Assembly (NCBI GenBank): GCA_030603245.1
Contig: JAUVYE010000004.1
Location: 1 to 54,239, forward strand
Length of the DNA: 54,239 nt
Origin: a bacterium
Lineage (GTDB): Bacteria > Patescibacteriota > Minisyncoccia > Minisyncoccales > DG-74-3
Reading direction: 5' to 3'
Shown: in pieces, positions 1 to 54,239 of the stretch
How positions within the stretch are numbered: the stretch's first letter is position 1
Layout of the letters: each line of letters starts with the position of its first letter
Notes under the pieces: generated by a model
What the model saw: only the letters and a program-made list of their open reading frames with translations
The model's database searches: none
Told to the model about the DNA's origin: nothing
Position numbers and translations under genes: made by a program

Positions 1-88
1 TTCCTTTTTTTGTACACGATTTTTGGAGCTTATATCGTCCTCCTTCTCTTATCCACTCCCAGATTGAAGTGATTGTCTCGAACTTCAT
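1..88 (-). CDS. Hypothetical protein, 5' part only (MKFETITSIWEWIREGG...), runs off the window
   Basis: ATG at 88-86, frame open to the window edge, downstream of TTGACA(132-127)-17nt-TATAAA(109-104). Confidence 0.45.
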   Translation of the reverse strand, partial: MKFETITSIWEWIREGGRYKLQKSCTKKG

Positions 89-103
89 TTTTAGTCTATT
101 TGC

Positions 104-132
104 TTTATATCTCCAAACTATAAATTTGTCAA
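104..132 (-). promoter_or_regulatory. sigma70-type promoter of the cassette left of site R1
   Basis: TTGACA-17 nt-TATAAA on the minus strand. Confidence 0.6.
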
Positions 133-140
133 TATTAAAA

Positions 141-159
141 CTCGAGAAAAACTCTTGGG
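141..159 (-). terminator. Degenerate copy of the conserved CCCGAGA-N5-TCTCGGG hairpin
   Basis: ctcgagaaaaactcttggg, followed by the same caaaaatacga spacer as the copy at 1981. Confidence 0.55.
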
Positions 160-170
160 CAAAAATACGA

Positions 171-204
171 GCTCCTCTGGTGCAACGTTGTTAGAACCTG
201 TTTT
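171..204 (+). repeat. att-like site R1
   Basis: gctcctctggtgcaacgttgttagaacctgtttt. Confidence 0.85.
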
Positions 205-343
205 ATATTGAATTAAATAAAAAAAGTGCCAAAGATGGGTATGGCACCTCTTTTGTTTTAATGTGGTTCAATTAATGTATTAATCCGAAACCTTGACAAA
301 TCGAGAAAAAATGATTAAAACAACATTAAAGAGGTGAGAATAG

Positions 344-724
344 TTGGAAAATGAAAAAACGAACCAGAACCGAACGACCATTATAACAATCCTCGTAATT
401 GTGGTCATTGTGGCTCTGGGAGCGTGGAGATATTCTGGCTGGTTCAAGGTTCACGAAGAACAAGTAGTTATCAAAGAAGCGATTAGGAAAACAGCTGGCG
501 GAGAAACCCGAGAGGTTGAATATTTCCTCTATACCAATAAAGGCTACTTCAAGGTTGGCGGCCCAGTAGATGCAGAAGGAATTCCCTATGTCTGGCAACT
601 TGCTAAAGAAAATGAAAGGAAGCTAGTGCTAATCAGATATTATGGAGGCGGCGTATGGCGTATAGATGCCTGGGGATACTATCCAGTCGCCTATGAAATA
701 CATTCTGTACCAGAAACATCCTAG
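344..724 (+). CDS. Membrane-anchored hypothetical protein (paralog of 750-1088)
   Basis: GAGGTG RBS before TTG, N-terminal TM helix, TTGACA at 293-298; shares T[ND]KGYF..GG/RG..D..GI..Y[YF]G..YP motifs with the next ORF. Confidence 0.75.
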   Translation: MENEKTNQNRTTIITILVIVVIVALGAWRYSGWFKVHEEQVVIKEAIRKTAGGETREVEYFLYTNKGYFKVGGPVDAEGIPYVWQLAKENERKLVLIRYYGGGVWRIDAWGYYPVAYEIHSVPETS

Positions 725-749
725 AATAAAGATCCGAGTGGTGTAAGAC

Positions 750-1088
750 TTGAATCGACGATTTAAAGCAACGATAATCCTCTTAACGCTCTTTGTTATC
801 TTCGGAGCATTGTTCTTCCTTCCTAAAACAGAAAAGGTTGTAGTTCTTGGAAAAATACAAAAAAAGAGCTGGTTCTCCCTTCCTGTTATAGCAGAAAACA
901 CGCTAACTCTCATTATATCAACTGACAAGGGTTATTTCTATGTTAGAGGAAAATTTGATTCAGATGGCATAAGACATATCTTCAAAAAGCTAGAAATCGG
1001 GAAAACTTACGAAATATCGTACTTTGGCCCCAGATGTAATGCTATCTATTTATACCCATTTATCTCTTCTTTTAAAAAAATTACATAA
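750..1088 (+). CDS. Membrane-anchored hypothetical protein (paralog of 344-724)
   Basis: N-terminal TM helix; TDKGYFYVRG, DSDGI, SYFG, LYP motifs shared with the upstream ORF. Confidence 0.7.
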   Translation: MNRRFKATIILLTLFVIFGALFFLPKTEKVVVLGKIQKKSWFSLPVIAENTLTLIISTDKGYFYVRGKFDSDGIRHIFKKLEIGKTYEISYFGPRCNAIYLYPFISSFKKIT

Positions 1089-1215
1089 ACCCTAACAATC
1101 TTCAGAAAATCTCTAGGAAGAAAAAGCTCCACACAAACAAAAGCTATGAATAATATTTTCATAGCCCTTTTTTTTAGCTTTTTTATCTAAAAAACAATCT
1201 AATTTTACAAAAAAA

Positions 1216-1234
1216 CCCGAGAAAAACTCTCGGG
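1216..1234 (-). terminator. Conserved hairpin CCCGAGA-AAAAC-TCTCGGG
   Basis: 7-bp perfect stem followed by a T-run on the minus strand. Confidence 0.7.
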
Positions 1235-1244
1235 CAAAATAGGT

Positions 1245-1278
1245 GCTCCGGGGGCTGGACGACATTAGAACCTGTTTT
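1245..1278 (+). repeat. att-like site R2
   Basis: gctccgggggctggacgacattagaacctgtttt. Confidence 0.85.
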
Positions 1279-1300
1279 ATGAGTCTTTAAAAACAGTTCA

Positions 1301-1561
1301 TTAGCACATAGATACAAACGAGGCGGCTAATAATCCCATAATTATTCCTAAAATTGCAAACCATTTCCCTTTTTGCTTTTTTGTTCTCATCCAAATTAAA
1401 GCTATTATTCCCATAAAAACAGCTCCTAGTCCAGCTATACTATTAACCTCAGAACCACATTCTTTGGCAGTAAATACATATACTAAAGCAAAAATTGCGA
1501 TTAGAAAACTAAAAATTGCTAAACCATTTGTCTCTTTCATGAATGTTTTAATTTTTTCCAT
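1301..1561 (-). CDS. Small membrane protein, DUF4190-like
   Basis: TNGLAIFSF...GIIAL...QKGKWFAILGIIMG pattern typical of DUF4190. Confidence 0.75.
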   Translation of the reverse strand: MEKIKTFMKETNGLAIFSFLIAIFALVYVFTAKECGSEVNSIAGLGAVFMGIIALIWMRTKKQKGKWFAILGIIMGLLAASFVSMC

Positions 1562-1610
1562 ATTATCTTATTTTACCAAAAAAACTAGCTAAGTGACAAG
1601 ACAAAAATTT

Positions 1611-1644
1611 GCTCCCCCTATTGGACGCGTTCAGAACTATTGAT
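1611..1644 (+). repeat. att-like site R3
   Basis: gctccccctattggacgcgttcagaactattgat; first 27 nt identical to R4. Confidence 0.8.
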
Positions 1645-1759
1645 TGGAGAAAAATTAAAGAAAAGCTTAGAAAATTAGAGCCTATTTTATTGAAGATTTA
1701 AATAAAAAAGGGGCTATCCTTGTTTTTAGATAAACCCGTAGGGACTTTTGAGTAGTAGT

Positions 1760-1924
1760 TCAGCTCTTCATGGAATTACATTTCAGACAATGCACACCCA
1801 TTGAAGTATGCTGACACTCTTCCTCTCTGTATTTTTGAGTAGCATGACATTCTATGTCTATCTTTCCTCTTACCTGCACTGGTAGACCGTTAATCAAGAG
1901 TTGCTGAAGTGGTGCCAATTTCAT
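1760..1924 (-). CDS. Small Cys/His-rich hypothetical protein (MKLAPLQ...HCLKCNSMKS)
   Basis: AAAGGAG RBS before ATG at 1924; TTGACA at 1966-1961; the longer ORF-track start overlaps the hairpin and is unlikely. Confidence 0.55.
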   Translation of the reverse strand: MKLAPLQQLLINGLPVQVRGKIDIECHATQKYREEECQHTSMGVHCLKCNSMKS

Positions 1925-1980
1925 TTCTCCTTTTTTGAAGATTATCAAATTCAAACAAATTGTCAATAACCAAGCAAAAA

Positions 1981-1999
1981 CCCGAGATAAACTCTCGGG
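1981..1999 (-). terminator. Conserved hairpin CCCGAGA-TAAAC-TCTCGGG
   Basis: 7-bp perfect stem plus T-run on the minus strand. Confidence 0.7.
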
Positions 2000-2010
2000 C
2001 AAAAATACGA

Positions 2011-2044
2011 GCTCCCCCTATTGGACGCGTTCAGAACCGTGGAT
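2011..2044 (+). repeat. att-like site R4
   Basis: gctccccctattggacgcgttcagaaccgtggat. Confidence 0.8.
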
Positions 2045-2212
2045 TGGAGGAAAATAAGGGAAGAATTGGAGATTTTCAGGATTAGAATGCCTGTGGTTAA
2101 ACGATGTTAGAGCCTGTTTTATAAGGAATTTGGCTTAAGATGCCGTTTTGAGTGTAGGGAAATTAAAAAAAAGCGGTCTGAGACTAGCTCATACCGTCCT
2201 TGATTCGTGAAT

Positions 2213-2491
2213 TTATTTCTCTTCTAGCCTAGTGACCCTTTCTTTTAATCTCTCGATCTCCCAATCTCGCTTTTCTTGCCTAGCTTGAGAGATAATAATT
2301 CCTAGTTTACCGAGTTCAAGCCTATTCTTGCACTTCCAACAATCCCTCAAATGATCTGTTGCTTCTCTTATTTCTCCATCTTTTGGATTAAAGATTTTCT
2401 CCCAAGTTTCTTCACTGATCGGAGCATTCAACAGGCTCTTAATTTCTTCTATTCTTTGATTAGTCAGGGTTCTAGCTTTTTTACAATCCAT
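2213..2491 (-). CDS. Small zinc-finger protein (zf-HC2/anti-sigma-like C...HxxxCxxC)
   Basis: AGGAG RBS before ATG at 2491; MDCKK...DHLRDCWKCK motif. Confidence 0.6.
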   Translation of the reverse strand: MDCKKARTLTNQRIEEIKSLLNAPISEETWEKIFNPKDGEIREATDHLRDCWKCKNRLELGKLGIIISQARQEKRDWEIERLKERVTRLEEK

Positions 2492-2564
2492 TATTCTTTC
2501 TCCTAAGGAACTGTCTTCTTTAAAATTCACAAAAAAAATCAAGTCCTGTAATGGCTTGGAGTTT

Positions 2565-2598
2565 GCTCCGGGGATGGTACAATATTAGAACTTGGTTT
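2565..2598 (+). repeat. att-like site R5 (divergent)
   Basis: gctccggggatggtacaatattagaacttggttt; GCTCC and AGAAC spacing conserved. Confidence 0.75.
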
Positions 2599-2674
2599 TG
2601 GGAAAATTTACCAGCGATTGAATCTAAACTCATTTTCCAGAAACACAAAATAGTATCAATCTAACCTTACTAAA

Positions 2675-3334
2675 TTATATATTAAAAGTACTAAGTAGCC
2701 AGGTAGTAAGCTTTGCTACATACGGTGCAATTGTCGCAATATTTGCCAACATTCCTAGATTTGCCTTTGCTTTTGCAAGAATACTAGTATCTGGTTCTTT
2801 TTTTGCGAGTTGGCTTTTTATAGTTTCTAAATCTCCTTGAATTGAAATTTTTTCTCCATCACTTAACTCTCCAAGCGCATTTACGCGACGACGCAAATCT
2901 TCAGCAAGCTTATGACCTTCTGAAAAAGCAATATTGGAAATACTCGTAACATTATTATTACTTCCAATAACTATAAAATTTCCGCTACCTGAAATGTCGC
3001 CAATTCCTGCAAAAACGTTAGAACGATCAAACTTTGATCCATGCTCAAAATAACCTAATCCGTCCCGAGAAAGTCTGTATTTATAAGTTGGTTTAGCACC
3101 TCCAAATTTCTTCTTTGCAAAATAGTTTTCAACAGGAATTTCTTCAACAAGTTTATTTTGCACTAAAAAAGTTACATTTGCTGCTACTTGATTTTCTTTT
3201 ATTTCCGATAAATGCTCTTTAACTAAACGAGCAAGATTGCGTACGCCAACCATTTGAGATGTACGACTTCTTCCACCCTGATGTAGCTGGTATAAGCTCT
3301 CTAGAATTTTCTCTCTTATTAAATCTTCTTCCAT
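2675..3334 (-). CDS. Hypothetical protein with winged-helix-like N-terminus and helical C-terminus
   Basis: 219-aa ORF; REKILESLY...FLVQNKLVE...YRLSRDGL resembles a wHTH. Confidence 0.7.
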   Translation of the reverse strand: MEEDLIREKILESLYQLHQGGRSRTSQMVGVRNLARLVKEHLSEIKENQVAANVTFLVQNKLVEEIPVENYFAKKKFGGAKPTYKYRLSRDGLGYFEHGSKFDRSNVFAGIGDISGSGNFIVIGSNNNVTSISNIAFSEGHKLAEDLRRRVNALGELSDGEKISIQGDLETIKSQLAKKEPDTSILAKAKANLGMLANIATIAPYVAKLTTWLLSTFNI

Positions 3335-3576
3335 ATTTTATTAAATTTATTAATTTTCTTAACAATATCATTTGTCGCCTTAAATTTATCATTTCTAATT
3401 TAAAAATCAAACCAACTTTCTTTTATCTTTTGTAGAAAAACTGTGGTTAAAATAAAAATCATAGGTAAAATCAGATCCGTCCAGTCAAAAAGAAAATCTG
3501 CTGTTCCCAAAGTCTAGGAAAAAAGGATTTCTAAATTAGAAATTTCAAAAATACTAGTAATGTCAACAAGTATATT

Positions 3577-3837
3577 CTACTTTCCTTTGTGTTGGCTTTT
3601 GGCTCCTTTTTCACGGTTTTCTTCCCAGTGCAGTGGCTGAAGGTTTCTTATATTGTCGGTTCCACCCTTGTCTTTGGGGTTTTTATGGTCAATTTCCCAT
3701 CCATATTTTCCTTCAGTCCCATATGAAGCTTTCCTGATCTTATTGCCATACGTATCTTTGCCCCATCCTTCTGGATTTTTCCCGCGAATAGGTTTTGCCT
3801 TATCCCACACTTTTTCTATTGTTTTTTTGGCAGGCAT
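3577..3837 (-). CDS. HNH endonuclease, small stand-alone type
   Basis: WEIDHKNP..KGGTDNIRNLQPLHWEENREK HNH motif. Confidence 0.9.
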   Translation of the reverse strand: MPAKKTIEKVWDKAKPIRGKNPEGWGKDTYGNKIRKASYGTEGKYGWEIDHKNPKDKGGTDNIRNLQPLHWEENREKGAKSQHKGK

Positions 3838-4007
3838 AGTAATTGAAAATTAATAAGAATTAGCGACCTTTAAAATAAAAACCGGGCCATCCCCGATTTG
3901 TCTTTTTGCTTAAATCGGAGGTGATAAAAGGTTAATGAACAGTAAAAATTATGTTTAAATTAACCTCCGATGGTGAAATATCTATTAAATTTTACCTTAT
4001 TGTAAGT

Positions 4008-4036
4008 AGTATAACATATTTTTACAAAATTTGCAA
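4008..4036 (-). promoter_or_regulatory. sigma70-type promoter upstream of the HNH gene
   Basis: TTGCAA(4036-4031)-17 nt-TATACT(4013-4008). Confidence 0.55.
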
Positions 4037-4103
4037 GTAAAAATTCGAACAAAAGCTCGGACTTATACAATTACATACAAATATATGCAATTTTATACAA
4101 TTA

Positions 4104-4137
4104 GCTCCCCTGATGCAACGTTGTTAGAACCTGTTTT
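4104..4137 (+). repeat. att-like site R6
   Basis: gctcccctgatgcaacgttgttagaacctgtttt; right arm near-identical to R1. Confidence 0.85.
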
Positions 4138-4192
4138 GTATTGAGTTAAATAAAAAAACCATCCAGTCGATGATTAAAAAAATGGGTGGGTA

Positions 4193-4534
4193 TTAGTTTT
4201 TTCGAGGCACTAGCACTTTATCGATCGATGACAGTCTAAGTCCATTTTCTTTGCAGAACGCTTGGAACTCCTGTTGTGTTTCAAAACACATCTCAACAAT
4301 ACTAGCATTAGTTAGTGTTGTTATATCCCCTAGATCATGATATTTTACGATCGTTACGTAGGCAATCTTACGACCACTTTTATAGTTTAAGACATGAGCA
4401 CGTGTCACAATCTTTGTGTCTATATAATTTTCCAATACCCACCCTGGAGTTGAGGTAGAATAAACCGTTATTCCTTCGATTGTGTCAAAACACCTGCTCC
4501 AAAGTTTATTTAAAAGAGCGATTATCTGCCTCAT
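4193..4534 (-). CDS. Hypothetical protein
   Basis: Fills the R6-R7 cassette; promoter TCGACA(4576-4571)-17-TATAAT(4553-4548) favours ATG 4534 over TTG 4543. Confidence 0.6.
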   Translation of the reverse strand: MRQIIALLNKLWSRCFDTIEGITVYSTSTPGWVLENYIDTKIVTRAHVLNYKSGRKIAYVTIVKYHDLGDITTLTNASIVEMCFETQQEFQAFCKENGLRLSSIDKVLVPRKN

Positions 4535-4582
4535 TTTTATCAACTAAATTATAACAAACAGAATATTATTTGTCGATAACTT

Positions 4583-4616
4583 GCTCCCCTGGCGGGACGA
4601 TGTTAGAACCTGTTTT
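4583..4616 (+). repeat. att-like site R7
   Basis: gctcccctggcgggacgatgttagaacctgtttt. Confidence 0.85.
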
Positions 4617-4827
4617 ATATTCAATTAAATCAAAAAACCGCCTATTAAGCGATTTTTTAATTCTCTTAATTTCTCCCCTTTTTCCAACTAATAATAGTAT
4701 GATTATTAGCTCGAAAAAAATTAGGGGAGAAGTAAGTTATTGGCTTAGTGAAAAAAGGGTGAATTTAAGGTACGATTGATTTTGTGCTCACAAAAATCTG
4801 CAAGAGTAATAAAGCCTATAATTCATT

Positions 4828-5322
4828 TCATTTGAAGAGATCAAGCACATTAGTCTTCACTGCGTCTTCAGCTGCTTTAGCTATCTCTGCCAGTGTCCCC
4901 GTCGACTTTAATGCTTCGGCCGTGATCACAAATATCATTGTTGCAGGATCGCCATCACTAACCCACACAATACCTCTATCTGTGAGCTCGTCATCCACGT
5001 CGCGGAAACTAATGTTTATTGTTTGCACTGGTACTTCTTCGCCTCTGGGGTTACACGACACCCCGATGTCATCGCCTCTGACTAGATCGATCTGTTCACC
5101 TGAACTGATCAACCTCACAATTTCTTTTCCAGGCTCGACGCCTCTTAAAACTTTCGCCTCAAGAGAAATCGGAAGTTTCGCTGTCAACCTAGCTAGCTCA
5201 AATTCGAATGTGGGTTTTTCAGCAGACAGAAGAGCACTCTCCAAGTCTTTTGTTTCAACGTTCTTCTGTGGATTTTCTGAAGCATCCTTTTTAGCCCATT
5301 GAATCCAAATATTATATTCTAT
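4828..5322 (-). CDS. Hypothetical protein; the frame stays open to an ATA codon at 5322 behind a strong SD
   Basis: AGGAGGAGG upstream of ATA; promoter TTGACT(5370-5365)-17-TAGTTT; the ORF track starts at TTG 5244. Confidence 0.55.
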   Translation of the reverse strand: MEYNIWIQWAKKDASENPQKNVETKDLESALLSAEKPTFEFELARLTAKLPISLEAKVLRGVEPGKEIVRLISSGEQIDLVRGDDIGVSCNPRGEEVPVQTINISFRDVDDELTDRGIVWVSDGDPATMIFVITAEALKSTGTLAEIAKAAEDAVKTNVLDLFK

Positions 5323-5378
5323 GGTTTTTCCCTCCTCCTAAAAACTACCAAATTGGCATGACCAAGTCAATACTAAAA

Positions 5379-5397
5379 CCCGAGATAAACTCTCGGG
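5379..5397 (-). terminator. Conserved hairpin CCCGAGA-TAAAC-TCTCGGG
   Basis: Identical to the copy at 1981. Confidence 0.7.
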
Positions 5398-5447
5398 CAA
5401 TATATCCACAACTTAACTCCCTATTTTAATTTAATTTCCACACATTA

Positions 5448-5481
5448 GCTCCGGGGGCTGGACGATGTTAGAACCTGTTTT
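5448..5481 (+). repeat. att-like site R8
   Basis: gctccgggggctggacgatgttagaacctgtttt; near-identical to R2. Confidence 0.85.
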
Positions 5482-5539
5482 GCCTTATAAAAAACAAAAC
5501 CGCCCCTTTAAAGAGACGGTTTTGCAATAATTAGTTCTA

Positions 5540-6100
5540 TTATTTTTCGTGTCCTTTGCTTTGAATCGGCATACCAATATGAGATTGAGCAGCTTCTTGT
5601 TTGTCTTCCTGTGAACTGACATATTGTCCGTGATTTCCTGTGAATTGCGTTGACTCTCTTGTAGCTGTACCTACAGTGGTCGTCCATGTACCCCCACGGG
5701 CTCCAAAACAATTATCTGTCCAAGTGCCACTAATTTTACCATCAACATCAATTTCTCCAACTAGAGTAAACGAGCAAGAAAGTAAATCATAATCAGCAGT
5801 CATATTAAAATCACTACCATCGACTAAACCATTGGTTACAGTCCATGGATACTGATAAGGTTCGATTGCTGAAAAGGCTCCACCACTACCTTCAAGCGTA
5901 CCATCTTCAGCTTGTACCAAATTCATGTCATGAAGGTTGGTACCTTCCATATAATGATAATCAAAAACCCAAACTCCGTTAACATCCCATGGTCCGTATT
6001 CTACTGGTCCTGGAACTCTGTCAACTTTTGCTCCTGCGATATTTACTAGAGCAAATAAAGACAGGGTTAATATAATGCTTCCAAAAATTATTTTTTTCAT
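5540..6100 (-). CDS. Secreted hypothetical protein (signal peptide, beta-rich)
   Basis: MKKIIFGSIILTLSLFALVNIAGA signal peptide; promoter TTGACT(6178-6173)-17-TAGTCT. Confidence 0.8.
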   Translation of the reverse strand: MKKIIFGSIILTLSLFALVNIAGAKVDRVPGPVEYGPWDVNGVWVFDYHYMEGTNLHDMNLVQAEDGTLEGSGGAFSAIEPYQYPWTVTNGLVDGSDFNMTADYDLLSCSFTLVGEIDVDGKISGTWTDNCFGARGGTWTTTVGTATRESTQFTGNHGQYVSSQEDKQEAAQSHIGMPIQSKGHEK

Positions 6101-6179
6101 AATTTTCTAATTTAATTTTTATTTTTCGACTTTGGCTTTTCTTACTTTTAGACTAAAACTCATTTATTGAAAAGTCAAA

Positions 6180-6198
6180 CCCGAGAAAAACTCTCGGG
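6180..6198 (-). terminator. Conserved hairpin CCCGAGA-AAAAC-TCTCGGG
   Basis: Identical to the copy at 1216. Confidence 0.65.
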
Positions 6199-6208
6199 CT
6201 TTTAAAAA

Positions 6209-6242
6209 ACTCCCCTGGCGGGACGATGTTAGAACCTGTTTC
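6209..6242 (+). repeat. att-like site R9
   Basis: actcccctggcgggacgatgttagaacctgtttc; right arm identical to R7 over ~32 nt. Confidence 0.85.
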
Positions 6243-6376
6243 ATTAAAACAAAATGGTCTTTTGATATACTGATTTTAGCTAATCCTTAGTTTACCCTAC
6301 CCTTCAACTCACTATTTATTTAAAAAATTGAAAAACAAGAAAAAAATGGTAAAATAATTTAATTATTTCTAAATTC

Positions 6377-6601
6377 ATGAAAGAACGAGAAGAAAAAATT
6401 ATTCGTACTATTTATCACGAAGAGACTAATCGTTTCTTCAAATCAATTGGGTTGTCTGAAAAATTAGAGAAGGGTGAACTCCAGTGCAATGTCTGTGGTG
6501 AAATAATAACAGTTACCAACTTTAGAGCAGTCACCCGTAAGGAGGGTGATTTGCTTTTCTGTTGTGATAAAGAATTATGTATGCAGAAATTTAGAACATG
6601 A
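6377..6601 (+). CDS. Small zinc-binding protein (CxxC...CCxxxxC)
   Basis: CNVCGE...FCCDKELC; ATGA overlap with the next gene. Confidence 0.75.
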   Translation: MKEREEKIIRTIYHEETNRFFKSIGLSEKLEKGELQCNVCGEIITVTNFRAVTRKEGDLLFCCDKELCMQKFRT

Positions 6602-7734
6602 ACACGAATTGGTTAAAATACATATTTGAATATGGACCATTAGCTTTAGCTATCCCTATATTCGAGTATTTTGGAACATCAGGTTTGATTTTCTTTATAC
6701 TTATAATAGTTATAATTCGTTTATTTGCGATAATACTAGATAAAGATCTTAATGAACGTTGGCGAGCGCGGTTCTACAAAATAATATATAAAATAAACGG
6801 AAGTAGTAATGCAGAGAAAAAATATATAGAAAATAATGCCTGTAGTCGTCTCAATCTTGCACGTCGCAAAATGCCATTCGAGAAAGAATATCTACCTAAG
6901 GCGATAAGAATAGAATGGTTTGGTGATAAAATAGGAAAAACTGCACAAATCAAAGAAAATGAAATTCTCATCCGTCTTGATCCAGCGGAAAGACAAGAAA
7001 AAAATATAGTTTTACTCGCCGATGCTTTAGTTAAAGAAACCTCTCTTATTGGGATTAGACATATTTTAAATGAAGCCTCAGAGGCTTCAATGGATTTAAA
7101 TCTCGTAAAAAGTCTACTTAAGGAAACTGGTGATAGAAAAATTTTGGATTGGTTCTTACGTAACGAATATCAAACAGCTTTAGGAAAAATAAATGGAATC
7201 GGGAAGTGGAACGAAGCGATTGTAGAAATTGATGAAAGGGGTCTATTTACCAGACTATTGCTTGTAGAACTAGAGTGGTTCTCTAAAAGAATTTCAGGCA
7301 GATCTTCTCCAGAATTTTTCAAAGAGGTTATAGGCTTGGTTAAATTCCTCTATAAAATAGCAACTAAGGTTTATAAACAAGATGTACCCTTAGAATATAC
7401 TTCACGAAATATAAAAATCGGCGTCATTCTTGTGGGAAAAACGAGTAAAATTCTTCGTAGAGGAATTGAACCTTTTTTGAAAGCGTTCATGTATCAAATA
7501 CAAAAACAGTTTACTTCGATATATGTTATTGAATTTGATAAAGAATTACTTGGTGTTTCAGACCCAAAAGCACATGAATACTTTATGAATTTAACGAAAA
7601 GCCTAACCAAGGAAATAGAGAAACGATTTGAAATTAAAAAGGACTTCGATCTTTCCTATGACTGCATTGACTCTATGGGTAGAAAAAGGCATGCAAAAAT
7701 TTGCCATTATATTCCTCACTATGCATTTTTTTAA
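6598..7734 (+). CDS. Hypothetical protein with N-terminal TM segment and large soluble domain
   Basis: 378-aa ORF translationally coupled to the upstream Zn protein. Confidence 0.8.
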   Translation: MNTNWLKYIFEYGPLALAIPIFEYFGTSGLIFFILIIVIIRLFAIILDKDLNERWRARFYKIIYKINGSSNAEKKYIENNACSRLNLARRKMPFEKEYLPKAIRIEWFGDKIGKTAQIKENEILIRLDPAERQEKNIVLLADALVKETSLIGIRHILNEASEASMDLNLVKSLLKETGDRKILDWFLRNEYQTALGKINGIGKWNEAIVEIDERGLFTRLLLVELEWFSKRISGRSSPEFFKEVIGLVKFLYKIATKVYKQDVPLEYTSRNIKIGVILVGKTSKILRRGIEPFLKAFMYQIQKQFTSIYVIEFDKELLGVSDPKAHEYFMNLTKSLTKEIEKRFEIKKDFDLSYDCIDSMGRKRHAKICHYIPHYAFF

Positions 7735-7773
7735 TAAAACAGCCTAGCGATGGGCTTTTAACTAATTCAAAAC

Positions 7774-7798
7774 AAAACAGGGTTTTTGACCCTGTTTT
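7774..7798. terminator. Rho-independent terminator-like hairpin
   Basis: aaaacaggg-tttttga-ccctgtttt. Confidence 0.65.
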
Positions 7799-7807
7799 CG
7801 CTTCTGA

Positions 7808-7830
7808 GCTCCGGCAATCGGACTCGAACC
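7808..7830 (-). other. tRNA 3'-end fragment (Asn/Gln type, U1-A72 with G73); att-like site R10 closing the array
   Basis: Minus strand GGTTCGAGTCCGATTGCCGGAGC = T-loop, 3' T-stem, acceptor strand and discriminator; the 5' part of the tRNA is absent. Confidence 0.65.
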
Positions 7831-7855
7831 TCCACCTAATAAGCACTTGATATGT

Positions 7856-8470
7856 TTAATCTAATAGTTTTTCCAATTCAACAATATCAGAAATCAAATA
7901 GTCTGGATTAGCTGCTTCTAACATTTCTTTTGGTTTGTGGCCCCAAGATATTCCTATTGATACTACACCTCCTTTTTTTCCAGCTTTAATATCATGTGAC
8001 ATATCCCCTACGTATATGGTTTCTTCTGGCTGAAAATTATTCCTTTGAAGAATCTCTGTAATCACTTTTGCTTTATCAAGGATATTCCCATTTATTTCCT
8101 GAAAATAATCAAACACTCTATATCTTTTAGCGTCTGCGATTATTTTTTCCTGAGAACCAGAACTCATTATAACCAGTTTAATTCCTTTATCGTACAATCT
8201 TTTAAGCACATCTTTTACCCCTGGATATAATCCTGTGTCACCAGACGCATCAAGACCTTCTCTAAAAAGCTTAAGTATTTGATCTTTAGTACAATCTGGA
8301 AAATGTTTTTTCCAGAAATTCATATAGGGCAGAGAGAATTTCTTTCTATACTCTTTAAAAGACATGGGCTTAACACCCAATTTTTCAAAAACATACATTG
8401 TAGCCTTATAAATTGTTGTCAGGTCATCCATCAGAGTTCCTGACCAATCAAATAGAATATTTTTAATCAT
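7856..8470 (-). CDS. HAD-superfamily hydrolase (phosphoglycolate phosphatase-like)
   Basis: LFDWSGTL motif I; YVGDMSHDI motif IV. Confidence 0.9.
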   Translation of the reverse strand: MIKNILFDWSGTLMDDLTTIYKATMYVFEKLGVKPMSFKEYRKKFSLPYMNFWKKHFPDCTKDQILKLFREGLDASGDTGLYPGVKDVLKRLYDKGIKLVIMSSGSQEKIIADAKRYRVFDYFQEINGNILDKAKVITEILQRNNFQPEETIYVGDMSHDIKAGKKGGVVSIGISWGHKPKEMLEAANPDYLISDIVELEKLLD

Positions 8471-8554
8471 ATAAACTTAGTTTAACAGAAAAAAATTTAA
8501 CAACAAAAAAAGCCGTGTTGGTTTTAAAGACCACACGGGTTGGAACTATGGTGT

Positions 8555-8983
8555 TTACAATGCTTCCTCTTCTCCACCTTTTTCAAGAACCGTAAACTGT
8601 TCTATTAGTTTTAAGATTTCTCTGTACTCTGTGCCTTCAACGCCCTTGAGAGAAGCAATAAATGCTAATTGCTTAAGAATCCTTATTACTGAAGTATATA
8701 TTCCTTGTTCTAAATCAACTATTCCATGCTCATAATGTTCTATTTTCTCTTCCAAAGCAGGAATTTCCCTCTTAAGCCTTTCTAATTTTCTTTTGACACG
8801 TTCTTGCAAAAGAGGTATGAAGGGCTTTTTCCAAAAAGGAACAGAAGATAATTCTGAGCACAATTTTGAGAAAGTTTTTGTTGCTTTCTCGTGCTCCTTT
8901 GTCTTATTTACAAGCTCCTGTTTTAGTTGGTTTAGTTCATTTTTAAAAAGTTGCATTGTTTTTTCTATAAAATCGTCGGTCAC
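8555..8983 (-). CDS. Hypothetical coiled-coil protein
   Basis: 142-aa ORF with GAAGGTG RBS; downstream hairpin near 8513-8538. Confidence 0.6.
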   Translation of the reverse strand: MTDDFIEKTMQLFKNELNQLKQELVNKTKEHEKATKTFSKLCSELSSVPFWKKPFIPLLQERVKRKLERLKREIPALEEKIEHYEHGIVDLEQGIYTSVIRILKQLAFIASLKGVEGTEYREILKLIEQFTVLEKGGEEEAL

Positions 8984-9091
8984 CCATTCACACCTTCTTT
9001 TTTTTAATGAACCTTTAATTTCTTTCTACCACTCAAACATAAAAAAAACAAGCCCCATAGAGCTTGTCTTTAAAATATTTAAAAAAATAAA

Positions 9092-9808
9092 TTATAATCC
9101 GATAAATTCTTTGATTTTACTAACAGGAATAGAAACAACTTTTCCGTCCTTATTAATCTGATTTAAACCTACAATATTAGCATAAATATCAAATAACGGA
9201 CTTCCGGCTAAAGTGTTTTGTTCAAAAATATTAGTTTCAATTAAATTATCATCAAAACTTTTAACAATTCCCTGGTTAACTGTTTTTTTAAGCCCTGCTT
9301 TTTCAAACACTATTCCCATTAAAAAAACTCTTTGGCCTAATTTAATTTTTCCAAAATCAGCAAAACTAAGAGTTGGTAAATTAGATTTTTCAACTTTGAT
9401 TAAGGCTAAGTTTTCTTTGACGTCTCTTTTTAAAATCTGAAAATCAGCCAATTCTTCATCCACAAAAAAACTAAAAACAGAACCTTTCGGAACCAAATCA
9501 TTCAAAGTCACAAAAAGTCCGTCTGAAGTAACAATAAGGCCTGAACCTTGTAAAATAATGCCATCAACCGTCTGAGTTCTAACCCCAACTATTGTGTTTT
9601 CTACTCTCTCAATTGCATCTTGAAGAGCAGTATTTTCAGTAACTGTAATTTCTTTTATTTCAGTCACATAAATTGGGGTTTGTTCTAATCGATATTCAGA
9701 AAAAAGAGGTTTTTCCACAAAATAGGGCCAGAGAATCTGATCAGCAAAAATACCACCCGCTATTCCAAAAATAAAAAGAAAAAGAATTTTATAGATTTTT
9801 TTAAACAT
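9092..9808 (-). CDS. Membrane-anchored trypsin-like (HtrA-type) protease-domain protein, probably inactive
   Basis: GSGLIVTSDG, LALIKVE; lacks the catalytic His and the GNSGG motif. Confidence 0.75.
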   Translation of the reverse strand: MFKKIYKILFLFIFGIAGGIFADQILWPYFVEKPLFSEYRLEQTPIYVTEIKEITVTENTALQDAIERVENTIVGVRTQTVDGIILQGSGLIVTSDGLFVTLNDLVPKGSVFSFFVDEELADFQILKRDVKENLALIKVEKSNLPTLSFADFGKIKLGQRVFLMGIVFEKAGLKKTVNQGIVKSFDDNLIETNIFEQNTLAGSPLFDIYANIVGLNQINKDGKVVSIPVSKIKEFIGL

Positions 9809-9810
9809 AA

Positions 9811-12501
9811 TTATTTTACAGCAACTTTTTTTCTTTTACCCTCAACTAATTTTTTGGGAATCAAGAAAACAATTTTTCCATTGTCTGAATCAATCCTGAC
9901 ATTGCCCCCTTCCACAACTTCACCAACAACAATCTTTAATGACAAAGGATCTAAAACTAATTTCTGAATTATTCTTTTAAGGGGTCTGGCTCCAAAATTA
10001 GGGCTAAAACCTTTTTTAGCTAAAACTTGTTTAGCGTTTTCACTAAATTGAATCTTAATTCCCTTGTTTTTTAAACGAGAAGCTACTTTAGCCAGTTCTA
10101 AATCAACTATTTTCCTGATTTCTTTTTTACCAAGATAATTGAAAATAATAATTTCATCAATCCTGTTCAAAAACTCGGGTCTTAATCTTTCTTTTAAAGC
10201 TTCCATTACTTTTTCTTTTAAAGATGTTTTCTCTTTTTCTTCTTTTTCTCCGAAAAACCCAAGAGAACCCATTTTAGAAATATATTGAGACCCAAGATTA
10301 GAAGTCATAATCAAAATTGAATTCTTAAAAGAAGCAGTCCTGCCCTTAGCATCAGTCAATCTTCCATCTTCTAAAATCTGAAGCAAGATATTAAAAACTT
10401 CAGGATGAGCTTTTTCAACTTCATCCAATAAAATTACACTATAAGGCCTTCTTCTGATTTTATCCGTAAGCTGACCTCCTTCTTCATAACCAACATAACC
10501 AGGAGGAGAACCAATCATTTTAGAAACAGTGTGACGCTCCATATATTCTGACATATCAAGCTGCACCAAAGCATTTTCATCATTAAATAGAAATTCAGCC
10601 AAAGCCCTGGCTGTTTCTGTTTTGCCCACTCCAGTTGGTCCTAAAAACAGAAAAGAGCCCAAAGGTCTGTTTTCTTCTGAAATCCCAGCTCTTGAGCGCC
10701 GAATAGCATTGGAAACTGCTGAAATTGCTTCTTCTTGACCAATAACTCGATGAGAAATAATCTCTTCCATTCTCTTTAATTTTTGAGCTTCTTTTTCTAA
10801 AAGCTGGGTGGCTGGAATTCCGGTCCATTGAGAAATAATCTTAGCTATGTCTTCAGTCTCAATCTCTTCTTTCAAAAGAGGATGGTTTTTTTGAAGCCGA
10901 GCTAATTTTCTTTCAGTTTTCCTTAAATCTTTTTGAAGCTGAGGAATTTTTCCATATTTTATCTCAGCTACTTTTTCAAGATCAGCTTGAGCTGTTCCTC
11001 TTTCTGCTTCTAAACGAGCCGAATCAATTTCTTGTTTAAGCTTTTTAATATTGGTAATAGTTTCTCTTTCAAGCTTCCATTTAGCTTCAATGTTTTTAGC
11101 TTTTTCTTTTAAGTCAGCTAATTGCCGAACAATAACTTTTTGTTTTAATTCAGATTTTTTCTCTTTTTTAATGGCTTGTTTTTCAATTTCTAATTTACGA
11201 ATTTGCTTTTTTAGTTCCTCCAAAGCAACTGGTTCTGATTCAATATCCAATCTCAAAGAACTCATTGCCTCGTCCATTAAATCAACTGCTTTGTCTGGCA
11301 AAAATCTATCAGTAATATAACGGGCAGCTAATTGAGCGCAAGCTAATATGGCTGAATCAGTAATTCTAACTCCATGATGAACTTCATATTTTTCCTTAAT
11401 ACCCCTTAAAATAGCAACCGTATCATCAATAGTGGACTCAGCAACATAAATTGGCTGGAATCTTCTTTCTAAGGCAGGGTCTTTTTCAATATATTTTTGA
11501 TATTCTTTTAAAGTAGTAGCTCCAATTGCCTTTAATTCTCCGCGAGACAAAGCAGGCTTTAAAAGATTAGAAGCATCAATAGCTCCCTCAGCTGCTCCAG
11601 CCCCAACTAAAGTATGTAATTCATCAATAAATAAAACATACTTGCCCTCAGCTTTCTCAACCTCTTTTAACAGAGCTTTAACTCTGTTTTCAAACTCTCC
11701 TCTATATTTAGTGCCAGCCACCAAAGCTCCTAAATCCAAAGCAATAATTTCCTTTTCTTTTAAGCTTTCAGGAACTTCATGGTGAATAATTCTTTGAGCC
11801 AAACCCTCAACAATAGCTGTTTTTCCAACCCCGGCTTCTCCAATTAAAACTGGATTATTTTTGGTTCTACGAGAAAGAACCTGCATTAATCTTCTGATTT
11901 CATTTTCTCTGCCAATAACTGGGTCTAATTTACCTTGCTTGGCTAAAGAGGTTAAATTGCGGGCATATTTTTCAATAACCTGATATTTTGATTCAGGATT
12001 AGGGTCAGTAATTTTTTCTCCTCCCCTAATTTCATTAAAAATTTCTAAAGCAGTGTCATAATTCAAAGATTTTTTTTCCAAAAGAGCTCCTTTTGATTCT
12101 AAGAAATTAGCTTTTTCCAAAACTTCTTTGGCTTTAGTAGGACTGTCTAAAAGAGCTAAAAACAGATGTTCGACTGAAATATACTGATCACCCATTTTAA
12201 TTGATTCCTGGCGAGCTCTTTCCAAAACCTTAGCCATATCTTGAGTTAAATAAACCTGACCAAAAGATTGAGGACTAATAATAGGTGAGATTCCTTCTAA
12301 AGATTTTTTGGTTTTATTCTTCAAATCATCAATATTTACGTTCAGCTTTAAAAGCAAACTTAAAACAATGCTCTCCCCTTGTAAGAGCAAAGAGTATAAA
12401 AGGTGCAAAGCATCAATCTGTTGCTGTCCTTTTTTACGAGCAATTGATTGAGCTTTTAAAATTGCCTCTTGAGCTTTTTGAGTAAAATTACCTCCAATCA
12501 T
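9811..12501 (-). CDS. clpB: ATP-dependent chaperone ClpB
   Basis: Clp-N domain; two Walker A motifs ([16 protein letters not shown]); long middle coiled-coil. Confidence 0.93.
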
Positions 12502-12541
12502 AGCGTTTTTATTTTACAATAAATTATCAAGAAATCAATAC

Positions 12542-13849
12542 TTATTCATTCCTTTCATCAAGAGTAACTGTAAAGAATTTTTCTTCTCCCTCTCTTAAAA
12601 CCTTTAAAATAATCTTATCTCCAGGATTATATTTTCTAATAATATCAGCCAAGGAATTATCAGTTGTAATTCTTTGACCATCAAATTCTAAAACAATATC
12701 CCCTTGCCTTAATCCAATGGTTTCAGCCGGAGATCCAGGAGTAATAGCTGTTCTCCCTGAACTTGTATCTGAAGTAATATAAGCTCCATAATTTACTGGC
12801 AAATTATTATCCTCTTGGATTTTTTCATTAAGAACAACATATCTTATGCCTAAAAAAGGATAAACAATTTTGCCAAAATCTTGAACCTGTTTAATGTCTT
12901 TTTTGGCCTTGTTAATAGGAATAGTAAAACCAATATTTTCTCCTTCTAAAGAAACAGCAGTATTAATGCCAATTACTTCTCCTTTTAGGTTTAAGAGTGG
13001 TCCTCCTGAATTACCTTTATTAATAGCTGCATCTGTTTGAATAACATCTTCCAAGGTTTCAACCATTCCTCCGCCAGAAGCAGTAATTGTTCTGCCTAAA
13101 CCAGAAATCACGCCTACTGAAACAGTATTCTGAAATTCTCCCAAAGCATTACCAATCGCAATCACACTCTGACCTATTTGTAATTTGTCTGAATCTCCGA
13201 GCTTAACTATTGAAAAAGAGTTTGAATCTTCAATTTTAAGAATAGCTAAATCCTGAAATGGGTCTTTAGCCAAAACACGGGCTGGGTATTGCTTACCATC
13301 ATTAGTCAAAACCGTATAGTCAGCTTCCTGGTCTAAAACTACATGTTTATTGGTTAATATCATCCCATCTTCAGAAACAATAAATCCTGTTCCGCCTCCA
13401 ATCTCTCTTTTTTCAATCCCTTTTTGGCGATATTCGGGAATTGAAAAAGGATCGCGGAAATATTGTTCAATAATGGGCAAGTCCTTAGTAATAATAATAT
13501 TAACTACTGCTGGAGAAACATGTTTAACCACTGCAATAATTGTTTGCTCCTGATTTGTTTGAGGAATATATTCTTTTTCAATAATTGTTTCTTTTTCAAC
13601 TATTGTGCTGACAAAAGGTAAATCAATATTTAACTTGGTAAGAATGTCTTTTACTTCAAAATAGAAAATGCTTCCAGAAACAGCTCCAGCTAAAAACCCA
13701 AAAACAGAAGACAGAATAACTGAACAAAAAATCATTAAAGAAATTTGGCTTTTCCAAATCTTGGACAGCTTAATCTTGGGCCGCCAACTAATAGTCTTTT
13801 TGGTTTTGTCTTGTTGGAATGAAGTTGAAGGTAAATTATAGTCTATCAT
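12542..13849 (-). CDS. htrA: HtrA/DegP-family serine protease with PDZ domain
   Basis: TNKHV, DLAILKI, QTDAAINKGNSGGPL; C-terminal PDZ. Confidence 0.92.
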   Translation of the reverse strand: MIDYNLPSTSFQQDKTKKTISWRPKIKLSKIWKSQISLMIFCSVILSSVFGFLAGAVSGSIFYFEVKDILTKLNIDLPFVSTIVEKETIIEKEYIPQTNQEQTIIAVVKHVSPAVVNIIITKDLPIIEQYFRDPFSIPEYRQKGIEKREIGGGTGFIVSEDGMILTNKHVVLDQEADYTVLTNDGKQYPARVLAKDPFQDLAILKIEDSNSFSIVKLGDSDKLQIGQSVIAIGNALGEFQNTVSVGVISGLGRTITASGGGMVETLEDVIQTDAAINKGNSGGPLLNLKGEVIGINTAVSLEGENIGFTIPINKAKKDIKQVQDFGKIVYPFLGIRYVVLNEKIQEDNNLPVNYGAYITSDTSSGRTAITPGSPAETIGLRQGDIVLEFDGQRITTDNSLADIIRKYNPGDKIILKVLREGEEKFFTVTLDERNE

Positions 13850-13864
13850 ATGAGCTATTTTATC

Positions 13865-14575
13865 TTATTTTTTCTTTTTCTTAAAGGAATAACCAAATCG
13901 ATATTTAAAAATATCTGTTTTAATGTCACCTAAAAAAAATAAATAAATACCAGCTAAAATATATTTTAAATAAGCCCTTAATTTTCCATCCCTTTCAAAC
14001 CTTCTTGAAGAAGTCAAAACTGGTTTGGTTTTGATAAATCCAAATTTTCCAAAGCGAGCTGCTTTTCTTGCATAAGAGTGGTCTTCAGCCAATTTTATTT
14101 CTTCATCATACCCATTAATTTTTTGATGGAGCTTTTTTCTAATTAAAATAGAATTAAAAGCATGGGGCAAAAAGTTTTGGGTTATATTTACCCAAAAATT
14201 ATAGATTCCATAAAGCAGTTTATCTAATTTATTGCCTTCCATGTAAATTGGAAAAGAAGCGCAATCTAAATTTCTTTTCTCAAATTGTTGAATTAATTGT
14301 TTTAAAAAATCCTGTGGTAAGAAAATATTGTCAGCATCCATAAACAAAAAAATATCTCCTTGAGCTGCTTTTGCTCCTTCATTTCTTCCTTTAGCAGGCA
14401 AACCGCCTTTAACTGTTTTACAACCAAAACTTTTAGCAATTTCTACTGTTCTATCCCTTGAATCAGCATCAGCCACAATTATTTCAAAATCCCTAAAGCT
14501 TTGCTTTTTGATTTGTTTAAGTAATAGAGGAAGGTACTCTTCCTCATTAAAAGTTGGAATGATTATTGAAAGCAT
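13865..14575 (-). CDS. Glycosyltransferase family 2
   Basis: SIIIPTFNEE, DADS.D.T, FMDAD, AED motifs. Confidence 0.9.
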   Translation of the reverse strand: MLSIIIPTFNEEEYLPLLLKQIKKQSFRDFEIIVADADSRDRTVEIAKSFGCKTVKGGLPAKGRNEGAKAAQGDIFLFMDADNIFLPQDFLKQLIQQFEKRNLDCASFPIYMEGNKLDKLLYGIYNFWVNITQNFLPHAFNSILIRKKLHQKINGYDEEIKLAEDHSYARKAARFGKFGFIKTKPVLTSSRRFERDGKLRAYLKYILAGIYLFFLGDIKTDIFKYRFGYSFKKKKK

Positions 14576-14578
14576 GAT

Positions 14579-15565
14579 TTAAAATATTTTCTTGGCCTCA
14601 TCCCAGATTGCAGGCCTGTTTTGTTTCTCTTTCATCCAATACCACCATTCAGAACCCCAGAAATAAAACTCTTTTAATCCAGTCTTCTTAGCAAATTCAA
14701 TATTTGTTTTAAATTGTTCTAAATTCATTGTTTTTTCTTGCTCTTCCATTGGTGAATCGTAAAGCAACTTAGGCCCCCAGGGTTCAGCTTGCAATTCCAC
14801 ACAAATTACCTCTTTATCAAACAGTTTATTAATAATCTGAGCTTTTCTTGCATAAAAAATTGGAGGGAAAGGATAGTGAATATAGAATCCTAACTGATGA
14901 AACCAGGCCTTTTTATACATTGTTGTGCCAACTATATCTCCAAAAATAGCTGCCTGAATCCAAAAAGACCCTTCGCCAGAATCAGAAATTAAAACTCTGT
15001 CTTTTTTGTCTAAAGATTTAACTAAATCTATTTCTTTTTTCAAAAAACCTTTGTCAACCCATTGGCAATCTCCAAAAGGGAAAAACGGTTCATTTTCTAC
15101 TTGCCAATACTTAATGACTGGAGAATCTTTATACCTTAAAACAATATTCTCGAGCATTTTTAAAATTTCTTCTTGCTGCTCTTGTTTGCTTTTACTTTTA
15201 GCCCATTCTGGAACATGGCATTCTGGCCAGCGTGGAGTTTTCATTCCTATGGCTAAAACAAGCTTGACTCCTTTTTCCTCTGCTTTTTCTATTTGCCAGT
15301 CTAAATCCTGAAAATTAAATTGGTTTTCCTGAGGTTCAATTAAATCCCAATGAGCAGCTAATTTGATGTTCTTAACATTCAAATCATCAAGTAGAGCTAA
15401 ATAGTTCTCTTTCCAATCCAAGCCCAATGATTGAGAATGTTTTTGAGAAAAATTAACTCCCCAAGCAATTTTATCTGCTTGAGGAACACTTCCAATAAAA
15501 AACAAACTAAAAAACAGTATAAGTAAAAACAATAACCCAAACATAATTTTTTTTAGGTTTTTCAC
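14579..15565 (-). CDS. Membrane-anchored clan GH-A glycoside hydrolase-like protein
   Basis: WDLIEP, WQVENEP (acid/base), ELQAEPW (nucleophile-like). Confidence 0.75.
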   Translation of the reverse strand: MKNLKKIMFGLLFLLILFFSLFFIGSVPQADKIAWGVNFSQKHSQSLGLDWKENYLALLDDLNVKNIKLAAHWDLIEPQENQFNFQDLDWQIEKAEEKGVKLVLAIGMKTPRWPECHVPEWAKSKSKQEQQEEILKMLENIVLRYKDSPVIKYWQVENEPFFPFGDCQWVDKGFLKKEIDLVKSLDKKDRVLISDSGEGSFWIQAAIFGDIVGTTMYKKAWFHQLGFYIHYPFPPIFYARKAQIINKLFDKEVICVELQAEPWGPKLLYDSPMEEQEKTMNLEQFKTNIEFAKKTGLKEFYFWGSEWWYWMKEKQNRPAIWDEAKKIF

Positions 15566-16839
15566 CGTGAAATTATTTTTTCAATCTTAAAAGTACCGAG
15601 CTTTTCTCCTTCGATAAAAGCCTCCATTGCAGCTTCAGCAAGATATCCTCTTTCCAGCCAATCAAAAAGCCACTCATGAATATGGCTGGGATCTTTCTGG
15701 GGAATACCAAAACCAGATCTTAAAAGCCAGCTTTTATTAAATTCTTCCTGAGAACCGATACAGGGAGCAACAATAATTGGGATTCCCAAAGCCGAATAAA
15801 AAGATAATTCGCTTGGTTTTGTATACAAAATATCCGTATTTCTCAGAGCCATATTAAATTTCTGAAAATATAATTCAATCTCTTTTTCAAAAATTATTTC
15901 AATATCTTTGTTCTTTTTTAAACCCAATTTTCTAATCTCTTTAACAAAATATTCTTTAACTTTTTTTCTAATTCCAGCTACTAAAATTATCTTGATTTCC
16001 TGTTTTTTAATTTTAGAAAACAAACTTTTAACAACCTGTATCCCAATCTCTTTTTGAGCTCCAGCTCCTCCCACTGCAAACATTAGGGTTAAAGCATGGT
16101 TTGATTTTTTGGGCAATTTTCCTATGTATTTTTTAATCAATGGGCTGTAATAGTGTTGGTATCTTTTTTTAGGATCAAGATTTACAATCCGATGAGCCAG
16201 GTCTTTTCTCAAAAGGCCTAACTTTTCTGTTCCAATATTTTCCTTGGGCAAGGGATAGCCAGTTAAAAATATGTTTTCTGCTTTTACTCCATACAATTTC
16301 AACCGTTCAACCACCCTTTCATTGGGGGCAAAATATTTAATCTTACTGGTATGTGGTATTAAAGAGGCCCAAGTTCGAGCAATATCAGCATCGCAAATAA
16401 TACAAAAAATATCGCCAGGATAATCAAAATATTCAGCCATAAAAGCTGGTGTGAAAAAACTTGTTATCAATGGAAAAGGTTTTTTCTTTAATCTCTCAAT
16501 CAAATGCTTTCCCCAACCTCTTTGAATTAAAGAAAAAATTTCTTGTAATTGGAAATTTGATTTTGACAAATCTCTTTTAGGATAAAAACTAAGAATTCTT
16601 TGAAGTTTATCATATGTTGCAAAAACAAATCCGCCAATCAGAGGAACTCTTTTAAATTGAGATATAGTTTCATAAAATTTTCTGCTCCCCTCCCAAAGTC
16701 TACGATCTCCGCTTGGAATATCTTGATAATCATTAGCAGGAATAATTTCTTTTTTAAACGCTAAATCCTTCAAAGGATAAGTGGTCCTTTGATGGCCATA
16801 GCCCATATTAACTGTAATTACCCAAGCCTTTTTTGTCAT
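15562..16839 (-). CDS. GT-B glycosyltransferase-like protein (MGDG synthase/GT28-like)
   Basis: MGYGHQR, GGAGA, TKPSE, GSQEEFN motifs. Confidence 0.7.
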   Translation of the reverse strand: MTKKAWVITVNMGYGHQRTTYPLKDLAFKKEIIPANDYQDIPSGDRRLWEGSRKFYETISQFKRVPLIGGFVFATYDKLQRILSFYPKRDLSKSNFQLQEIFSLIQRGWGKHLIERLKKKPFPLITSFFTPAFMAEYFDYPGDIFCIICDADIARTWASLIPHTSKIKYFAPNERVVERLKLYGVKAENIFLTGYPLPKENIGTEKLGLLRKDLAHRIVNLDPKKRYQHYYSPLIKKYIGKLPKKSNHALTLMFAVGGAGAQKEIGIQVVKSLFSKIKKQEIKIILVAGIRKKVKEYFVKEIRKLGLKKNKDIEIIFEKEIELYFQKFNMALRNTDILYTKPSELSFYSALGIPIIVAPCIGSQEEFNKSWLLRSGFGIPQKDPSHIHEWLFDWLERGYLAEAAMEAFIEGEKLGTFKIEKIISR

Positions 16840-16854
16840 AGATTTATTTTAGCA

Positions 16855-18171
16855 TTAATAGTTTAAAAATTTTAGTTTTTGACCTTTCTCAATACGCCAA
16901 ACTATTAAAGCCAAGACAAAATAGCAAAAGAAAAGAAAAAAGATGTTCACATTTTGAAAGATCAAATTAGCCCAAGAAATTTTTGAAAACCAATCAATTA
17001 TTTTGATTAAATAAGCAAGCATAAACCAGGCTGGCCAAGACAAAAATTGACCAAGTAATTCCCAGACCATACCTGTGATAGAAAAAATAAAGCCCAAAAT
17101 AGTTATGGCTGGTAAAAGAGGAAGAATTAAAATATTAGCAAGTAATGAAATTGTTGAAATTTGACCAAAATTATAGATTAAAATTGGTAAAGTAAAAATC
17201 TGAGCAGCTAAAGTACCAGAAAGATTATATCTTAATTGAAAAACATCTGGGATTTTTTTAAAAAGATTAAGAAGTATTGGCTGTAAATAAATAAGGCCCA
17301 TGATTGCTAAAAAAGACAATTGAAAACCAACATCAAAAACTAAAAGCAATGGATTAAAAATTAACATTATAGTAGCTGATAAAACAATTATCCGAGAACC
17401 AGTTGAAATTCTACCAAAGTGCTGGGCTGTCAAAAAAGCAATGGCCATAATTCCGGCTCGAACAGCTGAGGCGGGCGCCCCAATCATTAAGATATAAAAA
17501 GAAATTAAAATTACTGAAATATAAAACGATTGATTTTTCCAAAAGCCCAAAGATAGAAGAAAATCAGATAGCAGAAAACATAAAATAGTAATATTCATGC
17601 CAGATACAGCAGCAATATGGCGAGTTCCAGTAAAATTGAGCTTGTCTTTCCATTCATTAGAAATGTTGCTCTCGTCTCCAAAAAGCAAAGCCTCTAAAAA
17701 ACCAGATTGTGGCATGGGCATGATTGTGTTTAAACTTGTTTTTAATTTGTTTTTAGCTGAAATTAAAAATCTTTTTAAAGAGCTAGCTTGATTCTTCTCA
17801 ACTAAATCAATTTGGGGCTGATACATCAGAGCAAAAATTTTGTCTTTAGCTAAATAGTCTTTGTAATTAAAGCCTTCAAAAATTTGAGGTTCTTGCAATG
17901 TGCCTTTAATTTTTAATTTATCCCCATACTCATATTGAGGATAATGCCATTTGGTAATTAAAACTTTTTCTTCTGAATTTTCTAATTTAACTGTTAATTT
18001 AGTGGTTTTTGCTCTTTTATCCGGCTCTTCAACCACCACTCCAAACAGGATAACCTCTTTATCAAAATACTCTTTTAGTTGATTGCTTTGTATGTCTGTA
18101 TTTAATGAATATAAAAAAACTCCTCCAATAAAGAAGAGACAAAAATAAAAAAGAATTTTGGAAGAAGTCAT
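16855..18171 (-). CDS. comEC: ComEC/Rec2 competence protein (OB fold plus competence domain)
   Basis: HIAAVSGMN, ASAVRA, DVGFQLSF. Confidence 0.92.
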   Translation of the reverse strand: MTSSKILFYFCLFFIGGVFLYSLNTDIQSNQLKEYFDKEVILFGVVVEEPDKRAKTTKLTVKLENSEEKVLITKWHYPQYEYGDKLKIKGTLQEPQIFEGFNYKDYLAKDKIFALMYQPQIDLVEKNQASSLKRFLISAKNKLKTSLNTIMPMPQSGFLEALLFGDESNISNEWKDKLNFTGTRHIAAVSGMNITILCFLLSDFLLSLGFWKNQSFYISVILISFYILMIGAPASAVRAGIMAIAFLTAQHFGRISTGSRIIVLSATIMLIFNPLLLVFDVGFQLSFLAIMGLIYLQPILLNLFKKIPDVFQLRYNLSGTLAAQIFTLPILIYNFGQISTISLLANILILPLLPAITILGFIFSITGMVWELLGQFLSWPAWFMLAYLIKIIDWFSKISWANLIFQNVNIFFLFFCYFVLALIVWRIEKGQKLKFLNY

Positions 18172-18181
18172 TTTAATAAAC

Positions 18182-18877
18182 TTATCTTACTTGGCAAGTT
18201 TCAAAAAATGGAGCAATTGTTTTTTGAATTTTTAAAAGAAATTCTCTTGGGTAAGGTTTAACTTTTTCAAATTTCGGATCAACAGTTTTTTCTGGCCTAA
18301 ATTGTTGAAGATAATAAGCCTTAGCTCCCCAAATCCATTTAGCCATATTAATTATATCCTTTTTACTGTGAACCCCAGGAACTATGGTGCTTCGGAATTC
18401 ATAATCTACTATCCCCTCTTTTAAAAGTTTAATAGAATTGTCAATCTGTTTGATTTTTGCTTTTTTAGCAAAAATTTCAGCATATCTTTGTTTTGGCAAC
18501 TTAACATCCATAGCCACATAATCAATCAAATTTTTATTGATTAATTCTTTTATCATTTCTGGGTTTGAACCATTAGTATCAAGTTTTACAAAAAACCCTA
18601 ATTTTTTAATTTTTTTTGCAAAATTAGGCAAATTTTTAAAAATAGTTGGTTCCCCTCCACACAAAACAACTCCTTCTAATAAACCCTTTCTCTTTTTTAG
18701 AAAATTGAAAAATTCTTTTTCAGAAATTTTGGGCTGTTTTTCAATTTCTCTTGGCAAAACAAGCTCTTTTGAATAACACCAGGGACAAAGAAAATTACAA
18801 CCAGCTAAAAAAACGGTACAAGCTAGTTTGCCTGGATAATCAATCAGAGTCAACTTTTGAAGACCAGCAATTTCCAT
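18182..18877 (-). CDS. nrdG: Anaerobic ribonucleotide reductase activating radical SAM enzyme
   Basis: LIDYPG, CNFLCPWC, GGEPT, KLDTNG; adjacent to nrdD. Confidence 0.9.
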   Translation of the reverse strand: MEIAGLQKLTLIDYPGKLACTVFLAGCNFLCPWCYSKELVLPREIEKQPKISEKEFFNFLKKRKGLLEGVVLCGGEPTIFKNLPNFAKKIKKLGFFVKLDTNGSNPEMIKELINKNLIDYVAMDVKLPKQRYAEIFAKKAKIKQIDNSIKLLKEGIVDYEFRSTIVPGVHSKKDIINMAKWIWGAKAYYLQQFRPEKTVDPKFEKVKPYPREFLLKIQKTIAPFFETCQVR

Positions 18878-18880
18878 AAA

Positions 18881-21019
18881 TTATTTAGTAAGCTGAGTTT
18901 TTTTAACCTTAAACTCTTTTCTTTCTTTATATTCTCTCTTTTTTCCATCGTGCCATTGAGAAACAGGTCTTAAATAACCAACAATACGAGAATAAACTTC
19001 GCAAGGTTGTTCTACAGTACACTGAGGACAGGTAAAATGCTCTCCTGATAAATAGCCATGTACAGGACAAATGGAAAAAGTAGGAGTAATAGTAATGTAT
19101 GGCAAGTTAAACTTTTCGAAAACTGTTTTGACTAAGTTCTTTACTGTTGCAATATCAGAAACCTGTTCTCCTAAAAAAAGGTGAAGCACAGTGCCACCAC
19201 TGTAACGACATTGCAATTCATCCTGAAGCTTTAATGCTTTAAAAATATCGTCGGTTTTTCCGACTGGCAATTGAGTAGAGTTGGTATAATAAGGCGCTTT
19301 CTTTGTGCCAGCAGTAATGATATCTGGATACTTTTCTTTATCTATTTTTGCCTGGCGATAGCTTGTTCCTTCAGCTGGAGTAGCCTCAAGATTATATATG
19401 TTTCCTGTATCTTTTTGATATTTAATTAATTTCTTGCGCATAAAATCTAATACTTCAAGAGCAAACCTTCTTCCTCTACGAGAAGCAATATCTTCGCCAA
19501 TAAAGTTCAACAGTGCTTCATTCATACCTAAAAGACCAATGGTTGAAAAATGGTTTCCGAAATAAGTTCCTCGTATCTTTTTTACTGAAGCCAAATAATG
19601 CTTTGAATAAGGATAAAGCCCTTTTTCCATAAAATCTTCTAAGGCTTTTCTTTTAATCTCCAAGCTGTCTTTAGATAAATCCATGAGCCGGCCCAGTCTT
19701 TGAAAAAAGTCTTTCTTTGTTTTTGAAAGATAACCAATCCTGGACATATTAATGGTGCAAACTCCAATGGAGCCGGTTAAAGGAGCTGAACCAAACAACC
19801 CAGTCCCTCTCTGATAAAGCTCTTTATTGTTGAGACGAAGTCTGCAACACATCGAGCGAAAGTCCTCTGGATCCATGTCTGAATTAACAAAATTAGAAAA
19901 ATAGTTTATGCCATACTTAGCTGTTGCTTCCCAAAGAGGATCTAAAGTAGGATTATTCCAGTCAAAATCTTTAGTAATAGAAACTGTTGGAATCGGAAAA
20001 GTAAATGGCCTACCTTTAGCATCTCCTTCCATTAAGACTTCGTAAAAAGCCCTATTAAACATATCTATTTCGTCCTGAAATTCTCCATAAGTTTCTTTTT
20101 GAGGCTTACCACCAATAATTACGGGCTGATTGGCATAAAAACTGGGTGGCTTAATATCAATTGATACATTTAAAAACGGAGTTTGAAAGCCAACTCTAGT
20201 AGGCACCATGCAGTTATATAGAAACTCCTGCATTGCTTGTTTTACCTGGGAATAGCTTAAATTGTCATATCGTATGAAGGGAGCAAGTAGAGTATCGAGA
20301 TTAGAAACAGCATTCGCTCCTGCACTTTCACCCTGAAGCGTATATAGGAAATTCACTAGTTGGCCCAGGGCAACCCTAAAGTGTTTTGGCGGTCGTGACT
20401 CCACTTTTCCTTGAACCCCTCTGAACCCTTGCAACAACACATCATACAAATCCCAACCCATACAATAAGGAGCAAGAATTTCTAAATTATGAATATGAAA
20501 ATCTTCATTAGTCGCTGCTTCTCTGATTTCTTTAGGATAGATTTTATTGAGCCAGTATTTCTTAGCAACATAAGAGTTAACATATTGATTTAATCCCTGT
20601 AAAGAATAGGACATATTAGCATTTTCTTTTATCTGCCAATCAAGTTCGTCTAAATATTTATCTACTGCCCTACTAGAATCATCTAAAAGAGAGCTCGCCT
20701 CTCTAATTCTTCTTCTTTGCTCTCGATATAATATGTAAGCTTTGGCTGTTTCAGCCAAACCCTCTAAAATTAAAACTTCCTCAACAATATCTTGAATTTG
20801 TTCAACGTGAGGAATTTCGTCTTTTTTAAAACGTCTGTTTAAAATTTGCGTTACTCTTTCGGCAAGTCTATTTGATTTTTTGCCATCTCCCTGATCGGTA
20901 GCAGTAAGAGCTTTAAAAACTACATCTTTAATTCTTTCTTGGTCAAATGGCACAATTGTGCCATCTCTTTTTTCAACCTTTGTAATTTTATTTTCTATCT
21001 TTTTTATTTTTCTGGCCAT
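18881..21019 (-). CDS. nrdD: Class III ribonucleoside-triphosphate reductase with ATP cone
   Basis: ATP cone (VEKRDG), SMCCRL, YSRIVGYLRP glycyl-radical motif. Confidence 0.95.
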   Translation of the reverse strand: MARKIKKIENKITKVEKRDGTIVPFDQERIKDVVFKALTATDQGDGKKSNRLAERVTQILNRRFKKDEIPHVEQIQDIVEEVLILEGLAETAKAYILYREQRRRIREASSLLDDSSRAVDKYLDELDWQIKENANMSYSLQGLNQYVNSYVAKKYWLNKIYPKEIREAATNEDFHIHNLEILAPYCMGWDLYDVLLQGFRGVQGKVESRPPKHFRVALGQLVNFLYTLQGESAGANAVSNLDTLLAPFIRYDNLSYSQVKQAMQEFLYNCMVPTRVGFQTPFLNVSIDIKPPSFYANQPVIIGGKPQKETYGEFQDEIDMFNRAFYEVLMEGDAKGRPFTFPIPTVSITKDFDWNNPTLDPLWEATAKYGINYFSNFVNSDMDPEDFRSMCCRLRLNNKELYQRGTGLFGSAPLTGSIGVCTINMSRIGYLSKTKKDFFQRLGRLMDLSKDSLEIKRKALEDFMEKGLYPYSKHYLASVKKIRGTYFGNHFSTIGLLGMNEALLNFIGEDIASRRGRRFALEVLDFMRKKLIKYQKDTGNIYNLEATPAEGTSYRQAKIDKEKYPDIITAGTKKAPYYTNSTQLPVGKTDDIFKALKLQDELQCRYSGGTVLHLFLGEQVSDIATVKNLVKTVFEKFNLPYITITPTFSICPVHGYLSGEHFTCPQCTVEQPCEVYSRIVGYLRPVSQWHDGKKREYKERKEFKVKKTQLTK

Positions 21020-21110
21020 TTTTCTAAGTTATTAATAATTAAATTAGTCCATTTTACTACAACCAAAAAACCGAGTCAAAACTCGGTCAAGTTTTTGAAA
21101 AACATTATGA

Positions 21111-22037
21111 CTAAAAACCAGTAGCAATAACAGTAACTTTTATTTGCCCTTTGCCCAATTTCTCATTTTGAATCGCCCCAAAAATAACTCTAGCCCCAGG
21201 ATTAATTTCTTTAGTAATGACTTTAGCTGCTTCATCTATTTCTGAAAGAGAAATGTCTTCTCCCGAAATATTAAACAAAATACCATTAGCTCCTCTACAG
21301 GAACTATCAAGTAAAGGAGAGTTAATTGCTAAACGAGCAGCTATTTCAGCTCTTTTCTCCCCCTCAGCCCTGCCAATACCAAATAAAGCGGTTCCAGAAT
21401 CTTCAATAATTTCTTTAACATCAGCAAAATTAACATTAATAATACCTGGAAGCATTATTAAATCAGAAATGCCCTGAACAGCCTGACGCAGAATATCATC
21501 ACAAAACCAAAAAGCTTTCAGAAGTGGAATATTAGGGTCTAAGATTGACAAAAGCTTGTCATTAGAAATCGTAATTAAGCTGTCTACTTTTTCTTTTAAT
21601 CTTCTTACACCCAGTCTAGCTATTTTCTTTCGCGCCTGACCCTCAAAAGAAAATGGTGTTGTAATAACAGCTACTGTTAGAGCCCCCAACTCCTTGGCAA
21701 TTTCAGCTACAACAGGACCTGCTCCAGTACCTGTTCCTCCACCCGCTCCATAGGTAATAAAAACCATATCTGCATCTTTTAAAATCTCTGAAATTTCTTC
21801 TTTACTCTCTAAAGCTGCTTTTTTTCCCAGCTCTGGATTCATTCCTGTACCCAGGCCCTTGGTTAATTCTCTTCCGATCTGAAGACGAATATGAGCTTTA
21901 GTTTTTTTAAGATCTTGAAAATCAGCATTAATGGCAATTAAATCAACACCTCTAATTTTAGCTCGCATCATTCTAGAAACAGCATTGCCGCCCGAACCTC
22001 CGACTCCAACTACCTTAATTTTTATTGGACCAGTCAT
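21111..22037 (-). CDS. ftsZ: Cell division protein FtsZ (no C-terminal tail)
   Basis: IKVVGVGGSGGNA, GGGTGTG, VTVIATGF; downstream of ftsA. Confidence 0.93.
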   Translation of the reverse strand: MTGPIKIKVVGVGGSGGNAVSRMMRAKIRGVDLIAINADFQDLKKTKAHIRLQIGRELTKGLGTGMNPELGKKAALESKEEISEILKDADMVFITYGAGGGTGTGAGPVVAEIAKELGALTVAVITTPFSFEGQARKKIARLGVRRLKEKVDSLITISNDKLLSILDPNIPLLKAFWFCDDILRQAVQGISDLIMLPGIINVNFADVKEIIEDSGTALFGIGRAEGEKRAEIAARLAINSPLLDSSCRGANGILFNISGEDISLSEIDEAAKVITKEINPGARVIFGAIQNEKLGKGQIKVTVIATGF

Positions 22038-22041
22038 AATA

Positions 22042-23247
22042 TTATGGAATTAAACTTTTAAAAAAATTTTTAACTCTAGAAACTGCTTCTCCAACCATAG
22101 AAGGAGAAGACTCTGCACCCTCTAAATCAAGCCCCATTAAAGTTAAGCCACAAATAGTGGCCAAACCAGGATCTTTATCAAGACCAACAAAACCATGTGG
22201 CCTTCCAATCTTACAGGGTAATCGTAATTCTCTTTTAGCTAACCTTACTATTCCTGGCAACTTAGCACCTCCTCCAGTTAAAACTATACCAGCTGGCAAT
22301 AAACTATCTTTAGAAATCTTTTTCAATTCTTTATTCATTTCTTCAAAAATCTGTGAAACCCTTGCCTCAATAATATTATTTAGGATTTTACGTGTAAAAA
22401 CAAGGGGTTCTGGTTCTTTAATTTCAATTTTTTCTCTTTTCTCTTTTTTAGAAATAAGACAAGAACCAAATTCTTTTTTTATTCTTTCGGCAATATCAAT
22501 ATCTGTTCTCAAGCCAATAGCAATATCATGAGTAATGTTGGCTGAACCAACTGGTAAAACAGCTAAATGGATTACGCTTCCCTCTTCAAACACAGCTAAA
22601 CTTGATGTTCCCTCTCCTATATCTAAAAGTGCTACTCCTAATTCTTTTTGGCGAGGCGAAAGTACAGCCCTGGCAGCAGCTATTGCTGAAGGAATGATAT
22701 CATTTGTTGTCTGAAAGCCAGAATTTAAAATGCTTTGCTGTAAGTTTTTAAAATAAGGAGAAAAAACGCAAACAACCAAAGCTTCCACCTCTAATCTTAC
22801 TCCTTTCATTCCAACAGCTTCTTTTACTTTTTCTCCATCAACTATAAAATTCCGAGGGAAAACACCTAAAATCTCTTTATTCGGAGAAAGAGAAAAGGTT
22901 TTAGCATCTTCTAAAACTCTGTCAATATCTTCTTCAGAAACCTGTTTATCAGCTCTTGAAACAGCCACTTTGCCTTCTGAAGAAGTACAAAATATATGAC
23001 TGCCCCCAATATTAATATAAACAGAATTAATTTTCTGGCCTGTTTGAATTTCCATTTCCTCTTGCACATCTTCAAGCGCCCTAGTAACTTCTTGAACATT
23101 AATCACTATTCCCCTCCTAATACCGCTTACTGGTTTTTGAAAAAAAGCAATGTTTTCCAATTCTGAGTTTGGATTCTGTTGAACAACCAAAGCCTTTATT
23201 GAACTTGTCCCAATATCTAAACTAGTTATGAAATGGGGTTTTGCCAT
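22042..23247 (-). CDS. ftsA: Cell division protein FtsA
   Basis: LDIGTSSI, LLDIGEGTS, VLTGGGAKL. Confidence 0.93.
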   Translation of the reverse strand: MAKPHFITSLDIGTSSIKALVVQQNPNSELENIAFFQKPVSGIRRGIVINVQEVTRALEDVQEEMEIQTGQKINSVYINIGGSHIFCTSSEGKVAVSRADKQVSEEDIDRVLEDAKTFSLSPNKEILGVFPRNFIVDGEKVKEAVGMKGVRLEVEALVVCVFSPYFKNLQQSILNSGFQTTNDIIPSAIAAARAVLSPRQKELGVALLDIGEGTSSLAVFEEGSVIHLAVLPVGSANITHDIAIGLRTDIDIAERIKKEFGSCLISKKEKREKIEIKEPEPLVFTRKILNNIIEARVSQIFEEMNKELKKISKDSLLPAGIVLTGGGAKLPGIVRLAKRELRLPCKIGRPHGFVGLDKDPGLATICGLTLMGLDLEGAESSPSMVGEAVSRVKNFFKSLIP

Positions 23248-23672
23248 ATTTTTAAATAATAATTCTCTTTTTCTTGCATTTTCTTTGTCTCTTTTTCTGA
23301 TTTTTCATGATTATATCCTAAAAGATGTAAAATACCATGAATTAACACTCTTGCTAGTTCTGTTTCAAAAATAGATTTTAATCTTTTTGTATTTTTTCTA
23401 ACTTCTCGCAAACAAATAACTATCTCGCCCAATTCTTTTTCTTTGCCAGGGGGAAATTTAAATTCTAATGGTTTGAGCTTACCAAAAGATAAAACATCTG
23501 TTGTTCTATTCTTACCCAAATATTGCTTATTTAATTTTCGCATTTTTGCCGGCCCAATCAAAACAATTGATATTTCTTCGCTCTTTTTTTCTCCCTTTAA
23601 AACAAGGTTGACAATCTTTTCAAAAAAACTTTTATCTATTGAATTTGCAGTAAGATTAGTAATACTAATCAT
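23226..23672 (-). CDS. ybeY: Endoribonuclease YbeY
   Basis: TDVLSF, HGILHLLGYNH. Confidence 0.92.
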   Translation of the reverse strand: MISITNLTANSIDKSFFEKIVNLVLKGEKKSEEISIVLIGPAKMRKLNKQYLGKNRTTDVLSFGKLKPLEFKFPPGKEKELGEIVICLREVRKNTKRLKSIFETELARVLIHGILHLLGYNHEKSEKETKKMQEKENYYLKIWQNPIS

Positions 23673-24165
23673 TTTTTAACAATTCTTTTACAATATCAGA
23701 AACCTGATCTCCATGCGCCCTACCCACCACTCTTGGCATTACTTCTTTCATAACTTTTCCCATGTCTTTGATTTCTTTAGCTCCTGTTTCAGCAATCACT
23801 TGTTTGATTGTCTGGTAAAGTTTTTCTTCTGAAAGCTGTTCTGGTAAGTATTTCTTTAAAATATCTAATTCTTTTTTCTCTTTTTCAGCCAAATCCTTTC
23901 TTTCTCCTTTTTCAAAAGCCACTATTGCTTCTTTTCTTTTTTTTGCCTCAATAGAAATGATTGAAGTTATTTCTTCTTCTGTCAGCTGACTTTCTTTTTC
24001 TAATTCTTCTTGGCCCAAATCAGGGTTTTCTTTATTCAATCTATACCTCTTTTCTTTTTCCTTATTCAAAATCGCGGCTAAAAGCATTCTTAAAACAGAA
24101 ACTTTGATTTCTCTTTTTCCTTTCAAAGCAATTTTTAGGTTTTGGCTAATTTTATGCTTGAACAT
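23665..24165 (-). CDS. GatB/YqeY domain protein
   Basis: EAKKRKEA..F..G.R.DLAEKE..E..IL..YLPEQLS; KDMGKVMK. Confidence 0.9.
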   Translation of the reverse strand: MFKHKISQNLKIALKGKREIKVSVLRMLLAAILNKEKEKRYRLNKENPDLGQEELEKESQLTEEEITSIISIEAKKRKEAIVAFEKGERKDLAEKEKKELDILKKYLPEQLSEEKLYQTIKQVIAETGAKEIKDMGKVMKEVMPRVVGRAHGDQVSDIVKELLKND

Positions 24166-24167
24166 TT

Positions 24168-24383
24168 TTAAAATTTGCCCAATTTTTTCTTTTTTTCGTA
24201 CTCTTTCTTTAGTTCTTCCCTTCTAAGAGCTGCTCTTTTTTTTAATTGATTGCTTTTAGATCTTTTATGAAACTGAGATCGTCTTCTTCTAAGTAAAATC
24301 CCGCTTTTGCGAAGTCTACTTGAAAAGCGACGAACTAAAGATTGAGATGTTTCTTTTTCTTTTTTTTTAATTTCTATTGTCAT
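24168..24383 (-). CDS. rpsU: 30S ribosomal protein S21-like
   Basis: E..QSLVRRF....KSGIL, very basic; HIT-rpsU-yqeY gene order. Confidence 0.7.
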   Translation of the reverse strand: MTIEIKKKEKETSQSLVRRFSSRLRKSGILLRRRRSQFHKRSKSNQLKKRAALRREELKKEYEKKKKLGKF

Positions 24384-24388
24384 ATAAA

Positions 24389-24736
24389 TTAAATATTATG
24401 CTTTGGAACACTTTCTGTCCAACCACCCAAAAGGTGTAAATGAAGATGATTAACCATTTGACCAGCTCCTTTTCCGACATTAAAACATAGTTTATAGCCG
24501 ATTTTATTAATTTCTGTTTTTTCTGCCATATTTTTAGCAACTAAAATCAAATTTCCAATTAGATCTTTATCTTCTTTTTTCAATTCATTCACTGAACCAA
24601 TATGTTTTTTAGAAATAATTAAAACATGAACAGGTGCTTTGGGATTAATATCTTTAAAAGCTAAAATCTCATCATCTTCATAAACAATCTCAGAAGGTAA
24701 TTCCTTGTTCACAATTTTACAAAAAATACATTCCAT
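24389..24736 (-). CDS. Histidine triad (HIT) nucleotide-binding protein
   Basis: CIFCKI, GQMVNHLHLHLLGG. Confidence 0.93.
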   Translation of the reverse strand: MECIFCKIVNKELPSEIVYEDDEILAFKDINPKAPVHVLIISKKHIGSVNELKKEDKDLIGNLILVAKNMAEKTEINKIGYKLCFNVGKGAGQMVNHLHLHLLGGWTESVPKHNI

Positions 24737-24739
24737 AAA

Positions 24740-26023
24740 TTATTTCTTAAAGTTTTTCTTCATTTCTTTTACCACTTTATCCATTTTTACTGTTTTCTGC
24801 TTTCCTGTTTTCATGTTCCTGACAATAATTGTTCCATCTATAGCCTCTTTGTGTCCCAAAATTAAAGTATATAATACTCCAAGTTTATTAGCCCTAGCCA
24901 ATTGAGCTCTCAAAGAGTCTCTGCCAAAAGATTCAGCGATTGAAATTTTAGCTTTTCTAAATTCTTCACACAGTTTTAAGCTTTTTCTTTTAGCCAACTT
25001 ACCAACTTGAGACAAAAAAATCTTAGGAAGCGTAACTCGAGAAACAATGCCTCCGGTTTCTTTCATTGAAGTTATAATTCTCTCTATTCCTGCAGCTCCC
25101 CCTGTCCCTGGTATATCTCTTCGTCCTAAAATTTTTGACAAATTATCATATCTTCCTCCACCAACCAAAGCTCCTAATACTTTTCCCTCAGCAGAATCTT
25201 CAACTATTTCAAAAACAGTTTTGGTATAATAATCTAAACCTCTAACCAAATAAGGGTTTAAGCGATAAGAAATTTCAGCTTCATCTAAAAATTCTAAAAC
25301 TTCTTTAAAGTGTTGATGACAAGTGTCGCAAAGATTATCAATTGATTCGGGTGCTTGACTAATAATACTTTGACATCTTTCTTGTTTACAGTCTAAAATC
25401 CTTAACGGATTTGTTTTTAACCTTCTCTGACAATCTGTGCAAAGGAGTCTTTCCCTTGAACGAAGATAATTCTTCAATAGTTTTTTATAATATGGTCGGC
25501 ACTGTGAATCTCCAATACTGTTTATTTCCACTAATAAGTTTTTCAGCCTTAAGTCTTTTAGAATATTATAGAAAATCTGAATAATTTGAGCATCAATCAC
25601 TGGGCTCTTTTCTCCCAAAATTTCAAGTCCAAACTGCCAAAACTGACGAAAACGACCTGCCTGTGGTTTCTCATATCTGAAAAAGGGACCAAAATACCAG
25701 AGCTTAACTGGTTGAGGTAAATTAATCATGCCTTTTTGAATATAAGCTCTTACCACCGGAGCTGTGCCTTCTGGTCTCAAACTTAAGTGGTCTCCCCCTC
25801 TGGTTTTTAGATTAAACATTTCTTTTTGAACAATATCTGTATCCAATCCCACTCCTTTTGAAAAAAGTTCTGATTGTTCAAGAATTGGGGTATCAATTTT
25901 TCCAAAACCATAAAAATTAGCAATATTTTCAACCACATTATATATTTTCCGAAAATAGGCCTGATCTTTTGGTAAAATATCATGCATTCCGGTTGGAGTT
26001 TGAAATTTTGGTTTTCTGGCCAT
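24740..26023 (-). CDS. hisS: Histidyl-tRNA synthetase
   Basis: LRPEGTA, FRYEKPQAGRFRQF, LVRGLDYY, GGGRYD; start taken at ATG 26023. Confidence 0.95.
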   Translation of the reverse strand: MARKPKFQTPTGMHDILPKDQAYFRKIYNVVENIANFYGFGKIDTPILEQSELFSKGVGLDTDIVQKEMFNLKTRGGDHLSLRPEGTAPVVRAYIQKGMINLPQPVKLWYFGPFFRYEKPQAGRFRQFWQFGLEILGEKSPVIDAQIIQIFYNILKDLRLKNLLVEINSIGDSQCRPYYKKLLKNYLRSRERLLCTDCQRRLKTNPLRILDCKQERCQSIISQAPESIDNLCDTCHQHFKEVLEFLDEAEISYRLNPYLVRGLDYYTKTVFEIVEDSAEGKVLGALVGGGRYDNLSKILGRRDIPGTGGAAGIERIITSMKETGGIVSRVTLPKIFLSQVGKLAKRKSLKLCEEFRKAKISIAESFGRDSLRAQLARANKLGVLYTLILGHKEAIDGTIIVRNMKTGKQKTVKMDKVVKEMKKNFKK

Positions 26024-26028
26024 AAGTT

Positions 26029-26583
26029 TTAATATTGAGGGGTTTCGATCTTGGCTAAAGCAGTAAACGGCCAAGCTCTTATAAAAACTTTTCCAATAAT
26101 ATATTCTCTATTTAAAGTTCCCCAGCTTCGGGAATCAGAAGAAAGGCCTCTATTGTCCCCTAAAACAAAATACTCGTTTTCGTCTAAAGAAGTTTTCGCT
26201 TGTCCTGGGGTTTTTGCATTAGAAGAAAGATATTCTCTTTCATCTAAAACCTGTTTACCGTCTCCAGAATAAACCATAACTGAACCAGAATTTATTTCAA
26301 CCAGTTCTCCTGGAAGACCAATAATTCTTTTAATATAACGCTGTGAGGGATTATTGGGATATTTGAAAACTACAACATCCCCTCTTTTAATGTCTGAAAA
26401 CCTATAAGATAGTTCATCAATAATTAAATAATCGCCATCTTGAAAACTAGGCTCCATTGACTGTCCCCTTACAAAAAATGGCTGGAATAAAAAATAGCGA
26501 ATAGGAACTACTATTATTAGAGCAATAATAACTATTTTAAAAACCTCCCAAATGAATATAAAAAACGAAAAAACTGCTTTCAT
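26029..26583 (-). CDS. lepB: Signal peptidase I
   Basis: GQSMEPS, YIKRIIGLPG, GDNR..S.DSR; alternative start at 26604. Confidence 0.93.
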   Translation of the reverse strand: MKAVFSFFIFIWEVFKIVIIALIIVVPIRYFLFQPFFVRGQSMEPSFQDGDYLIIDELSYRFSDIKRGDVVVFKYPNNPSQRYIKRIIGLPGELVEINSGSVMVYSGDGKQVLDEREYLSSNAKTPGQAKTSLDENEYFVLGDNRGLSSDSRSWGTLNREYIIGKVFIRAWPFTALAKIETPQY

Positions 26584-26654
26584 ACTCTTTTGATTATATC
26601 TCATTTTTTATGATGAATCAAGAAATTTTGAACAAGAAATGCTAAAATAAAAAC

Positions 26655-27179
26655 ATGATTATTATCATTGGTTTGGGCAATCCAGGAGAAAAATTTAAAG
26701 ACACAAGACATAATATTGGTTTTGAAGTCTTAGATAAAATTAAGGAAGAGAATGATTTTCCTGATTTTGCTTTTTCTAAAAAGTTCAATGCTCAAGTTTC
26801 AAAAGGAATTTTAAATCAAGAAAAAACTATTTTAGCAAAACCTCAAACCTTTATGAATTCTTCTGGTAAGTCAGTAAAAGCTTTAACACAATATTACAAA
26901 AAAGCAAAACTAATAATAGTTCACGATGATATTGATATTTTATTGGGAAAAGTTAAGTTTTCTAAAGATTCAGGATCAGCTGGCCATAAGGGGGTGGAAT
27001 CTGTTATTAATAACTTAGGAACAAAAGATTTTATGAGATTAAGAATCGGCATTGTCCCGCTAAAAGGCAAACCCAAAGAAACAGAAAAATTTGTTCTCAA
27101 GAAGTTTACAAAAAAAGAAAAGGAGATTATAAAAAAGATAATTGAAGAAATTAGTGAAACTGTTAAAAAATTGATATGA
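26655..27179 (+). CDS. pth: Peptidyl-tRNA hydrolase
   Basis: GLGNPG, TRHNIG, KPQTFMN.SG, VHDDID. Confidence 0.95.
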   Translation: MIIIIGLGNPGEKFKDTRHNIGFEVLDKIKEENDFPDFAFSKKFNAQVSKGILNQEKTILAKPQTFMNSSGKSVKALTQYYKKAKLIIVHDDIDILLGKVKFSKDSGSAGHKGVESVINNLGTKDFMRLRIGIVPLKGKPKETEKFVLKKFTKKEKEIIKKIIEEISETVKKLI

Positions 27180-29206
27180 AAATAATAATAGTTGAAAGTC
27201 CCACCAAGGCTAAAACAATCACAAACTTCTTGGGACCAAAATACAAGGTCCTGTCTTCTTATGGACATGTTAGGGACTTGCCTAAAAGCACATTAGGAAT
27301 AGATATTGAAAATGATTTTAAGCCCAAATATATTATTCCGACCAAGGCTAGAAAAAACCTTAACATATTAAAAAAAGAGGTTGAAAAAGCTGATTTGGTT
27401 ATCTTGGCTACTGATGAAGATAGAGAGGGAGAAGCAATAGCCTGGCATTTAGCTCAAGCCATGAAACTAAAAGACAATTATGAAAGAATTGTTTTTCATG
27501 AAATTACTAAAAAAGCAATAGAAAAAGCTTTAGACAATCCAAGAAAAATTAATATTGACCTTGTTGACGCTCAACAAGCACGCAGAATTTTAGACAGACT
27601 TGTTGGTTATAAGTTATCTCCATTTTTATGGAAAAAAGTGGCCAGAGGACTATCGGCCGGAAGAGTTCAGTCAATAGCAGTAAGATTAGTGGCTGAAAGA
27701 GAAAAAGAGATTGAAGATTTTATTTCTCAAGAATATTGGACTATAGTGGCTAAACTCCTTAAACTCAAAGCGCAAAACGCGTTTGAAGCTATATTGATTA
27801 AAAAAGATGGAGAAAGAATTAACAGGTTAGACATAAAAAACAAAAAACAATCAGATCAAATCTTAAAAGATTTAGATGGGGCTGAATACAAAATAGCCAA
27901 TATTCAGAAAAAAGAACTAAAGAGAAATCCTTTACCACCATTCACTACAAGTTCCTTGCAACGAGAGGCCTGGAAAAGATTTCACTGGTCAGCCAAAATG
28001 ACTATGAGAAATGCCCAAAATCTATATGAAAAAGGGTTTATTACTTATCACAGAACTGATTCTGTTAATCTAAGCAATTTGGCCTTAACTACAACCAAGA
28101 AGTATGTTATAGAGAATTTTGGCCAAAAATATTGGGCAGGATTTTTTAGAAAATATAAGGCCAAAGGAAGAGCTCAAGAAGCTCATGAAGCAATTAGACC
28201 AACTTTTGTAAATCAAAGGCCTGAAAACCTAAAAACCAAATTAGATAATAGACAGTTTAAATTATATGATCTCGTTTGGAGAAGATCAGTTGCATCTCAA
28301 ATGAGCCAAGCAATTTTTGATTCAACCTCAGTAGATATTTCTGCTAAAAATTATACTTTTAGAACCAATGGACAGGTTTTAAAATTTGATGGCTTTTTAA
28401 AAGTTAATCCAATCCAATATGAAGAAAAAGAATTACCTCAGCTTACAAAAGAAGAAGTTTTGGAATTAACAGAATTAATCCCCTCTCAACACTTTACCAA
28501 ACCTCCTGCCAGATATACTGAAGCCACTTTGATTAAATCTTTGGAAGAACATGGAATTGGTAGGCCATCCACCTATGCTCCCATTATGTCAACAATTCAA
28601 GATAGAAATTATGTTCAAAAAAATGAAAACAAAAGATTTGAACCAACTGAAATTGGAATAGTGGTAAACAATCTTTTAGTGGAGCATTTTCCTAAAATAG
28701 TTGATATTGGTTTTACAGCTAAAATGGAAAAGGATTTAGATAATATAGTGAATGATAAAGAAGAATGGGTACCTATAATTAAAAAATTCTATGGCCCTTT
28801 TGAAAAGAACCTAAAGCAAAAAGAAAAGGAAATTTCTAAAAAAGATATTGCCCAAGAAACAACAAACAAAATATGTCCTGAATGCGGTTCTCCAATATTA
28901 ATCAGATTAGGTAGGTTTGGAAGGTTTTATGCTTGCTCTAATTTTCCAAAATGTAAATATACTGAACCTTTAGAAAAACAAGATTTAGATATTAAGTGCC
29001 CCAAATGCAAAAAAGGAGAAATTGTTTTAAAAAGAACCAGAAAAGGAAAAATCTTTTATGCTTGCAATCAATATCCTAAATGTGATTTTGCTTTATGGGA
29101 TAAGCCTATTAAAGAAACGTGTCCAAAATGTGGAGCATTGTTGGTTGAAAAAGGAAAACTGATTAAGTGTTCGAACAAAGGGTGTGATTTCAAAAAAAAG
29201 AAGTGA
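27176..29206 (+). CDS. topA: DNA topoisomerase I
   Basis: IVESPTKAK, ATDEDREGE, SAGRVQS, ITYHRTDS; C-terminal Zn ribbons. Confidence 0.96.
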   Translation: MKIIIVESPTKAKTITNFLGPKYKVLSSYGHVRDLPKSTLGIDIENDFKPKYIIPTKARKNLNILKKEVEKADLVILATDEDREGEAIAWHLAQAMKLKDNYERIVFHEITKKAIEKALDNPRKINIDLVDAQQARRILDRLVGYKLSPFLWKKVARGLSAGRVQSIAVRLVAEREKEIEDFISQEYWTIVAKLLKLKAQNAFEAILIKKDGERINRLDIKNKKQSDQILKDLDGAEYKIANIQKKELKRNPLPPFTTSSLQREAWKRFHWSAKMTMRNAQNLYEKGFITYHRTDSVNLSNLALTTTKKYVIENFGQKYWAGFFRKYKAKGRAQEAHEAIRPTFVNQRPENLKTKLDNRQFKLYDLVWRRSVASQMSQAIFDSTSVDISAKNYTFRTNGQVLKFDGFLKVNPIQYEEKELPQLTKEEVLELTELIPSQHFTKPPARYTEATLIKSLEEHGIGRPSTYAPIMSTIQDRNYVQKNENKRFEPTEIGIVVNNLLVEHFPKIVDIGFTAKMEKDLDNIVNDKEEWVPIIKKFYGPFEKNLKQKEKEISKKDIAQETTNKICPECGSPILIRLGRFGRFYACSNFPKCKYTEPLEKQDLDIKCPKCKKGEIVLKRTRKGKIFYACNQYPKCDFALWDKPIKETCPKCGALLVEKGKLIKCSNKGCDFKKKK

Positions 29207-29236
29207 GATTGTTCTCACTATTTTGAAACTATAGGC

Positions 29237-29794
29237 TCATGGACTTTTTAGAAGTTTCATGACTAAGTTTTCATCGAAATGATGCATTCTCTTGCCATAC
29301 CAACTTGACGATAAGGATTCAATACCTCTTCTATCAAAGAGCTCCATTTCTATTATGGATTCTATTGCTTTTTCAAGGATTTCACAAGGAATTCCTGTTA
29401 AAACAAAGTGTTCTCTGATACCAAACAGGCCCTCTTCCCCCTCGTCAGCAATCTCTGTTTTTTTAGCCTCTTCTAAATCCATACTTACTGGATTTCCCCA
29501 CCTGTCAAAGCATTCGTAATCTTCCAGCTTCTTAAGTATTATCTTTCCGGGATCAATATCTTTTTTGATGATTGCGGAAAACATCTTTCCAAGCGCGCCT
29601 CTGGCTGCGCGTTCAATCATTTCTTTTTCGCTCTGACCTGAAAGATATTGCGCTTCTTTCTTGAATGGTTCCCAGTACTTGCCAGTCGGTTTTTCTGTTA
29701 ATGTTAGCAATGCCATTTCCTTACCCTTTTCCCCTGTAACCACGCAGACAGCTACAGAACGGCGAGGGCTTAGAGCTCTTCTTAACATCGTCAC
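29237..29794 (-). CDS. Hypothetical protein
   Basis: 185-aa ORF, GC-richer than neighbours, beside tRNA-Leu; start uncertain. Confidence 0.6.
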   Translation of the reverse strand: MTMLRRALSPRRSVAVCVVTGEKGKEMALLTLTEKPTGKYWEPFKKEAQYLSGQSEKEMIERAARGALGKMFSAIIKKDIDPGKIILKKLEDYECFDRWGNPVSMDLEEAKKTEIADEGEEGLFGIREHFVLTGIPCEILEKAIESIIEMELFDRRGIESLSSSWYGKRMHHFDENLVMKLLKSP

Positions 29795-29889
29795 CAGGTC
29801 CCTTGTCTAATATCAATTTAATTGATTTTTTTAAAAAAATCAATAGATTGACGCCGGAAGCAAAAATTGCTAACTTTTAAGCATAATAA

Positions 29890-29976
29890 GCCGAAGTGGC
29901 GGAACTGGTTTACGCGTAGGTCTCAAAAACCTATGAGAGCAATCTCATGTGGGTTCAACTCCCACCTTCGGCACCA
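29890..29976 (+). tRNA. tRNA-Leu (CAA)
   Basis: GCCGAAG/CTTCGGC acceptor stem, TAGGT-CT-CAA-AA-ACCTA anticodon arm, long variable arm, GGTTCAACTCC, A73 plus encoded CCA. Confidence 0.96.
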
Positions 29977-30002
29977 AAAAACTGCTCCAAAAGAGCAGTT
30001 TT
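29977..30002 (+). terminator. Terminator after tRNA-Leu
   Basis: aaaactgctc-caaaa-gagcagtttt. Confidence 0.75.
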
Positions 30003-30050
30003 GCATTGACAAAGATATTAAAAAATGCTTTAATCTGACACAGATGAACA

Positions 30051-30443
30051 ATGGTAATGGTAAAAGCCGAAGTTCAAGAAAGAAAAATAGCAAACAATCT
30101 TGTCTCGCTACATTTCCAAACCGAGGAACCGATCTTCAGACGCACAGAGCATTTCCACAAAGATTTGTTCTTTCACACAAAGAAGCATTTAAACTATTTT
30201 GCTAACTACATAGGACAGGAAGCCATGAATCTAGTTGAAAAGATTATGGGAATGAAAAATGTAACGTCAATCACTATCTTTCACTGCGACAAACGCGCCA
30301 TTGATTACAACAACCAAAGATTAGTTGTGAACATAGACACAACAAACACAAAAAAAAGAAGTATTCCGGGTATAAAATCCTATATAAAAAGACTCTTGAC
30401 CGCAATGCCAATCGAGAAAGGAATTGTCAAAATAGCACACTAA
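30051..30443 (+). CDS. Hypothetical protein
   Basis: 130-aa ORF with TTGACA at 30006-30011 upstream. Confidence 0.55.
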   Translation: MVMVKAEVQERKIANNLVSLHFQTEEPIFRRTEHFHKDLFFHTKKHLNYFANYIGQEAMNLVEKIMGMKNVTSITIFHCDKRAIDYNNQRLVVNIDTTNTKKRSIPGIKSYIKRLLTAMPIEKGIVKIAH

Positions 30444-30482
30444 GCTTCAGGTTCCTTAAACCACAAAAGCGACTAATGAAAA

Positions 30483-31001
30483 TTAGTCTTTTTTTAATTC
30501 CTTGCCAACTCGATTAACAATGAGAGTAGAAATAATTCCAACCAAAGCACCCACAACAATATCCGAAGGCCAATGAACCCCAGAAAAAACCCTGGCTATT
30601 GAAATTAATGAAGCTGATATTAGAAAAACAAGACCAGCTTTTTTATGATGAAAATAAATGCTTGTTGCTATGGCAAAATAAAAAGCAGCGTGAGCTGAGG
30701 GAAAAGAAGCAGTAACTGGATGCTGAATCAATAAATAGATTTGTTTTCCTACAAAAGGACGAAGCTTTGGCCATAATTGACGAATAATATCTACAAAAAT
30801 TTCTTTAGCCAAAATAGCAGCAAAAAACGCTTCAACAATCATGTAAATATGTTTTCTAAAATTTCTAGCTAAAAATAAAATCAAAAGAAAAATAAAAACA
30901 TACTCAAAGTATTGGGCAAAAAATATAGCTAGTGTGTCTAACCAAAAATATTTTCCAGCAAACCTATTTATTTCTCCAAAAAGATAGAAGTCTAAACTCA
31001 T
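30483..31001 (-). CDS. PAP2-family phosphatase (undecaprenyl-diphosphatase BcrC-like)
   Basis: RPF, SFPSAH, ARVFSGVHWPSD. Confidence 0.9.
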   Translation of the reverse strand: MSLDFYLFGEINRFAGKYFWLDTLAIFFAQYFEYVFIFLLILFLARNFRKHIYMIVEAFFAAILAKEIFVDIIRQLWPKLRPFVGKQIYLLIQHPVTASFPSAHAAFYFAIATSIYFHHKKAGLVFLISASLISIARVFSGVHWPSDIVVGALVGIISTLIVNRVGKELKKD

Positions 31002-31615
31002 TGAAAATATTTCATTAGTTCTTCTTTTTTTATGTCTCCTTTTCTCAAGACTTTTAACTCTTTGCCAATCAAATCAACTACTGTAGACGATTGGGAAGAA
31101 TTTAAAATTCCAGCATCAACGACCAGGTCTGGCTGAAATTTCTCATTTTTAAACTGGGCAATAATATTATTAATATCTAAAGAGGAAGGTTCTCCAGCCA
31201 AATTGGCTGAAGTTCCGCTTAAAGACTTATTAATTTTATCAAGTAGAGCATTAAGAGGAGCATAATTAGGAACTCTTAATCCAATTGTTTTACCCTCTAC
31301 TAAAACTCCTTGAGGAAAATCAATCTTAGCTTTTAAAACTACTGTTACTTTGCCAGGCCAAACCTTTTCTAAAAATCTCTCTTGTTTTTCGCTAATAATG
31401 GCTATTTGTTTGGCCACTTCAATGTCTTTTATAAAAACAGGGATTGGTTTTTTTAGATCTCTTTTTTTAATCTGAAAAAGTTTTTGTATTGCTTCTTGGT
31501 TGGTGGCATCACAAATTAGCCCATAAACCGTATCTGTTGGAAAAACAATCACACCATTTTCTTCAATCACTTTTATTGATTCTTCTAGGCTATCAACAAC
31601 ACTAATTTTTTTCAT
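30998..31615 (-). CDS. tsaC: Threonylcarbamoyl-AMP synthase (Sua5/TsaC)
   Basis: [12 protein letters not shown]...KP, TSAN, STVVD. Confidence 0.92.
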
Positions 31616-32880
31616 TTTAAATTCTTATTTCTTACTTCTTTAAACTCAGAGTAAAAAAGAGTATTGTTTTCAATATTTTTTCTAACCAAAGAATTAGGAC
31701 CAATCAAAACATTAGAACCAATTAAAACTCCGGGCATTAAAGAGCTATGAATTCCTATTTTTGTATTTTGACCAATTATAGTTCCAAAAGACTTTAAGTC
31801 TGTATCGATTTTTTCTCCCTTAACCACAGATTTAATGTTTCCCCTATCTAATCTGACATTAGCAGTAATTGTTCCTGCCCCAATTTTACAATCTTTATCA
31901 AAAATTGAATCACCAAAAAATCCAGAATGAACGCTGACCCCTTCTTGAAAAATAGATCTTACAACTTCAGCATTGGCCCCAATCAAAACATTGTCTTCCA
32001 AATTTACGTATTCACGAACTAGGGCATTATTTCCAATAATACAGTTTTTACCAATATAGCAGGGACCTTTAATAACTGCGTTTTCAAAAACTCTTGTATT
32101 GTCTCCAATAAAAACTTTTCCTTCAATCTTAGCACTTTTGGCAATTTTTGCTTTTTTACTGATTTTTGGTTTTAAAAACCTATTGATTAAAAATCTATTG
32201 CTATCAAATATATGCCAAGGAAATTTTAAAGCAAGAGTGTCTCTATTAACCATGACTACTCTCTCATCTTTTTCTTTTGCATAAGCTAAAAGAGCGTCTT
32301 CAAGAGAATAGGGATTACTTGGTACTTTTTCCAAATAAGACAAAAATTCTTTGGGTAAAAAATAGACTCCAACTATTTTTAGATTAGAGGGTTCTTTGCC
32401 TGGTTTTGGTTTTTCAATCAAATCTATAACCTTATCTTTTTTAACTTTCAAAATACCAAACAACCAGGGCGTGTTGGTTTTGCCAGCAACTAAAATTAAT
32501 CCGTTTTTTTCTTTTAAGCGTTTGAACTTTTTTAAGATTGGCTCCACATAATATTCAATATCAATCCTTTCTGCATTCAAAACAAAAAACTGACCCTTAA
32601 TTAGTTTTTTAACTTTTAAAATAGCATCTCCAGTGCCAGTCGGCTTTGTCTGAACAACATATTTTACTCTTTGTGAAAGTTTATATTGTTTCAACTCTTT
32701 TTCTAAAACTTTGTTCTTGCCTTGAACAATAATTATTTCTTTTATCCCCTTGGTTCTTTCTAAACCTTTAATAACGTGCCAAATCAAAGGCTTGCCCATA
32801 ATTTTCATTAAGGATTTATGCTCATTATTCAAGGGCCAGAAACGAGAAGACTGGCCTGCAGCCAAAATTACTACTTGCAT
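31612..32880 (-). CDS. Bifunctional sugar-1-phosphate nucleotidylyltransferase/acetyltransferase (archaeal GlmU-like)
   Basis: [15 protein letters not shown]; hexapeptide repeats; [13 protein letters not shown]. Confidence 0.85.
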
Positions 32881-33824
32881 AAACTTATTATTGTTTTAGC
32901 TAATTTTTTAGGATCGTGTTCAATTAAACTTTTTAATAAAAGATTTTTACCAATAAATTTTTCTATAGGCAAATCTTTATTTATTTCAACCAATTTAAGC
33001 AATTCTGGGTGTTTTTTTCTGTATTTTCTGATTATCTCTTTATTGGGAACAAAATTGTTGTAAATTACATAATCTAATTCTTTTTTTAGATATTTTTCTA
33101 TTTCTTTTACAAAATCCAAAACAGTAAAATTATTAGTTTCTCCATGCTTTGTCATTAAGTTACAGATATAAACCGATTTCCCTTTACTTTTTTCAATAGC
33201 TTCGGGAATTCCTTTCGTCAATAAAATTTGGGCAAGCGAGGAATATAAATCTCCTGGCCCAATAATAATTAAATCTGCTTTTTTTATTGTTTCTAAAGCC
33301 CTGGGATAAGCTTTGGCTTTTGGTTTTAAAAATACTTTTTTAATTTTTAATCTTCCATTATGTTTCGGAATGTCAATATTGGTTTCGCCCGAAATTATCT
33401 TTCCATTTTCTAAAATTGCGTAAAGATTTGCTTTGTCAAGAGTCACCGGCAGAACCTGATGTTGAACATTTAAGATTTTACTTACTTCTTTAATAGTTTT
33501 TTCATAATCGTTTGTGGCTAACTCTAAAGCAGTAATAAAGAGATTAGCAAAACTATGACCTTTTAACTCGCCTACTTGAAATCTGTAATCAAAAAGTTCA
33601 GCAATAGCAGGAGAAGTATTAGCTAAGGCAATAAATGCTCTTTTAATATCGCCCGGAGAAACAATCTTGTAATCTTTTCTTAATCTTCCTGACGAGCCCC
33701 CAGAATCTAACATAGCACAAATCGCTGATATCTTTACTGGATATTTTTTAAGCCCCATTAAAACCGCCTTGGGCATGGCATTTCCTCCTCCCAAACAAAC
33801 TATTTTTTTCTTTCTCTTTGACAT
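32871..33824 (-). CDS. YvcK/GlmR-family (CofD-like) protein
   Basis: [38 protein letters not shown]. Confidence 0.9.
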
Positions 33825-33869
33825 TTTCTTCCTTTAAAGTAGAATAAAATTATCTTAAAGTCAAAGTAA

Positions 33870-35129
33870 ATGACAGACAAATTTTTAATTACAGGTGGCA
33901 AACCTCTTTCTGGAGAAATAACTGTATCGGGTTATAAAAACTCAGCCGGAGCTATTTTGGCTGGTGTTTTGCTTTCAGAACAACCATCTATTATAGATAA
34001 TCTTCCTTTAGTTTCTGATGTTTTAAATCAAATTGAAATCCTTAAAAAAATGGGGGCTGAAATTGAATGGTTGGATAAAAACAAAATTAAAATTAATCCA
34101 GTCAATATTCATCCTCAAAAAATTCCAGTAGATTTGTTTGAAAAAATGAGGGTTTCTGTTTTATTAATGGGCCCTCTTTTAGCAAGGTTTAAAAAAATAA
34201 AAGTACCCAGTCCTGGAGGAGACAAAATCGGGTTAAGGCCAATCACAACACATATTGAAGCTTTTAAAAAATTAGGGGTAAAAATAAAGAGAGAAGATGG
34301 TTTTTATATTCTTGAAGCACCAGAAAAAACACAAGGAACAAGAGTTGTTTTAAAAGAATTTTCTGTTACTGCCACTGAAAATATAATGATGCTAGCAGCC
34401 TTAGCTAATGGTAAAACAATTATTGAAATTGCAGCTGCTGAACCACAGGTTCAAGATCTTGGTAATCTTCTAAAAAAAATGGGGGTTGAAATAAAGGGAG
34501 TTGGAACCCACACAATTGAAATAATTGGTAAACCAAAATTGTCTGGAACAGAGTTTTCTATCTGCCCTGACCCATTAGAAGCAGGTACTTTTATGATTGC
34601 TTTAGCCATTACTCATGGACAAGGAAAAATCAAAAAAGTAAACCCTAATCATTTATCTTTCTTTTTAGAAAAAATGAGAGATATTGGAGTAAATTTTAAA
34701 GTTCAAGGAGATGAAATTCATGTTTTTCAAACTCAAGAATTTAAGCCAACTAGAATTCAGGCCCTACCCTATCCCGGCTTTCCTACTGACCTTCAACCAC
34801 AAACCTCAGTCTTACTTACTCAAGCCCAAGGAAAAAGCCTGATTCATGAACCTTTATATGAAAACAGATTCAATCATTTGCATGAATTAAGAAAAATGGG
34901 AGCTGATATTGAAATTACTGATCCTCATCGTGCTTTAATCTTTGGAAAAACCAAATTAATTGCTAACAGAATAAAAGCCCCAGACATCAGGGCTGGAGCA
35001 ACTTTAATAATAGCCGGCTTAATAGCTGAGGGTAAAACTTTAATCGGAGATATTTCTCAAATTGAAAGAGGTTACGAAAATATTGATCAAAAATTAAGAA
35101 AATTAGGAGCTCAGATAGAAAGAGTGTAG
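33870..35129 (+). CDS. murA: UDP-N-acetylglucosamine 1-carboxyvinyltransferase
   Basis: KNS, PGGDKIGLRP, SVTATEN, PYPGFPTDLQ, DIRAG, IERGY. Confidence 0.95.
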   Translation: MTDKFLITGGKPLSGEITVSGYKNSAGAILAGVLLSEQPSIIDNLPLVSDVLNQIEILKKMGAEIEWLDKNKIKINPVNIHPQKIPVDLFEKMRVSVLLMGPLLARFKKIKVPSPGGDKIGLRPITTHIEAFKKLGVKIKREDGFYILEAPEKTQGTRVVLKEFSVTATENIMMLAALANGKTIIEIAAAEPQVQDLGNLLKKMGVEIKGVGTHTIEIIGKPKLSGTEFSICPDPLEAGTFMIALAITHGQGKIKKVNPNHLSFFLEKMRDIGVNFKVQGDEIHVFQTQEFKPTRIQALPYPGFPTDLQPQTSVLLTQAQGKSLIHEPLYENRFNHLHELRKMGADIEITDPHRALIFGKTKLIANRIKAPDIRAGATLIIAGLIAEGKTLIGDISQIERGYENIDQKLRKLGAQIERV

Positions 35130-35707
35130 CTTTGAGCTAATTGAAAAGTTTGTAAATTAAGTTCCAAATATTTATCTGGAACTATTTTTTTTGCAGCTTT
35201 TAAAACAGAAAAAGCTTTTAAAGGAATTAAACCCTTAAGTACTGCCAAACTTATTAAATAAATACCAGCCAGTACTTCTTTGTTAAGCTCTTTTTTACAA
35301 ATATTAGTAGCTGGAACTAAGGCTATTTTGTTTGAAAATCCTTTAAGTTGTTTTAAAACCTGACTCTTGTCTGGTTTTTTTGTACCTGGAATGGACTTTA
35401 CAAAGTCATTAATCAAAAACATGGTTTTAGAATCTTTGGAAGCATAGTAACAAGCTCTTAAAGCTTCTTGAAGTTCAAGAGAAATGATTAAATCAGCTCC
35501 ACCCTGTCTTATTAGCGGCGAATCAACCTTAGAACCAAAACGAATAGCTGTTTCTACCGAACCCCCTCTTTGCGATAAGCCATGAAGTTCAGAAGTTTTA
35601 ACATCAAAACCATCAATCAAAGCTGCTTTGGCTAAAATTTTGGTTATGGTTATTAAACCTTGACCTCCTATTCCACTGATAATGATATTAAAATTTTTCT
35701 TTTTCAT
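35111..35707 (-). CDS. iorB: Indolepyruvate:ferredoxin oxidoreductase beta subunit
   Basis: GIGGQG, SELHGLSQRGGSV; ATG 35707 overlaps the iorA stop. Confidence 0.88.
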   Translation of the reverse strand: MKKKNFNIIISGIGGQGLITITKILAKAALIDGFDVKTSELHGLSQRGGSVETAIRFGSKVDSPLIRQGGADLIISLELQEALRACYYASKDSKTMFLINDFVKSIPGTKKPDKSQVLKQLKGFSNKIALVPATNICKKELNKEVLAGIYLISLAVLKGLIPLKAFSVLKAAKKIVPDKYLELNLQTFQLAQSYTLSI

Positions 35708-37338
35708 ATACGAATACATGCTCTTCGAGCAATAATGACTGAAACTTCTTTTTTTTCTAAAAACTCTTTAATAGTTTGTTCAAACTCTTTTACATTTATT
35801 GGATCAATTGTTTTTACATATTTTACCCCTAAGGCACGGACAATATCTTCAATCTTAATCTCTTCACCTTTTGCAGGAGCTCCAGGATGAGGTTGCTGAC
35901 CAGTCATGGCTGTGGTTCTATTATCCATAATAATAATTAAAGGGTCTGATTTATTGGAAATTGTATTGATTAAAGCAGGAATCCCAGCATGAAAAAATGA
36001 CGAATCGCCTACAAAAGCAATTACTTTTTGATTCGTTGCTTTTTTAATCCCATGAGCAATTCCAGCTGAAGAACCCATACAAAACAAATAATCCTGCATT
36101 TTATGCGGAGGATAAGCAGCTAACATATAGCAACCAATTTCTCCACCAAAAATTGTTCCCTTTGGGGCTAGTTTCTTAACAGTAGAAAATATCAACCAAT
36201 AAGGGCAATTGGAACAAAGTTGAGGAAAACGTTTTTCTATCTCTAATTTCTTAAACTTTCTAAGATGAGATTTAAAATTGAACTTTGGCTTTGTGTTTGC
36301 AAATTTAGCAAGAGCTGAAATTACATATTCTGGTTTTAATTCTCCAGTCACAGGTAAAACGTTTTTACCCCAAATCTGAAGTTTTGGATTTATATTCTTA
36401 GATAATCTTTCTGTTTCTTTTTCTAAATAGGGTTCTAACTCCTCTACTATTAAAACTTTTTTAAGTTTCTTGATAAATTTTTGAATTTTCTTTTCTGGCA
36501 AAGGATTAAAAAATCCTAATTTAAAAACAGGCATTTTAAGATTCAACTCTTTCAGAGCTTCTTTAACATACAAATAAGAAACCCCTGAAGTAATAATACC
36601 CATTTTTTCGGACCTCAAACGTCCCTTAATTTGGTTAAGAGGAGATTTTTCTGAGATTTTTCTCATTTCTTCAATCTTTTCTAAAAGCTCATTCTTCATT
36701 TCTAAAACTCGAGGGGGCATTGTTGAAAATTGATGAGGGTCTTTAATAAATTTTGCTTTTCCTTTTGCTTTAACAATTCTCGCCAATCTAACCGGAGATG
36801 CTTGTAGGGCCACTCTGGTTGTTTCCCGAATCATAACAGGTATTTTAAACTTCTTAGAAAGCTCAAAACCTAATTTAGTAAAGTCTTTACACTCTTGAGA
36901 ATCAGATGGTTCTAAAATTGGTATATGAGCTAAATTAGCAAAGCCTCTGGTATTTTCTTCTGATTGAGCTGAACTCCAGCAATTAGGATCATCAGCCACC
37001 AAAATAACCATTTCTCCTTTTATGCCTGAATAACACAAAGGTATTAAAAAGTCTGAAGCCACATTCAAACCAAAATTCTTCATTGCTACTAAAGTTTTCA
37101 AACCAGAAAAGGAAGCTCCTGCTCCTGCCTCTAGAGCCACTTTTTCATTGGTTGAATATTCAAAATAAATCCCTGCTTCTTCGGCAATTCTAAAAAAAGT
37201 ATTACCCACTTCTGAGGCCGGGGTTCCAGGATAAGTGGATACAAACTGAACGCCTGATTCCAAGGCGCCCCGAACAATAGCATTATTTCCTAAAAGAATA
37301 ATTTTTTCGCCAGTTTTTCCTGATAAAATTTCTTCCAT
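35704..37338 (-). CDS. iorA: Indolepyruvate:ferredoxin oxidoreductase alpha subunit
   Basis: YPGTPASE, NEKVALE, LCSNCPY, GDSSFFHAG, DNRTTAMTGQQPHP. Confidence 0.9.
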   Translation of the reverse strand: MEEILSGKTGEKIILLGNNAIVRGALESGVQFVSTYPGTPASEVGNTFFRIAEEAGIYFEYSTNEKVALEAGAGASFSGLKTLVAMKNFGLNVASDFLIPLCYSGIKGEMVILVADDPNCWSSAQSEENTRGFANLAHIPILEPSDSQECKDFTKLGFELSKKFKIPVMIRETTRVALQASPVRLARIVKAKGKAKFIKDPHQFSTMPPRVLEMKNELLEKIEEMRKISEKSPLNQIKGRLRSEKMGIITSGVSYLYVKEALKELNLKMPVFKLGFFNPLPEKKIQKFIKKLKKVLIVEELEPYLEKETERLSKNINPKLQIWGKNVLPVTGELKPEYVISALAKFANTKPKFNFKSHLRKFKKLEIEKRFPQLCSNCPYWLIFSTVKKLAPKGTIFGGEIGCYMLAAYPPHKMQDYLFCMGSSAGIAHGIKKATNQKVIAFVGDSSFFHAGIPALINTISNKSDPLIIIMDNRTTAMTGQQPHPGAPAKGEEIKIEDIVRALGVKYVKTIDPINVKEFEQTIKEFLEKKEVSVIIARRACIRI

Positions 37339-37343
37339 AAAAT

Positions 37344-38081
37344 TTAGTATTTTCTTTTTAATTTTGACGCTGCTTTTTCGTCAAGAATAACAATCGTATC
37401 TTGATGTTTCTGTAAAATTGAAGCAGTAATTTGAGAAGTAATTGGACCTTCTAAGGCTTTTGCAATACTTATTGCTTTGTTTTCACCCGAAGCCAAAAGA
37501 AGAATTTTTTTTGCTTCAAAAATTGTTTGGACTCCCATAGTGATAGCAAATTTAGGGACATCTTCTTCTTTTTCAAAAAATCGAGAGTTATCTTTAATAG
37601 TTGATTGAGCTAATTTTGCCAAATGTGTTCTTGAATTAAAGGGAGTTCCTGGTTCATTAAATCCAATATGACCATCTGAACCAATGCCTAAAATTTGAAG
37701 ATCAATCCCTCCCACGTTTTGAATGTCTTGTTCATAATCTCTACAAAACACCTTAACATCTTTAGTCTCTCCATTAGGTATATGAATATTCTTAGAATCA
37801 ATGTTTATATTATCAAAAAAATTCTCTTTCATATAATAATGATAACTTTGGGAATGATTGGCTGGTAAACCAAGGTATTCGTCTAAATTAAAAGTAATAA
37901 TTTTTGAGAAATCTAAAACGTTCTGTTTGTGCATTTGAATCAACTTTTGATAAAGACCAATTGGAGTGCTTCCAGTAGCTAATCCCAAAACAAGGTTTAG
38001 TTTTTCTTGAATGGCTTGTTTAACAATCTCAGCAGCTTGTTTGCTTAAATCCTCGTAATTTTTTTCAATAATAATTTTCAT
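37344..38081 (-). CDS. nagB: Glucosamine-6-phosphate deaminase
   Basis: GLATGSTP, TFNLDEY, GIG.DGHIGFNEPG. Confidence 0.95.
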   Translation of the reverse strand: MKIIIEKNYEDLSKQAAEIVKQAIQEKLNLVLGLATGSTPIGLYQKLIQMHKQNVLDFSKIITFNLDEYLGLPANHSQSYHYYMKENFFDNINIDSKNIHIPNGETKDVKVFCRDYEQDIQNVGGIDLQILGIGSDGHIGFNEPGTPFNSRTHLAKLAQSTIKDNSRFFEKEEDVPKFAITMGVQTIFEAKKILLLASGENKAISIAKALEGPITSQITASILQKHQDTIVILDEKAASKLKRKY

Positions 38082-38091
38082 ATATGCTTTA

Positions 38092-40488
38092 TTATATCAC
38101 TATATTAATTAATCTCTGAGGGACAAAAATTATTTTTTGGATTTCTTTATCCCCTATCCATTTTTTGATTTTTTCTCGGGATAAAGCAATTTCTTTAGCT
38201 TTTTTTTCAGAAAGGTTAACTTCAACTTCTATTTTGTCTCGCACCCTCCCATTAATTTGAATTATCAGAGTAAACATTTTTTCTTGGACTATTTTAGAAT
38301 CATGCTTAGGCCAAGCCTGTTTATGAATTGAATCTTTAAACCCTAACTCATGCCACAACTCTTCAGTCATATGGGGAGCAAAAGGAGCTAACATTTTCAA
38401 AGCTCTTTCAATAACATCTCTGCCAAGTTTTTCTTTGTTCAGAGATGCAAAATTAACAAATTCCATAAAAGCAGCTATGGAAGTATTAAACTTCATTTTT
38501 TCTAAGTCCCGATCAATCTTCCTATTAAGTTGATGAGCTGCTCTAATAATTTCTGAGCTGCTTTTTTCATTTTGTTTGCATTCCAAAATTAATCTCCAAA
38601 ACTTTTCTAAAAATCGAAAAACTCCTTTAACTCCCTTAGGGTTCCAGGCAATGGCTTGATCAAAAGGCCCCATAAACATTTCGTAAATTCGCAAAGTATC
38701 AGCTCCATAAGTTTTAACAATCTCATCAGGATTAATTACATTATCAAAAGATTTTGACATTTTACGGCCATCTTCAGCCAAAACCATACCATGGGAAGTT
38801 CTTTTTTGATATGGTTCAGGGCTTGGACAAATTTTAATATCATAAAGGAATTTGTAAATAAAGCGAGAATACAAAAGGTGTAAGGTTGTATGCTCCATAC
38901 CACCATTATACCAATCAACTGGCATCCAGTATTTTAATTTCTTTTTATCAACTAAAGCTTTGTCATTTTTAGGATCAATATAGCGCATAAAATACCAATT
39001 AGAGCCAGCCCAATTAGGCATAGTATCTGTTTCTCTTTTAGCTTCACCCCCACATTTAGGACATTTTACATTGACCCATTCTGAAATTCTGGCTAAAGGA
39101 GATTCACCTGTATCAGTTGGTTGATATTTTTCAACAAAAGGCAGTTCAACTGGTAAATCTTTTTCTGGTACTGGAACCACTCCACAGGATTTACAATGAA
39201 TAATTGGAATTGGTTCTCCCCAATAATGCTGTCTGGAAAAAATCCAATCTCTGAGCTTGTATTGAACTGTTTTTTTGCCTAAACCTTGTTTTTTTAGCCA
39301 TTGAGTAATCTTTTCTATTGCTTGTTCAGAAGACAAACCATTAAACTCTTCAGAATTAACTAATTTTCCATAATCAACAAAAGCTTGTTTAGAAATATCG
39401 CCTCCAGAAATTACTTCTTTAATTTCCAGTCCATATTTTTTAGCAAAATCATAATCTCTTTTATCATGAGCTGGCACTACCATAACTGCGCCTCCACCAT
39501 AAGTACCAACCACATAATCCCCTACCCAGACAGGAATTTTTTCTTGATTTACTGGATTTAAACAATAAGAACCAGTAAAAACTCCTGTTTTTTCTTTTTC
39601 CAATTCTGTTCTTTCAAACTCAGTTTTTTCTTTAGATTCTTGAATGTACTTTTTAACTTGTTTTTCATTTTCTTTTGTAGTCAATTTTTCAACCAAAGGA
39701 TGCTCAGGAGCTAAAACCATAGCCGTCACCCCAAAAAGAGTATCTGTTCTAGTTGTAAAAACACTAATCTTGTCTTCAGAATTTTCAAGCTTAAAATCAA
39801 TGTTTGTTCCATAGCTTCTGCCTATCCAGTTTATTTGTTGAGCCCTAATTTTTTCCCAAAAATCAACTTTATCCAAATCATCAATTAACCTATCAGCATA
39901 TTTTGTAATTTTAAACATCCATTGTTTTAATATTTTTTGTTCAACTTTTGCCCCACATCTTTCACATTTATTATCAATTACTTCTTCGTTAGCCAAACCA
40001 ATCTTACAAGATGGACACCAATTAACTGGAATTTCTGCTTGATAAGCTAAATCTTTTTTGAGAAGCTGCAAAAAGATCCACTGAGTCCATTTATAATATT
40101 TGGGGTCAGTAGTATTAATTTCTCTGTCCCAATCAAAAGAAAGGCCCAGGCTTTTTAATTGTCTTTTGAAAGTAGCAACATTTTTCTCAGTTGCTACTTG
40201 AGGATGAATGCCTGTTTTAATAGCATAGTTTTCAGTTGGTAAACCAAAGGCATCCCAACCAATAGGATATAAAACATTAAAACCCTCCATTCGCTTTTTG
40301 CGGACTATAGCATCCATTGCGGAATAAGAGCGACAATGCCCAACATGCAGCCCAACGCCTGAAGGATAAGGAAACTCAATTAAAATATAAAGTTTTGGTT
40401 TCTTGGAAAAATCTTCAGCTTGATAAAAATTATTCTCTTGCCAATATTTTTGCCACTTTTTTTCAATCTCTTGAGGATTGTATTTCAT
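38092..40488 (-). CDS. leuS: Leucyl-tRNA synthetase
   Basis: FPYPSG..LHVGH, GWDAFGLP.EN, KMSKS. Confidence 0.96.
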   Translation of the reverse strand: MKYNPQEIEKKWQKYWQENNFYQAEDFSKKPKLYILIEFPYPSGVGLHVGHCRSYSAMDAIVRKKRMEGFNVLYPIGWDAFGLPTENYAIKTGIHPQVATEKNVATFKRQLKSLGLSFDWDREINTTDPKYYKWTQWIFLQLLKKDLAYQAEIPVNWCPSCKIGLANEEVIDNKCERCGAKVEQKILKQWMFKITKYADRLIDDLDKVDFWEKIRAQQINWIGRSYGTNIDFKLENSEDKISVFTTRTDTLFGVTAMVLAPEHPLVEKLTTKENEKQVKKYIQESKEKTEFERTELEKEKTGVFTGSYCLNPVNQEKIPVWVGDYVVGTYGGGAVMVVPAHDKRDYDFAKKYGLEIKEVISGGDISKQAFVDYGKLVNSEEFNGLSSEQAIEKITQWLKKQGLGKKTVQYKLRDWIFSRQHYWGEPIPIIHCKSCGVVPVPEKDLPVELPFVEKYQPTDTGESPLARISEWVNVKCPKCGGEAKRETDTMPNWAGSNWYFMRYIDPKNDKALVDKKKLKYWMPVDWYNGGMEHTTLHLLYSRFIYKFLYDIKICPSPEPYQKRTSHGMVLAEDGRKMSKSFDNVINPDEIVKTYGADTLRIYEMFMGPFDQAIAWNPKGVKGVFRFLEKFWRLILECKQNEKSSSEIIRAAHQLNRKIDRDLEKMKFNTSIAAFMEFVNFASLNKEKLGRDVIERALKMLAPFAPHMTEELWHELGFKDSIHKQAWPKHDSKIVQEKMFTLIIQINGRVRDKIEVEVNLSEKKAKEIALSREKIKKWIGDKEIQKIIFVPQRLINIVI

Positions 40489-40579
40489 ATGTTTTATCTT
40501 ATATCCTTGCTTTAATTTTGTAAAATAAAAAGGGGCCAGACTTCAGTTTGAAATCTGGCTAAAAAGGGGGCCAAGGAAC

Positions 40580-40774
40580 TTATTTGTGCCCTGGGTGGAA
40601 AATCTGCCCGAGGGCAACCGGCTCCTCATGACCAACTACGGGAATACGAAGACCTTCCCAAGGATCGGCTTTTTCTATCTCAGTCGTCTGGGCTAATCCT
40701 TTTTCCTCAGAAAACACGAGGGTCACTCCTTCGGGATGGCCAAGAATTGGAAGATTAACTTCTTTTTTACCCAA
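40580..40774 (-). CDS. Small hypothetical protein
   Basis: 64-aa ORF, GC-richer than the flanks; internal near-repeat LPILGH.E.V.L / IPVVGH.E.V.L. Confidence 0.45.
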   Translation of the reverse strand: MGKKEVNLPILGHPEGVTLVFSEEKGLAQTTEIEKADPWEGLRIPVVGHEEPVALGQIFHPGHK

Positions 40775-40847
40775 TCTTTATCACTAATTTATATTATAAA
40801 GATTATAAAAAATTTGTAAAATGATGAAAATAAATTAGAATTAATTA

Positions 40848-41645
40848 ATGGAGTTAATTTTTTTAAAACTTGGCGGGTCTTTAATCACTCAAAAAGATAA
40901 TCCTTTTACTGAAAGAAAGGATATTATACAACGACTGGCTAAAGAAATACACGAAGCAAGACAAAAAAAAGACTTTAAATTACTTATAGGTAATGGAGGA
41001 GGTTCATATCCTCATGTGCCAGCTAAAAAATATCAAACAGCCAAAGGAATTATTAACGAAGAAAGCTTAAAAGGTATAGCTGAAGTACAAGATGCTGCTG
41101 CTAGATTGAATAGAATAATTGTCAGGGCTTTTTTAGACGCTGGCGAAAATGCGATTTCAGTCCAACCATCTTCTGTTTGTATTACTGAAAACTCAAAAAT
41201 TGTTGAGTTTTATACAAAACCATTAGAAATGTTGTTGGAAAAAGAAATGCTGCCTGTTGTTTACGGAGATATTGGTTTAGATCTAAAGCAAGGCTGCTCT
41301 ATTATCTCTACAGAAGAACTGTTTGTTTTTTTAGCTAAAAAATTAAAACCGCAAAAAATTATTATGGCTGGTGTAGTAGATGGGGTTTTTACCGCTGATC
41401 CTACAAAAGATAAAACAGCTCAAATGATTCCAAAAATTACACCGCAAAATTATCCTGAAATTAAAAAAAAGCTTTCAGGAAGCGCTGGTATTGACGTAAC
41501 TGGTGGTATGCTTCTAAAAGTAGAAAAGGCATTGGAATTGATCTCAACGGGCGCCGAAGTAAGTATTATTAATGGCCTGGTTGAAAATCGAGTTAAAGAA
41601 GCGCTTTTAGGAAAAGAAGTTGTGAGAACTATAATAAAATCGTAA
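40848..41645 (+). CDS. Isopentenyl phosphate kinase (amino-acid-kinase family)
   Basis: LKLGGSLIT.K, GGGSYPH, PVVYGD, IISTE, DVTGGM..K. Confidence 0.8.
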   Translation: MELIFLKLGGSLITQKDNPFTERKDIIQRLAKEIHEARQKKDFKLLIGNGGGSYPHVPAKKYQTAKGIINEESLKGIAEVQDAAARLNRIIVRAFLDAGENAISVQPSSVCITENSKIVEFYTKPLEMLLEKEMLPVVYGDIGLDLKQGCSIISTEELFVFLAKKLKPQKIIMAGVVDGVFTADPTKDKTAQMIPKITPQNYPEIKKKLSGSAGIDVTGGMLLKVEKALELISTGAEVSIINGLVENRVKEALLGKEVVRTIIKS

Positions 41646-41697
41646 AAATCAATCAAGAAATTAAAACAGGACAAGAAAATTTCTCGTCCTGTTTTTA

Positions 41698-41726
41698 TTG
41701 ACAAAAATATTTATATTTGTTATAAA
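41698..41726 (+). promoter_or_regulatory. sigma70-type promoter
   Basis: TTGACA-17 nt-TATAAA. Confidence 0.65.
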
Positions 41727-41745
41727 TTTATTTAGTGCATTAGCA

Positions 41746-41961
41746 ATGATAAATTTGGTAAGTTTAGCGTCTAATCCAACAGAAGCATTGAAATGGATTA
41801 GCGTAGAGCTGACATCATTCATGTCAGCAAGCACAATTGAGCGGGAATATATCGAGACATTAAAACAGGCTCGGCAATTGATCGAAGAAGGAAGGCTTGA
41901 CGGCCTCAAACAAATAAATGAGCGCCTGAGAGATCTCGAATATCAAAATCTTTTTGATTAA
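41746..41961 (+). CDS. Small hypothetical protein
   Basis: ATG just downstream of the promoter; the ORF-track start coincides with the -35 box. Confidence 0.5.
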   Translation: MINLVSLASNPTEALKWISVELTSFMSASTIEREYIETLKQARQLIEEGRLDGLKQINERLRDLEYQNLFD

Positions 41962-42039
41962 TTTCAGCTCAATACCAAAACCCATAGAGAGAATCTCATT
42001 CTCTCGCTTTTTTTTATAAAACATGTAGATAAACTTAGT

Positions 42040-42858
42040 TTATTTGAGATTAAATAAGGTTTTAGCGTTTTGAGCAGTGATCTTGGCTACGGTTTCTAAG
42101 TCAATTTCCTTGATTTCAGCTATTCTTTGGGCTATATATTTCACTTTTAAGGGATCGTTTCTTTGTCCCTTAAACTCGGGGGGAGGCAAGTAAGGACAAT
42201 CAGTTTCAATTAAAATTCTCTCCAAAGGAGTTTTTTTAATTATTTCATCAAGGTTTAATTTAAAAATTATTCCATTAAAACCTAAATACAACCCCATATC
42301 CATATATTGTTGAGCCTGTTCCCAGGTTCCAGTAAAACAATGAACCACCCCTTTAATTCCTTTTTGGGATTTTAAAATTTCTAATAAATCCTTGTGCGCC
42401 ATCCGACAATGAAAAATTACAGGCAAACTTAGTTCTTTCGCTAATTCTAATTGTTTCAAAAGCAAATCTTTTTGTTTCTGGAAAAACCTTTGTTTTCTAC
42501 CAGTGGTTTTTGGTTTCCAATAATAATCTAAACCAATCTCTCCGATAGCAACTACCTTTGGTAATCCAGCCAATTTTTTGTATTGATTAAAGTCAAAATC
42601 TTGCTCTAAATGTTTTCCTTCGTTTTTATCAAATTTAATCTTTACTAAACCAGTATCTAAATTTATAGGATGAAGGCCAATAGAAGCATAAACACCTTGA
42701 GGATATTTTTGAGCAATATCAACTACTTCTTGAGAGGTTTTTAAATTAGTGCCTACATTAATCATCCAAACATTGTTGTCTAAACATTTTTGAATGACTT
42801 GTTCTCTGTCTTTTTCAAAAGATGAAAAATTAATATGAGCATGAGTATCAATTAACAT
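42040..42858 (-). CDS. tatD: TatD-family DNase
   Basis: LIDTHAH, GLHP, IGEIGLDY, HCR, HCF, ETDCPY. Confidence 0.92.
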   Translation of the reverse strand: MLIDTHAHINFSSFEKDREQVIQKCLDNNVWMINVGTNLKTSQEVVDIAQKYPQGVYASIGLHPINLDTGLVKIKFDKNEGKHLEQDFDFNQYKKLAGLPKVVAIGEIGLDYYWKPKTTGRKQRFFQKQKDLLLKQLELAKELSLPVIFHCRMAHKDLLEILKSQKGIKGVVHCFTGTWEQAQQYMDMGLYLGFNGIIFKLNLDEIIKKTPLERILIETDCPYLPPPEFKGQRNDPLKVKYIAQRIAEIKEIDLETVAKITAQNAKTLFNLK

Positions 42859-42895
42859 ATAAATCATTTTACCAAAAAAAAGAGGGAAGTTTTAA

Positions 42896-43204
42896 TTAAC
42901 TTCCCGTAAATAGGATGGGAATGATGGGGGGTGGTTGCTTTTCGTCGACTTCGATTCCGTGCTCTTCAAGAATAAAGAAACCTGAGTTGAATTTGTGGGG
43001 CCCGTTAGAACCAACGACTCGATACTCTCTTCCTACCGGAAGTGAGCATACCTTGCCCTCTATTCCATTTCTCTTTTTTGTACGAGTTTTTATCTCTCTT
43101 CCCTTCTTTAGAAACCAGAGATACACTTTGAAGTTGCTGAATAACTGCAGGGCATTCGGAAAGAAAACCTTAACCATCTTTTTGGTTTTCGCCATTTTTT
43201 TCAT
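42896..43204 (-). CDS. Hypothetical protein
   Basis: GGAGGAG RBS before ATG 43204; the ORF track extends further upstream. Confidence 0.55.
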   Translation of the reverse strand: MKKMAKTKKMVKVFFPNALQLFSNFKVYLWFLKKGREIKTRTKKRNGIEGKVCSLPVGREYRVVGSNGPHKFNSGFFILEEHGIEVDEKQPPPIIPILFTGS

Positions 43205-43646
43205 CTCCTCCCTTTGGCCATGATTCGGCTCCCCAAAAGGATGAAAACTTTTCTTCTGGCTTCTTATCCTTTTCAAGAATTTTCCCACTCTCTTTCTGTT
43301 CTTTTGTCTGTTCCATTTTTCTATTCCTCATAACGGTGACTTAGTCACCAAAACTTATTATTGATGAACAAATCACCGTTATAAGGTTTTATCAATCTCT
43401 TTTTGTCTTATTATGTTGTGAAAGAACTAAAAAACCTCCCGTTAAGTTGGGAGGTTTGAAAAATTTCTAATTTCTAATTGTCTTAATTTCTAATTTTTAT
43501 TAAACCTCCCAATGAAAACAAACCAAAAAAAATAACGAGAATGGCTTGTTTTGTTAAGAGATTATTATAATTTTTCTTTTCTTGAATAATATACATTTAA
43601 TTAAAAAATAGATGCAATTATTAGAATATCAGAATCGAAAATCTTG

Positions 43647-45083
43647 TCAAGAAATTAATCTGGGGAAAAGTGATTTTGATTCTTTAGTTTTTAATTGCTC
43701 AAGGATTTTCTCTGAGGTTTCTGGTAAGAAAGACTTTAACATCTCAGCAATATTTGACAAAGCCAAAAGTAAATCATTAATCACTTGTTCTTGCTTATCT
43801 GACTCTTCCCAGGGTTTAGTTTGTTCAATGTATTTGTCACAAAAACCAATCAATCTCCAAATTGTCACTAAAGCCTCATTAAACTTAAACTCATCTAATG
43901 ATTTTTTGTATTCTTCCCAAGTTTTGTCTGTAATTTTTTGAAAATTGGAATTTGAAAATTCATTGGAAATTGAAAATTGGAAATTAGAGTTTTGAGCAAG
44001 AGTAATAACCCGAGCAACAAAGTTGCCTAATCCTCTAGACAAATCAGCTGTATATCTATCCTCAAACTTTTCGTAAGTAAAATCTCCATCTTGCGTTGGA
44101 GGCATTTCTCTTAAAAGAAAATATCTAACAGGGTCAGTGCCATATTTTTCAACTAATTTAATAGGATTAATAACATTTCCTATGCTTTTTGACATCTTTC
44201 CCCCATCAACTGTTAAAAAACCGTGAACAAAGATGGTTTTGGGCAACGGCAAGTCCAGAGATAAAAGCAAAGCTCCCCAAATTACACTATGATGCCAGAC
44301 TATGTCTTTTCCTATAATATGAACTTCTGCTGGCCAAAAGGTTTCAAATTCTCTGTTCGGATAACCTATAGTTGTAAGATAGTTTATTAGAGCATCTACC
44401 CAAACAAAAATAGTAAATTTTTTATTTAAAGGAACAGGAATTCCCCATTCAACTTTAGCCCTAGAAATACTTAAGTCTTGCAGTGGTTCTTTTAGTCTAT
44501 TTAAAATTTCATTACTTTTACTCTCCGGAATAATAAAGTTCTCGTTTTCTTTAATGTGCTTGATGAGCGTATTTTGGTATTTGCTCATTCTAAAAAAATA
44601 TGTTTCCTCTTCTATTATTTCTGGTTCTTTTTTGTGTACAGGACATTTGCCCTCAATTAAATCTTTTGCTAAATAGTAACTCTCGCAATCAACACAATAT
44701 AATCCTTTGTATTTCCCTTTATAAATATCTCCTTTATCATATATTTTCTGAAAAATTTTTTGGACAACTTTTTCATGTCTTTCGTCTGTGGTTCTAATAA
44801 AATCGTCGTAAGAGATGTTCAGAGATTTCCAAGCGTCCTTAAAATATTTACTCATTTCATCTACGAATTCCTTTGGATTTTTTCCCGCTTCTTCAGCTTT
44901 TCTTTGGATTTTTAATCCATGTTCGTCTGTCCCAGTACTAAAATGAACTTCAAAACCTTGAAGTCTCTTATAACGTGCAATAACATCAGCTTGAATTTTT
45001 TCTAAGGAGTGACCCAAATGTGGCTTATCTGAAGGATAATCAATTGCGGTTGAAATAAAGAATTTTTTGTTTGAATCAGACAT
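43647..45083 (-). CDS. metG: Methionyl-tRNA synthetase
   Basis: HLGH, GTDEHG.KI, IGKDI, KMSKS. Confidence 0.95.
   Translation of the reverse strand: MSDSNKKFFISTAIDYPSDKPHLGHSLEKIQADVIARYKRLQGFEVHFSTGTDEHGLKIQRKAEEAGKNPKEFVDEMSKYFKDAWKSLNISYDDFIRTTDERHEKVVQKIFQKIYDKGDIYKGKYKGLYCVDCESYYLAKDLIEGKCPVHKKEPEIIEEETYFFRMSKYQNTLIKHIKENENFIIPESKSNEILNRLKEPLQDLSISRAKVEWGIPVPLNKKFTIFVWVDALINYLTTIGYPNREFETFWPAEVHIIGKDIVWHHSVIWGALLLSLDLPLPKTIFVHGFLTVDGGKMSKSIGNVINPIKLVEKYGTDPVRYFLLREMPPTQDGDFTYEKFEDRYTADLSRGLGNFVARVITLAQNSNFQFSISNEFSNSNFQKITDKTWEEYKKSLDEFKFNEALVTIWRLIGFCDKYIEQTKPWEESDKQEQVINDLLLALSNIAEMLKSFLPETSEKILEQLKTKESKSLFPRLIS
43939..43991. repeat. Degenerate 7-nt tandem repeat inside metG
   Basis: tgaaaat/tggaaat units; encodes NSNFQFSISNEFSNSNFQ. 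Confidence 0.7.
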
Positions 45084-46115
45084 TTATTTTACAACTAATT
45101 TTTCTTGCTTTTTAGCTATTAAAAAGTCTTTCCAGAACTCAAACAAAATACCAGTAATTGGAATTGCCAAGATGGCTCCTAAAAGCCCTAAAAGTTTTCC
45201 TCCAACAGCCAAAGAAATTAAAACTAAAGCCGGAGGAAGACCAATAAACTTTTTCGCCAAAATTGGTGTTATAATATTGCCCTCTATCAGCTGAATCAAG
45301 ATAAAAGCACCTAAGACAAAAAATGCTTTTAACCAGGAATCAAGTCCCACTAAAATAAAAGCTATAATAGCTGAAAATACTGGTCCTAAAATAGGAACAA
45401 TTTCCAAAACACCAGCTAAAAAAGAAAGGGTAAAAGTATATTGTACGCTAAAAATCTTAAGACTAATAAAGACTAAAATTGCCACAAAAATACCAGTTAA
45501 TATCCTTGTTCCAAACCATTGAGCAGTTTTAGTTTGACATCTTTTCCAAAGATCCAACGTATAATTTTCATACTGTTGAGGAGTAAAAATAGCTAAAAGT
45601 CGCTCAATTCCACCCTCTTCCAAAGAAATGAAAAAAGCAACTGAACCAATAAAAATAGTGGAACCAATTCCTCCAAAAATAACTGAAAGAGCGCTTAAAA
45701 TATTCGTTGAAGCTTTTTCAAGAAAATCTCCAATTGCTTGAATAAAACTTTCCATGCTTTCAAGAGCCTCGATTCCTAATCCTTGCAATGGAGGAGAAAT
45801 TCTTTCAAAATATTGTGGGAAAAGTTGAGAAAATTGTTTTATCTCTGTAAAGAGTAATGGAAACAACCAATAAATAGTTAAAGCTAAACATCCAAAAATC
45901 ATTGAATAAACAAAAAGGGTAGCTAAAAATCTGGGTAATCCTCGACGTCTTAAAAAACTAATAGCAGGCTCAAATAAAACTGAAATAATTAAAGCAAAAA
46001 CAGACCAAACTAAAATATTCCTGATTAAATAAATGAGGTAAAAACAGAAAAGAGCAAAAGCAATCTTTAAAATTGTTCCCCAAGAAATATCTAGTAATTG
46101 AGTTTTTTGGTTCAT
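45084..46115 (-). CDS. AI-2E (PerM) family transporter
   Basis: Multi-TM; VPILGP, IQLIEGNIITP, GLLGAILAIP. Confidence 0.9.
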   Translation of the reverse strand: MNQKTQLLDISWGTILKIAFALFCFYLIYLIRNILVWSVFALIISVLFEPAISFLRRRGLPRFLATLFVYSMIFGCLALTIYWLFPLLFTEIKQFSQLFPQYFERISPPLQGLGIEALESMESFIQAIGDFLEKASTNILSALSVIFGGIGSTIFIGSVAFFISLEEGGIERLLAIFTPQQYENYTLDLWKRCQTKTAQWFGTRILTGIFVAILVFISLKIFSVQYTFTLSFLAGVLEIVPILGPVFSAIIAFILVGLDSWLKAFFVLGAFILIQLIEGNIITPILAKKFIGLPPALVLISLAVGGKLLGLLGAILAIPITGILFEFWKDFLIAKKQEKLVVK

Positions 46116-46120
46116 AATAA

Positions 46121-47386
46121 TTAAAGTTTTAAAAGTTTCTTGAATTTTGTTTTTTGCCTAAATGGACCAATTAGGGCTAAATTTAATTTTGATGGTTGAA
46201 AAATGTCTTTGGCAACTTTTAAAATATCATTGCATGTTACTTTATTAATTCTTGAAATTTGCTCTTTGGGAGTAATAATTTTATTAATCAGTAATTCTTG
46301 TCCAGCATAAAACGCACTTTGAACGTCAGAAGATTCTAAGGCTAGAGTGAGCGCTCCCTTAAAACTATCTTTAGCTTTTTGAAGCTCTGATTTGGTTATT
46401 TTTTTAGTTTTAATTCTTTTATACTCTTTTAAAATTAATTTTGTAACAGATTCTACTTTTTGATGATCTACTCCAGCTTGAGTCACTAAAAAACCTGTAT
46501 CAGTAGTACTTCGAGAACTAGTTCTAACATAGTATGCCAAACCCTTTCTTTCTCTAACAGATATCCATAAACGAGAACTCATATAACCACCCAAAATAGT
46601 AGCTAATAATGCCTGAGCATATCTCAAAGGATGAAATAAATCATATCCTCTTACGCCAAGACAAATATGAGTTTGATCTGTTTTTTTAAAATGAACTAAA
46701 ACTTGGGGCTTTTTTTGTTGTTCAATAACTTTTAATTTTTCTTTGGTCTCTCCGATTTTTATCTTTTTGAAATATTTTACAATCTTTTTTTCTGTTGCTT
46801 CAGAATTTATATTTCCTGCAATACAAATTACCGTATTTGAAGCTAAATAATTCTTTTTTCTGTAATTCAACAAATCTGTTCTTTTAAAACCTGCGATATT
46901 TTCCTTTTCTCCAATTATTGGCCAACCAGCTGGCTGATTACCATAAAGAACTATATCCCAAAGGTCTTTAACATAACTTATTGGAGTATCCAAATACATT
47001 TTTAATTCCTGCAAAATAACCCCTTTTTCTCTTTGAATTTCTTTTTCTTCAAGCCTTGAATTCAAATATATGTCTGAAACCCAATCCAAAGCTAAATCTA
47101 AATGATTAGAATCTACCTTAGCCCAATAACCAGTTTGCTCTTTATCAGTAAAAGCATTATACATTCCTCCAACCCTATCTAATGGTTCAATCAAAGCTAA
47201 AGTGTTAGGTCTTTTTTTAGTTCCTTTAAAAAACATGTGTTCTAAAAAATGAGAAATTCCATTTATTTCTCTGGTTTCATTTTTTGAACCCACTTTTATC
47301 AAAACCAAAACAGTTACTGCTTGAGTACCTTTCATCGGAACAGTAATAACTCTTAAATCATTTTTAAAGGTCCTTTTTTTATACAT
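46121..47386 (-). CDS. M16 family zinc peptidase
   Basis: GISHFLEHMFFKGT (HxxEH); SSRL...RERKGLAY. Confidence 0.92.
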   Translation of the reverse strand: MYKKRTFKNDLRVITVPMKGTQAVTVLVLIKVGSKNETREINGISHFLEHMFFKGTKKRPNTLALIEPLDRVGGMYNAFTDKEQTGYWAKVDSNHLDLALDWVSDIYLNSRLEEKEIQREKGVILQELKMYLDTPISYVKDLWDIVLYGNQPAGWPIIGEKENIAGFKRTDLLNYRKKNYLASNTVICIAGNINSEATEKKIVKYFKKIKIGETKEKLKVIEQQKKPQVLVHFKKTDQTHICLGVRGYDLFHPLRYAQALLATILGGYMSSRLWISVRERKGLAYYVRTSSRSTTDTGFLVTQAGVDHQKVESVTKLILKEYKRIKTKKITKSELQKAKDSFKGALTLALESSDVQSAFYAGQELLINKIITPKEQISRINKVTCNDILKVAKDIFQPSKLNLALIGPFRQKTKFKKLLKL

Positions 47387-47387
47387 T

Positions 47388-48716
47388 TTAACTTTCCAGT
47401 TTTTCTTTTAGAACTTTAACTAAATCTTTAATCTTTATTCTTTCTTGTTTCATTGTGTCCCGATCTCTTAAAGTAACTGTTTTATCCTCCAATGTCTGAA
47501 AATCTACTGTTACAGCAAGTAAAACTCCTGTTTCATCAATCCTGCGATATCTTCTTCCAATAGAACCAACTTGATCATACAAACAAATAAAGTGTGGCTT
47601 TAGTGTTTTGTAAATTTCTTTAGCTTTTTTAACTATTTTGGGTTTATTCTTTACTAAAGGTAAAATAGCTACTTTAATTGGAGCTAATTTTTTGTGAATC
47701 TTCAAAACAACTTCTGCTTCTTTAACCGCTTTAGTTGTTTTTGTTCTGCCACCTTTTATTTCTTGGTAAGCATTAACTAAAAAAGCAAAAAGGGATCTCT
47801 CTACCCCAACCGATGTTTCAATGATATTAGGAAAGTATTTTTCTTTTGATTCTTGGTTAAAGTATTTCAAATCCTTTCCAGAATGCTTAGAGTGATTTGA
47901 AAGATCCCAATCTCCTCGATTGTGTATTCCCTCAATCTCGCCCCAGCCAAAAGGAAACCTATATTCAATATCAACCTGTCTTTGAGCATAATGAGCTCGT
48001 CGTTTGGCTGGAATCTCTATAGCTCTTAAATCTTTTTGGGGAATGCCTAAGCTTAAATACCAATTAATTCTTTCTTTTTTCCAGAAATTAAACCACTTAT
48101 TAGCTTGTTTAGGATGACAAAACCATTGCATTTCCATTTGTTCAAACTCACGAGTTCTAAAAATAAAGTTTTTAGGATTGATTTCGTTGCGAAAAGCCTT
48201 ACCAATTTGAGCAATCCCAAAAGGAATCTTTAGTCTCATTGAATTTAAAACATTTTCAAAGTTCATATAGATTCCTTGACATGTTTCAGCTCTTAAATAA
48301 GCTGTGGAAGCATTGTCCTCTACTGGACCAACAAAAGTTTTCATCATTAAATTAAACTTTCTTGGCTTAGTAAGCTTCCCTCCGCACTCAGGACATTTAT
48401 TATCCTTAACTTCTTCTGGTTTAAATCTTTTCTTACATTCCTTACATTCAACTAACTCATCAGCAAAACCAGCAGTTAAATGACCTGATGCTTGCCAAAC
48501 CTTAGGGTTCATTAATATGGCAGCATCTAATCCAACAATATTATCATGATTATTAATCATTTCTTGCCACCAGATCTGTTTAAGATTTCTTTTCATTTCC
48601 ACTCCAAGAGGGCCAAAATCATAGCTTGAGCCAAAACCACCATAGATTTCAGAAGAAGGAAAAATAAAACCTCTTCTTTTGGTCAAAGATACAATTTTTG
48701 ATATTTTGTTTTCCAT
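47388..48716 (-). CDS. glyQS: Glycyl-tRNA synthetase, alpha2 (homodimeric) type
   Basis: RRGFIFPSSEIYGG, GKAFRNEI, FRTREFEQME, SIGRRYRR. Confidence 0.94.
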   Translation of the reverse strand: MENKISKIVSLTKRRGFIFPSSEIYGGFGSSYDFGPLGVEMKRNLKQIWWQEMINNHDNIVGLDAAILMNPKVWQASGHLTAGFADELVECKECKKRFKPEEVKDNKCPECGGKLTKPRKFNLMMKTFVGPVEDNASTAYLRAETCQGIYMNFENVLNSMRLKIPFGIAQIGKAFRNEINPKNFIFRTREFEQMEMQWFCHPKQANKWFNFWKKERINWYLSLGIPQKDLRAIEIPAKRRAHYAQRQVDIEYRFPFGWGEIEGIHNRGDWDLSNHSKHSGKDLKYFNQESKEKYFPNIIETSVGVERSLFAFLVNAYQEIKGGRTKTTKAVKEAEVVLKIHKKLAPIKVAILPLVKNKPKIVKKAKEIYKTLKPHFICLYDQVGSIGRRYRRIDETGVLLAVTVDFQTLEDKTVTLRDRDTMKQERIKIKDLVKVLKEKLES

Positions 48717-48752
48717 TGATTCATTTTATCTTATTCTTTTTAAAAGAAAAAA

Positions 48753-50399
48753 TTACTGAACAACGCCATTTTCAACAGTTGGATCATCGGGCAAACTTGT
48801 GTCTATACTATTAGTAGAAAATGTTAAAATTTCTTTTGTCCAATCATCCTGACCAATAATTTCTGCTTGCCCTATAATATCCGGGGTTTGTCCTATTTGA
48901 GAAGAATCAGGACTAAAAGCGACTTGAAAAGCTATGTTACAAGCAGAATTTAACACTCCTTCTCCAACTTTAAGATTGCCAACTCGCCAAATAATTTCTC
49001 GGGATCCAGAATCAAAAGTAAACTTTGACTCTTCGTCCTCAGGAAAAATTTCACCAGTTAATCTTACATTTTTTGACAATTTTGCTTTCACTGTTACGCT
49101 ATTAACATTGTTGTAGAAATTTTTAACTTGCCACATTATAGTATAGGTTGTTGTATCTCCAACTCTAGGGGGAACAGAACCAGAGTTACCAAAAATCTCA
49201 TCTTCAAAATAACCCTTTTGAACAATATCCATTTTTGAATTCACTTTAGTTTCAAATTCTTCTCTAGCCTGACTTAAATAAATATTGGTTTTAATCACTT
49301 CTTCTCCTTTAGAAGAAGTAATTTCCCAATTCTCTTTTAATTTAACCCAAAACTCCACTTCTCCTCGTTCTCTAACATCTAAGAATTGAAGTTCTCCCAA
49401 TCTTTTCCAATCCCATAAAATTGAATTATCTCCCTGTTCAAAATCTCCACGAGGAGCCTTAAGGCTGGTTAAATCAAGGCTATCTCCAGTCAAAGTAATT
49501 AAAAGAGATAAATCAGTCAAAGGGGTTTCGCCTATGTTTTTAAAAGAAACCTGATAGTGAAGCAAATCGCCTGGACTGGCAACATATTCTGGACTGCTGT
49601 TTATCTCTTGACTGATATAAAGAGCTGGCTTAATAATTTTTACTGTTTTTAAAATTTCTTTTAGTAAAACAAACTCGCCATCTTGCCATGTGCCAAATTC
49701 AGCTTTGAAAATCTCGTTGTCTCCAACACTACCCCTAATCTTACCAGTGATTTCAATTCTTCCACCCTCAGCTTTACTCATAGGAGGAATTTCCCATTCA
49801 ACCTCTTCTAAAGATTGGGGAGTGGATTCAACAAACTCAAAATCTGAAGGGTATTCTACTTTTATTCTTAACCCAGAAAGAGGATAGTCAATGTTTGAAA
49901 AATAATTTAAAGAAAAGGTTAAGTCTTTTCCCGATTCAACCTCAGAAGGTAAATCAAATCTAAAAGTCAATGGAATGCTCTTAATTACAGTAGTAAGAGT
50001 GGTTTTTGATTCAAAGCGTGCTTTAAGGTTTTTAGGACGATAACTTAAAGAAACTTTAGCTGTTTTTGGCTCTCCTTCTTTTCCTATAAGTCGAGCCTTA
50101 AAGGGATATGTTTTTTCTTCTCCCGGATAAATATCTTCTAATTCTATTTCCTTTCTCAAAAGATTTTCTTCAACAATTGAATAATCAGGATATTCAAAAA
50201 TTATTCTTGGCTCTTCTAATCTGACTTTTCCATTGTTTTTGTATTTAACAAGATACTCAAAATTCTCAGCAATTTCTATTGTTTCTGGTCCTAAAATCTC
50301 TAATTTCAAGCTTTCTCTTGAATAATAGTTAGAATTCCAATAGTAAATAGCGGCTGCTACCAAAAGAATCATTAAAAAAATAATAAAACCTTTTTTCAT
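48753..50399 (-). CDS. Membrane-anchored Ig-fold/DUF11-like hypothetical protein
   Basis: N-terminal TM helix; repeated beta-sandwich-like motifs (Y..N.G...L). Confidence 0.7.
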   Translation of the reverse strand: MKKGFIIFLMILLVAAAIYYWNSNYYSRESLKLEILGPETIEIAENFEYLVKYKNNGKVRLEEPRIIFEYPDYSIVEENLLRKEIELEDIYPGEEKTYPFKARLIGKEGEPKTAKVSLSYRPKNLKARFESKTTLTTVIKSIPLTFRFDLPSEVESGKDLTFSLNYFSNIDYPLSGLRIKVEYPSDFEFVESTPQSLEEVEWEIPPMSKAEGGRIEITGKIRGSVGDNEIFKAEFGTWQDGEFVLLKEILKTVKIIKPALYISQEINSSPEYVASPGDLLHYQVSFKNIGETPLTDLSLLITLTGDSLDLTSLKAPRGDFEQGDNSILWDWKRLGELQFLDVRERGEVEFWVKLKENWEITSSKGEEVIKTNIYLSQAREEFETKVNSKMDIVQKGYFEDEIFGNSGSVPPRVGDTTTYTIMWQVKNFYNNVNSVTVKAKLSKNVRLTGEIFPEDEESKFTFDSGSREIIWRVGNLKVGEGVLNSACNIAFQVAFSPDSSQIGQTPDIIGQAEIIGQDDWTKEILTFSTNSIDTSLPDDPTVENGVVQ

Positions 50400-50404
50400 T
50401 TGAA

Positions 50405-51136
50405 TTAATTAATTTGACTAAGAATAAAATTAAGGAAATTATCAGAGATATTTTCTAAATTATTTAAATTAGATTCATTAATCTTTTTTAATTTTCTGAT
50501 AATCAACCAATCTTTGTTCAAAATTAATCTTAACACCTTAATTGTTTCTGGGCTAATGTCTAGGGTTTCTTTTTTATCTTTTAAACAATTAGAGCAAATT
50601 ATTCCTCCTTGTTCTGGGATAAAACTTAAGTTTTGGGGCTTTAGCTTTTTTCCACACAAGGCACAATTATCTACTTGAGGATGATAACCCAAGACAGAAA
50701 CAAAATTCCAGAAAAAGTAATAATATATTAACGGTAAATGGTAAATGATAAATGGTAAATCGTTTAATTTTTCAAATGTTTCGCTTAATAATTTCCAAAT
50801 CTTTTCATCTGCTTCCTCTCCCTTGATCAAACCGTCTAAAAGATCAGCAATCTGATAAATAGTTTTTAATTTTTCTAAATCTTTGTGGATCTCAGAAAAT
50901 TTATCAATAACAATAGCATCAGTAAGTGTTTTATAGCTTTTACCTTGAATAAATTCTAATTCCAAAAAGGAAAACAATTGAGTATTTCCTCTTAATTTTG
51001 CTTTTATCTTTCTTATGGCCCGACCCAAAATCTTTAGTTTACCAAAGTCTTTGGTATAAATTGTAAATAACTGATCTGCTTCTTTAAGATTGTCCTGCTT
51101 GAGAATAAATCCTTGAGTACGGTAATGAACAACCAT
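50405..51136 (-). CDS. recO: DNA repair protein RecO
   Basis: EAD....YT..FGK, RKIKAKL; CxxC...GG..CxxC Zn site. Confidence 0.9.
   Translation of the reverse strand: MVVHYRTQGFILKQDNLKEADQLFTIYTKDFGKLKILGRAIRKIKAKLRGNTQLFSFLELEFIQGKSYKTLTDAIVIDKFSEIHKDLEKLKTIYQIADLLDGLIKGEEADEKIWKLLSETFEKLNDLPFIIYHLPLIYYYFFWNFVSVLGYHPQVDNCALCGKKLKPQNLSFIPEQGGIICSNCLKDKKETLDISPETIKVLRLILNKDWLIIRKLKKINESNLNNLENISDNFLNFILSQIN
50733..50760. repeat. 7-nt tandem repeat inside recO
   Basis: ggtaaat ggtaaat gataaat ggtaaat. Confidence 0.75.
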
Positions 51137-51137
51137 T

Positions 51138-53999
51138 TCACCTAACTTTTTTAATTCCTATCCATAAATTATCTTGACCAATTTTCAATTCTTTCTCTTT
51201 GTCAATATTAGAAGACCTACCATGTTTAATCTGATCTGCTTTGGTTTCATTAAGAATTTGAGTACAAGATTCTTGACGAGCTAAAATCTTTTTTACTCTA
51301 TGGCTAGCTTCGTAACTAATGGATATCCTGTGTACGGGCTTCAAACCTAATTCTTTTCTCATAGATTGAATCTGGCGAATTATTTCTCTTAGCATCCCCT
51401 CTTCTTTAAGGTCAGGAGTGATATCAGTGTCAAATTTTATGCCTTCAAGTTTTGGATCAACTATTATTTCTTTCACATTTATCTCTTCTCTAATTAGGTA
51501 ATGCAGTCTTTCCAATCCTTTTTCTTTGATCCTTATGCTTTTTAATGGCTGTCTTACTTTAATTCCTAATTCCTTTCTTTTTGCTAAGGCCAAAGAAACA
51601 ATCTCTCTTACTAAATCCATTTTCTTTTCTAAATCTGGTTTAATCTTTCTTTTATCTGCCTTAGGCCAATCACATAAATGTACAGACTCGGGCATATCTT
51701 TCTTTTTCAAAGAAAAATAGATCTCTTCAGCCAAGAATGGAATTATTGGTGCTATCAATTTTGTTAAATTCAAAAGAGTATAATATAGGACTTCTGTTGC
51801 TTCCCTTTTTTCTGTTTCATCTTTTGGTTTTTGTAATCGTGCCCTAGACCTGCGAATATACCAAAGAGATAAATCATTAATAAAAAAGTTTTCAATAGCT
51901 AAAACAGCTTGGCTAGCTTTAAATTGATCTAAGTTTTGGGTTGCTTTTTCAATTACATTATTAAGCTTAGAAATAATCCATTGATCCAAAATATTCTTAG
52001 AATTTGGGATTTGGGATTTAGGATTTGGGATTTCTTCAACATATGTTTTAAAAAAACAAAAGCTATTCCAAAGAGTTAATAGTTTCTTTTTAGCCTCATC
52101 AACTGTATTGTAACCAAATCTTAAATCATAAATAATATTTTGTCTGGAATATAACCATCTCATAGGATCAGCTCCCATCTTTTCTACCCCATCATCAAAC
52201 CAAATGGTGTTGCCCTTAGATTTATGCATTTCTTCTCCTTTTTCATCTTTAACAGTAGCATGGCCAAAAATTGTTTTAACAGGTGCTGTGTTATTCATCA
52301 CCTGACTCATAACAATAAGAGAATAAAACCAATTTTTAAATTGGCCAGGAAAGGATTCACAAATAAAATCAGCTGGAAACCATTTTTTCCAATATTTTTT
52401 GTCTGAAGAATATTTAAGAGTAGAAAAAGAAACAATTCCTGCATCCAGCCAAGGATTGCCAACATCTAATATTCTGGAAACTTGTTTGCCGCATTTTAAA
52501 CATTTAATTTTAACCTCATCTATCCATGGACGATGAGGAGAATGGTCTTCAAATTTTTCCCAACCAGAAACTGCTTTTTCTTTTAATTCTTGTTTTGAAC
52601 CAATAACTTCAAAATGGCCGCACTCGCACTCAAAAATTGGAAGAGCTAAACCCCAATATCTTTTTTTAGAAATCATCCAATCGTGCATATTATTAAGCCA
52701 ATCTATTTCTCTTTCTTTGCCAAAACTAGGAATCCACTCTATTTTTTTTACTGTTTTCTTTAAAGGTTCTCTTAAAGCATCCATTGAAATATACCATTCA
52801 TCTACTAAGCGAAAGATTAATTCTGATTTACATCGCCAGCAAATGGGATATCTATGTGTATAATTTTCTATCTTAAAAACCTTTCCTTTTTCTTTCAGGT
52901 TGTCAAAGATTAAATCTCTGGTTTCGTTTTCACCCACTGATTTGTTGGTTAGAAAATCAAATCCTTGTAAATACTTACTTTCTTCGTTTGTTGGATTAAT
53001 AACTGGAAGACTAAAGTCTTTGCTCAACTGAAAGTCTTCTTGTCCACAACCAGGAGCTATATGAACTATTCCTGTTCCCTCTTCAAAAGAAACCTCATCC
53101 CATAAAATAACCTTATGCCCGTTATTTTCTAAGGCCTGCTCAACAATAGGAAGTTCATCAAATATGCCTTCATATTTTAGACCCTCTAATTCTTTGCCTT
53201 TAAAAGTTTTAACTACCTTGCCTTCTGGAATTAAATCAACTTTTTCTTTAACAAGAATAAACGTTTCTTGTCCTTTTTTAACCTCAACATAATCTAATTC
53301 TGGATTAACAGCTAAAGCAACATTGCTCGGCAATGTCCAGGGAGTAGTTGTCCAAACCAAAAAGTAAGTGTTTTGTTTGTCTATAATTTTAAATTTTAGG
53401 AAAATTGATTTATGAACAACTTCTTTATATTCTTCAGACAAAATCTCATGTTGGGAAATAGCTGTGCCACAACGCGGACACCAAGGTACAACATCTTTAC
53501 CTTTATACAACCAACCTTTTTCATGACATTTTTTTAAAAAACTCCAAATAGTGTAATTGTTCTCATCTGACATTGTAAAATAGGAATTGTCCCAATCCAT
53601 CCACTGACCTAAACGAATTGATTGCTGGGTTTGAATCTTAGAATATTTCATTACTCTGGCTTTACAAGCTTTAACAAATTTTTCAATACCAAATTTTTCA
53701 ATGTCTTTTTTAGATTTAAAGCCCATTTCTTTTTCTACTTCTACTTCCACCCAAAGCCCTTGGCAATCAAAACCATTTTGAAATCTTTGATCATAACCCC
53801 TCATTACCTTGTATCTTTGAAAAAGATCTTTATAGGTTCTGCCCCAAGCATGATGAACACCCATTGGATTATTAGCAGTAATAGGACCATCTAAAAAAGA
53901 CCATCTTTTTTTTCCATGGTTTTTTTTCTGATATTTCTCAAAAATATTATTATCTTCCCAAAATTTTAGAATTTTATGTTCGTTTTGAACAAAGTCCAT
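51138..53999 (-). CDS. ileS: Isoleucyl-tRNA synthetase, type 2
   Basis: DGPITAN, GFDCQGL.VE, WTTTPWTLPSN, GTGIVHIAPG; signatures GVHH and EMHKS. Confidence 0.94.
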   Translation of the reverse strand: MDFVQNEHKILKFWEDNNIFEKYQKKNHGKKRWSFLDGPITANNPMGVHHAWGRTYKDLFQRYKVMRGYDQRFQNGFDCQGLWVEVEVEKEMGFKSKKDIEKFGIEKFVKACKARVMKYSKIQTQQSIRLGQWMDWDNSYFTMSDENNYTIWSFLKKCHEKGWLYKGKDVVPWCPRCGTAISQHEILSEEYKEVVHKSIFLKFKIIDKQNTYFLVWTTTPWTLPSNVALAVNPELDYVEVKKGQETFILVKEKVDLIPEGKVVKTFKGKELEGLKYEGIFDELPIVEQALENNGHKVILWDEVSFEEGTGIVHIAPGCGQEDFQLSKDFSLPVINPTNEESKYLQGFDFLTNKSVGENETRDLIFDNLKEKGKVFKIENYTHRYPICWRCKSELIFRLVDEWYISMDALREPLKKTVKKIEWIPSFGKEREIDWLNNMHDWMISKKRYWGLALPIFECECGHFEVIGSKQELKEKAVSGWEKFEDHSPHRPWIDEVKIKCLKCGKQVSRILDVGNPWLDAGIVSFSTLKYSSDKKYWKKWFPADFICESFPGQFKNWFYSLIVMSQVMNNTAPVKTIFGHATVKDEKGEEMHKSKGNTIWFDDGVEKMGADPMRWLYSRQNIIYDLRFGYNTVDEAKKKLLTLWNSFCFFKTYVEEIPNPKSQIPNSKNILDQWIISKLNNVIEKATQNLDQFKASQAVLAIENFFINDLSLWYIRRSRARLQKPKDETEKREATEVLYYTLLNLTKLIAPIIPFLAEEIYFSLKKKDMPESVHLCDWPKADKRKIKPDLEKKMDLVREIVSLALAKRKELGIKVRQPLKSIRIKEKGLERLHYLIREEINVKEIIVDPKLEGIKFDTDITPDLKEEGMLREIIRQIQSMRKELGLKPVHRISISYEASHRVKKILARQESCTQILNETKADQIKHGRSSNIDKEKELKIGQDNLWIGIKKVR
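51999..52033. repeat. 7-nt tandem repeat inside ileS
   Basis: agaattt gggattt gggattt aggattt gggattt; encodes IPNPKSQIPNS. Confidence 0.75.
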
Positions 54000-54000
54000 A

Positions 54001-54239
54001 TTAATTTATTTCTTTTAAATCTCCCATTTTCATGGGAACACCATTTTTTCTTCGTTCTAAAGATTGTTCTTGATTTAATCCGTTTATCCAGTCTTCCAAA
54101 AGCCATAAAGGATCACCATGACCAATAATTAAAATGTTTTTTTGAGTATATTTTTCTTCTATTTCTTTTAATAATCCAATTACTCTTGTTTTAACATCGT
54201 TCCAGCTTTCACCTTCAGAAGGAGCAATGGTAAACTTTT
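54001..54239 (-). CDS. Histidine phosphatase (phosphoglycerate mutase) family protein, 3' part only
   Basis: Manual translation gives ...PSEGESWNDVKTRV...NILIIGHGDPL...KEIN-stop; 5' end lies outside the window. Confidence 0.75.
   Translation of the reverse strand, partial: KFTIAPSEGESWNDVKTRVIGLLKEIEEKYTQKNILIIGHGDPLWLLEDWINGLNQEQSLERRKNGVPMKMGDLKEIN

Follow-up and report, generated by a model that had tools for sequence, protein, structure and literature searches.

Patescibacteria have tiny genomes with few recognisable mobile elements, and their accessory genes are mostly of unknown function. A stretch of 54,239 nucleotides (contig JAUVYE010000004.1; here denoted the window) from a 548-kb genome of this phylum bears on the question of how they acquire and trade genes, for at one end of the window a 36-base repeat recurs between small genes. 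One half of the repeat resembles the end of a tRNA and the other half is conserved across many Patescibacteria. What is this repeat, and how did the genes between its copies come to stand there?

Each repeat unit is composite. An arm of ~12 nt mimics the 3' end of a tRNA, from the 3' strand of the T stem through that of the acceptor stem to the discriminator base, and is joined to a universal arm of 21–24 nt, GGACGATGTTAGAACCTGTTT(DRT). A preliminary description of the window had reported ten such sites and the nine intervals between their starts; on recheck all of these coordinates were correct, the intervals ranging from 366 to 1599 bp. The consensus that it gave for the sites held for six of them (171, 1245, 4104, 4583, 5448 and 6209), which fit a 34-nt consensus with 0–3 mismatches, whereas three (1611, 2011 and 2565) are variants and the tenth, at 7808, is a decayed tRNA-Asn 3' half. 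No match to the consensus with up to 3 mismatches appeared in 100 dinucleotide shuffles, against six in the real sequence; the repeats in the window are real and non-random. A consensus scan found no further copy between 7.9 and 54 kb, as had been described. The window starts at a contig end, so there is no DNA further left for inspection.

Units 1 to 9 lie on the plus strand. Unit 1 (171–206; 3 mismatches) has its left arm, GCTCC+N7, at 171–182 and a CAAC variant of the universal arm from 183, followed by a conserved 15-nt spacer and a hairpin. Unit 2 (1245–1280) has 2 mismatches and the same N7, GGGGGCT, as unit 8 (5448–5483), which matches the consensus exactly. Unit 7 (4583–4618; 0 mismatches) is exact as well and shares its N7, CCTGGCG, with unit 9 (6209–6244), which like unit 6 (4104–4139) lies within 0–3 mismatches of the consensus. 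In units 3 and 4 the left arm is kept and the right arm is divergent. Unit 3 (1611–1692) is a "double" variant, its left arm and divergent right arm (GGACGCGTTCAGAAC...) being followed by a degenerate second arm near 1668–1692. Unit 4 (2011–2122) is a double unit in which left arm and divergent right arm occupy 2011–2046; after an insert of ~50 nt comes a second universal arm at 2099–2122, without a tRNA-like left arm (2099–2120 scored with 3 mismatches). Unit 5 (2565–2600) is a variant (GCTCCGGGGATGGTACAATATTAGAACTTGGTTTT) that recurs on contigs C4 and C21 of the same genome. Site 10 (7808–7850, minus strand) is the array head and adjoins the stop codon of a HAD-type core gene (7856–8470). 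This decayed tRNA-Asn-like 3' half has a normal T loop and lacks the universal arm; neither ARAGORN nor Rfam calls a tRNA there, and the fragment is also present in metagenome locus L255.

The genes between units point in either orientation, in cassettes of 0.4–1.6 kb. The earlier picture of a one-orientation array of unrelated gene-sized cassettes is supported; its statement that each interval holds one or two small genes is true of the reading frames. Cassette 1 (344–1088, plus strand) has two frames (126 and 112 aa), each hydrophobic at the N-terminus and outside any Pfam family. On the minus strand follow cassette 2 (1301–1561), encoding an 86-aa membrane protein; cassette 4 (2213–2542), with a 109-aa protein of no family; cassette 5 (2675–3837), with a 219-aa protein, weakly matching the candidate defence family PDC-M14B, and an 86-aa HNH endonuclease; cassette 6 (4193–4543), with a 116-aa protein; cassette 7 (4828–5244), with a 138-aa protein of no family; and cassette 8 (5540–6100), with a 186-aa protein whose N-terminus is signal-peptide-like. 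Cassette 9 (6377–7734) is on the plus strand, and its 74-aa Cys-rich protein overlaps the start of a 378-aa protein, with no family for either. Of the gene names proposed earlier, HNH passes the Pfam cut-off and DUF4190, for the cassette 2 protein, stays under it (E 2.4e-5). The best promoter-like site of the region, 4576–4548, lies between unit 7 and the start codon of cassette 6. Units stand between terminator-like hairpins. An intrinsic-terminator-like hairpin at 1215–1235 (minus strand; stem CCCGAG/CTCGGG), 10–40 nt from a unit, belongs to a repeated left module, with further copies at 141–159, 1980–2000, 5378–5398 and 6180–6198; terminator-like sites number 12, versus 5.2 +/- 2.6 in shuffles.

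The unit is not a tRNA or tmRNA gene, the only tRNA in the window according to ARAGORN and Rfam being at 29890; positions 1–8200 gave no tRNA match even at E up to 10, and the sequence itself shows that the two T-stem strands in the unit lack complementarity. No Rfam family matched the unit at E up to 10 either. Mutual information across 366 copies detected no Watson-Crick covariation in or around it, which bears out the claim that the sites lack attC palindromes. Reading frames across the unit had no consistent starts or lengths, and stop codons after it were not enriched relative to comparable sense codons (91 stops versus 130 TTA/TTG/TGG). Nothing here supported a role as RNA or as coding sequence. 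These results count against the view that the unit serves some purpose apart from recombination, for example as a protein-binding insulator or terminator module, as a small RNA or as a replication-polar site, and accumulates in islands built by other processes. Such a function would agree with the strong conservation of the unit, with the bracketing hairpins, and with the tandem doublets and triplets of 55-nt period, without a gene in between, that some units form. It would also agree with the strict co-orientation of units with the adjacent tRNA and, in two single-contig genomes, with the replication direction inferred from the position of dnaA. However, units stand between cassettes whatever the orientation of the genes, and neither clustering at the side of tRNA genes nor tRNA-typed arms would be expected of a generic regulatory site; we consider this view quite unlikely.

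The sites had been called tRNA-like, and they are tRNA-derived. Arrays sit downstream of tRNA-Asn, tRNA-Gln and tRNA-His genes, and compared with a real T arm the loop of the unit is 5 nt longer. Of 55 typed units with a head tRNA inside the recovered locus, 48 have an arm of the same type as that tRNA (Asn 27/30, Gln 9/10, His 6/9, Ser 6/6); among all 331 units, 259 had no such tRNA in the locus. The flanks carry a similar signature: the left flank of unit 3 (1547–1615) is similar to the genuine downstream flank of tRNA-Asn on C21 (7321–7387; 80% over 69 nt), and that of unit 6 (4026–4102) is 87% identical to the DNA directly downstream of tRNA-Asp on C4. Most left arms differ from the acceptor stem of the resident tRNA, and simple serial integration into that tRNA therefore cannot have made them. 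The arrays probably began with recombination that involved the T-loop region of genuine tRNA genes, which would explain both the tRNA-typed arms and the left flanks that look like tRNA downstream flanks.

The preliminary description had implied that the locus is unique and forms a single platform, and neither implication stood. The genome has 22 copies in at least six clusters, 12 of them outside the contig of the window (on C4, C14, C16, C21 and C25), and the motif is present in 16 of 41 relatives. More than 100 loci with the motif were recovered from each of two public collections, under many Patescibacteria labels, and the universal arm is nearly invariant across all recovered loci, the scans having used exact 19–21-mers that could return conserved copies only. 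Neighbouring units are 300–2000 bp apart in 132 of 174 cases (median about 700 bp). A CRISPR array, already discounted earlier, would have uniform 25–50-bp spacers, as against 366–1599 bp in the window. A REP/MITE-type repeat was rejected as well: the unit is not palindromic, its copies are clustered in six regions and not scattered genome-wide, the remaining 46 kb of the window having none, and no Y1 transposase was found in the four genomes searched (G000, G003, G035 and G029).

The content of the locus turns over fast. At the same locus in the relative G002 the flanking core genes are 91–95% identical and the island content is different. Some cassettes are common to different families at 80–96% DNA identity, and in one such cassette homology stops before the hairpins and units on both sides. 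The region of unit 9 (6081–6252) is 88% identical to an array in a genome of the same genus (G003). At unit 8, contigs of four unrelated metagenomes (7–14 per run) are common only over 5448–5480 and diverge on both sides, the breaks falling ahead of 5448 and after 5480/5481. The flanks on the two sides of the conserved 21-mer reassort, and linkage breaks inside the universal arm. In 24 pairs sharing only the left flank, left arm agreement was 0.67–1.00 versus a background of 0.28–0.60 and positions 22–24 were not shared; in 7 pairs sharing only the right flank, positions 22–24 agreed at 0.71–1.00 versus 0.33–0.41 and the left arm at 0.29–1.00, between left-sharing pairs and background; the pairs are few and not mutually independent. 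The comparison with relatives confirmed differing island content. No cassette-precise indel, excision, circle, empty site or unit-to-unit indel was seen.

Reassortment of flanks around a conserved core might also come about with no dedicated recombinase, the unit and its terminator module (~35–110 bp) acting as a homology anchor; transformed DNA would swap cassettes by RecA-type recombination, and anchor-bearing cassettes would spread. The one intragenomic indel (C5 versus C21) has its ends at terminator hairpins and not at units; it runs between two copies of the repeated hairpin, as this explanation would have it. Left modules (hairpin, spacer and arm) are near-identical within a genome and differ between genera, as gene conversion would give, and natural competence is reported for Saccharibacteria (PMC10187176). 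Nevertheless, homology alone leaves unexplained the conservation of the core across distant lineages, its tRNA-derived arm and the single orientation. The universal core, moreover, is 21–24 bp long, which does not exceed the length usually required for homologous recombination to be efficient. We hold this explanation to be improbable.

The window had been said to contain no recombinase gene, and indeed there is none inside the arrays. In none of the 16 unit-bearing genomes (0/16) did a six-frame search with PF00589 detect an integrase, whole or fragmentary, within 5 kb of a unit. PF00589 matches exist in 38 of 41 genomes, and the source genome has a single tyrosine recombinase gene, Xer-like, on contig C22. 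Since 23 of 25 relatives without the motif have an Xer-like gene too, this gene does not co-vary with the motif. BLASTP with the genome's own Xer against 773 frames of at least 180 aa, within 5 kb of units in 228 loci, gave one match, an Xer orthologue at locus L161, and a recombinase motif screen of 283 loci (1.63 Mb) gave two matches. A recombinase linked to the motif in some genome had been anticipated; near units we found only the L161 orthologue and, at locus L191, the truncated C-terminal half of a tyrosine recombinase, 60–480 nt from the unit on the universal-arm side. A palindromic, dif-style universal arm does not occur in the genome, and the unit shows no clear pair of inverted binding sites; the unit partly resembles a dif consensus, in one subfamily only and by a scan that is not discriminating in this AT-rich genome.

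The L191 fragment beside a unit is what one might see if the units were inactive attR/attP scars of integrase-carrying elements (phage-, ICE- or tycheposon-like) that had integrated serially at tRNAs and lost their integrases. Arrays beside tRNA genes with partial tRNA repeats typed by tRNA are the classical pattern of such elements, the unit flanks resemble tRNA downstream flanks, and tycheposons are described (bioRxiv 10.1101/2020.12.28.424599) as showing tandem integration at tRNAs, degenerate remnants and scattered partial tRNAs. Against this stand the results of the PF00589 and BLASTP searches and of the motif screen, and 401 genomes of the class contain nothing closely related to the L191 fragment. 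Two IMG/VR scans returned no motif-bearing phage and only three odd or chance matches. Inactive copies should also decay, yet the 21-mer is near-identical in all recovered loci, and cassettes of 0.4–1.6 kb are far below the size of such elements. Scars are an unlikely origin; even as mere scars, the units would be a useful marker of genomic islands in Patescibacteria.

We favour, at a probability of roughly 45%, the reading that the units are att-type junctions of integrase-less cassettes recombined in trans. Composite junctions would bound self-contained cassettes that follow one another, head to tail, on the downstream side of tRNA genes, and conservative site-specific recombination, with a crossover that would fall inside the universal arm, may insert, lose and reshuffle them. 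The enzyme responsible would work in trans. Among the known proteins of these genomes the one tyrosine recombinase of the host, Xer-like, is the sole candidate; otherwise an enzyme not yet recognised, or a helper element, might be at work. Several results speak against this reading: no recombination event was seen, the intragenomic indel ends at hairpins, homology in one cassette shared between families stops short of hairpins and units, no recombinase lies within 5 kb of units in the 16 unit-bearing genomes, and the Xer-like gene does not co-vary with the motif. That Xer is involved is purely what we infer; if it does the work, this would add a new example of gene capture that exploits a housekeeping recombinase. 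A conserved cassette-marking site would reveal the flexible gene pool of Patescibacteria directly from sequence, and the 21-mer would offer a handle by which cassettes could be fished out of metagenomes, in the way that attC primers serve for integrons.

IMEX and the pdif modules of Acinetobacter plasmids are small, recombinase-less and bounded by short conserved sites, and are moved by host Xer in trans. The present cassettes are alike in lacking a recombinase, in having short sites and in that these genomes have no tyrosine recombinase other than that of a single Xer-like gene. They differ in that the genome has no palindromic counterpart of the site, the arrays are not at one terminus site, and the units are all direct repeats, whereas pdif sites alternate in orientation. 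With tycheposons and other tRNA-targeting elements (bioRxiv 10.1101/2020.12.28.424599) the arrays share tRNA-side islands, tandem accretion, partial-tRNA att repeats and a cargo whose function is mostly unknown, and with the Prochlorococcus host small streamlined genomes that lack classical mobile elements. Tycheposon-type elements encode their own tyrosine or serine recombinase, often with replication genes, and measure several kb, unlike the cassettes of 0.4–1.6 kb here, which have no recombinase. Adjacency to tRNA genes and direct repeats of the tRNA 3' part are present here, and an element-encoded integrase is absent except for the L191 fragment; the repeat is not a plain partial tRNA but a tRNA arm fused to a universal 21–24-mer, with a T loop 5 nt longer. 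Integrons and CALINs likewise form one-directional arrays of unrelated gene-sized cassettes split by a conserved recombination-site-like repeat, can lack an adjacent integrase and turn over their content fast. Unlike theirs, the present unit has no attC imperfect palindrome or structure and no intI/attI/Pc platform; cassettes carry their own terminators, at least one a promoter-like site, and genes in either orientation; one arm of the site is tRNA-derived; and a genome holds several arrays, beside tRNA genes. As CALINs are also without intI, its absence alone does not exclude that label. It is conceivable, though we rate it as rather doubtful, that much of the phylum has its own counterpart of the integron, in which a 21-bp core with a tRNA-end mimic marks recombinase-less mini-cassettes, equipped with promoter and terminator, that a trans-acting host enzyme, most plausibly Xer-like, captures, stacks and shuffles beside tRNA genes. 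Such a counterpart would give these minimal genomes an accessory gene pool shared between lineages.

Scanning the window with a 34-nt consensus of the repeated sites, at 0-3 mismatches, recovered six sites, and the same scan returned none in 100 shuffles. The preliminary description had placed ten sites at positions 171, 1245, 1611, 2011, 2565, 4104, 4583, 5448, 6209 and 7808; these coordinates, and the nine intervals between them, all proved correct on re-measurement, and the motif scan found no copy in the other 46 kb, as had been stated. A single consensus for the ten sites holds for six, whereas three are variants and the last lacks the conserved right arm. At 1611 and 2011 the left arm is kept and the right arm is divergent, and ~50 nt beyond site 2011 there is a second right arm without a left arm (2099-2120); the variant at 2565 is found again on two other contigs of the genome, C4 and C21. 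The site at 7808 corresponds, on the complementary strand, to a decayed 3' half of tRNA-Asn whose T loop is normal, and it directly adjoins the stop codon of a HAD-type core gene. A second conserved fragment type, a 3' part of tRNA-Asn that has a normal T loop and a constant acceptor sequence across several lineages, is found at or inside arrays that have no intact head tRNA (position 11881 of locus L032 from genome G035, and loci L020, L102 and L218); site 10 of the window belongs with these fragments. The window covers positions 1-54,239 of its contig, C5. The initial 140 nt of C5 recur at the start of C21 (97.5% over 159 nt), after which the two diverge; this looks like an assembly-graph branch, arising either from two loci that have a repeat in common or from two variants of the array tail in the population.

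The observed sites hold up and extend far beyond what was first reported. Scanning the genome (548 kb in 26 contigs, ~33% GC, 98% complete) and its relatives confirmed the motif and showed that it is not confined to the window locus. The genome carries 22 copies in six clusters, on C4, C5, C14, C16, C21 and C25, of which the C4 cluster adjoins tRNA-Asp/Met, the C14 cluster lies downstream of tRNA-His and the C21 cluster downstream of tRNA-Asn. REP-like scatter, which the preliminary description had named as evidence against its reading, was looked for genome-wide and is ruled out by this clustering. With up to three mismatches the motif was detected in 16 of 41 genomes of the order, at up to 22 copies each, and a reversed control pattern gave one match. 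An exact 19-mer returned at least 119 stretches in a collection with one genome per species, where by our own arithmetic ~9 matches are expected by chance in 596 Gb, and an exact 21-mer returned at least 109 stretches among metagenome contigs; since exact words return conserved copies only, these scans show spread and not degree of conservation. Among the 19-mer matches listed, record titles named a wide range of Patescibacteria groups (Paceibacteria/Parcubacteria, Nealson-, Colwell-, Levy-, Curtiss- and Moranbacteria, and bins labelled 'Saccharibacteria'); a few listed under other phyla may be chance matches or binning errors. In two single-contig genomes (G035 and G034) the strand of the units switches at dnaA, plus to one side and minus to the other, and the tRNA sense of every unit follows the direction of replication inferred from the position of dnaA. 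tRNA genes too are usually co-oriented with replication.

To define the unit we aligned 96, later 366, distinct copies and used the boundaries of metagenome contigs. Contigs of four unrelated metagenomes had only 5448-5480 in common, with both flanks divergent. The four runs hold 6-7% of the sampled words, kept as contigs; their joints, with sides of just 20-35 nt at 85% likeness, are probably those of other organisms and served for unit boundaries only. The unit is ~36 nt long and consists of a left arm of ~12 nt (GCTCC plus N7 in the window) and the right arm GGACGATGTTAGAACCTGTTT, beyond which comes a weaker T-D-R-T. On the opposite strand the left arm reads as a tRNA end, comprising the 3' strands of the T stem and acceptor stem, the discriminator base and one further base. 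Left arms fall into the types GCTCC... (Asn), GCTG(G/C)GG... (Gln), GGGT(C/G)G... (His) and GGC(A/G)G... (Ser). The arm type equals the array-head tRNA in 48 of the 55 typed units with such a tRNA in the locus, counts that are not independent because several units per array were counted; 259 of 331 units have no head tRNA within the recovered locus. Set against a real T arm (GGTTCGAGTCC), the unit sequence GGTTCTAACATCGTCC has five extra bases, and there is no pairing between its two T-stem strands. Read by eye, left arms mostly differ from the acceptor stem of the resident tRNA and match it in some lineages. The left flank of unit 3 is homologous to the genuine downstream flank of tRNA-Asn on C21, and that of unit 6 to the downstream flank of tRNA-Asp on C4. 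A hairpin resembling an intrinsic terminator follows each unit by 10-40 nt in the tRNA sense, and often a terminator precedes it too (12 terminator-like sites versus 5.2 +/- 2.6 in shuffles).

Several departures from the single unit were also observed. In L119 (40-330), L069 and L078, loci with Colwellbacteria-type labels, two or three units stand in tandem at a period of exactly 55 nt without an intervening gene, and 'double' units whose inserts measure 40-60 nt are present in the window (2011-2122) and in genomes G035 and G029. Within double units the stretch between the arms (window 2020-2112 and 1620-1700; L106, L108, L008 and L014) holds a conserved peptide-like frame with conservative substitutions, for which we found no convincing start codon. 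At several array heads (L089, L179, L193 and L220; ~80 nt beside the tRNA-Asn 3' end) the 3' ends of tRNA-Asn, not called by ARAGORN, run into conserved non-tRNA sequence, which suggests that these may be intron-containing tRNA-Asn genes.

We examined whether the unit is an RNA or coding element. Rfam at gathering thresholds, and at E up to 10 on positions 1-8200, gave only noise, and in other arrays matched true tRNAs only; no base-pair covariation was seen across 366 copies. A resemblance to the 5' end of tmRNA was dropped, as the tmRNA of this genome (on C7) differs past the acceptor stem. Variable positions in the first 96 copies had a period-3-like pattern, which was gone in 213 non-exact copies. 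Open stretches around units are short with inconsistent starts in every frame examined, stop codons are not enriched after the unit, and a substitution-class test clearly favoured no frame. With neither an RNA family nor covariation nor a coding frame behind it, a function of the unit other than recombination appears improbable. The earlier exclusion of CRISPR and attC is borne out by gene-sized spacings and the lack of attC structure.

Among 174 same-orientation neighbour spacings, 132 measure 300-2000 bp and 17 are below 100 bp. Each interval in the window contains one or two small reading frames, which may face either way, and family searches of these cassettes gave no more than an HNH endonuclease and weak matches to DUF4190 and to a candidate defence family. 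The last concerns a 219-aa protein (2675-3334, minus strand) with a weak PADLOC match to the candidate anti-phage family PDC-M14B (E 7.6e-8). Clustering of 2172 reading frames from unit-bearing loci revealed no recurrent partner protein, with no family in more than 12 loci. Core genes beside the array in the relative G002 show 91-95% identity to those of the window; left of the HAD gene its DNA is unrelated save for one degenerate unit and that unit's hairpin, and site 10 is absent. As judged from this comparison, the array locus turns over fast. Some cassettes are common to genomes of different families (80-96% DNA identity) and to the two arrays of one genome. One match between different families, C25 609-3056 with L036 (contig C3 of G029) 8906-11353, reaches 95.6% over 2.4 kb and begins within a Gln-type unit; either the stretch was transferred recently or C25, a 3-kb contig with 36% GC against ~33% for the genome, was mis-binned.

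To learn whether the unit is a recombination joint, we analysed linkage between flanks and arms in 529 units. The 24 pairs sharing only the left flank share the left arm and not positions 22-24, whereas the seven sharing only the right flank share positions 22-24, with the left arm less strongly shared (0.29-1.00; background 0.28-0.60). This pattern indicates that the two sides of the unit reassort relative to each other somewhere within the near-invariant 21-mer, and it is the best positive evidence that the unit may act as a joint. In addition, one 15-nt right-hand module occurs with both Asn-type and His-type left arms, and one left module with differing right flanks. Four observations weigh against the joint reading or leave it open: the genome and locus comparisons made showed no empty site or unit-to-unit indel; beyond their shared 140 nt, C5 and C21 differ by ~1.46 kb lying between two copies of a terminator hairpin, not between units; the homology of one between-family cassette spans the gene and its promoter region only; and left arms, as described above, mostly differ from the resident tRNA's acceptor stem. 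Cassette exchange might instead be anchored by homologous recombination, a reading that we consider rather improbable.

The window had been described as free of recombinase genes, and this holds. The genome encodes one tyrosine recombinase, on a contig other than C5 (C22, 50.1-51.1 kb), which is Xer-like by NCBIfam and falls below equivalog cut-offs, and no serine recombinase; G035, which consists of one 516-kb contig and has 22 units, shows the same set. The 41 relatives usually carry exactly one Xer-like gene per genome, and 23 of the 25 without units have such a gene. In none of the 16 unit-bearing genomes does the gene lie within 5 kb of a unit, the nearest being ~10 kb away (G004 and G034). 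BLASTP of this Xer protein against 773 reading frames (at least 180 aa, within 5 kb of units, 228 loci) found one orthologue, and a catalytic-box pattern in 283 loci (1.63 Mb) found the same orthologue and one truncated integrase. The latter, in L191 (3747-4145, minus strand), is what is left of a tyrosine recombinase, its C-terminal catalytic half, and lies 60-480 nt from a unit, the sole such case among the 283 loci; no close relative of it turned up in 401 genomes of the class. Of the HUH transposases, Y1 is missing in four of the five genomes examined, and the Y2 search carries no weight, since its control matched 0 of 14 control genomes. Two IMG/VR scans for a phage attP gave only L046, L047 and L048. 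Matches in the latter two lie within coding sequence and look like chance; L046 (52% GC) has at 14600-14819 a perfect unit in its AT-rich terminal 110 nt, with no Rfam match, and may be a chimeric assembly.

Together, the surveys indicate arrays without a recombinase in cis, and we infer that a trans-acting enzyme may lie behind them. What makes the Xer-like protein a candidate is solely that no other known recombinase is present; a scan with a dif arm was not discriminating, and the universal arm has no dif-style palindrome in this genome. The units could also be scars of conventional elements, as the arrays pile up beside tRNA genes with partial tRNAs in the manner of tRNA-targeting elements, but in the loci surveyed the L191 fragment is the only integrase remnant near a unit, and we regard scars as unlikely. 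Our leading reading, tentative at a probability of about 0.45, is that the DNA between units consists of cassettes that would be recombined in trans.

The literature searched, of limited coverage, yielded no description of such arrays in Patescibacteria. Xer-exploiting modules are one analogue among known systems. In origin the closest are tRNA-targeting integrative elements such as tycheposons, which, according to a preprint (bioRxiv 10.1101/2020.12.28.424599), accumulate beside tRNA genes and leave partial tRNAs; the present arrays differ in having no element-encoded integrase. With neither this nor attC and intI, the arrays fail the defining tests of both tRNA-targeting elements and integrons. 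The integron-like reading of the preliminary description is supported in part, by anatomy, turnover and reassortment, and its mechanism is putative. In function the closest systems are integrons and CALINs, which differ in possessing attC structure or intI and which these arrays resemble in being one-directional, with unrelated cassettes and conserved sites between them.

Follow-up and report, generated by a model that had tools for sequence, protein, structure and literature searches.

In the SCC system, Ccr serine recombinases insert cassettes of 20-60 kb serially at the 3' end of one conserved gene, the protein gene rlmH, often with two Ccr proteins needed; direct repeats mark each boundary, recombinase-less cassettes exist and the att sites lie outside the recombinase gene (an account owed in part to the Dehalococcoides study cited below). 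The SSV-type archaeal integrases are tyrosine recombinases, split near the N-terminus, in which an att core matching the 3' part of a tRNA lies inside the gene, so that the gene is cut short on integration and pieces of its coding sequence remain at the island borders. For textbook large serine recombinases (LSRs), attP x attB is the only recombined pair. The ssrA islands of Dehalococcoides, as described by McMurdie et al. 2011 (PMC3146451), form a tandem downstream of a small RNA gene whose 3' end recurs as a direct repeat at the boundary of each island; their integrase is the large serine recombinase DsiB, a CcrB homologue, and some units without an integration module are proposed to be cis-mobilizable.

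The window considered here, the whole analysed stretch of 54,239 nucleotides from a Patescibacteria genome, holds at positions 1-7853 small gene cassettes in tandem, an array that has built up at a decayed tRNA-Asn 3' end. The sites in this array are P' halves of the attP of a Patescibacteria LSR family of ~495 aa (Resolvase + Recombinase + zinc-ribbon), and the stepwise accretion of inserts carrying such half-sites at the tRNA-Asn 3' end very likely explains the array as a whole. As in the SSV-type integrases, a tRNA-matching att core lies inside the recombinase gene and coding fragments are left at the borders, but the serine recombinase is deprived of no more than its last 11-35 codons, in place of which the tRNA complement supplies 2-3 codons and a stop. 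The likeness to sedentary chromosomal integrons extends to many unrelated single-gene cassettes of mostly unknown function, one site per cassette in the same orientation, exchange at the site edge and strain-specific content. Unlike integrons, the array has no IntI, its sites do not fold, its enzyme is a serine and not a tyrosine recombinase, insertion occurs at a tRNA end, and the cassettes, in either orientation, have their own promoter-like and terminator elements (by eye). With SCC it shares serial insertion by a serine recombinase, direct repeats at the boundaries and recombinase-less cassettes, but the target is a tRNA, the cassettes are small and att is part of the recombinase gene. Like the Dehalococcoides islands, it has stacked units, direct repeats, a serine recombinase and some units lacking one. 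The differences from those islands are a target of tRNA-Asn (also His, Gln or Leu) rather than tmRNA; a repeat that is an attP-type half-site with a 5-bp longer spacing and not a copy of the tRNA end; an attP inside the 3' end of the recombinase gene, with no second small recombinase in the related locus L082; and one-gene units as small as 0.1-1.6 kb. The literature, judged by title or abstract, yielded no description of such a system in Patescibacteria, which does not exclude that one exists.

Sites and cassettes in the window

Nine full sites are present in the window, all on the + strand, with the G of GCTCC at 171, 1245, 1611, 2011, 2565, 4104, 4583, 5448 and 6209, and small unrelated gene cassettes lie between them. 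Their placement in the earlier note was borne out: GTTAGAACCTGTTT with at most one mismatch gives seven matches, all on the + strand, between 190 and 6241, and with at most three mismatches 23 matches in the window, while 100 shuffled versions gave 9.5 on average and 18 at most. Searched against the whole genome (E<=0.01), the site profile gives 22 matches, on contigs C5 (10), C21 (7), C16 (3) and C4 (2), each on the + strand of its contig. Within this order 19 of 41 genomes have the motif, and in a sample from across the phylum 24 of 401 do.

The first site, R1 (171..203), is a P'-type half attachment site in which the frame from C172 encodes LLWCNVVRTCFILN and a stop. R2 (1245..1277), R7 (4583..4615) and R8 (5448..5480), likewise P'-type, encode the tails LRGLDDIRTCFMSL, LPWRDDVRTCFIFN and LRGLDDVRTCFAL, each closed by a stop, while the tail frame of the P'-type R6 (4104..4136) is broken (LP, then a stop). 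R9 (6209..6241), also P'-type, has A and not G at position 0 and the tail LPWRDDVRTCFIK... Three sites are longer: R3 (1611..1698), a long form of Rd type with the tail LPLLDAFRTIDWRKIKEKLRKLEPILLKI and a stop; R4 (2011..2120), a long-form doublet joining an Rd-type half-site (2011-2043) to a GCTCC-less canonical half-site (2090-2120) in a single open frame, LPLLDAFRTVDWRKIREELEIFRIRMPVVKRC and a stop; and R5 (2565..2661), of Re type, with the tail LRGWYNIRTWFWENLPAIES..., its first 15 nt being near the tRNA-Asn 3' end in sequence. No tail encoded by the window sites has a start codon. At R8, loose ends in four metagenome contig sets accumulate at 5448 (before the site) and 5480/5481 (behind it).

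The head of the array is a decayed tRNA-Asn 3' fragment on the - strand (7808..7853), a B'-type half-site that adjoins the stop of a HAD hydrolase gene at 7856 and has the usual 7-nt spacing of the T-loop. It agrees with the genome's tRNA-Asn in 19 of its first 24 nt and is not called a tRNA by ARAGORN or Rfam. Closest to it lies a + strand cassette (6242..7807) with genes at 6377-6601 and 6598-7734, the 378-aa product of the latter matching no Pfam family. A further + strand cassette (204..1244) has two genes of unknown family (344-724 and 750-1088), and between the two are seven cassettes (1278..6208) with genes on the - strand: 1301-1561 (weak DUF4190), 1760-2002, 2213-2542, 2675-3334, 3577-3837 (HNH endonuclease), 4193-4543, 4828-5244 and 5540-6100. 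For these seven, DNA matches in three same-genus genomes are restricted to sites and hairpins. A terminator-like hairpin of the left-flank family La lies at 141..159 (-), with other copies at ~1216-1234, ~1981-1999, ~5379-5397 and ~6180-6198, and a different hairpin precedes the pseudo-tRNA at ~7777-7795 (all coordinates by eye); a T run follows each hairpin, read on the gene strand. The cassettes are regularly built units with a terminator, a promoter-like region, a gene and a site, down to 0.1-1.6 kb and one gene in size, the promoter-like and terminator elements having been assigned by eye.

Recombinase tails and the tRNA target

Every site type, read from the C that follows the first G of GCTC (frame G-CTC), encodes the C-terminal tail of an LSR (..LPWLDDVRTCF, ..LPLLDAFRTVDW..), and this frame yields one peptide family for all site types. 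Two long-form copies in genome G035 differ by seven synonymous and two non-synonymous codons in frame G-CTC, the sole open frame with such a synonymous ratio. A profile of the tail peptide matched 75 proteins (E<=1e-3) among 1.84 billion, with the motif C-terminal in all, and several of these also hold the upstream C-terminal region of a serine recombinase. With P0075 as query, 153 longer proteins were obtained, of which the best 120 are nearly all ~490-530 aa long and contain PF00239 and PF07508, mostly with PF13408. Among the 120 listed of these 153, 59 stop 2-4 codons past the junction, 41 continue through a tRNA complement, 13 have a P' tail (e.g. ..CSNWLPGWDDVRTCFQ, ..CSSMLRELDDVRTCF), six end otherwise and one is without the motif. 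In this family attP falls within the 3' end of the LSR gene.

GCTCC is the complement of the tRNA-Asn 3'-terminal GGAGC, and the LSR 3' end overlaps an opposite-strand tRNA head-on in 23 of the 28 loci examined (of 78 returned), the tRNAs being Asn (18), Gln (3), His (1) and Leu (1). LSR genes abutting tRNAs and the match of GCTCC to the tRNA-Asn end together identify the window sites as P'-type half-sites in hybrid junctions. The serine recombinase, its absence from this genome and the tRNA origin of GCTCC are additions to the reading in the earlier note. In locus L082 the order is rpoD, tRNA-Asn, LSR (PF00239, PF07508, PF13408), 9.5 kb of cargo, a P' scar, a small cassette and a second scar, whereas L098 is a tandem of two copies in which the B-P', P-P' and P-B' junctions have only GCTCCC in common; both integrated elements have B-P' and P-B' hybrid junctions at their ends. 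The array lies directly 3' of tRNA-Asn, in matching orientation, in each of the four fetched array loci with a gene for this tRNA (G000 C21, G035, G003 and G027), and the DNA downstream of tRNA-Asn falls into the families seen in the left flanks of the sites. Units are stacked 3' of an RNA gene, each bounded by a direct repeat and some without a recombinase. Sites beside tRNA-His on contig C14 begin like the 3' end of tRNA-His but retain the ..DVRTCF tail. Counted from the G of GCTCC, T(A/C)GAACC starts at position 21 in sites versus 16 in tRNA-Asn, i.e. 5 bp further out. This matches the attP versus attB geometry of LSRs as given by Rutherford et al. 2013 (PMC3783163), where the ZD (zinc-ribbon-domain) motif is shifted by 5 bp, closer to the centre in attB than in attP half-sites, and by analogy T(A/C)GAACC may be the zinc-ribbon-domain motif.

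This genome (98% complete, 26 contigs) yielded neither a serine recombinase nor any PF00239 match, and the query used detected no serine recombinase in G003 and G035, two other genomes rich in arrays. The cassettes are therefore either relics or have been moved in trans. As the left flanks of the window sites contain no recombinase gene remnant, point decay of the recombinase gene in former islands does not by itself account for the cassettes.

Location of the exchange

The near-identical right arms reported earlier hold for R3/R4 (1611/2011), R7/R9 (4583/6209), R2/R8 (1245/5448) and R1/R6 (171/4104). Regarding the left arms, R1/R4 do share a hairpin and caaaaatacga (local score 30 versus at most 13 in shuffled 60-mers), whereas the 4-nt 'atta' proposed to unite R6/R8 is at chance level. 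The incongruence of left and right arms with a breakpoint at GCTCC was confirmed using permutation controls on 16 full sites of this genome, in which left flanks re-assort freely relative to the site interior and right flank, the switch falling at GCTCC. Among these 16 sites, pairs in the same right cluster have the internal variant in common in 8 of 12 cases (permutation mean 2.8, P=0.006), compared to 4 of 23 for pairs in the same left cluster (permutation mean 5.4, P>=0.82), and the right cluster is also common in only one of these 23; internal variants at positions 5-19 follow the right flank, never the left one. In both informative sites (6209 and C21:6295) position 0 (G or A) goes with the left flank; in related loci this base is the third of the last codon that belongs to the recombinase itself. 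In an alignment of 60 sites from eight genomes (64 matches minus four with TAGAAC off the expected offset), the G of GCTCC is exactly where information per column jumps, from ~0.2 to 1.45 bits, and values stay high through position 32. Across 20 recombinase/tRNA junctions the best dyad centre is 2.5, between T and C of GCTCC, a modest signal with a complementary fraction of 0.46 (10 positions) versus 0.12-0.40 at 26 other centres and a second peak (0.40) at centre 8; in L098, GCTGGACG is mirrored in eight of eight bases. Contigs of four other metagenomes have the same flank families joined to different sites, with GCTCC as the exact point of junction; the sides of these joints are short, and other organisms are their probable source.

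All the evidence puts the exchange within (G)CTCC. The segregation of variants, the behaviour of position 0, the L098 junctions and the pseudo-dyad centre all support the interpretation, advanced in the earlier note, of the window sites as hybrid junctions left by site-specific strand exchange within GCTCC. The exact crossover dinucleotide is probably TC.

A model for the array and its alternatives

Islands and small gene cassettes would have been inserted one after another at the tRNA gene end by an LSR. In the free element the recombinase gene reads across attP, which places its last 11-35 codons (..L-P/R-x-x-D-x-h-R-T..) beyond the crossover, and these are the codons that the sites still encode. 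Integration into attB, the tRNA-Asn 3' end, would fuse the recombinase gene head-on to the tRNA so that it then ends in ..LRG and a stop, while the P' tail would remain at the insert's other end, next to what had been the sequence downstream of the tRNA, usually a terminator hairpin. Repeated integration at the tRNA stacks inserts, and each internal site is consequently a hybrid with the left flank from the older neighbour and everything from GCTCC onward from the newer insert. The recombinase-less cassettes were presumably inserted as units by a recombinase acting in trans and are not decayed islands. To our knowledge, no LSR has been demonstrated to insert repeatedly at an occupied tRNA or to move a cassette with only a P' half, and L098 shows the existence of tandems only.

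A bolder and more tentative possibility is a serine-recombinase counterpart of the integron, in which a trans-acting LSR captures and releases single-gene cassettes singly at the tRNA-Asn 3' end. Each self-contained cassette would carry only a P' half-site joined to a terminator, one good half-site per partner (cassette P' and chromosomal tRNA end) would suffice, and each insertion would restore a terminator behind the tRNA and hence a fresh target.

It is unlikely that the array is passive debris of successive LSR islands decayed at tRNA-Asn, with cassettes that were never individually mobile and flanks re-assorted by homologous recombination or gene conversion between 33-bp repeats and common hairpins. 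Such a history agrees with the lack of a recombinase in the genome, with hairpin families and sites (33-75 bp) long enough for homologous exchange, and with three sites (4583, 6209 and C21:1800) that are identical over 33 bp and have unrelated flanks on both sides. However, the switch points lie at the left edge of the block and are not scattered through it, LSR gene remnants are absent beside the sites, the cassettes are regular units with no genes in common with same-genus genomes, and the joints in the four other metagenomes fall exactly at GCTCC.

An integron-like array run by a tyrosine recombinase, the genome's lone Xer-like enzyme acting on dif- or attC-like sites, is very improbable. 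The layout of one-way sites between single-gene cassettes is that of chromosomal integrons, a weak palindrome lies within the block, and the Xer-like protein (C22, 319 aa) is the only site-specific recombinase found in the genome. Compared by eye with the 11-6-11 layout of dif, the sites showed a match to an XerD-arm motif in seven of eight positions and no matching left arm. Yet this protein scores as XerD/XerC/XerA, reaching 89 bits, by its C-terminus alone, against the integron-integrase model (cut-off 265), it is encoded on another contig distant from all arrays, and at least one tyrosine recombinase (usually exactly one) occurs in 38 of the 41 genomes of the order, with or without sites. 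Single-strand folding is no better than in shuffles on either strand (eight folds of four regions, z -1.2 to +1.7), internal variants do not segregate as a central crossover predicts, and the sites encode an LSR tail. The flanks of the G035 arrays hold housekeeping genes only and no IntI-type recombinase. An identity as integron attC sites was rejected, given the lack of folding and the absence of an integron integrase.

Least credible of all is a transcribed 3'-UTR element, a tRNA-like fragment acting as RNA ahead of a terminator: most sites do lie between gene and terminator hairpin on the gene strand and resemble a tRNA 3' half, but T-arm pairing and covariation cannot be drawn, there is no Rfam match, site orientation is kept where cassette genes are reversed (204-1244 and 6242-7807), some sites lie behind a terminator, and the coding-type variation fits an LSR tail on the opposite strand.

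Significance

The genomes of Patescibacteria (CPR) are very small, and few mobile elements have been recognised in them. Stepwise LSR accretion would trace a recurrent hypervariable region of these bacteria to a defined recombinase family whose target can be read as a rule, namely the acceptor end of the tRNA for Asn, His, Gln or Leu; natural attP/attB pairs are also obtained. Integration that trims the recombinase's own C-terminus is unusual and could act as a switch. The array also raises the question whether an LSR can move cassettes with only half an attP. If the integron counterpart were true, the ultra-small genomes of Patescibacteria would own a dedicated platform for gene capture.

Array layout and gene cassettes

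The window comprises the first 54 kb of contig C5 in a genome of 548 kb (33% GC, 98% complete, 26 contigs), the placement of which in the Patescibacteria is taken from related records. Between 171 and 6241 it carries nine full copies of a 33-bp block, all on the + strand and composed of GCTCC, seven variable bases and then GGACGATGTTAGAACCTGTTT (R1 to R9, with the G of GCTCC at 171, 1245, 1611, 2011, 2565, 4104, 4583, 5448 and 6209), while a copy lacking GCTCC is located at 2090-2120. A truncated site remnant (flank family and aCTCC, followed by unrelated sequence) is also seen at 5414-5431, 34 bases ahead of R8. The blocks are separated by units of 0.4-1.6 kb with one or two small genes each, mostly on the - strand and mostly without known family, one of them encoding an HNH endonuclease. 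Arrays of the identical block type are present on contigs C21 and C16 of the same genome, and shorter runs on C4, C14 and C25. The array ends beside a conserved HAD hydrolase gene with a decayed tRNA-Asn end (7808; 19 of the first 24 bases identical), and the cassette adjoining this tRNA fragment encodes a 378-aa protein (6598-7734) that belongs to no Pfam family and has a hydrophobic stretch at its N-terminus, and the gene of which has no DNA match in same-genus genomes. The first ~140 bases are common to C5 and C21, which indicates that the assembly broke inside repeated array material, the shared start probably being a repeated cassette. The stretch in common (1-141 of both contigs) takes in a promoter-like region and the beginning of a gene on the - strand, and the two contigs diverge inside a hairpin (hairpin coordinates are by-eye readings).

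Re-assortment of the site arms

The earlier note had claimed that left and right site arms are re-assorted around GCTCC by strand exchange. The right-arm pairs it named (R3/R4, R7/R9, R2/R8 and R1/R6) and the left-arm pair R1/R4 are correct; the ‘atta’ match proposed for the left arms of R6 and R8 is too short to count. When the 16 full sites of this genome were clustered separately by left flank, internal variable positions and right flank, the left flank proved independent of both the internal variant and the right flank (4/23 and 1/23 concordant pairs, no excess over permutation), and the internal variant was found to be tied to the right flank (8 concordant pairs out of 12, against a permutation mean of 2.8; P=0.006). 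Conservation over 60 sites drawn from eight genomes sets in abruptly at the G of GCTCC, the left edge of the block, and weakens past position 32. The re-assortment is real and far beyond chance.

The sites encode the tail of a large serine recombinase

Read on the + strand in the frame starting from the C of G|CTC, all site types encode one peptide family: canonical sites give LPWLDDVRTCF, and long-form sites LPLLDAFRTVDWRKIREELE.. and LRGWYNIRTWF... Two long-form copies in the compared genome G035 show seven synonymous and two non-synonymous codon differences in this frame, the only open frame with that ratio. A profile of the site peptides retrieved 75 proteins among 1.84 billion, with the motif C-terminal in every one, and some of these bear ..EKRQLLNFLLQNLKL..ELKTPFD.. 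upstream of the motif, which corresponds to the C-terminal part of large serine recombinases (LSRs) of ~495 aa with Resolvase, Recombinase and zinc-ribbon domains. A search with P0075 gave 153 proteins of this kind, and tail classes were taken from the 120 of them that are listed. Of these 120, 59 stop two to four codons past ..KCSN(L/M/W), as ..LRG*, ..LRR* or ..LRW*, 41 read on as ..LRGQDSNLQP.., the translated complement of the tRNA T-loop, and 13 have the same tail as the sites in the window, e.g. ..CSNWLPGWDDVRTCFQ and ..CSSMLRELDDVRTCF; the remaining seven comprise six of other form and one without the motif. No full-length gene for the tail peptide is present in this genome or in the fetched arrays, where the sites are the only matches. 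A possible recombinase remnant is seen in another genome of the same order (G010:C5:48725-48976), as a solitary 90-aa open frame with one in-frame TAG that matches only the last ~85 LSR residues (48% identity).

Intact elements and the tRNA target

Out of 78 genome loci encoding such a recombinase, 28 were examined, and in 23 of these the 3' end of the LSR gene overlaps a tRNA gene on the opposite strand (18 Asn, 3 Gln, 1 His and 1 Leu). The other five are two loci cut by contig ends, one running into a tRNA-like stretch and then Ns, and two with a full tail. One intact locus (L082) has the order rpoD, tRNA-Asn, LSR, 9.5 kb of cargo (a restriction-modification fusion, VanY, DUF3800 and unknowns), long-form scar, 330-bp cassette and canonical scar. 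Another (L098, 2148-20857) holds a tandem of two identical 9.3-kb LSR-bearing elements at tRNA-Asn, the inner junction of which restores the first recombinase to its full 520-aa form. On the basis of this survey and these two loci we conclude, by sequence comparison, that the LSR gene spans attP, that the 33-bp block represents the P' half-site (of attP) and the tRNA end the B' half-site (of attB), and that the sites in the window are B-P' hybrids.

Among the 43 t(m)RNA genes of the genome (ARAGORN; 42 tRNAs and the tmRNA), tRNA-Asn alone has a complement starting with GCTCC. In all four fetched array loci with a tRNA-Asn gene (C21 of this genome, and G035, G003 and G027 among the compared genomes), the array lies downstream of rpoD and begins directly 3' of tRNA-Asn(GTT), its sites having the orientation of the complement of the tRNA 3' end, and the spacer and terminator hairpin downstream of tRNA-Asn belong to the same families as the left flanks of the sites. 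Shorter arrays are found at other tRNAs. On C14 (L022, 5990-6635, - strand), downstream of a tRNA-Arg/His pair, the sites start like the tRNA-His end and keep the ..DVRTCF tail, and on C4 (17749-17871), downstream of a tRNA-Met/Met/Asp cluster, one site mimics the end of tRNA-Gln, which is not adjacent. A P' half-site identity of the block accounts for the tRNA-His-like sites on C14, and it is in keeping with the copies resembling tRNA-Gln on C4 and C25 as well. The C25 copy is part of ~170 nt of non-coding sequence behind a conserved gene (L018, about 475-645, - strand), together with a second tRNA-end-like piece, a T-arm-like hairpin and a terminator at the end; the stretch has no Rfam match, and a homologous arrangement is seen in the compared genome G029 (L060, about 10906).

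The point of exchange

In the site clustering, positions 5 onward travel with the right flank, while position 0 travels with the left flank, being A instead of G at 6209 and C21:6295 with the site type unchanged. In the LSR genes, position 0 corresponds to the third base of the gene's own last codon, and one locus (L101) has A there. The three junctions of the L098 tandem (outer, inner and tRNA) have only GCTCCC in common, which limits the exchange to these bases. Across 20 junctions the best pseudo-dyad centre falls between the T and C of GCTCC (0.46 complementary vs 0.12-0.40 elsewhere), and the distance from this centre to an outer conserved motif is about 16-24 bases for the sites, against about 11-19 for the tRNA. 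The same distances and 5-bp shift between attP and attB are given for the zinc-ribbon motif of a Listeria phage integrase in PMC3783163. As these five observations on the exchange point agree, TC is most likely the central dinucleotide, and the strand exchange at GCTCC proposed in the earlier note is supported.

Formation of the cassettes

The left flanks of the sites are terminators and not recombinase remnants. In a paralogous cassette pair the terminator, promoter region and gene are in common and the upstream site differs, which suggests that a cassette is a unit of terminator, promoter, gene and P'. Insertion of such a unit at the tRNA would leave a terminator behind the tRNA once more and thereby recreate the target, which would account for the orderly stacking. 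This route would need a reaction between half an attP and attB, one that the LSR class is not known to perform. Alternatively, the cassettes may be what is left of islands that homologous exchange has trimmed and shuffled.

Neither a serine recombinase, an HUH (Y1) transposase nor a reverse transcriptase is found in this genome, and no LSR was found in the other array-rich genomes searched either; since MAGs often lose mobile elements, the absence of an LSR is weak evidence. The sole tyrosine recombinase of the genome is an ordinary Xer-like protein, and a link between Xer and the arrays was rejected, since 38 of the 41 genomes of the order have one or more tyrosine recombinases (in most cases a single one), whether or not they carry arrays. 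A recombinase encoded by a recurrent array gene was likewise discarded, the clustering of 364 ORFs from 15 array regions yielding small families only, without family annotation and none recurring across arrays. Nor are the sites genuine fragments of tRNA or tmRNA, as neither ARAGORN nor Rfam gives a hit there and the tmRNA gene lies on C7. Folding into RNA structures or ssDNA hairpins is likewise rejected, since no fold beats shuffles.

Distribution and relation to known systems

Of 41 genomes in the same order, 19 contain a 21-base core (≤3 mismatches), for which a reversed control pattern gives one match; at the level of the phylum, an 18-base core (≤2 mismatches) is present in 24 of the 401 genomes sampled. 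Two arrays of about eleven sites each are carried by G035, which consists of one contig of 517 kb. Three genomes of the same genus contain no DNA match to the cassette genes. A 346-aa cassette gene on C21 (L019, 2427-3467) shares 90.5% DNA identity with one in G029 (L061, 13-1053), a genome of a different family; behind the gene lies a canonical site in the one genome and a tRNA-type site with an extra hairpin in the other. This suggests that the gene may have been transferred recently and its site module swapped; as the downstream site types differ, the left boundary of the cassette is not fixable from this pair. In contigs of four marine-sediment-type metagenomes (each 6-7% of sampled words) the block is a repeat with sharp ends and some of the cassettes are present. 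These contigs also hold other combinations of flank and site joined at GCTCC; the joints are short, probably derive from other organisms and are weak support for exchange at this point. Among viral contigs the one exact site match, which lies beside a GC-rich stretch without Rfam hit or recombinase, was uninformative; in the IMG/VR contig L081 (5500-6030), a canonical site borders on ~500 bp of GC-rich non-coding DNA amid AT-rich surroundings, with no Rfam match.

In the literature searched, judged by title or abstract, no description of such a system in Patescibacteria is apparent. The layout is similar to that of a chromosomal integron, but the defining integron features tested were not found here. 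The nearest described systems are SCC composite islands and the tandem ssrA islands of Dehalococcoides with a CcrB-like serine recombinase, the latter as described in PMC3146451. The present arrays differ from known systems in host group, in the tRNA-Asn target, in very small cassettes devoid of a recombinase, and in an attP lying inside the LSR gene, such that integration swaps the tail of the protein for LRG-stop.

What the first reader, a model, noticed from the sequence alone, without database searches (positions are those of the whole stretch)
172..6290. Every site encodes an alternative protein C-terminus in one conserved frame
Seen, reading the + strand from CTC: R1 LLWCNVVRTCFILN*, R2 LRGLDDIRTCFMSL*, R3 LPLLDAFRTIDWRKIKEKLRKLEPILLKI*, R4 LPLLDAFRTVDWRKIREELEIFRIRMPVVKRC*, R5 LRGWYNIRTWFWENLPAIESKLIFQKHKIVSI*, R6 LP*CNVVRTCFVLS*, R7 LPWRDDVRTCFIFN*, R8 LRGLDDVRTCFAL*, R9 LPWRDDVRTCFIKTKWSFDILILANP*. 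There are no indels in the core, and variation looks codon-like (V/I/F; ACC/ACT; R3 vs R4 I/V and K/R). None has its own start. Inference: the crossover lies inside the 3' end of an upstream gene and whichever cassette is first supplies its C-terminus, as in a shufflon. From recollection, not verified here, such tails occur on CPR large serine recombinases. The recombinase may therefore rewrite its own tail, possibly tuning activity, stability or directionality.
Basis: partly seen in the sequence, partly recalled or inferred. Interest (0 to 1): 0.85.

Follow-up and report, generated by a model that had tools for sequence, protein, structure and literature searches.

The report
Orphan serine-integrase sites bounding gene cassettes
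The repeats are attachment-site relics of mobile elements that insert at tRNA genes and whose recombinase gene, where present in other genomes, ends inside the site so that its tail changes on insertion; in this window no such gene is attached and the sites only bound small cargo cassettes.

Summary
The repeat family is real: 10 direct copies lie in window 170-6244 and about 15 more elsewhere in the genome. The same core occurs in 32 of 81 related genomes. No site is fused to a gene: not in this genome, and not in any of 111 sites from 12 genomes. Third codon positions of the core are as conserved as the others, and the assembly holds no serine recombinase.

Each site is the last few bases of a tRNA 3' end (GCTCC) joined to an attP-type half-site (P'). 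In P' the ...GAACC motif sits 5 bp further out than in the tRNA T-loop, the known attP/attB difference of serine integrases. Integrated copies end in tRNA antisense (...WLPG*, ...WLRGQDSNL). Tandem or free copies end in site-encoded tails (...WLPLLDAFRTF..., ...WLRGWDDVRT...). One of these is the window's R3/R4 sequence with one mismatch.

The window therefore holds an orphan array of recombinase-free cassettes beside a decayed tRNA-Asn-like gene. The tails here are not attached to any gene. Verdict: interpretation partly supported; a new variant of a known kind.

The parts
170..207 (+). Site R1, short type: GCTCC + P' half-site (…ACGTTGTTAGAACCTGTTT)
1244..1282 (+). Site R2, short type
1610..1664 (+). 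Site R3, long type (…GGACGCGTTCAGAAC + conserved tail region); likeness of foreign contigs ends near 1612 and 1664
1675..1690 (+). Degenerate second half-site (TTAGAGCCTATTTTAT) 65 nt after R3
   Evidence: family D4
2010..2075 (+). Site R4, long type; one mismatch from the sequence that ends a recombinase gene in metagenome locus L243
2086..2124 (+).
   Evidence: (E 0.0034)
2564..2609 (+). Site R5, long type (…GGTACAATATTAGAACTTGGTTTTGGGA…)
4103..4140 (+). Site R6, short type, with in-frame TGA; it stands where the tRNA-Asp 3' end stands on contig C4
4582..4619 (+). Site R7, short type
5447..5482 (+). Site R8, short type; foreign contigs lose likeness at 5448 and 5480
6208..6244 (+). Site R9, short type; foreign contigs lose likeness at 6209 and 6241
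7806..7850 (-). Degenerate tRNA-Asn-like 3' half (+ strand GCTCCGGCAATCGGACTCGAACCTCC…), not called by ARAGORN; terminal attB-type end of the array. One foreign contig joins a hairpin-type flank (…2008) directly to 7806
141..160 (-). Hairpin CCCGAG…CTCGGG with a T-run on the minus strand (terminator-like); further copies at 1216-1235, 1981-2000, 5379-5398 and 6180-6199. In G184 a similar hairpin forms the flank beside the far-end site
208..1243 (.). Cassette with two small + strand ORFs (344-724, 750-1088); no Pfam match
1283..1609 (-). Cassette: 86-aa membrane ORF 1301-1561 (DUF4190 match below cut-off). Its promoter-like leader is homologous to the DNA just downstream of tRNA-Asn on C21
2125..2563 (-). 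Cassette: 109-aa ORF 2213-2542, no Pfam match
2610..4102 (-). Cassette: 219-aa ORF 2675-3334 and 86-aa HNH nuclease ORF 3577-3837. The 4026-4102 leader is 87% identical to the DNA just downstream of tRNA-Asp on C4
4141..4581 (-). Cassette: 116-aa ORF 4193-4543, no Pfam match
4620..5446 (-). Cassette: 138-aa ORF 4828-5244, no Pfam match
5483..6207 (-). Cassette: 186-aa ORF 5540-6100 with a hydrophobic N-terminus (probably secreted, judged by eye), no Pfam match
6245..7805 (+). Last unit, between R9 and the tRNA-like remnant: ORFs 6377-6601 (74 aa) and 6598-7734 (378 aa). The 378-aa ORF has no Pfam match; the 74-aa ORF was not scanned

Best explanation
The repeats are attachment-site junctions left by a family of integrative elements that use a large serine recombinase (LSR) and target the 3' end of tRNA genes. 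Anatomy, read on the + strand: each site is GCTCC, the reverse complement of the last bases of a tRNA, contributed by the left partner. This is followed by a ~25-bp attP-type right half-site (P'). The first part of P' imitates the tRNA's acceptor and T-stem. Then come 5 extra bases, then T(A/C)GAACC, the same motif as the tRNA T-loop region. The true tRNA is the attB-type half-site (B'), with that motif 5 bp closer in. When the element is integrated next to the tRNA, the tail is tRNA antisense, often just …WLRG* or …WLPG*. When the next thing to the right is another element's P' arm (a tandem, or by inference the excised circle), the tail is P'-encoded (…LPLLDAFRTLDWxKIKEEL…, …LRGWDDVRT…). How arrays form: repeated insertion at the regenerated tRNA pushes older units outward, giving [site][unit][site][unit]…[tRNA]. 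In this window: 10 such sites bound at least 8 small recombinase-free cassettes next to a decayed tRNA-Asn-like gene. No recombinase is attached, so these tails are not joined to any gene. Shown: the site anatomy; the tRNA linkage; recombinase genes reading across the site in alternative states; the absence of a recombinase here. Inferred: the exact crossover (within GCTCC(CC)); that the cassettes were inserted in trans by such a recombinase; any function of the tail.
For: Spread: the same 20-nt core is in 32 of 81 related genomes, with one match to the backwards control pattern in all 81. Within each array all sites point one way. tRNA linkage: arrays lie downstream of tRNA genes on the opposite strand in 9 arrays (Asn x3, Gln x3, His x2, Asp x1). 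The window's array ends at a tRNA-Asn-like remnant. tRNA likeness: the 15 nt at each site's left resemble real tRNA 3' ends (mean 10.7 of 15 against 7.4 for shuffled). They resemble the neighbouring tRNA type best, ties included, in 37 of 43 sites. Positional equivalence: window 4026-4102 and 1547-1615 are homologous to the DNA that abuts the 3' ends of tRNA-Asp and tRNA-Asn on other contigs. Recombinase link: a profile of the long tails found 99 representatives among 1.84 billion proteins. All are 28-179 aa except one 1,407-aa protein hit in 7 short stretches, which I judge spurious. The longest hits are 3' fragments of LSRs. In genomes, 24 of 30 LSR loci have their stop inside an antisense tRNA; 3 run off and 3 are unclear. 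In 80 metagenome LSR loci, 50 stop in a called antisense tRNA, 7 have such a tail with no tRNA called, 10 run off, 6 have P'-type tails by my rule, and 7 are other. Three of those 7 look P'-type by eye (L190, L173, L170). Whole elements (site, cargo, LSR, tRNA) are seen in G184, G296 and G226, and tandems with an LSR reading into a long-type tail in G085 and G204. Alternative states: one LSR subfamily shares …AACTGGCTCCCC and then diverges into tRNA-Asn, P' type A, or the window's R3/R4-type P'. Geometry: the 5-bp outward shift of the …GAACC motif in sites relative to tRNAs matches the published attP/attB difference for serine integrases (passages of PMC3783163). Long tails: pN/pS is lowest in the LSR frame.
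Against: No LSR gene or remnant is in this genome or in the five other genomes of its family that were searched. The acting enzyme is therefore absent or unassembled here. Across the 81 relatives, by my hand comparison of the lists, presence of the short-type core does not track presence of this LSR family (about 9 of 31 with sites against 15 of 49 without). The short-type tail fused to an LSR rests on few cases: protein P0101 and locus L173. None of the cassettes carries the recombinase's 3' coding sequence before its site. They are thus not simple deletion derivatives, and their movement in trans is inferred, not seen. No excised circle or empty site was observed. The far-end site and the recombinase-end junction of G184 differ between GCTCC and GGAC, so that pair alone does not fix the crossover.
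Confidence: 0.8

Rival explanations
1. A recombinase gene lies just left of the window, the first site supplies its C-terminus, and recombination among the sites switches tails as in a shufflon.
For: The window starts only 170 nt before R1 and the assembly breaks at these repeats, so the left end of the array is unseen. In loci L190 and L217 a recombinase does head an array.
Against: R1 has a stop 18 codons upstream in frame. No Resolvase or Recombinase-domain gene, and no relative of P0100 or P0101, is in the 98%-complete assembly. All sites are direct repeats. [quoted passage not shown]
Confidence: 0.06
2. The array is an integron-like or Xer-driven system. The genome's single tyrosine recombinase inserts and excises the cassettes at these sites.
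For: Small promoter-plus-ORF cassettes are separated by a conserved site. G000 and the single-contig genome G035 each have just one tyrosine recombinase and no Resolvase-domain gene. GTTAGAA resembles the integron core site GTTRRRY (that consensus is recalled).
Against: The recombinase is Xer-like. It scores 89 bits on the integron-integrase model against a cut-off of 265, and it lies far from every array. By inspection of the flanks no inverse core site (GTTCTAAC) accompanies the sites; I ran no folding. The sites match serine-integrase geometry and lie in frame at the ends of LSR genes elsewhere.
Confidence: 0.05
3. The sites are decaying partial tRNAs left by ordinary tyrosine-integrase islands (tycheposon-like). 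The cassettes are the eroded remains of those islands.
For: The arrays are linked to tRNAs and the tails resemble tRNAs. tRNA islands with scattered partial tRNAs are described in passages of preprint 10.1101/2020.12.28.424599.
Against: The sites are not tRNA fragments. All carry the same 5-nt insertion, and a core conserved across tRNA types and across families. No tyrosine integrase or remnant of one lies in or beside the arrays I examined. The elements that carry these sites encode serine recombinases.
Confidence: 0.04
4. The repeats are not recombination sites. They are regulatory or RNA elements (terminators, 3' UTR tRNA mimics, a small RNA) repeated between genes.
For: Five sites are followed on the minus strand by a terminator-like hairpin, so minus-strand transcripts would carry the site in their 3' ends.
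Against: Rfam gave nothing near any gathering score. Cassette genes lie on both strands, and two sites on contig C21 stand only 146 nt apart with no ORF between them. The sites coincide with element ends and with recombinase 3' ends.
Confidence: 0.02

Closest known systems
Serine-integrase (large serine recombinase) attP/attB systems such as Listeria A118/LI, Bxb1 and phiC31
   Same: The enzyme has the same three domains: Resolvase, Recombinase and Zn_ribbon_recom. The sites are short. P' and B' carry the same outer motif displaced by 5 bp, as described for the LI integrase (passages of PMC3783163).
   Different: attB is the 3' end of a tRNA gene. [quoted passage not shown] Many genomes hold arrays of recombinase-free units. 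No recombination assay exists for this family.
Myxophage Mx8 IntP/IntX (attP inside the integrase gene)
   Same: The attachment site lies within the integrase coding sequence, and integration creates a new 3' end of the gene (passage of review PMC6070905; also named in PMC4383910). From recollection, Mx8's attB is at a tRNA-Asp locus.
   Different: Mx8 uses a tyrosine integrase. Here the enzyme is a serine recombinase, only the last residues after …W-L are exchanged, and several alternative P' tails exist within one subfamily.
tRNA-linked genomic islands and tycheposons
   Same: Elements insert repeatedly at a tRNA and push older ones outward. Islands carry cargo and att repeats (passages of 10.1101/2020.12.28.424599).
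   Different: There, 910 of 937 elements carry tyrosine integrases and the repeats are partial tRNAs. Here the repeats are tRNA-end + P' hybrids of a serine system, units are 0.1-1.6 kb, and the array units carry no integrase.
Integrons
   Same: Arrays of small one- or two-gene cassettes are separated by a conserved recombination site, with no recombinase inside the cassettes.
   Different: There is no IntI next to the array and no attC-type inverted structure by inspection. Cassette genes lie on both strands, and some have promoter-like leaders of their own. The anchor is a tRNA gene.
Shufflons (Rci, pilV C-terminal switching; recalled)
   Same: The idea that site-specific recombination exchanges the C-terminal coding end of a gene.
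   Different: Shufflons invert segments between inverted repeats using a tyrosine recombinase. Here all repeats are direct, and the tail changes only on insertion or excision beside the recombinase gene.

Membership tests
Serine-integrase attachment sites | A large serine recombinase (Resolvase + Recombinase + Zn ribbon) encoded by the element or the genome | tested here: not met
   G000: 0 hits for PF00239 and PF07508, 0 for P0100/P0101, no tblastn remnant. Met in relatives: 116 of 301 genomes; domains confirmed in G184.
Serine-integrase attachment sites | Short sites whose attP and attB half-sites carry the same outer motif shifted by 5 bp | tested here: met
   tRNA: GGAC|TCGAACC; sites: GGAC|GATGT|TAGAACC. 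The rule comes from passages of PMC3783163. Sequence comparison only.
Serine-integrase attachment sites | A defined crossover dinucleotide shared by the partners | tested here: inconclusive
   States of one subfamily share …TGGCTCCCC and diverge after it, so exchange lies within GCTCC(CC). The exact dinucleotide is not determined.
Serine-integrase attachment sites | Recombination demonstrated (integration or excision products) | not testable with these tools
   Only natural alternative junctions were seen: attR-like, tandem and P'-tailed copies. No circle or empty site was observed.
   Not met in the window or in G000 (at most 57 open codons upstream), nor in 111 array sites (median 13, maximum 116). 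Met elsewhere: P0101 and P0103, G085 and G204, and L203, L208, L217, L237, L240, L243 plus L190, L173, L170 by eye.
Integron | intI gene with attI next to the array | tested here: not met
   The only tyrosine recombinase is Xer-like, on another contig, and scores 89 bits on the integron-integrase model against a cut-off of 265.
Integron | attC sites: imperfect inverted repeats that fold as single strands | not tested
   By inspection of the flanks no inverse core site accompanies the sites. No folding was run.
Shufflon | Inverted repeats allowing inversion downstream of a fused gene | tested here: not met
   All sites in each array have one orientation, and no gene is fused to them.
tRNA islands made by tyrosine integrases | The displaced repeat is a true fragment of the target tRNA, with a tyrosine integrase in the element | tested here: not met
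   The sites carry a 5-nt insertion, and their tails mostly match the tRNA in only 10-12 of 15 positions. The elements carry serine recombinases.

The most novel reading that the evidence does not exclude
Recombinase-free cassettes carrying only a minimal P|P' site are captured in trans by tRNA-targeting serine integrases. They accumulate beside tRNA genes as a serine-recombinase counterpart of the integron in very small genomes. In addition, the recombinase's exchangeable tail reports its state: truncated by tRNA antisense when integrated, and extended by a conserved helix-like P'-encoded tail in the excised or tandem form. That difference would bias integration against excision.
Probability: 0.3. 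Interest if true: 0.85.

Novelty: new variant of a known kind. Interest (0 to 1): 0.7.

Why it matters
Serine integrases are valued genome-engineering tools, and how their direction is controlled is an active question. This is a natural family whose C-terminus is rewritten by its own reaction. At least four alternative tails follow one crossover, and the long tail shows some sign of selection. That makes testable the idea that the enzyme senses whether it is integrated.

The family also targets tRNA genes. A 2015 survey said serine integrases were not known to do this.

It leaves integrase-free cassette arrays in genomes of about half a megabase. That bears on how such reduced genomes gain and hold accessory genes, for example the type III restriction-modification cargo in G184 and the HNH and membrane proteins here.

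For annotation, it explains why these assemblies break at these loci. It also explains why gene callers emit many 30-60 aa 'proteins' ending in this motif.

Tried and rejected
Readings rejected:
- tRNA or tmRNA fragments. ARAGORN calls none at the sites. The sites are about 7 nt too long for a tRNA 3' half and the T-stem does not pair. The tmRNA 3' end is unrelated.
- A known RNA family. Rfam in E-value mode gave four hits, all far below gathering scores.
- A recombinase encoded in the arrays. Clustering 311 ORFs from arrays and flanks gave no recombinase family. The 15-member cluster appears held together by N-terminal membrane anchors; other clusters look, by eye, like methyltransferase, glycosyltransferase and radical-SAM proteins.
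- Conserved genes at the array ends in G035. The neighbours look like ordinary housekeeping genes, judged by eye.

Searches that found nothing:
- R5-type frame against longer proteins: no candidate.
- P0101 tail region: only itself.
- P0100 in viral contigs: 2 pattern matches, none confirmed.
- P0101 across the order: most alignments stop before the tail.
- Upstream of 12 further recombinases I asked for ~16 kb each. Two regions were cut by contig ends, so 10 were analysed. Clear far-end sites appeared only in G204, G203 and G141, with possible ones in the three tRNA-Ser loci.

My own errors:
- One search counted stops in a frame one base off; corrected.
- Searches used a longest-ORF shortcut that picked wrong strands or neighbouring genes; redone.
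- I first set aside the weak matches lying in long frames as chance. One of them (G085:C3:13950, E 0.4, 352-aa frame) proved to be a real recombinase-fused tail.

Sequencing runs: the four runs held only 6-7% of the sampled words, so they say nothing about habitat or strain. Parts of the window without cover are not evidence of absence. Different runs held pieces of different cassettes, but their contigs are short.

Literature: searches listed no paper on serine recombinases at tRNA genes in Patescibacteria/CPR. Passages of PMC12884075 make no statement on the point. This is not proof that it is unpublished. The 'CPR' label rests on genome size and composition only (548 kb, 33% GC); no tool named the organism.

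Full report
THE OBSERVATION

Window 170-6244 holds a family of direct repeats at 170, 1244, 1610, 2010, 2564, 4103, 4582, 5447 and 6208. I found a weaker tenth copy at 2086-2124. A degenerate 33-nt pattern matched 6 times and never in 100 shuffles. The nine copies align without gaps.

The window is contig C5 of a 548-kb, 26-contig assembly estimated 98% complete. A profile search finds about 15 more copies on C21, C16, C4, C14 and C25, several close to contig ends.

NO PRESENT-DAY GENE IS FUSED TO ANY SITE

R1 has 18.

I put 111 sites into one register, taken from this genome and from arrays in 11 relatives. The upstream frame is open for a median of 13 codons, against 12 at random positions, with a maximum of 116. 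Nine of the 111 have a stop inside the 11 core codons. Eighteen have a stop directly before CTC.

The conserved block runs from 20 nt before to 12 nt after the first T of TTAGAAC. Within it, third codon positions are as conserved as first and second. That indicates selection on the DNA itself. One caveat applies: the sites were collected with a nucleotide profile.

The assembly has no Resolvase or Recombinase-domain gene. Its single tyrosine recombinase is Xer-like and lies on another contig.

THE OTHER STRAND GAVE THE CLUE

The 20-nt core GACGATGTTAGAACCTGTTT is present in 32 of 81 genomes of the same order. A backwards control pattern matched once in all 81. It often forms one-directional arrays.

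Nine arrays lie just downstream of tRNA genes (Asn, Gln, His, Asp), with the sites on the strand opposite the tRNA.

The left 15 nt of each site resemble real tRNA 3' ends: 10.7 of 15 on average, against 7.4 for shuffled versions. They resemble the neighbouring tRNA type best, ties included, in 37 of 43 sites. Sites within one array are not independent; the independent units are the 9 arrays.

Two stretches of the window end exactly at R6 and at R3. They are homologous to DNA that abuts the 3' ends of tRNA-Asp and tRNA-Asn on other contigs. A site can therefore stand where a tRNA end stands.

The window's array itself ends at 7806-7850 in a degenerate tRNA-Asn-like 3' half.

Foreign metagenome contigs lose likeness to the window at the two edges of the sites. 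One of them joins a hairpin-type flank directly to 7806.

THE LONG TAILS LED TO THE GENE

The R3/R4 and R5 tails extend the conservation.

At E < 1e-3, the 91 six-frame matches to the R4 peptide in 301 genomes lie in open frames of only 15-122 aa.

A 22-column profile of these tails was searched against 1.84 billion representative proteins. It found 99 hits at E <= 1e-3, all 28-179 aa except one 1,407-aa protein hit in 7 short stretches, which I judge spurious.

Three of the longer hits share sequence upstream of the motif. Searching one of them (P0098) against longer proteins returned five large serine recombinases with Resolvase, Recombinase and Zn_ribbon_recom domains. Their C-termini are telling:
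- P0101 ends …HPFWLRGWDDVRTSL…, the short site peptide.
- P0103 ends …LALENDFITIDWATAY…, a long-type variant.
- P0100 ends …HPIWLRGWDSNPRPIG and P0102 ends …GGQDSNLQPSGY…, the antisense reading of a tRNA T-arm.

TESTING THE MODEL ON DNA

This recombinase family occurs in 116 of 301 genomes of the order. It was not found in this genome or in the five other genomes of its family.

In 24 of 30 fetched loci the recombinase's stop lies inside a tRNA gene on the other strand. Three run off the sequence and three are unclear.

In G184 the whole element is visible: a long-type site, about 8 kb that includes a type III restriction-modification pair, the recombinase, then tRNA-Asn. G296 and G226 are alike.

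In G085 and G204 two elements stand in tandem. The upstream recombinase reads in frame into a long-type tail supplied by the next element.

Among 80 metagenome loci:
- 50 recombinases stop in a called antisense tRNA.
- 7 have such a tail without a tRNA call.
- 10 run off the contig.
- 6 carry P'-type tails by my rule.
- 7 are other. Three of these (L190, L173, L170) look P'-type by eye, and L173 has the short type.

Within one subfamily all copies share …AACTGGCTCCCC. They then continue in one of three ways:
- into tRNA-Asn, giving the tail LPG*;
- into one P' arm, giving LPRQNDFRTF…;
- into CTATTGGACGCTTTCAGAAC, the window's R3/R4 sequence with one mismatch, giving LPLLDAFRTF….

The exchange point therefore lies within GCTCC(CC), the last bases of the tRNA. 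Everything to its right is the P' half-site.

In L190 and L217 the recombinase's site is followed by further sites, so a recombinase can head an array.

GEOMETRY

In the tRNAs the sequence reads GGAC|TCGAACC. In the sites it reads GGAC|GATGT|TAGAACC. The …GAACC motif is thus 5 bp further from the crossover in the sites.

Passages of Rutherford et al. [quoted passage not shown]

If I place the 9-bp motif at that paper's positions, the crossover falls at the CC of GCTCC. This is inference by analogy.

WHAT THE WINDOW HOLDS

Successive insertion at the regenerated tRNA gives [site][unit][site][unit]…[tRNA], with each interior site made of the previous unit's left arm and the next unit's P'.

The window fits this scheme. 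Ten sites bound units of about 0.1-1.6 kb. Most carry one or two small ORFs without a Pfam match; the exceptions are an HNH nuclease and a weak DUF4190 match. The series ends at a tRNA-like remnant.

tblastn with five recombinases found no remnant at E < 0.1 in 396 kb of array loci or in the whole genome. Clustering of array ORFs found no recombinase family. The units are therefore recombinase-free rather than visibly decayed elements.

Whether they were inserted in trans by a passing recombinase, or are very old relics, is not settled. I saw no circles and no empty sites. Genome by genome, the short-type core does not track the recombinase family (my hand comparison).

COMPARISON AND NOVELTY

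The enzyme and the site geometry are those of serine integrases.

The overlap of attP with the integrase's own 3' end, changing the protein on integration, has a precedent in the tyrosine integrase of myxophage Mx8 (passage of PMC6070905; PMC4383910).

Stacking of elements at tRNAs resembles tycheposon islands (passages of 10.1101/2020.12.28.424599).

What I did not find in print is a serine-integrase family that combines three things: it targets tRNA genes, it reads across its own site, and it leaves integrase-free cassette arrays. [quoted passage not shown] Supplements were closed, and later literature may exist.

VERDICT

The sequence observation is largely right. It is not realised in this window, where the tails belong to no gene. 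I rate this a new variant of a known kind, interest 0.7.

Noticed in passing
window 3577-3837 (-): An 86-aa stand-alone HNH nuclease ORF (PF01844, 31.4 bits, over the cut-off) is carried as cassette cargo.
   Followed up: partly
window 1-159 and G000 C21:1-159: Two contigs begin with the same 159 nt (97% identical) and then diverge. C5 goes to a hairpin and R1. C21 goes to a GTPase-like ORF and an inositol-monophosphatase-like ORF (identified by eye) before its first site. This is either an assembly fork or two variants of the array's outer boundary.
   Followed up: partly
window 4026-4102; G000 C4:18730-18807; C21 ~5170-5212: A ~78-nt stretch rich in TATACAAT/TATGCAAT repeats precedes some sites and also abuts the 3' end of tRNA-Asp. 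It could be a shared promoter or a binding region at the start of cassettes on the minus strand.
   Followed up: no
window 2010-2124; also 1610-1690; C21:6295-6398; C4:17749-17872; L058:9001-9088: Long-type sites are regularly followed 65-91 nt later by a second, short or degenerate site. The pair forms a gene-less mini-unit whose middle is the conserved tail region.
   Followed up: partly
G000 C22:50542-51072 (L027:1444-2403, -): The only tyrosine recombinase of the genome is a 319-aa Xer-like protein. It scores below the XerC, XerD and XerA equivalog cut-offs. Single-contig genome G035 likewise has just one.
   Followed up: partly
L137 (G184:C4:14000-27500): The ~9.7-kb recombinase-bearing element at tRNA-Asn carries a type III restriction-modification pair (N6_N4_Mtase + TypeIII_RM_meth; ResIII) as cargo.
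   Followed up: yes
L070 (G043:C11) sites at 3430 and 5930: Two sites with identical flanks lie 2.5 kb apart, and two 225-aa ORFs in the same blastp cluster lie between them. A whole cassette appears duplicated in tandem between sites.
   Followed up: no
metagenome loci L168, L175-L177, L184-L189 and others: Many contigs end within about 100 nt after the recombinase's stop. Assemblies evidently break at the tRNA/att repeat, as they do in G000.
   Followed up: no
G035:C1 arrays at about 30.6-37.1 kb (+) and 311-319 kb (-): The two arrays of this 516-kb single-contig genome point in opposite directions on roughly opposite halves of the contig. A link to replication direction was not examined.
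   Followed up: no
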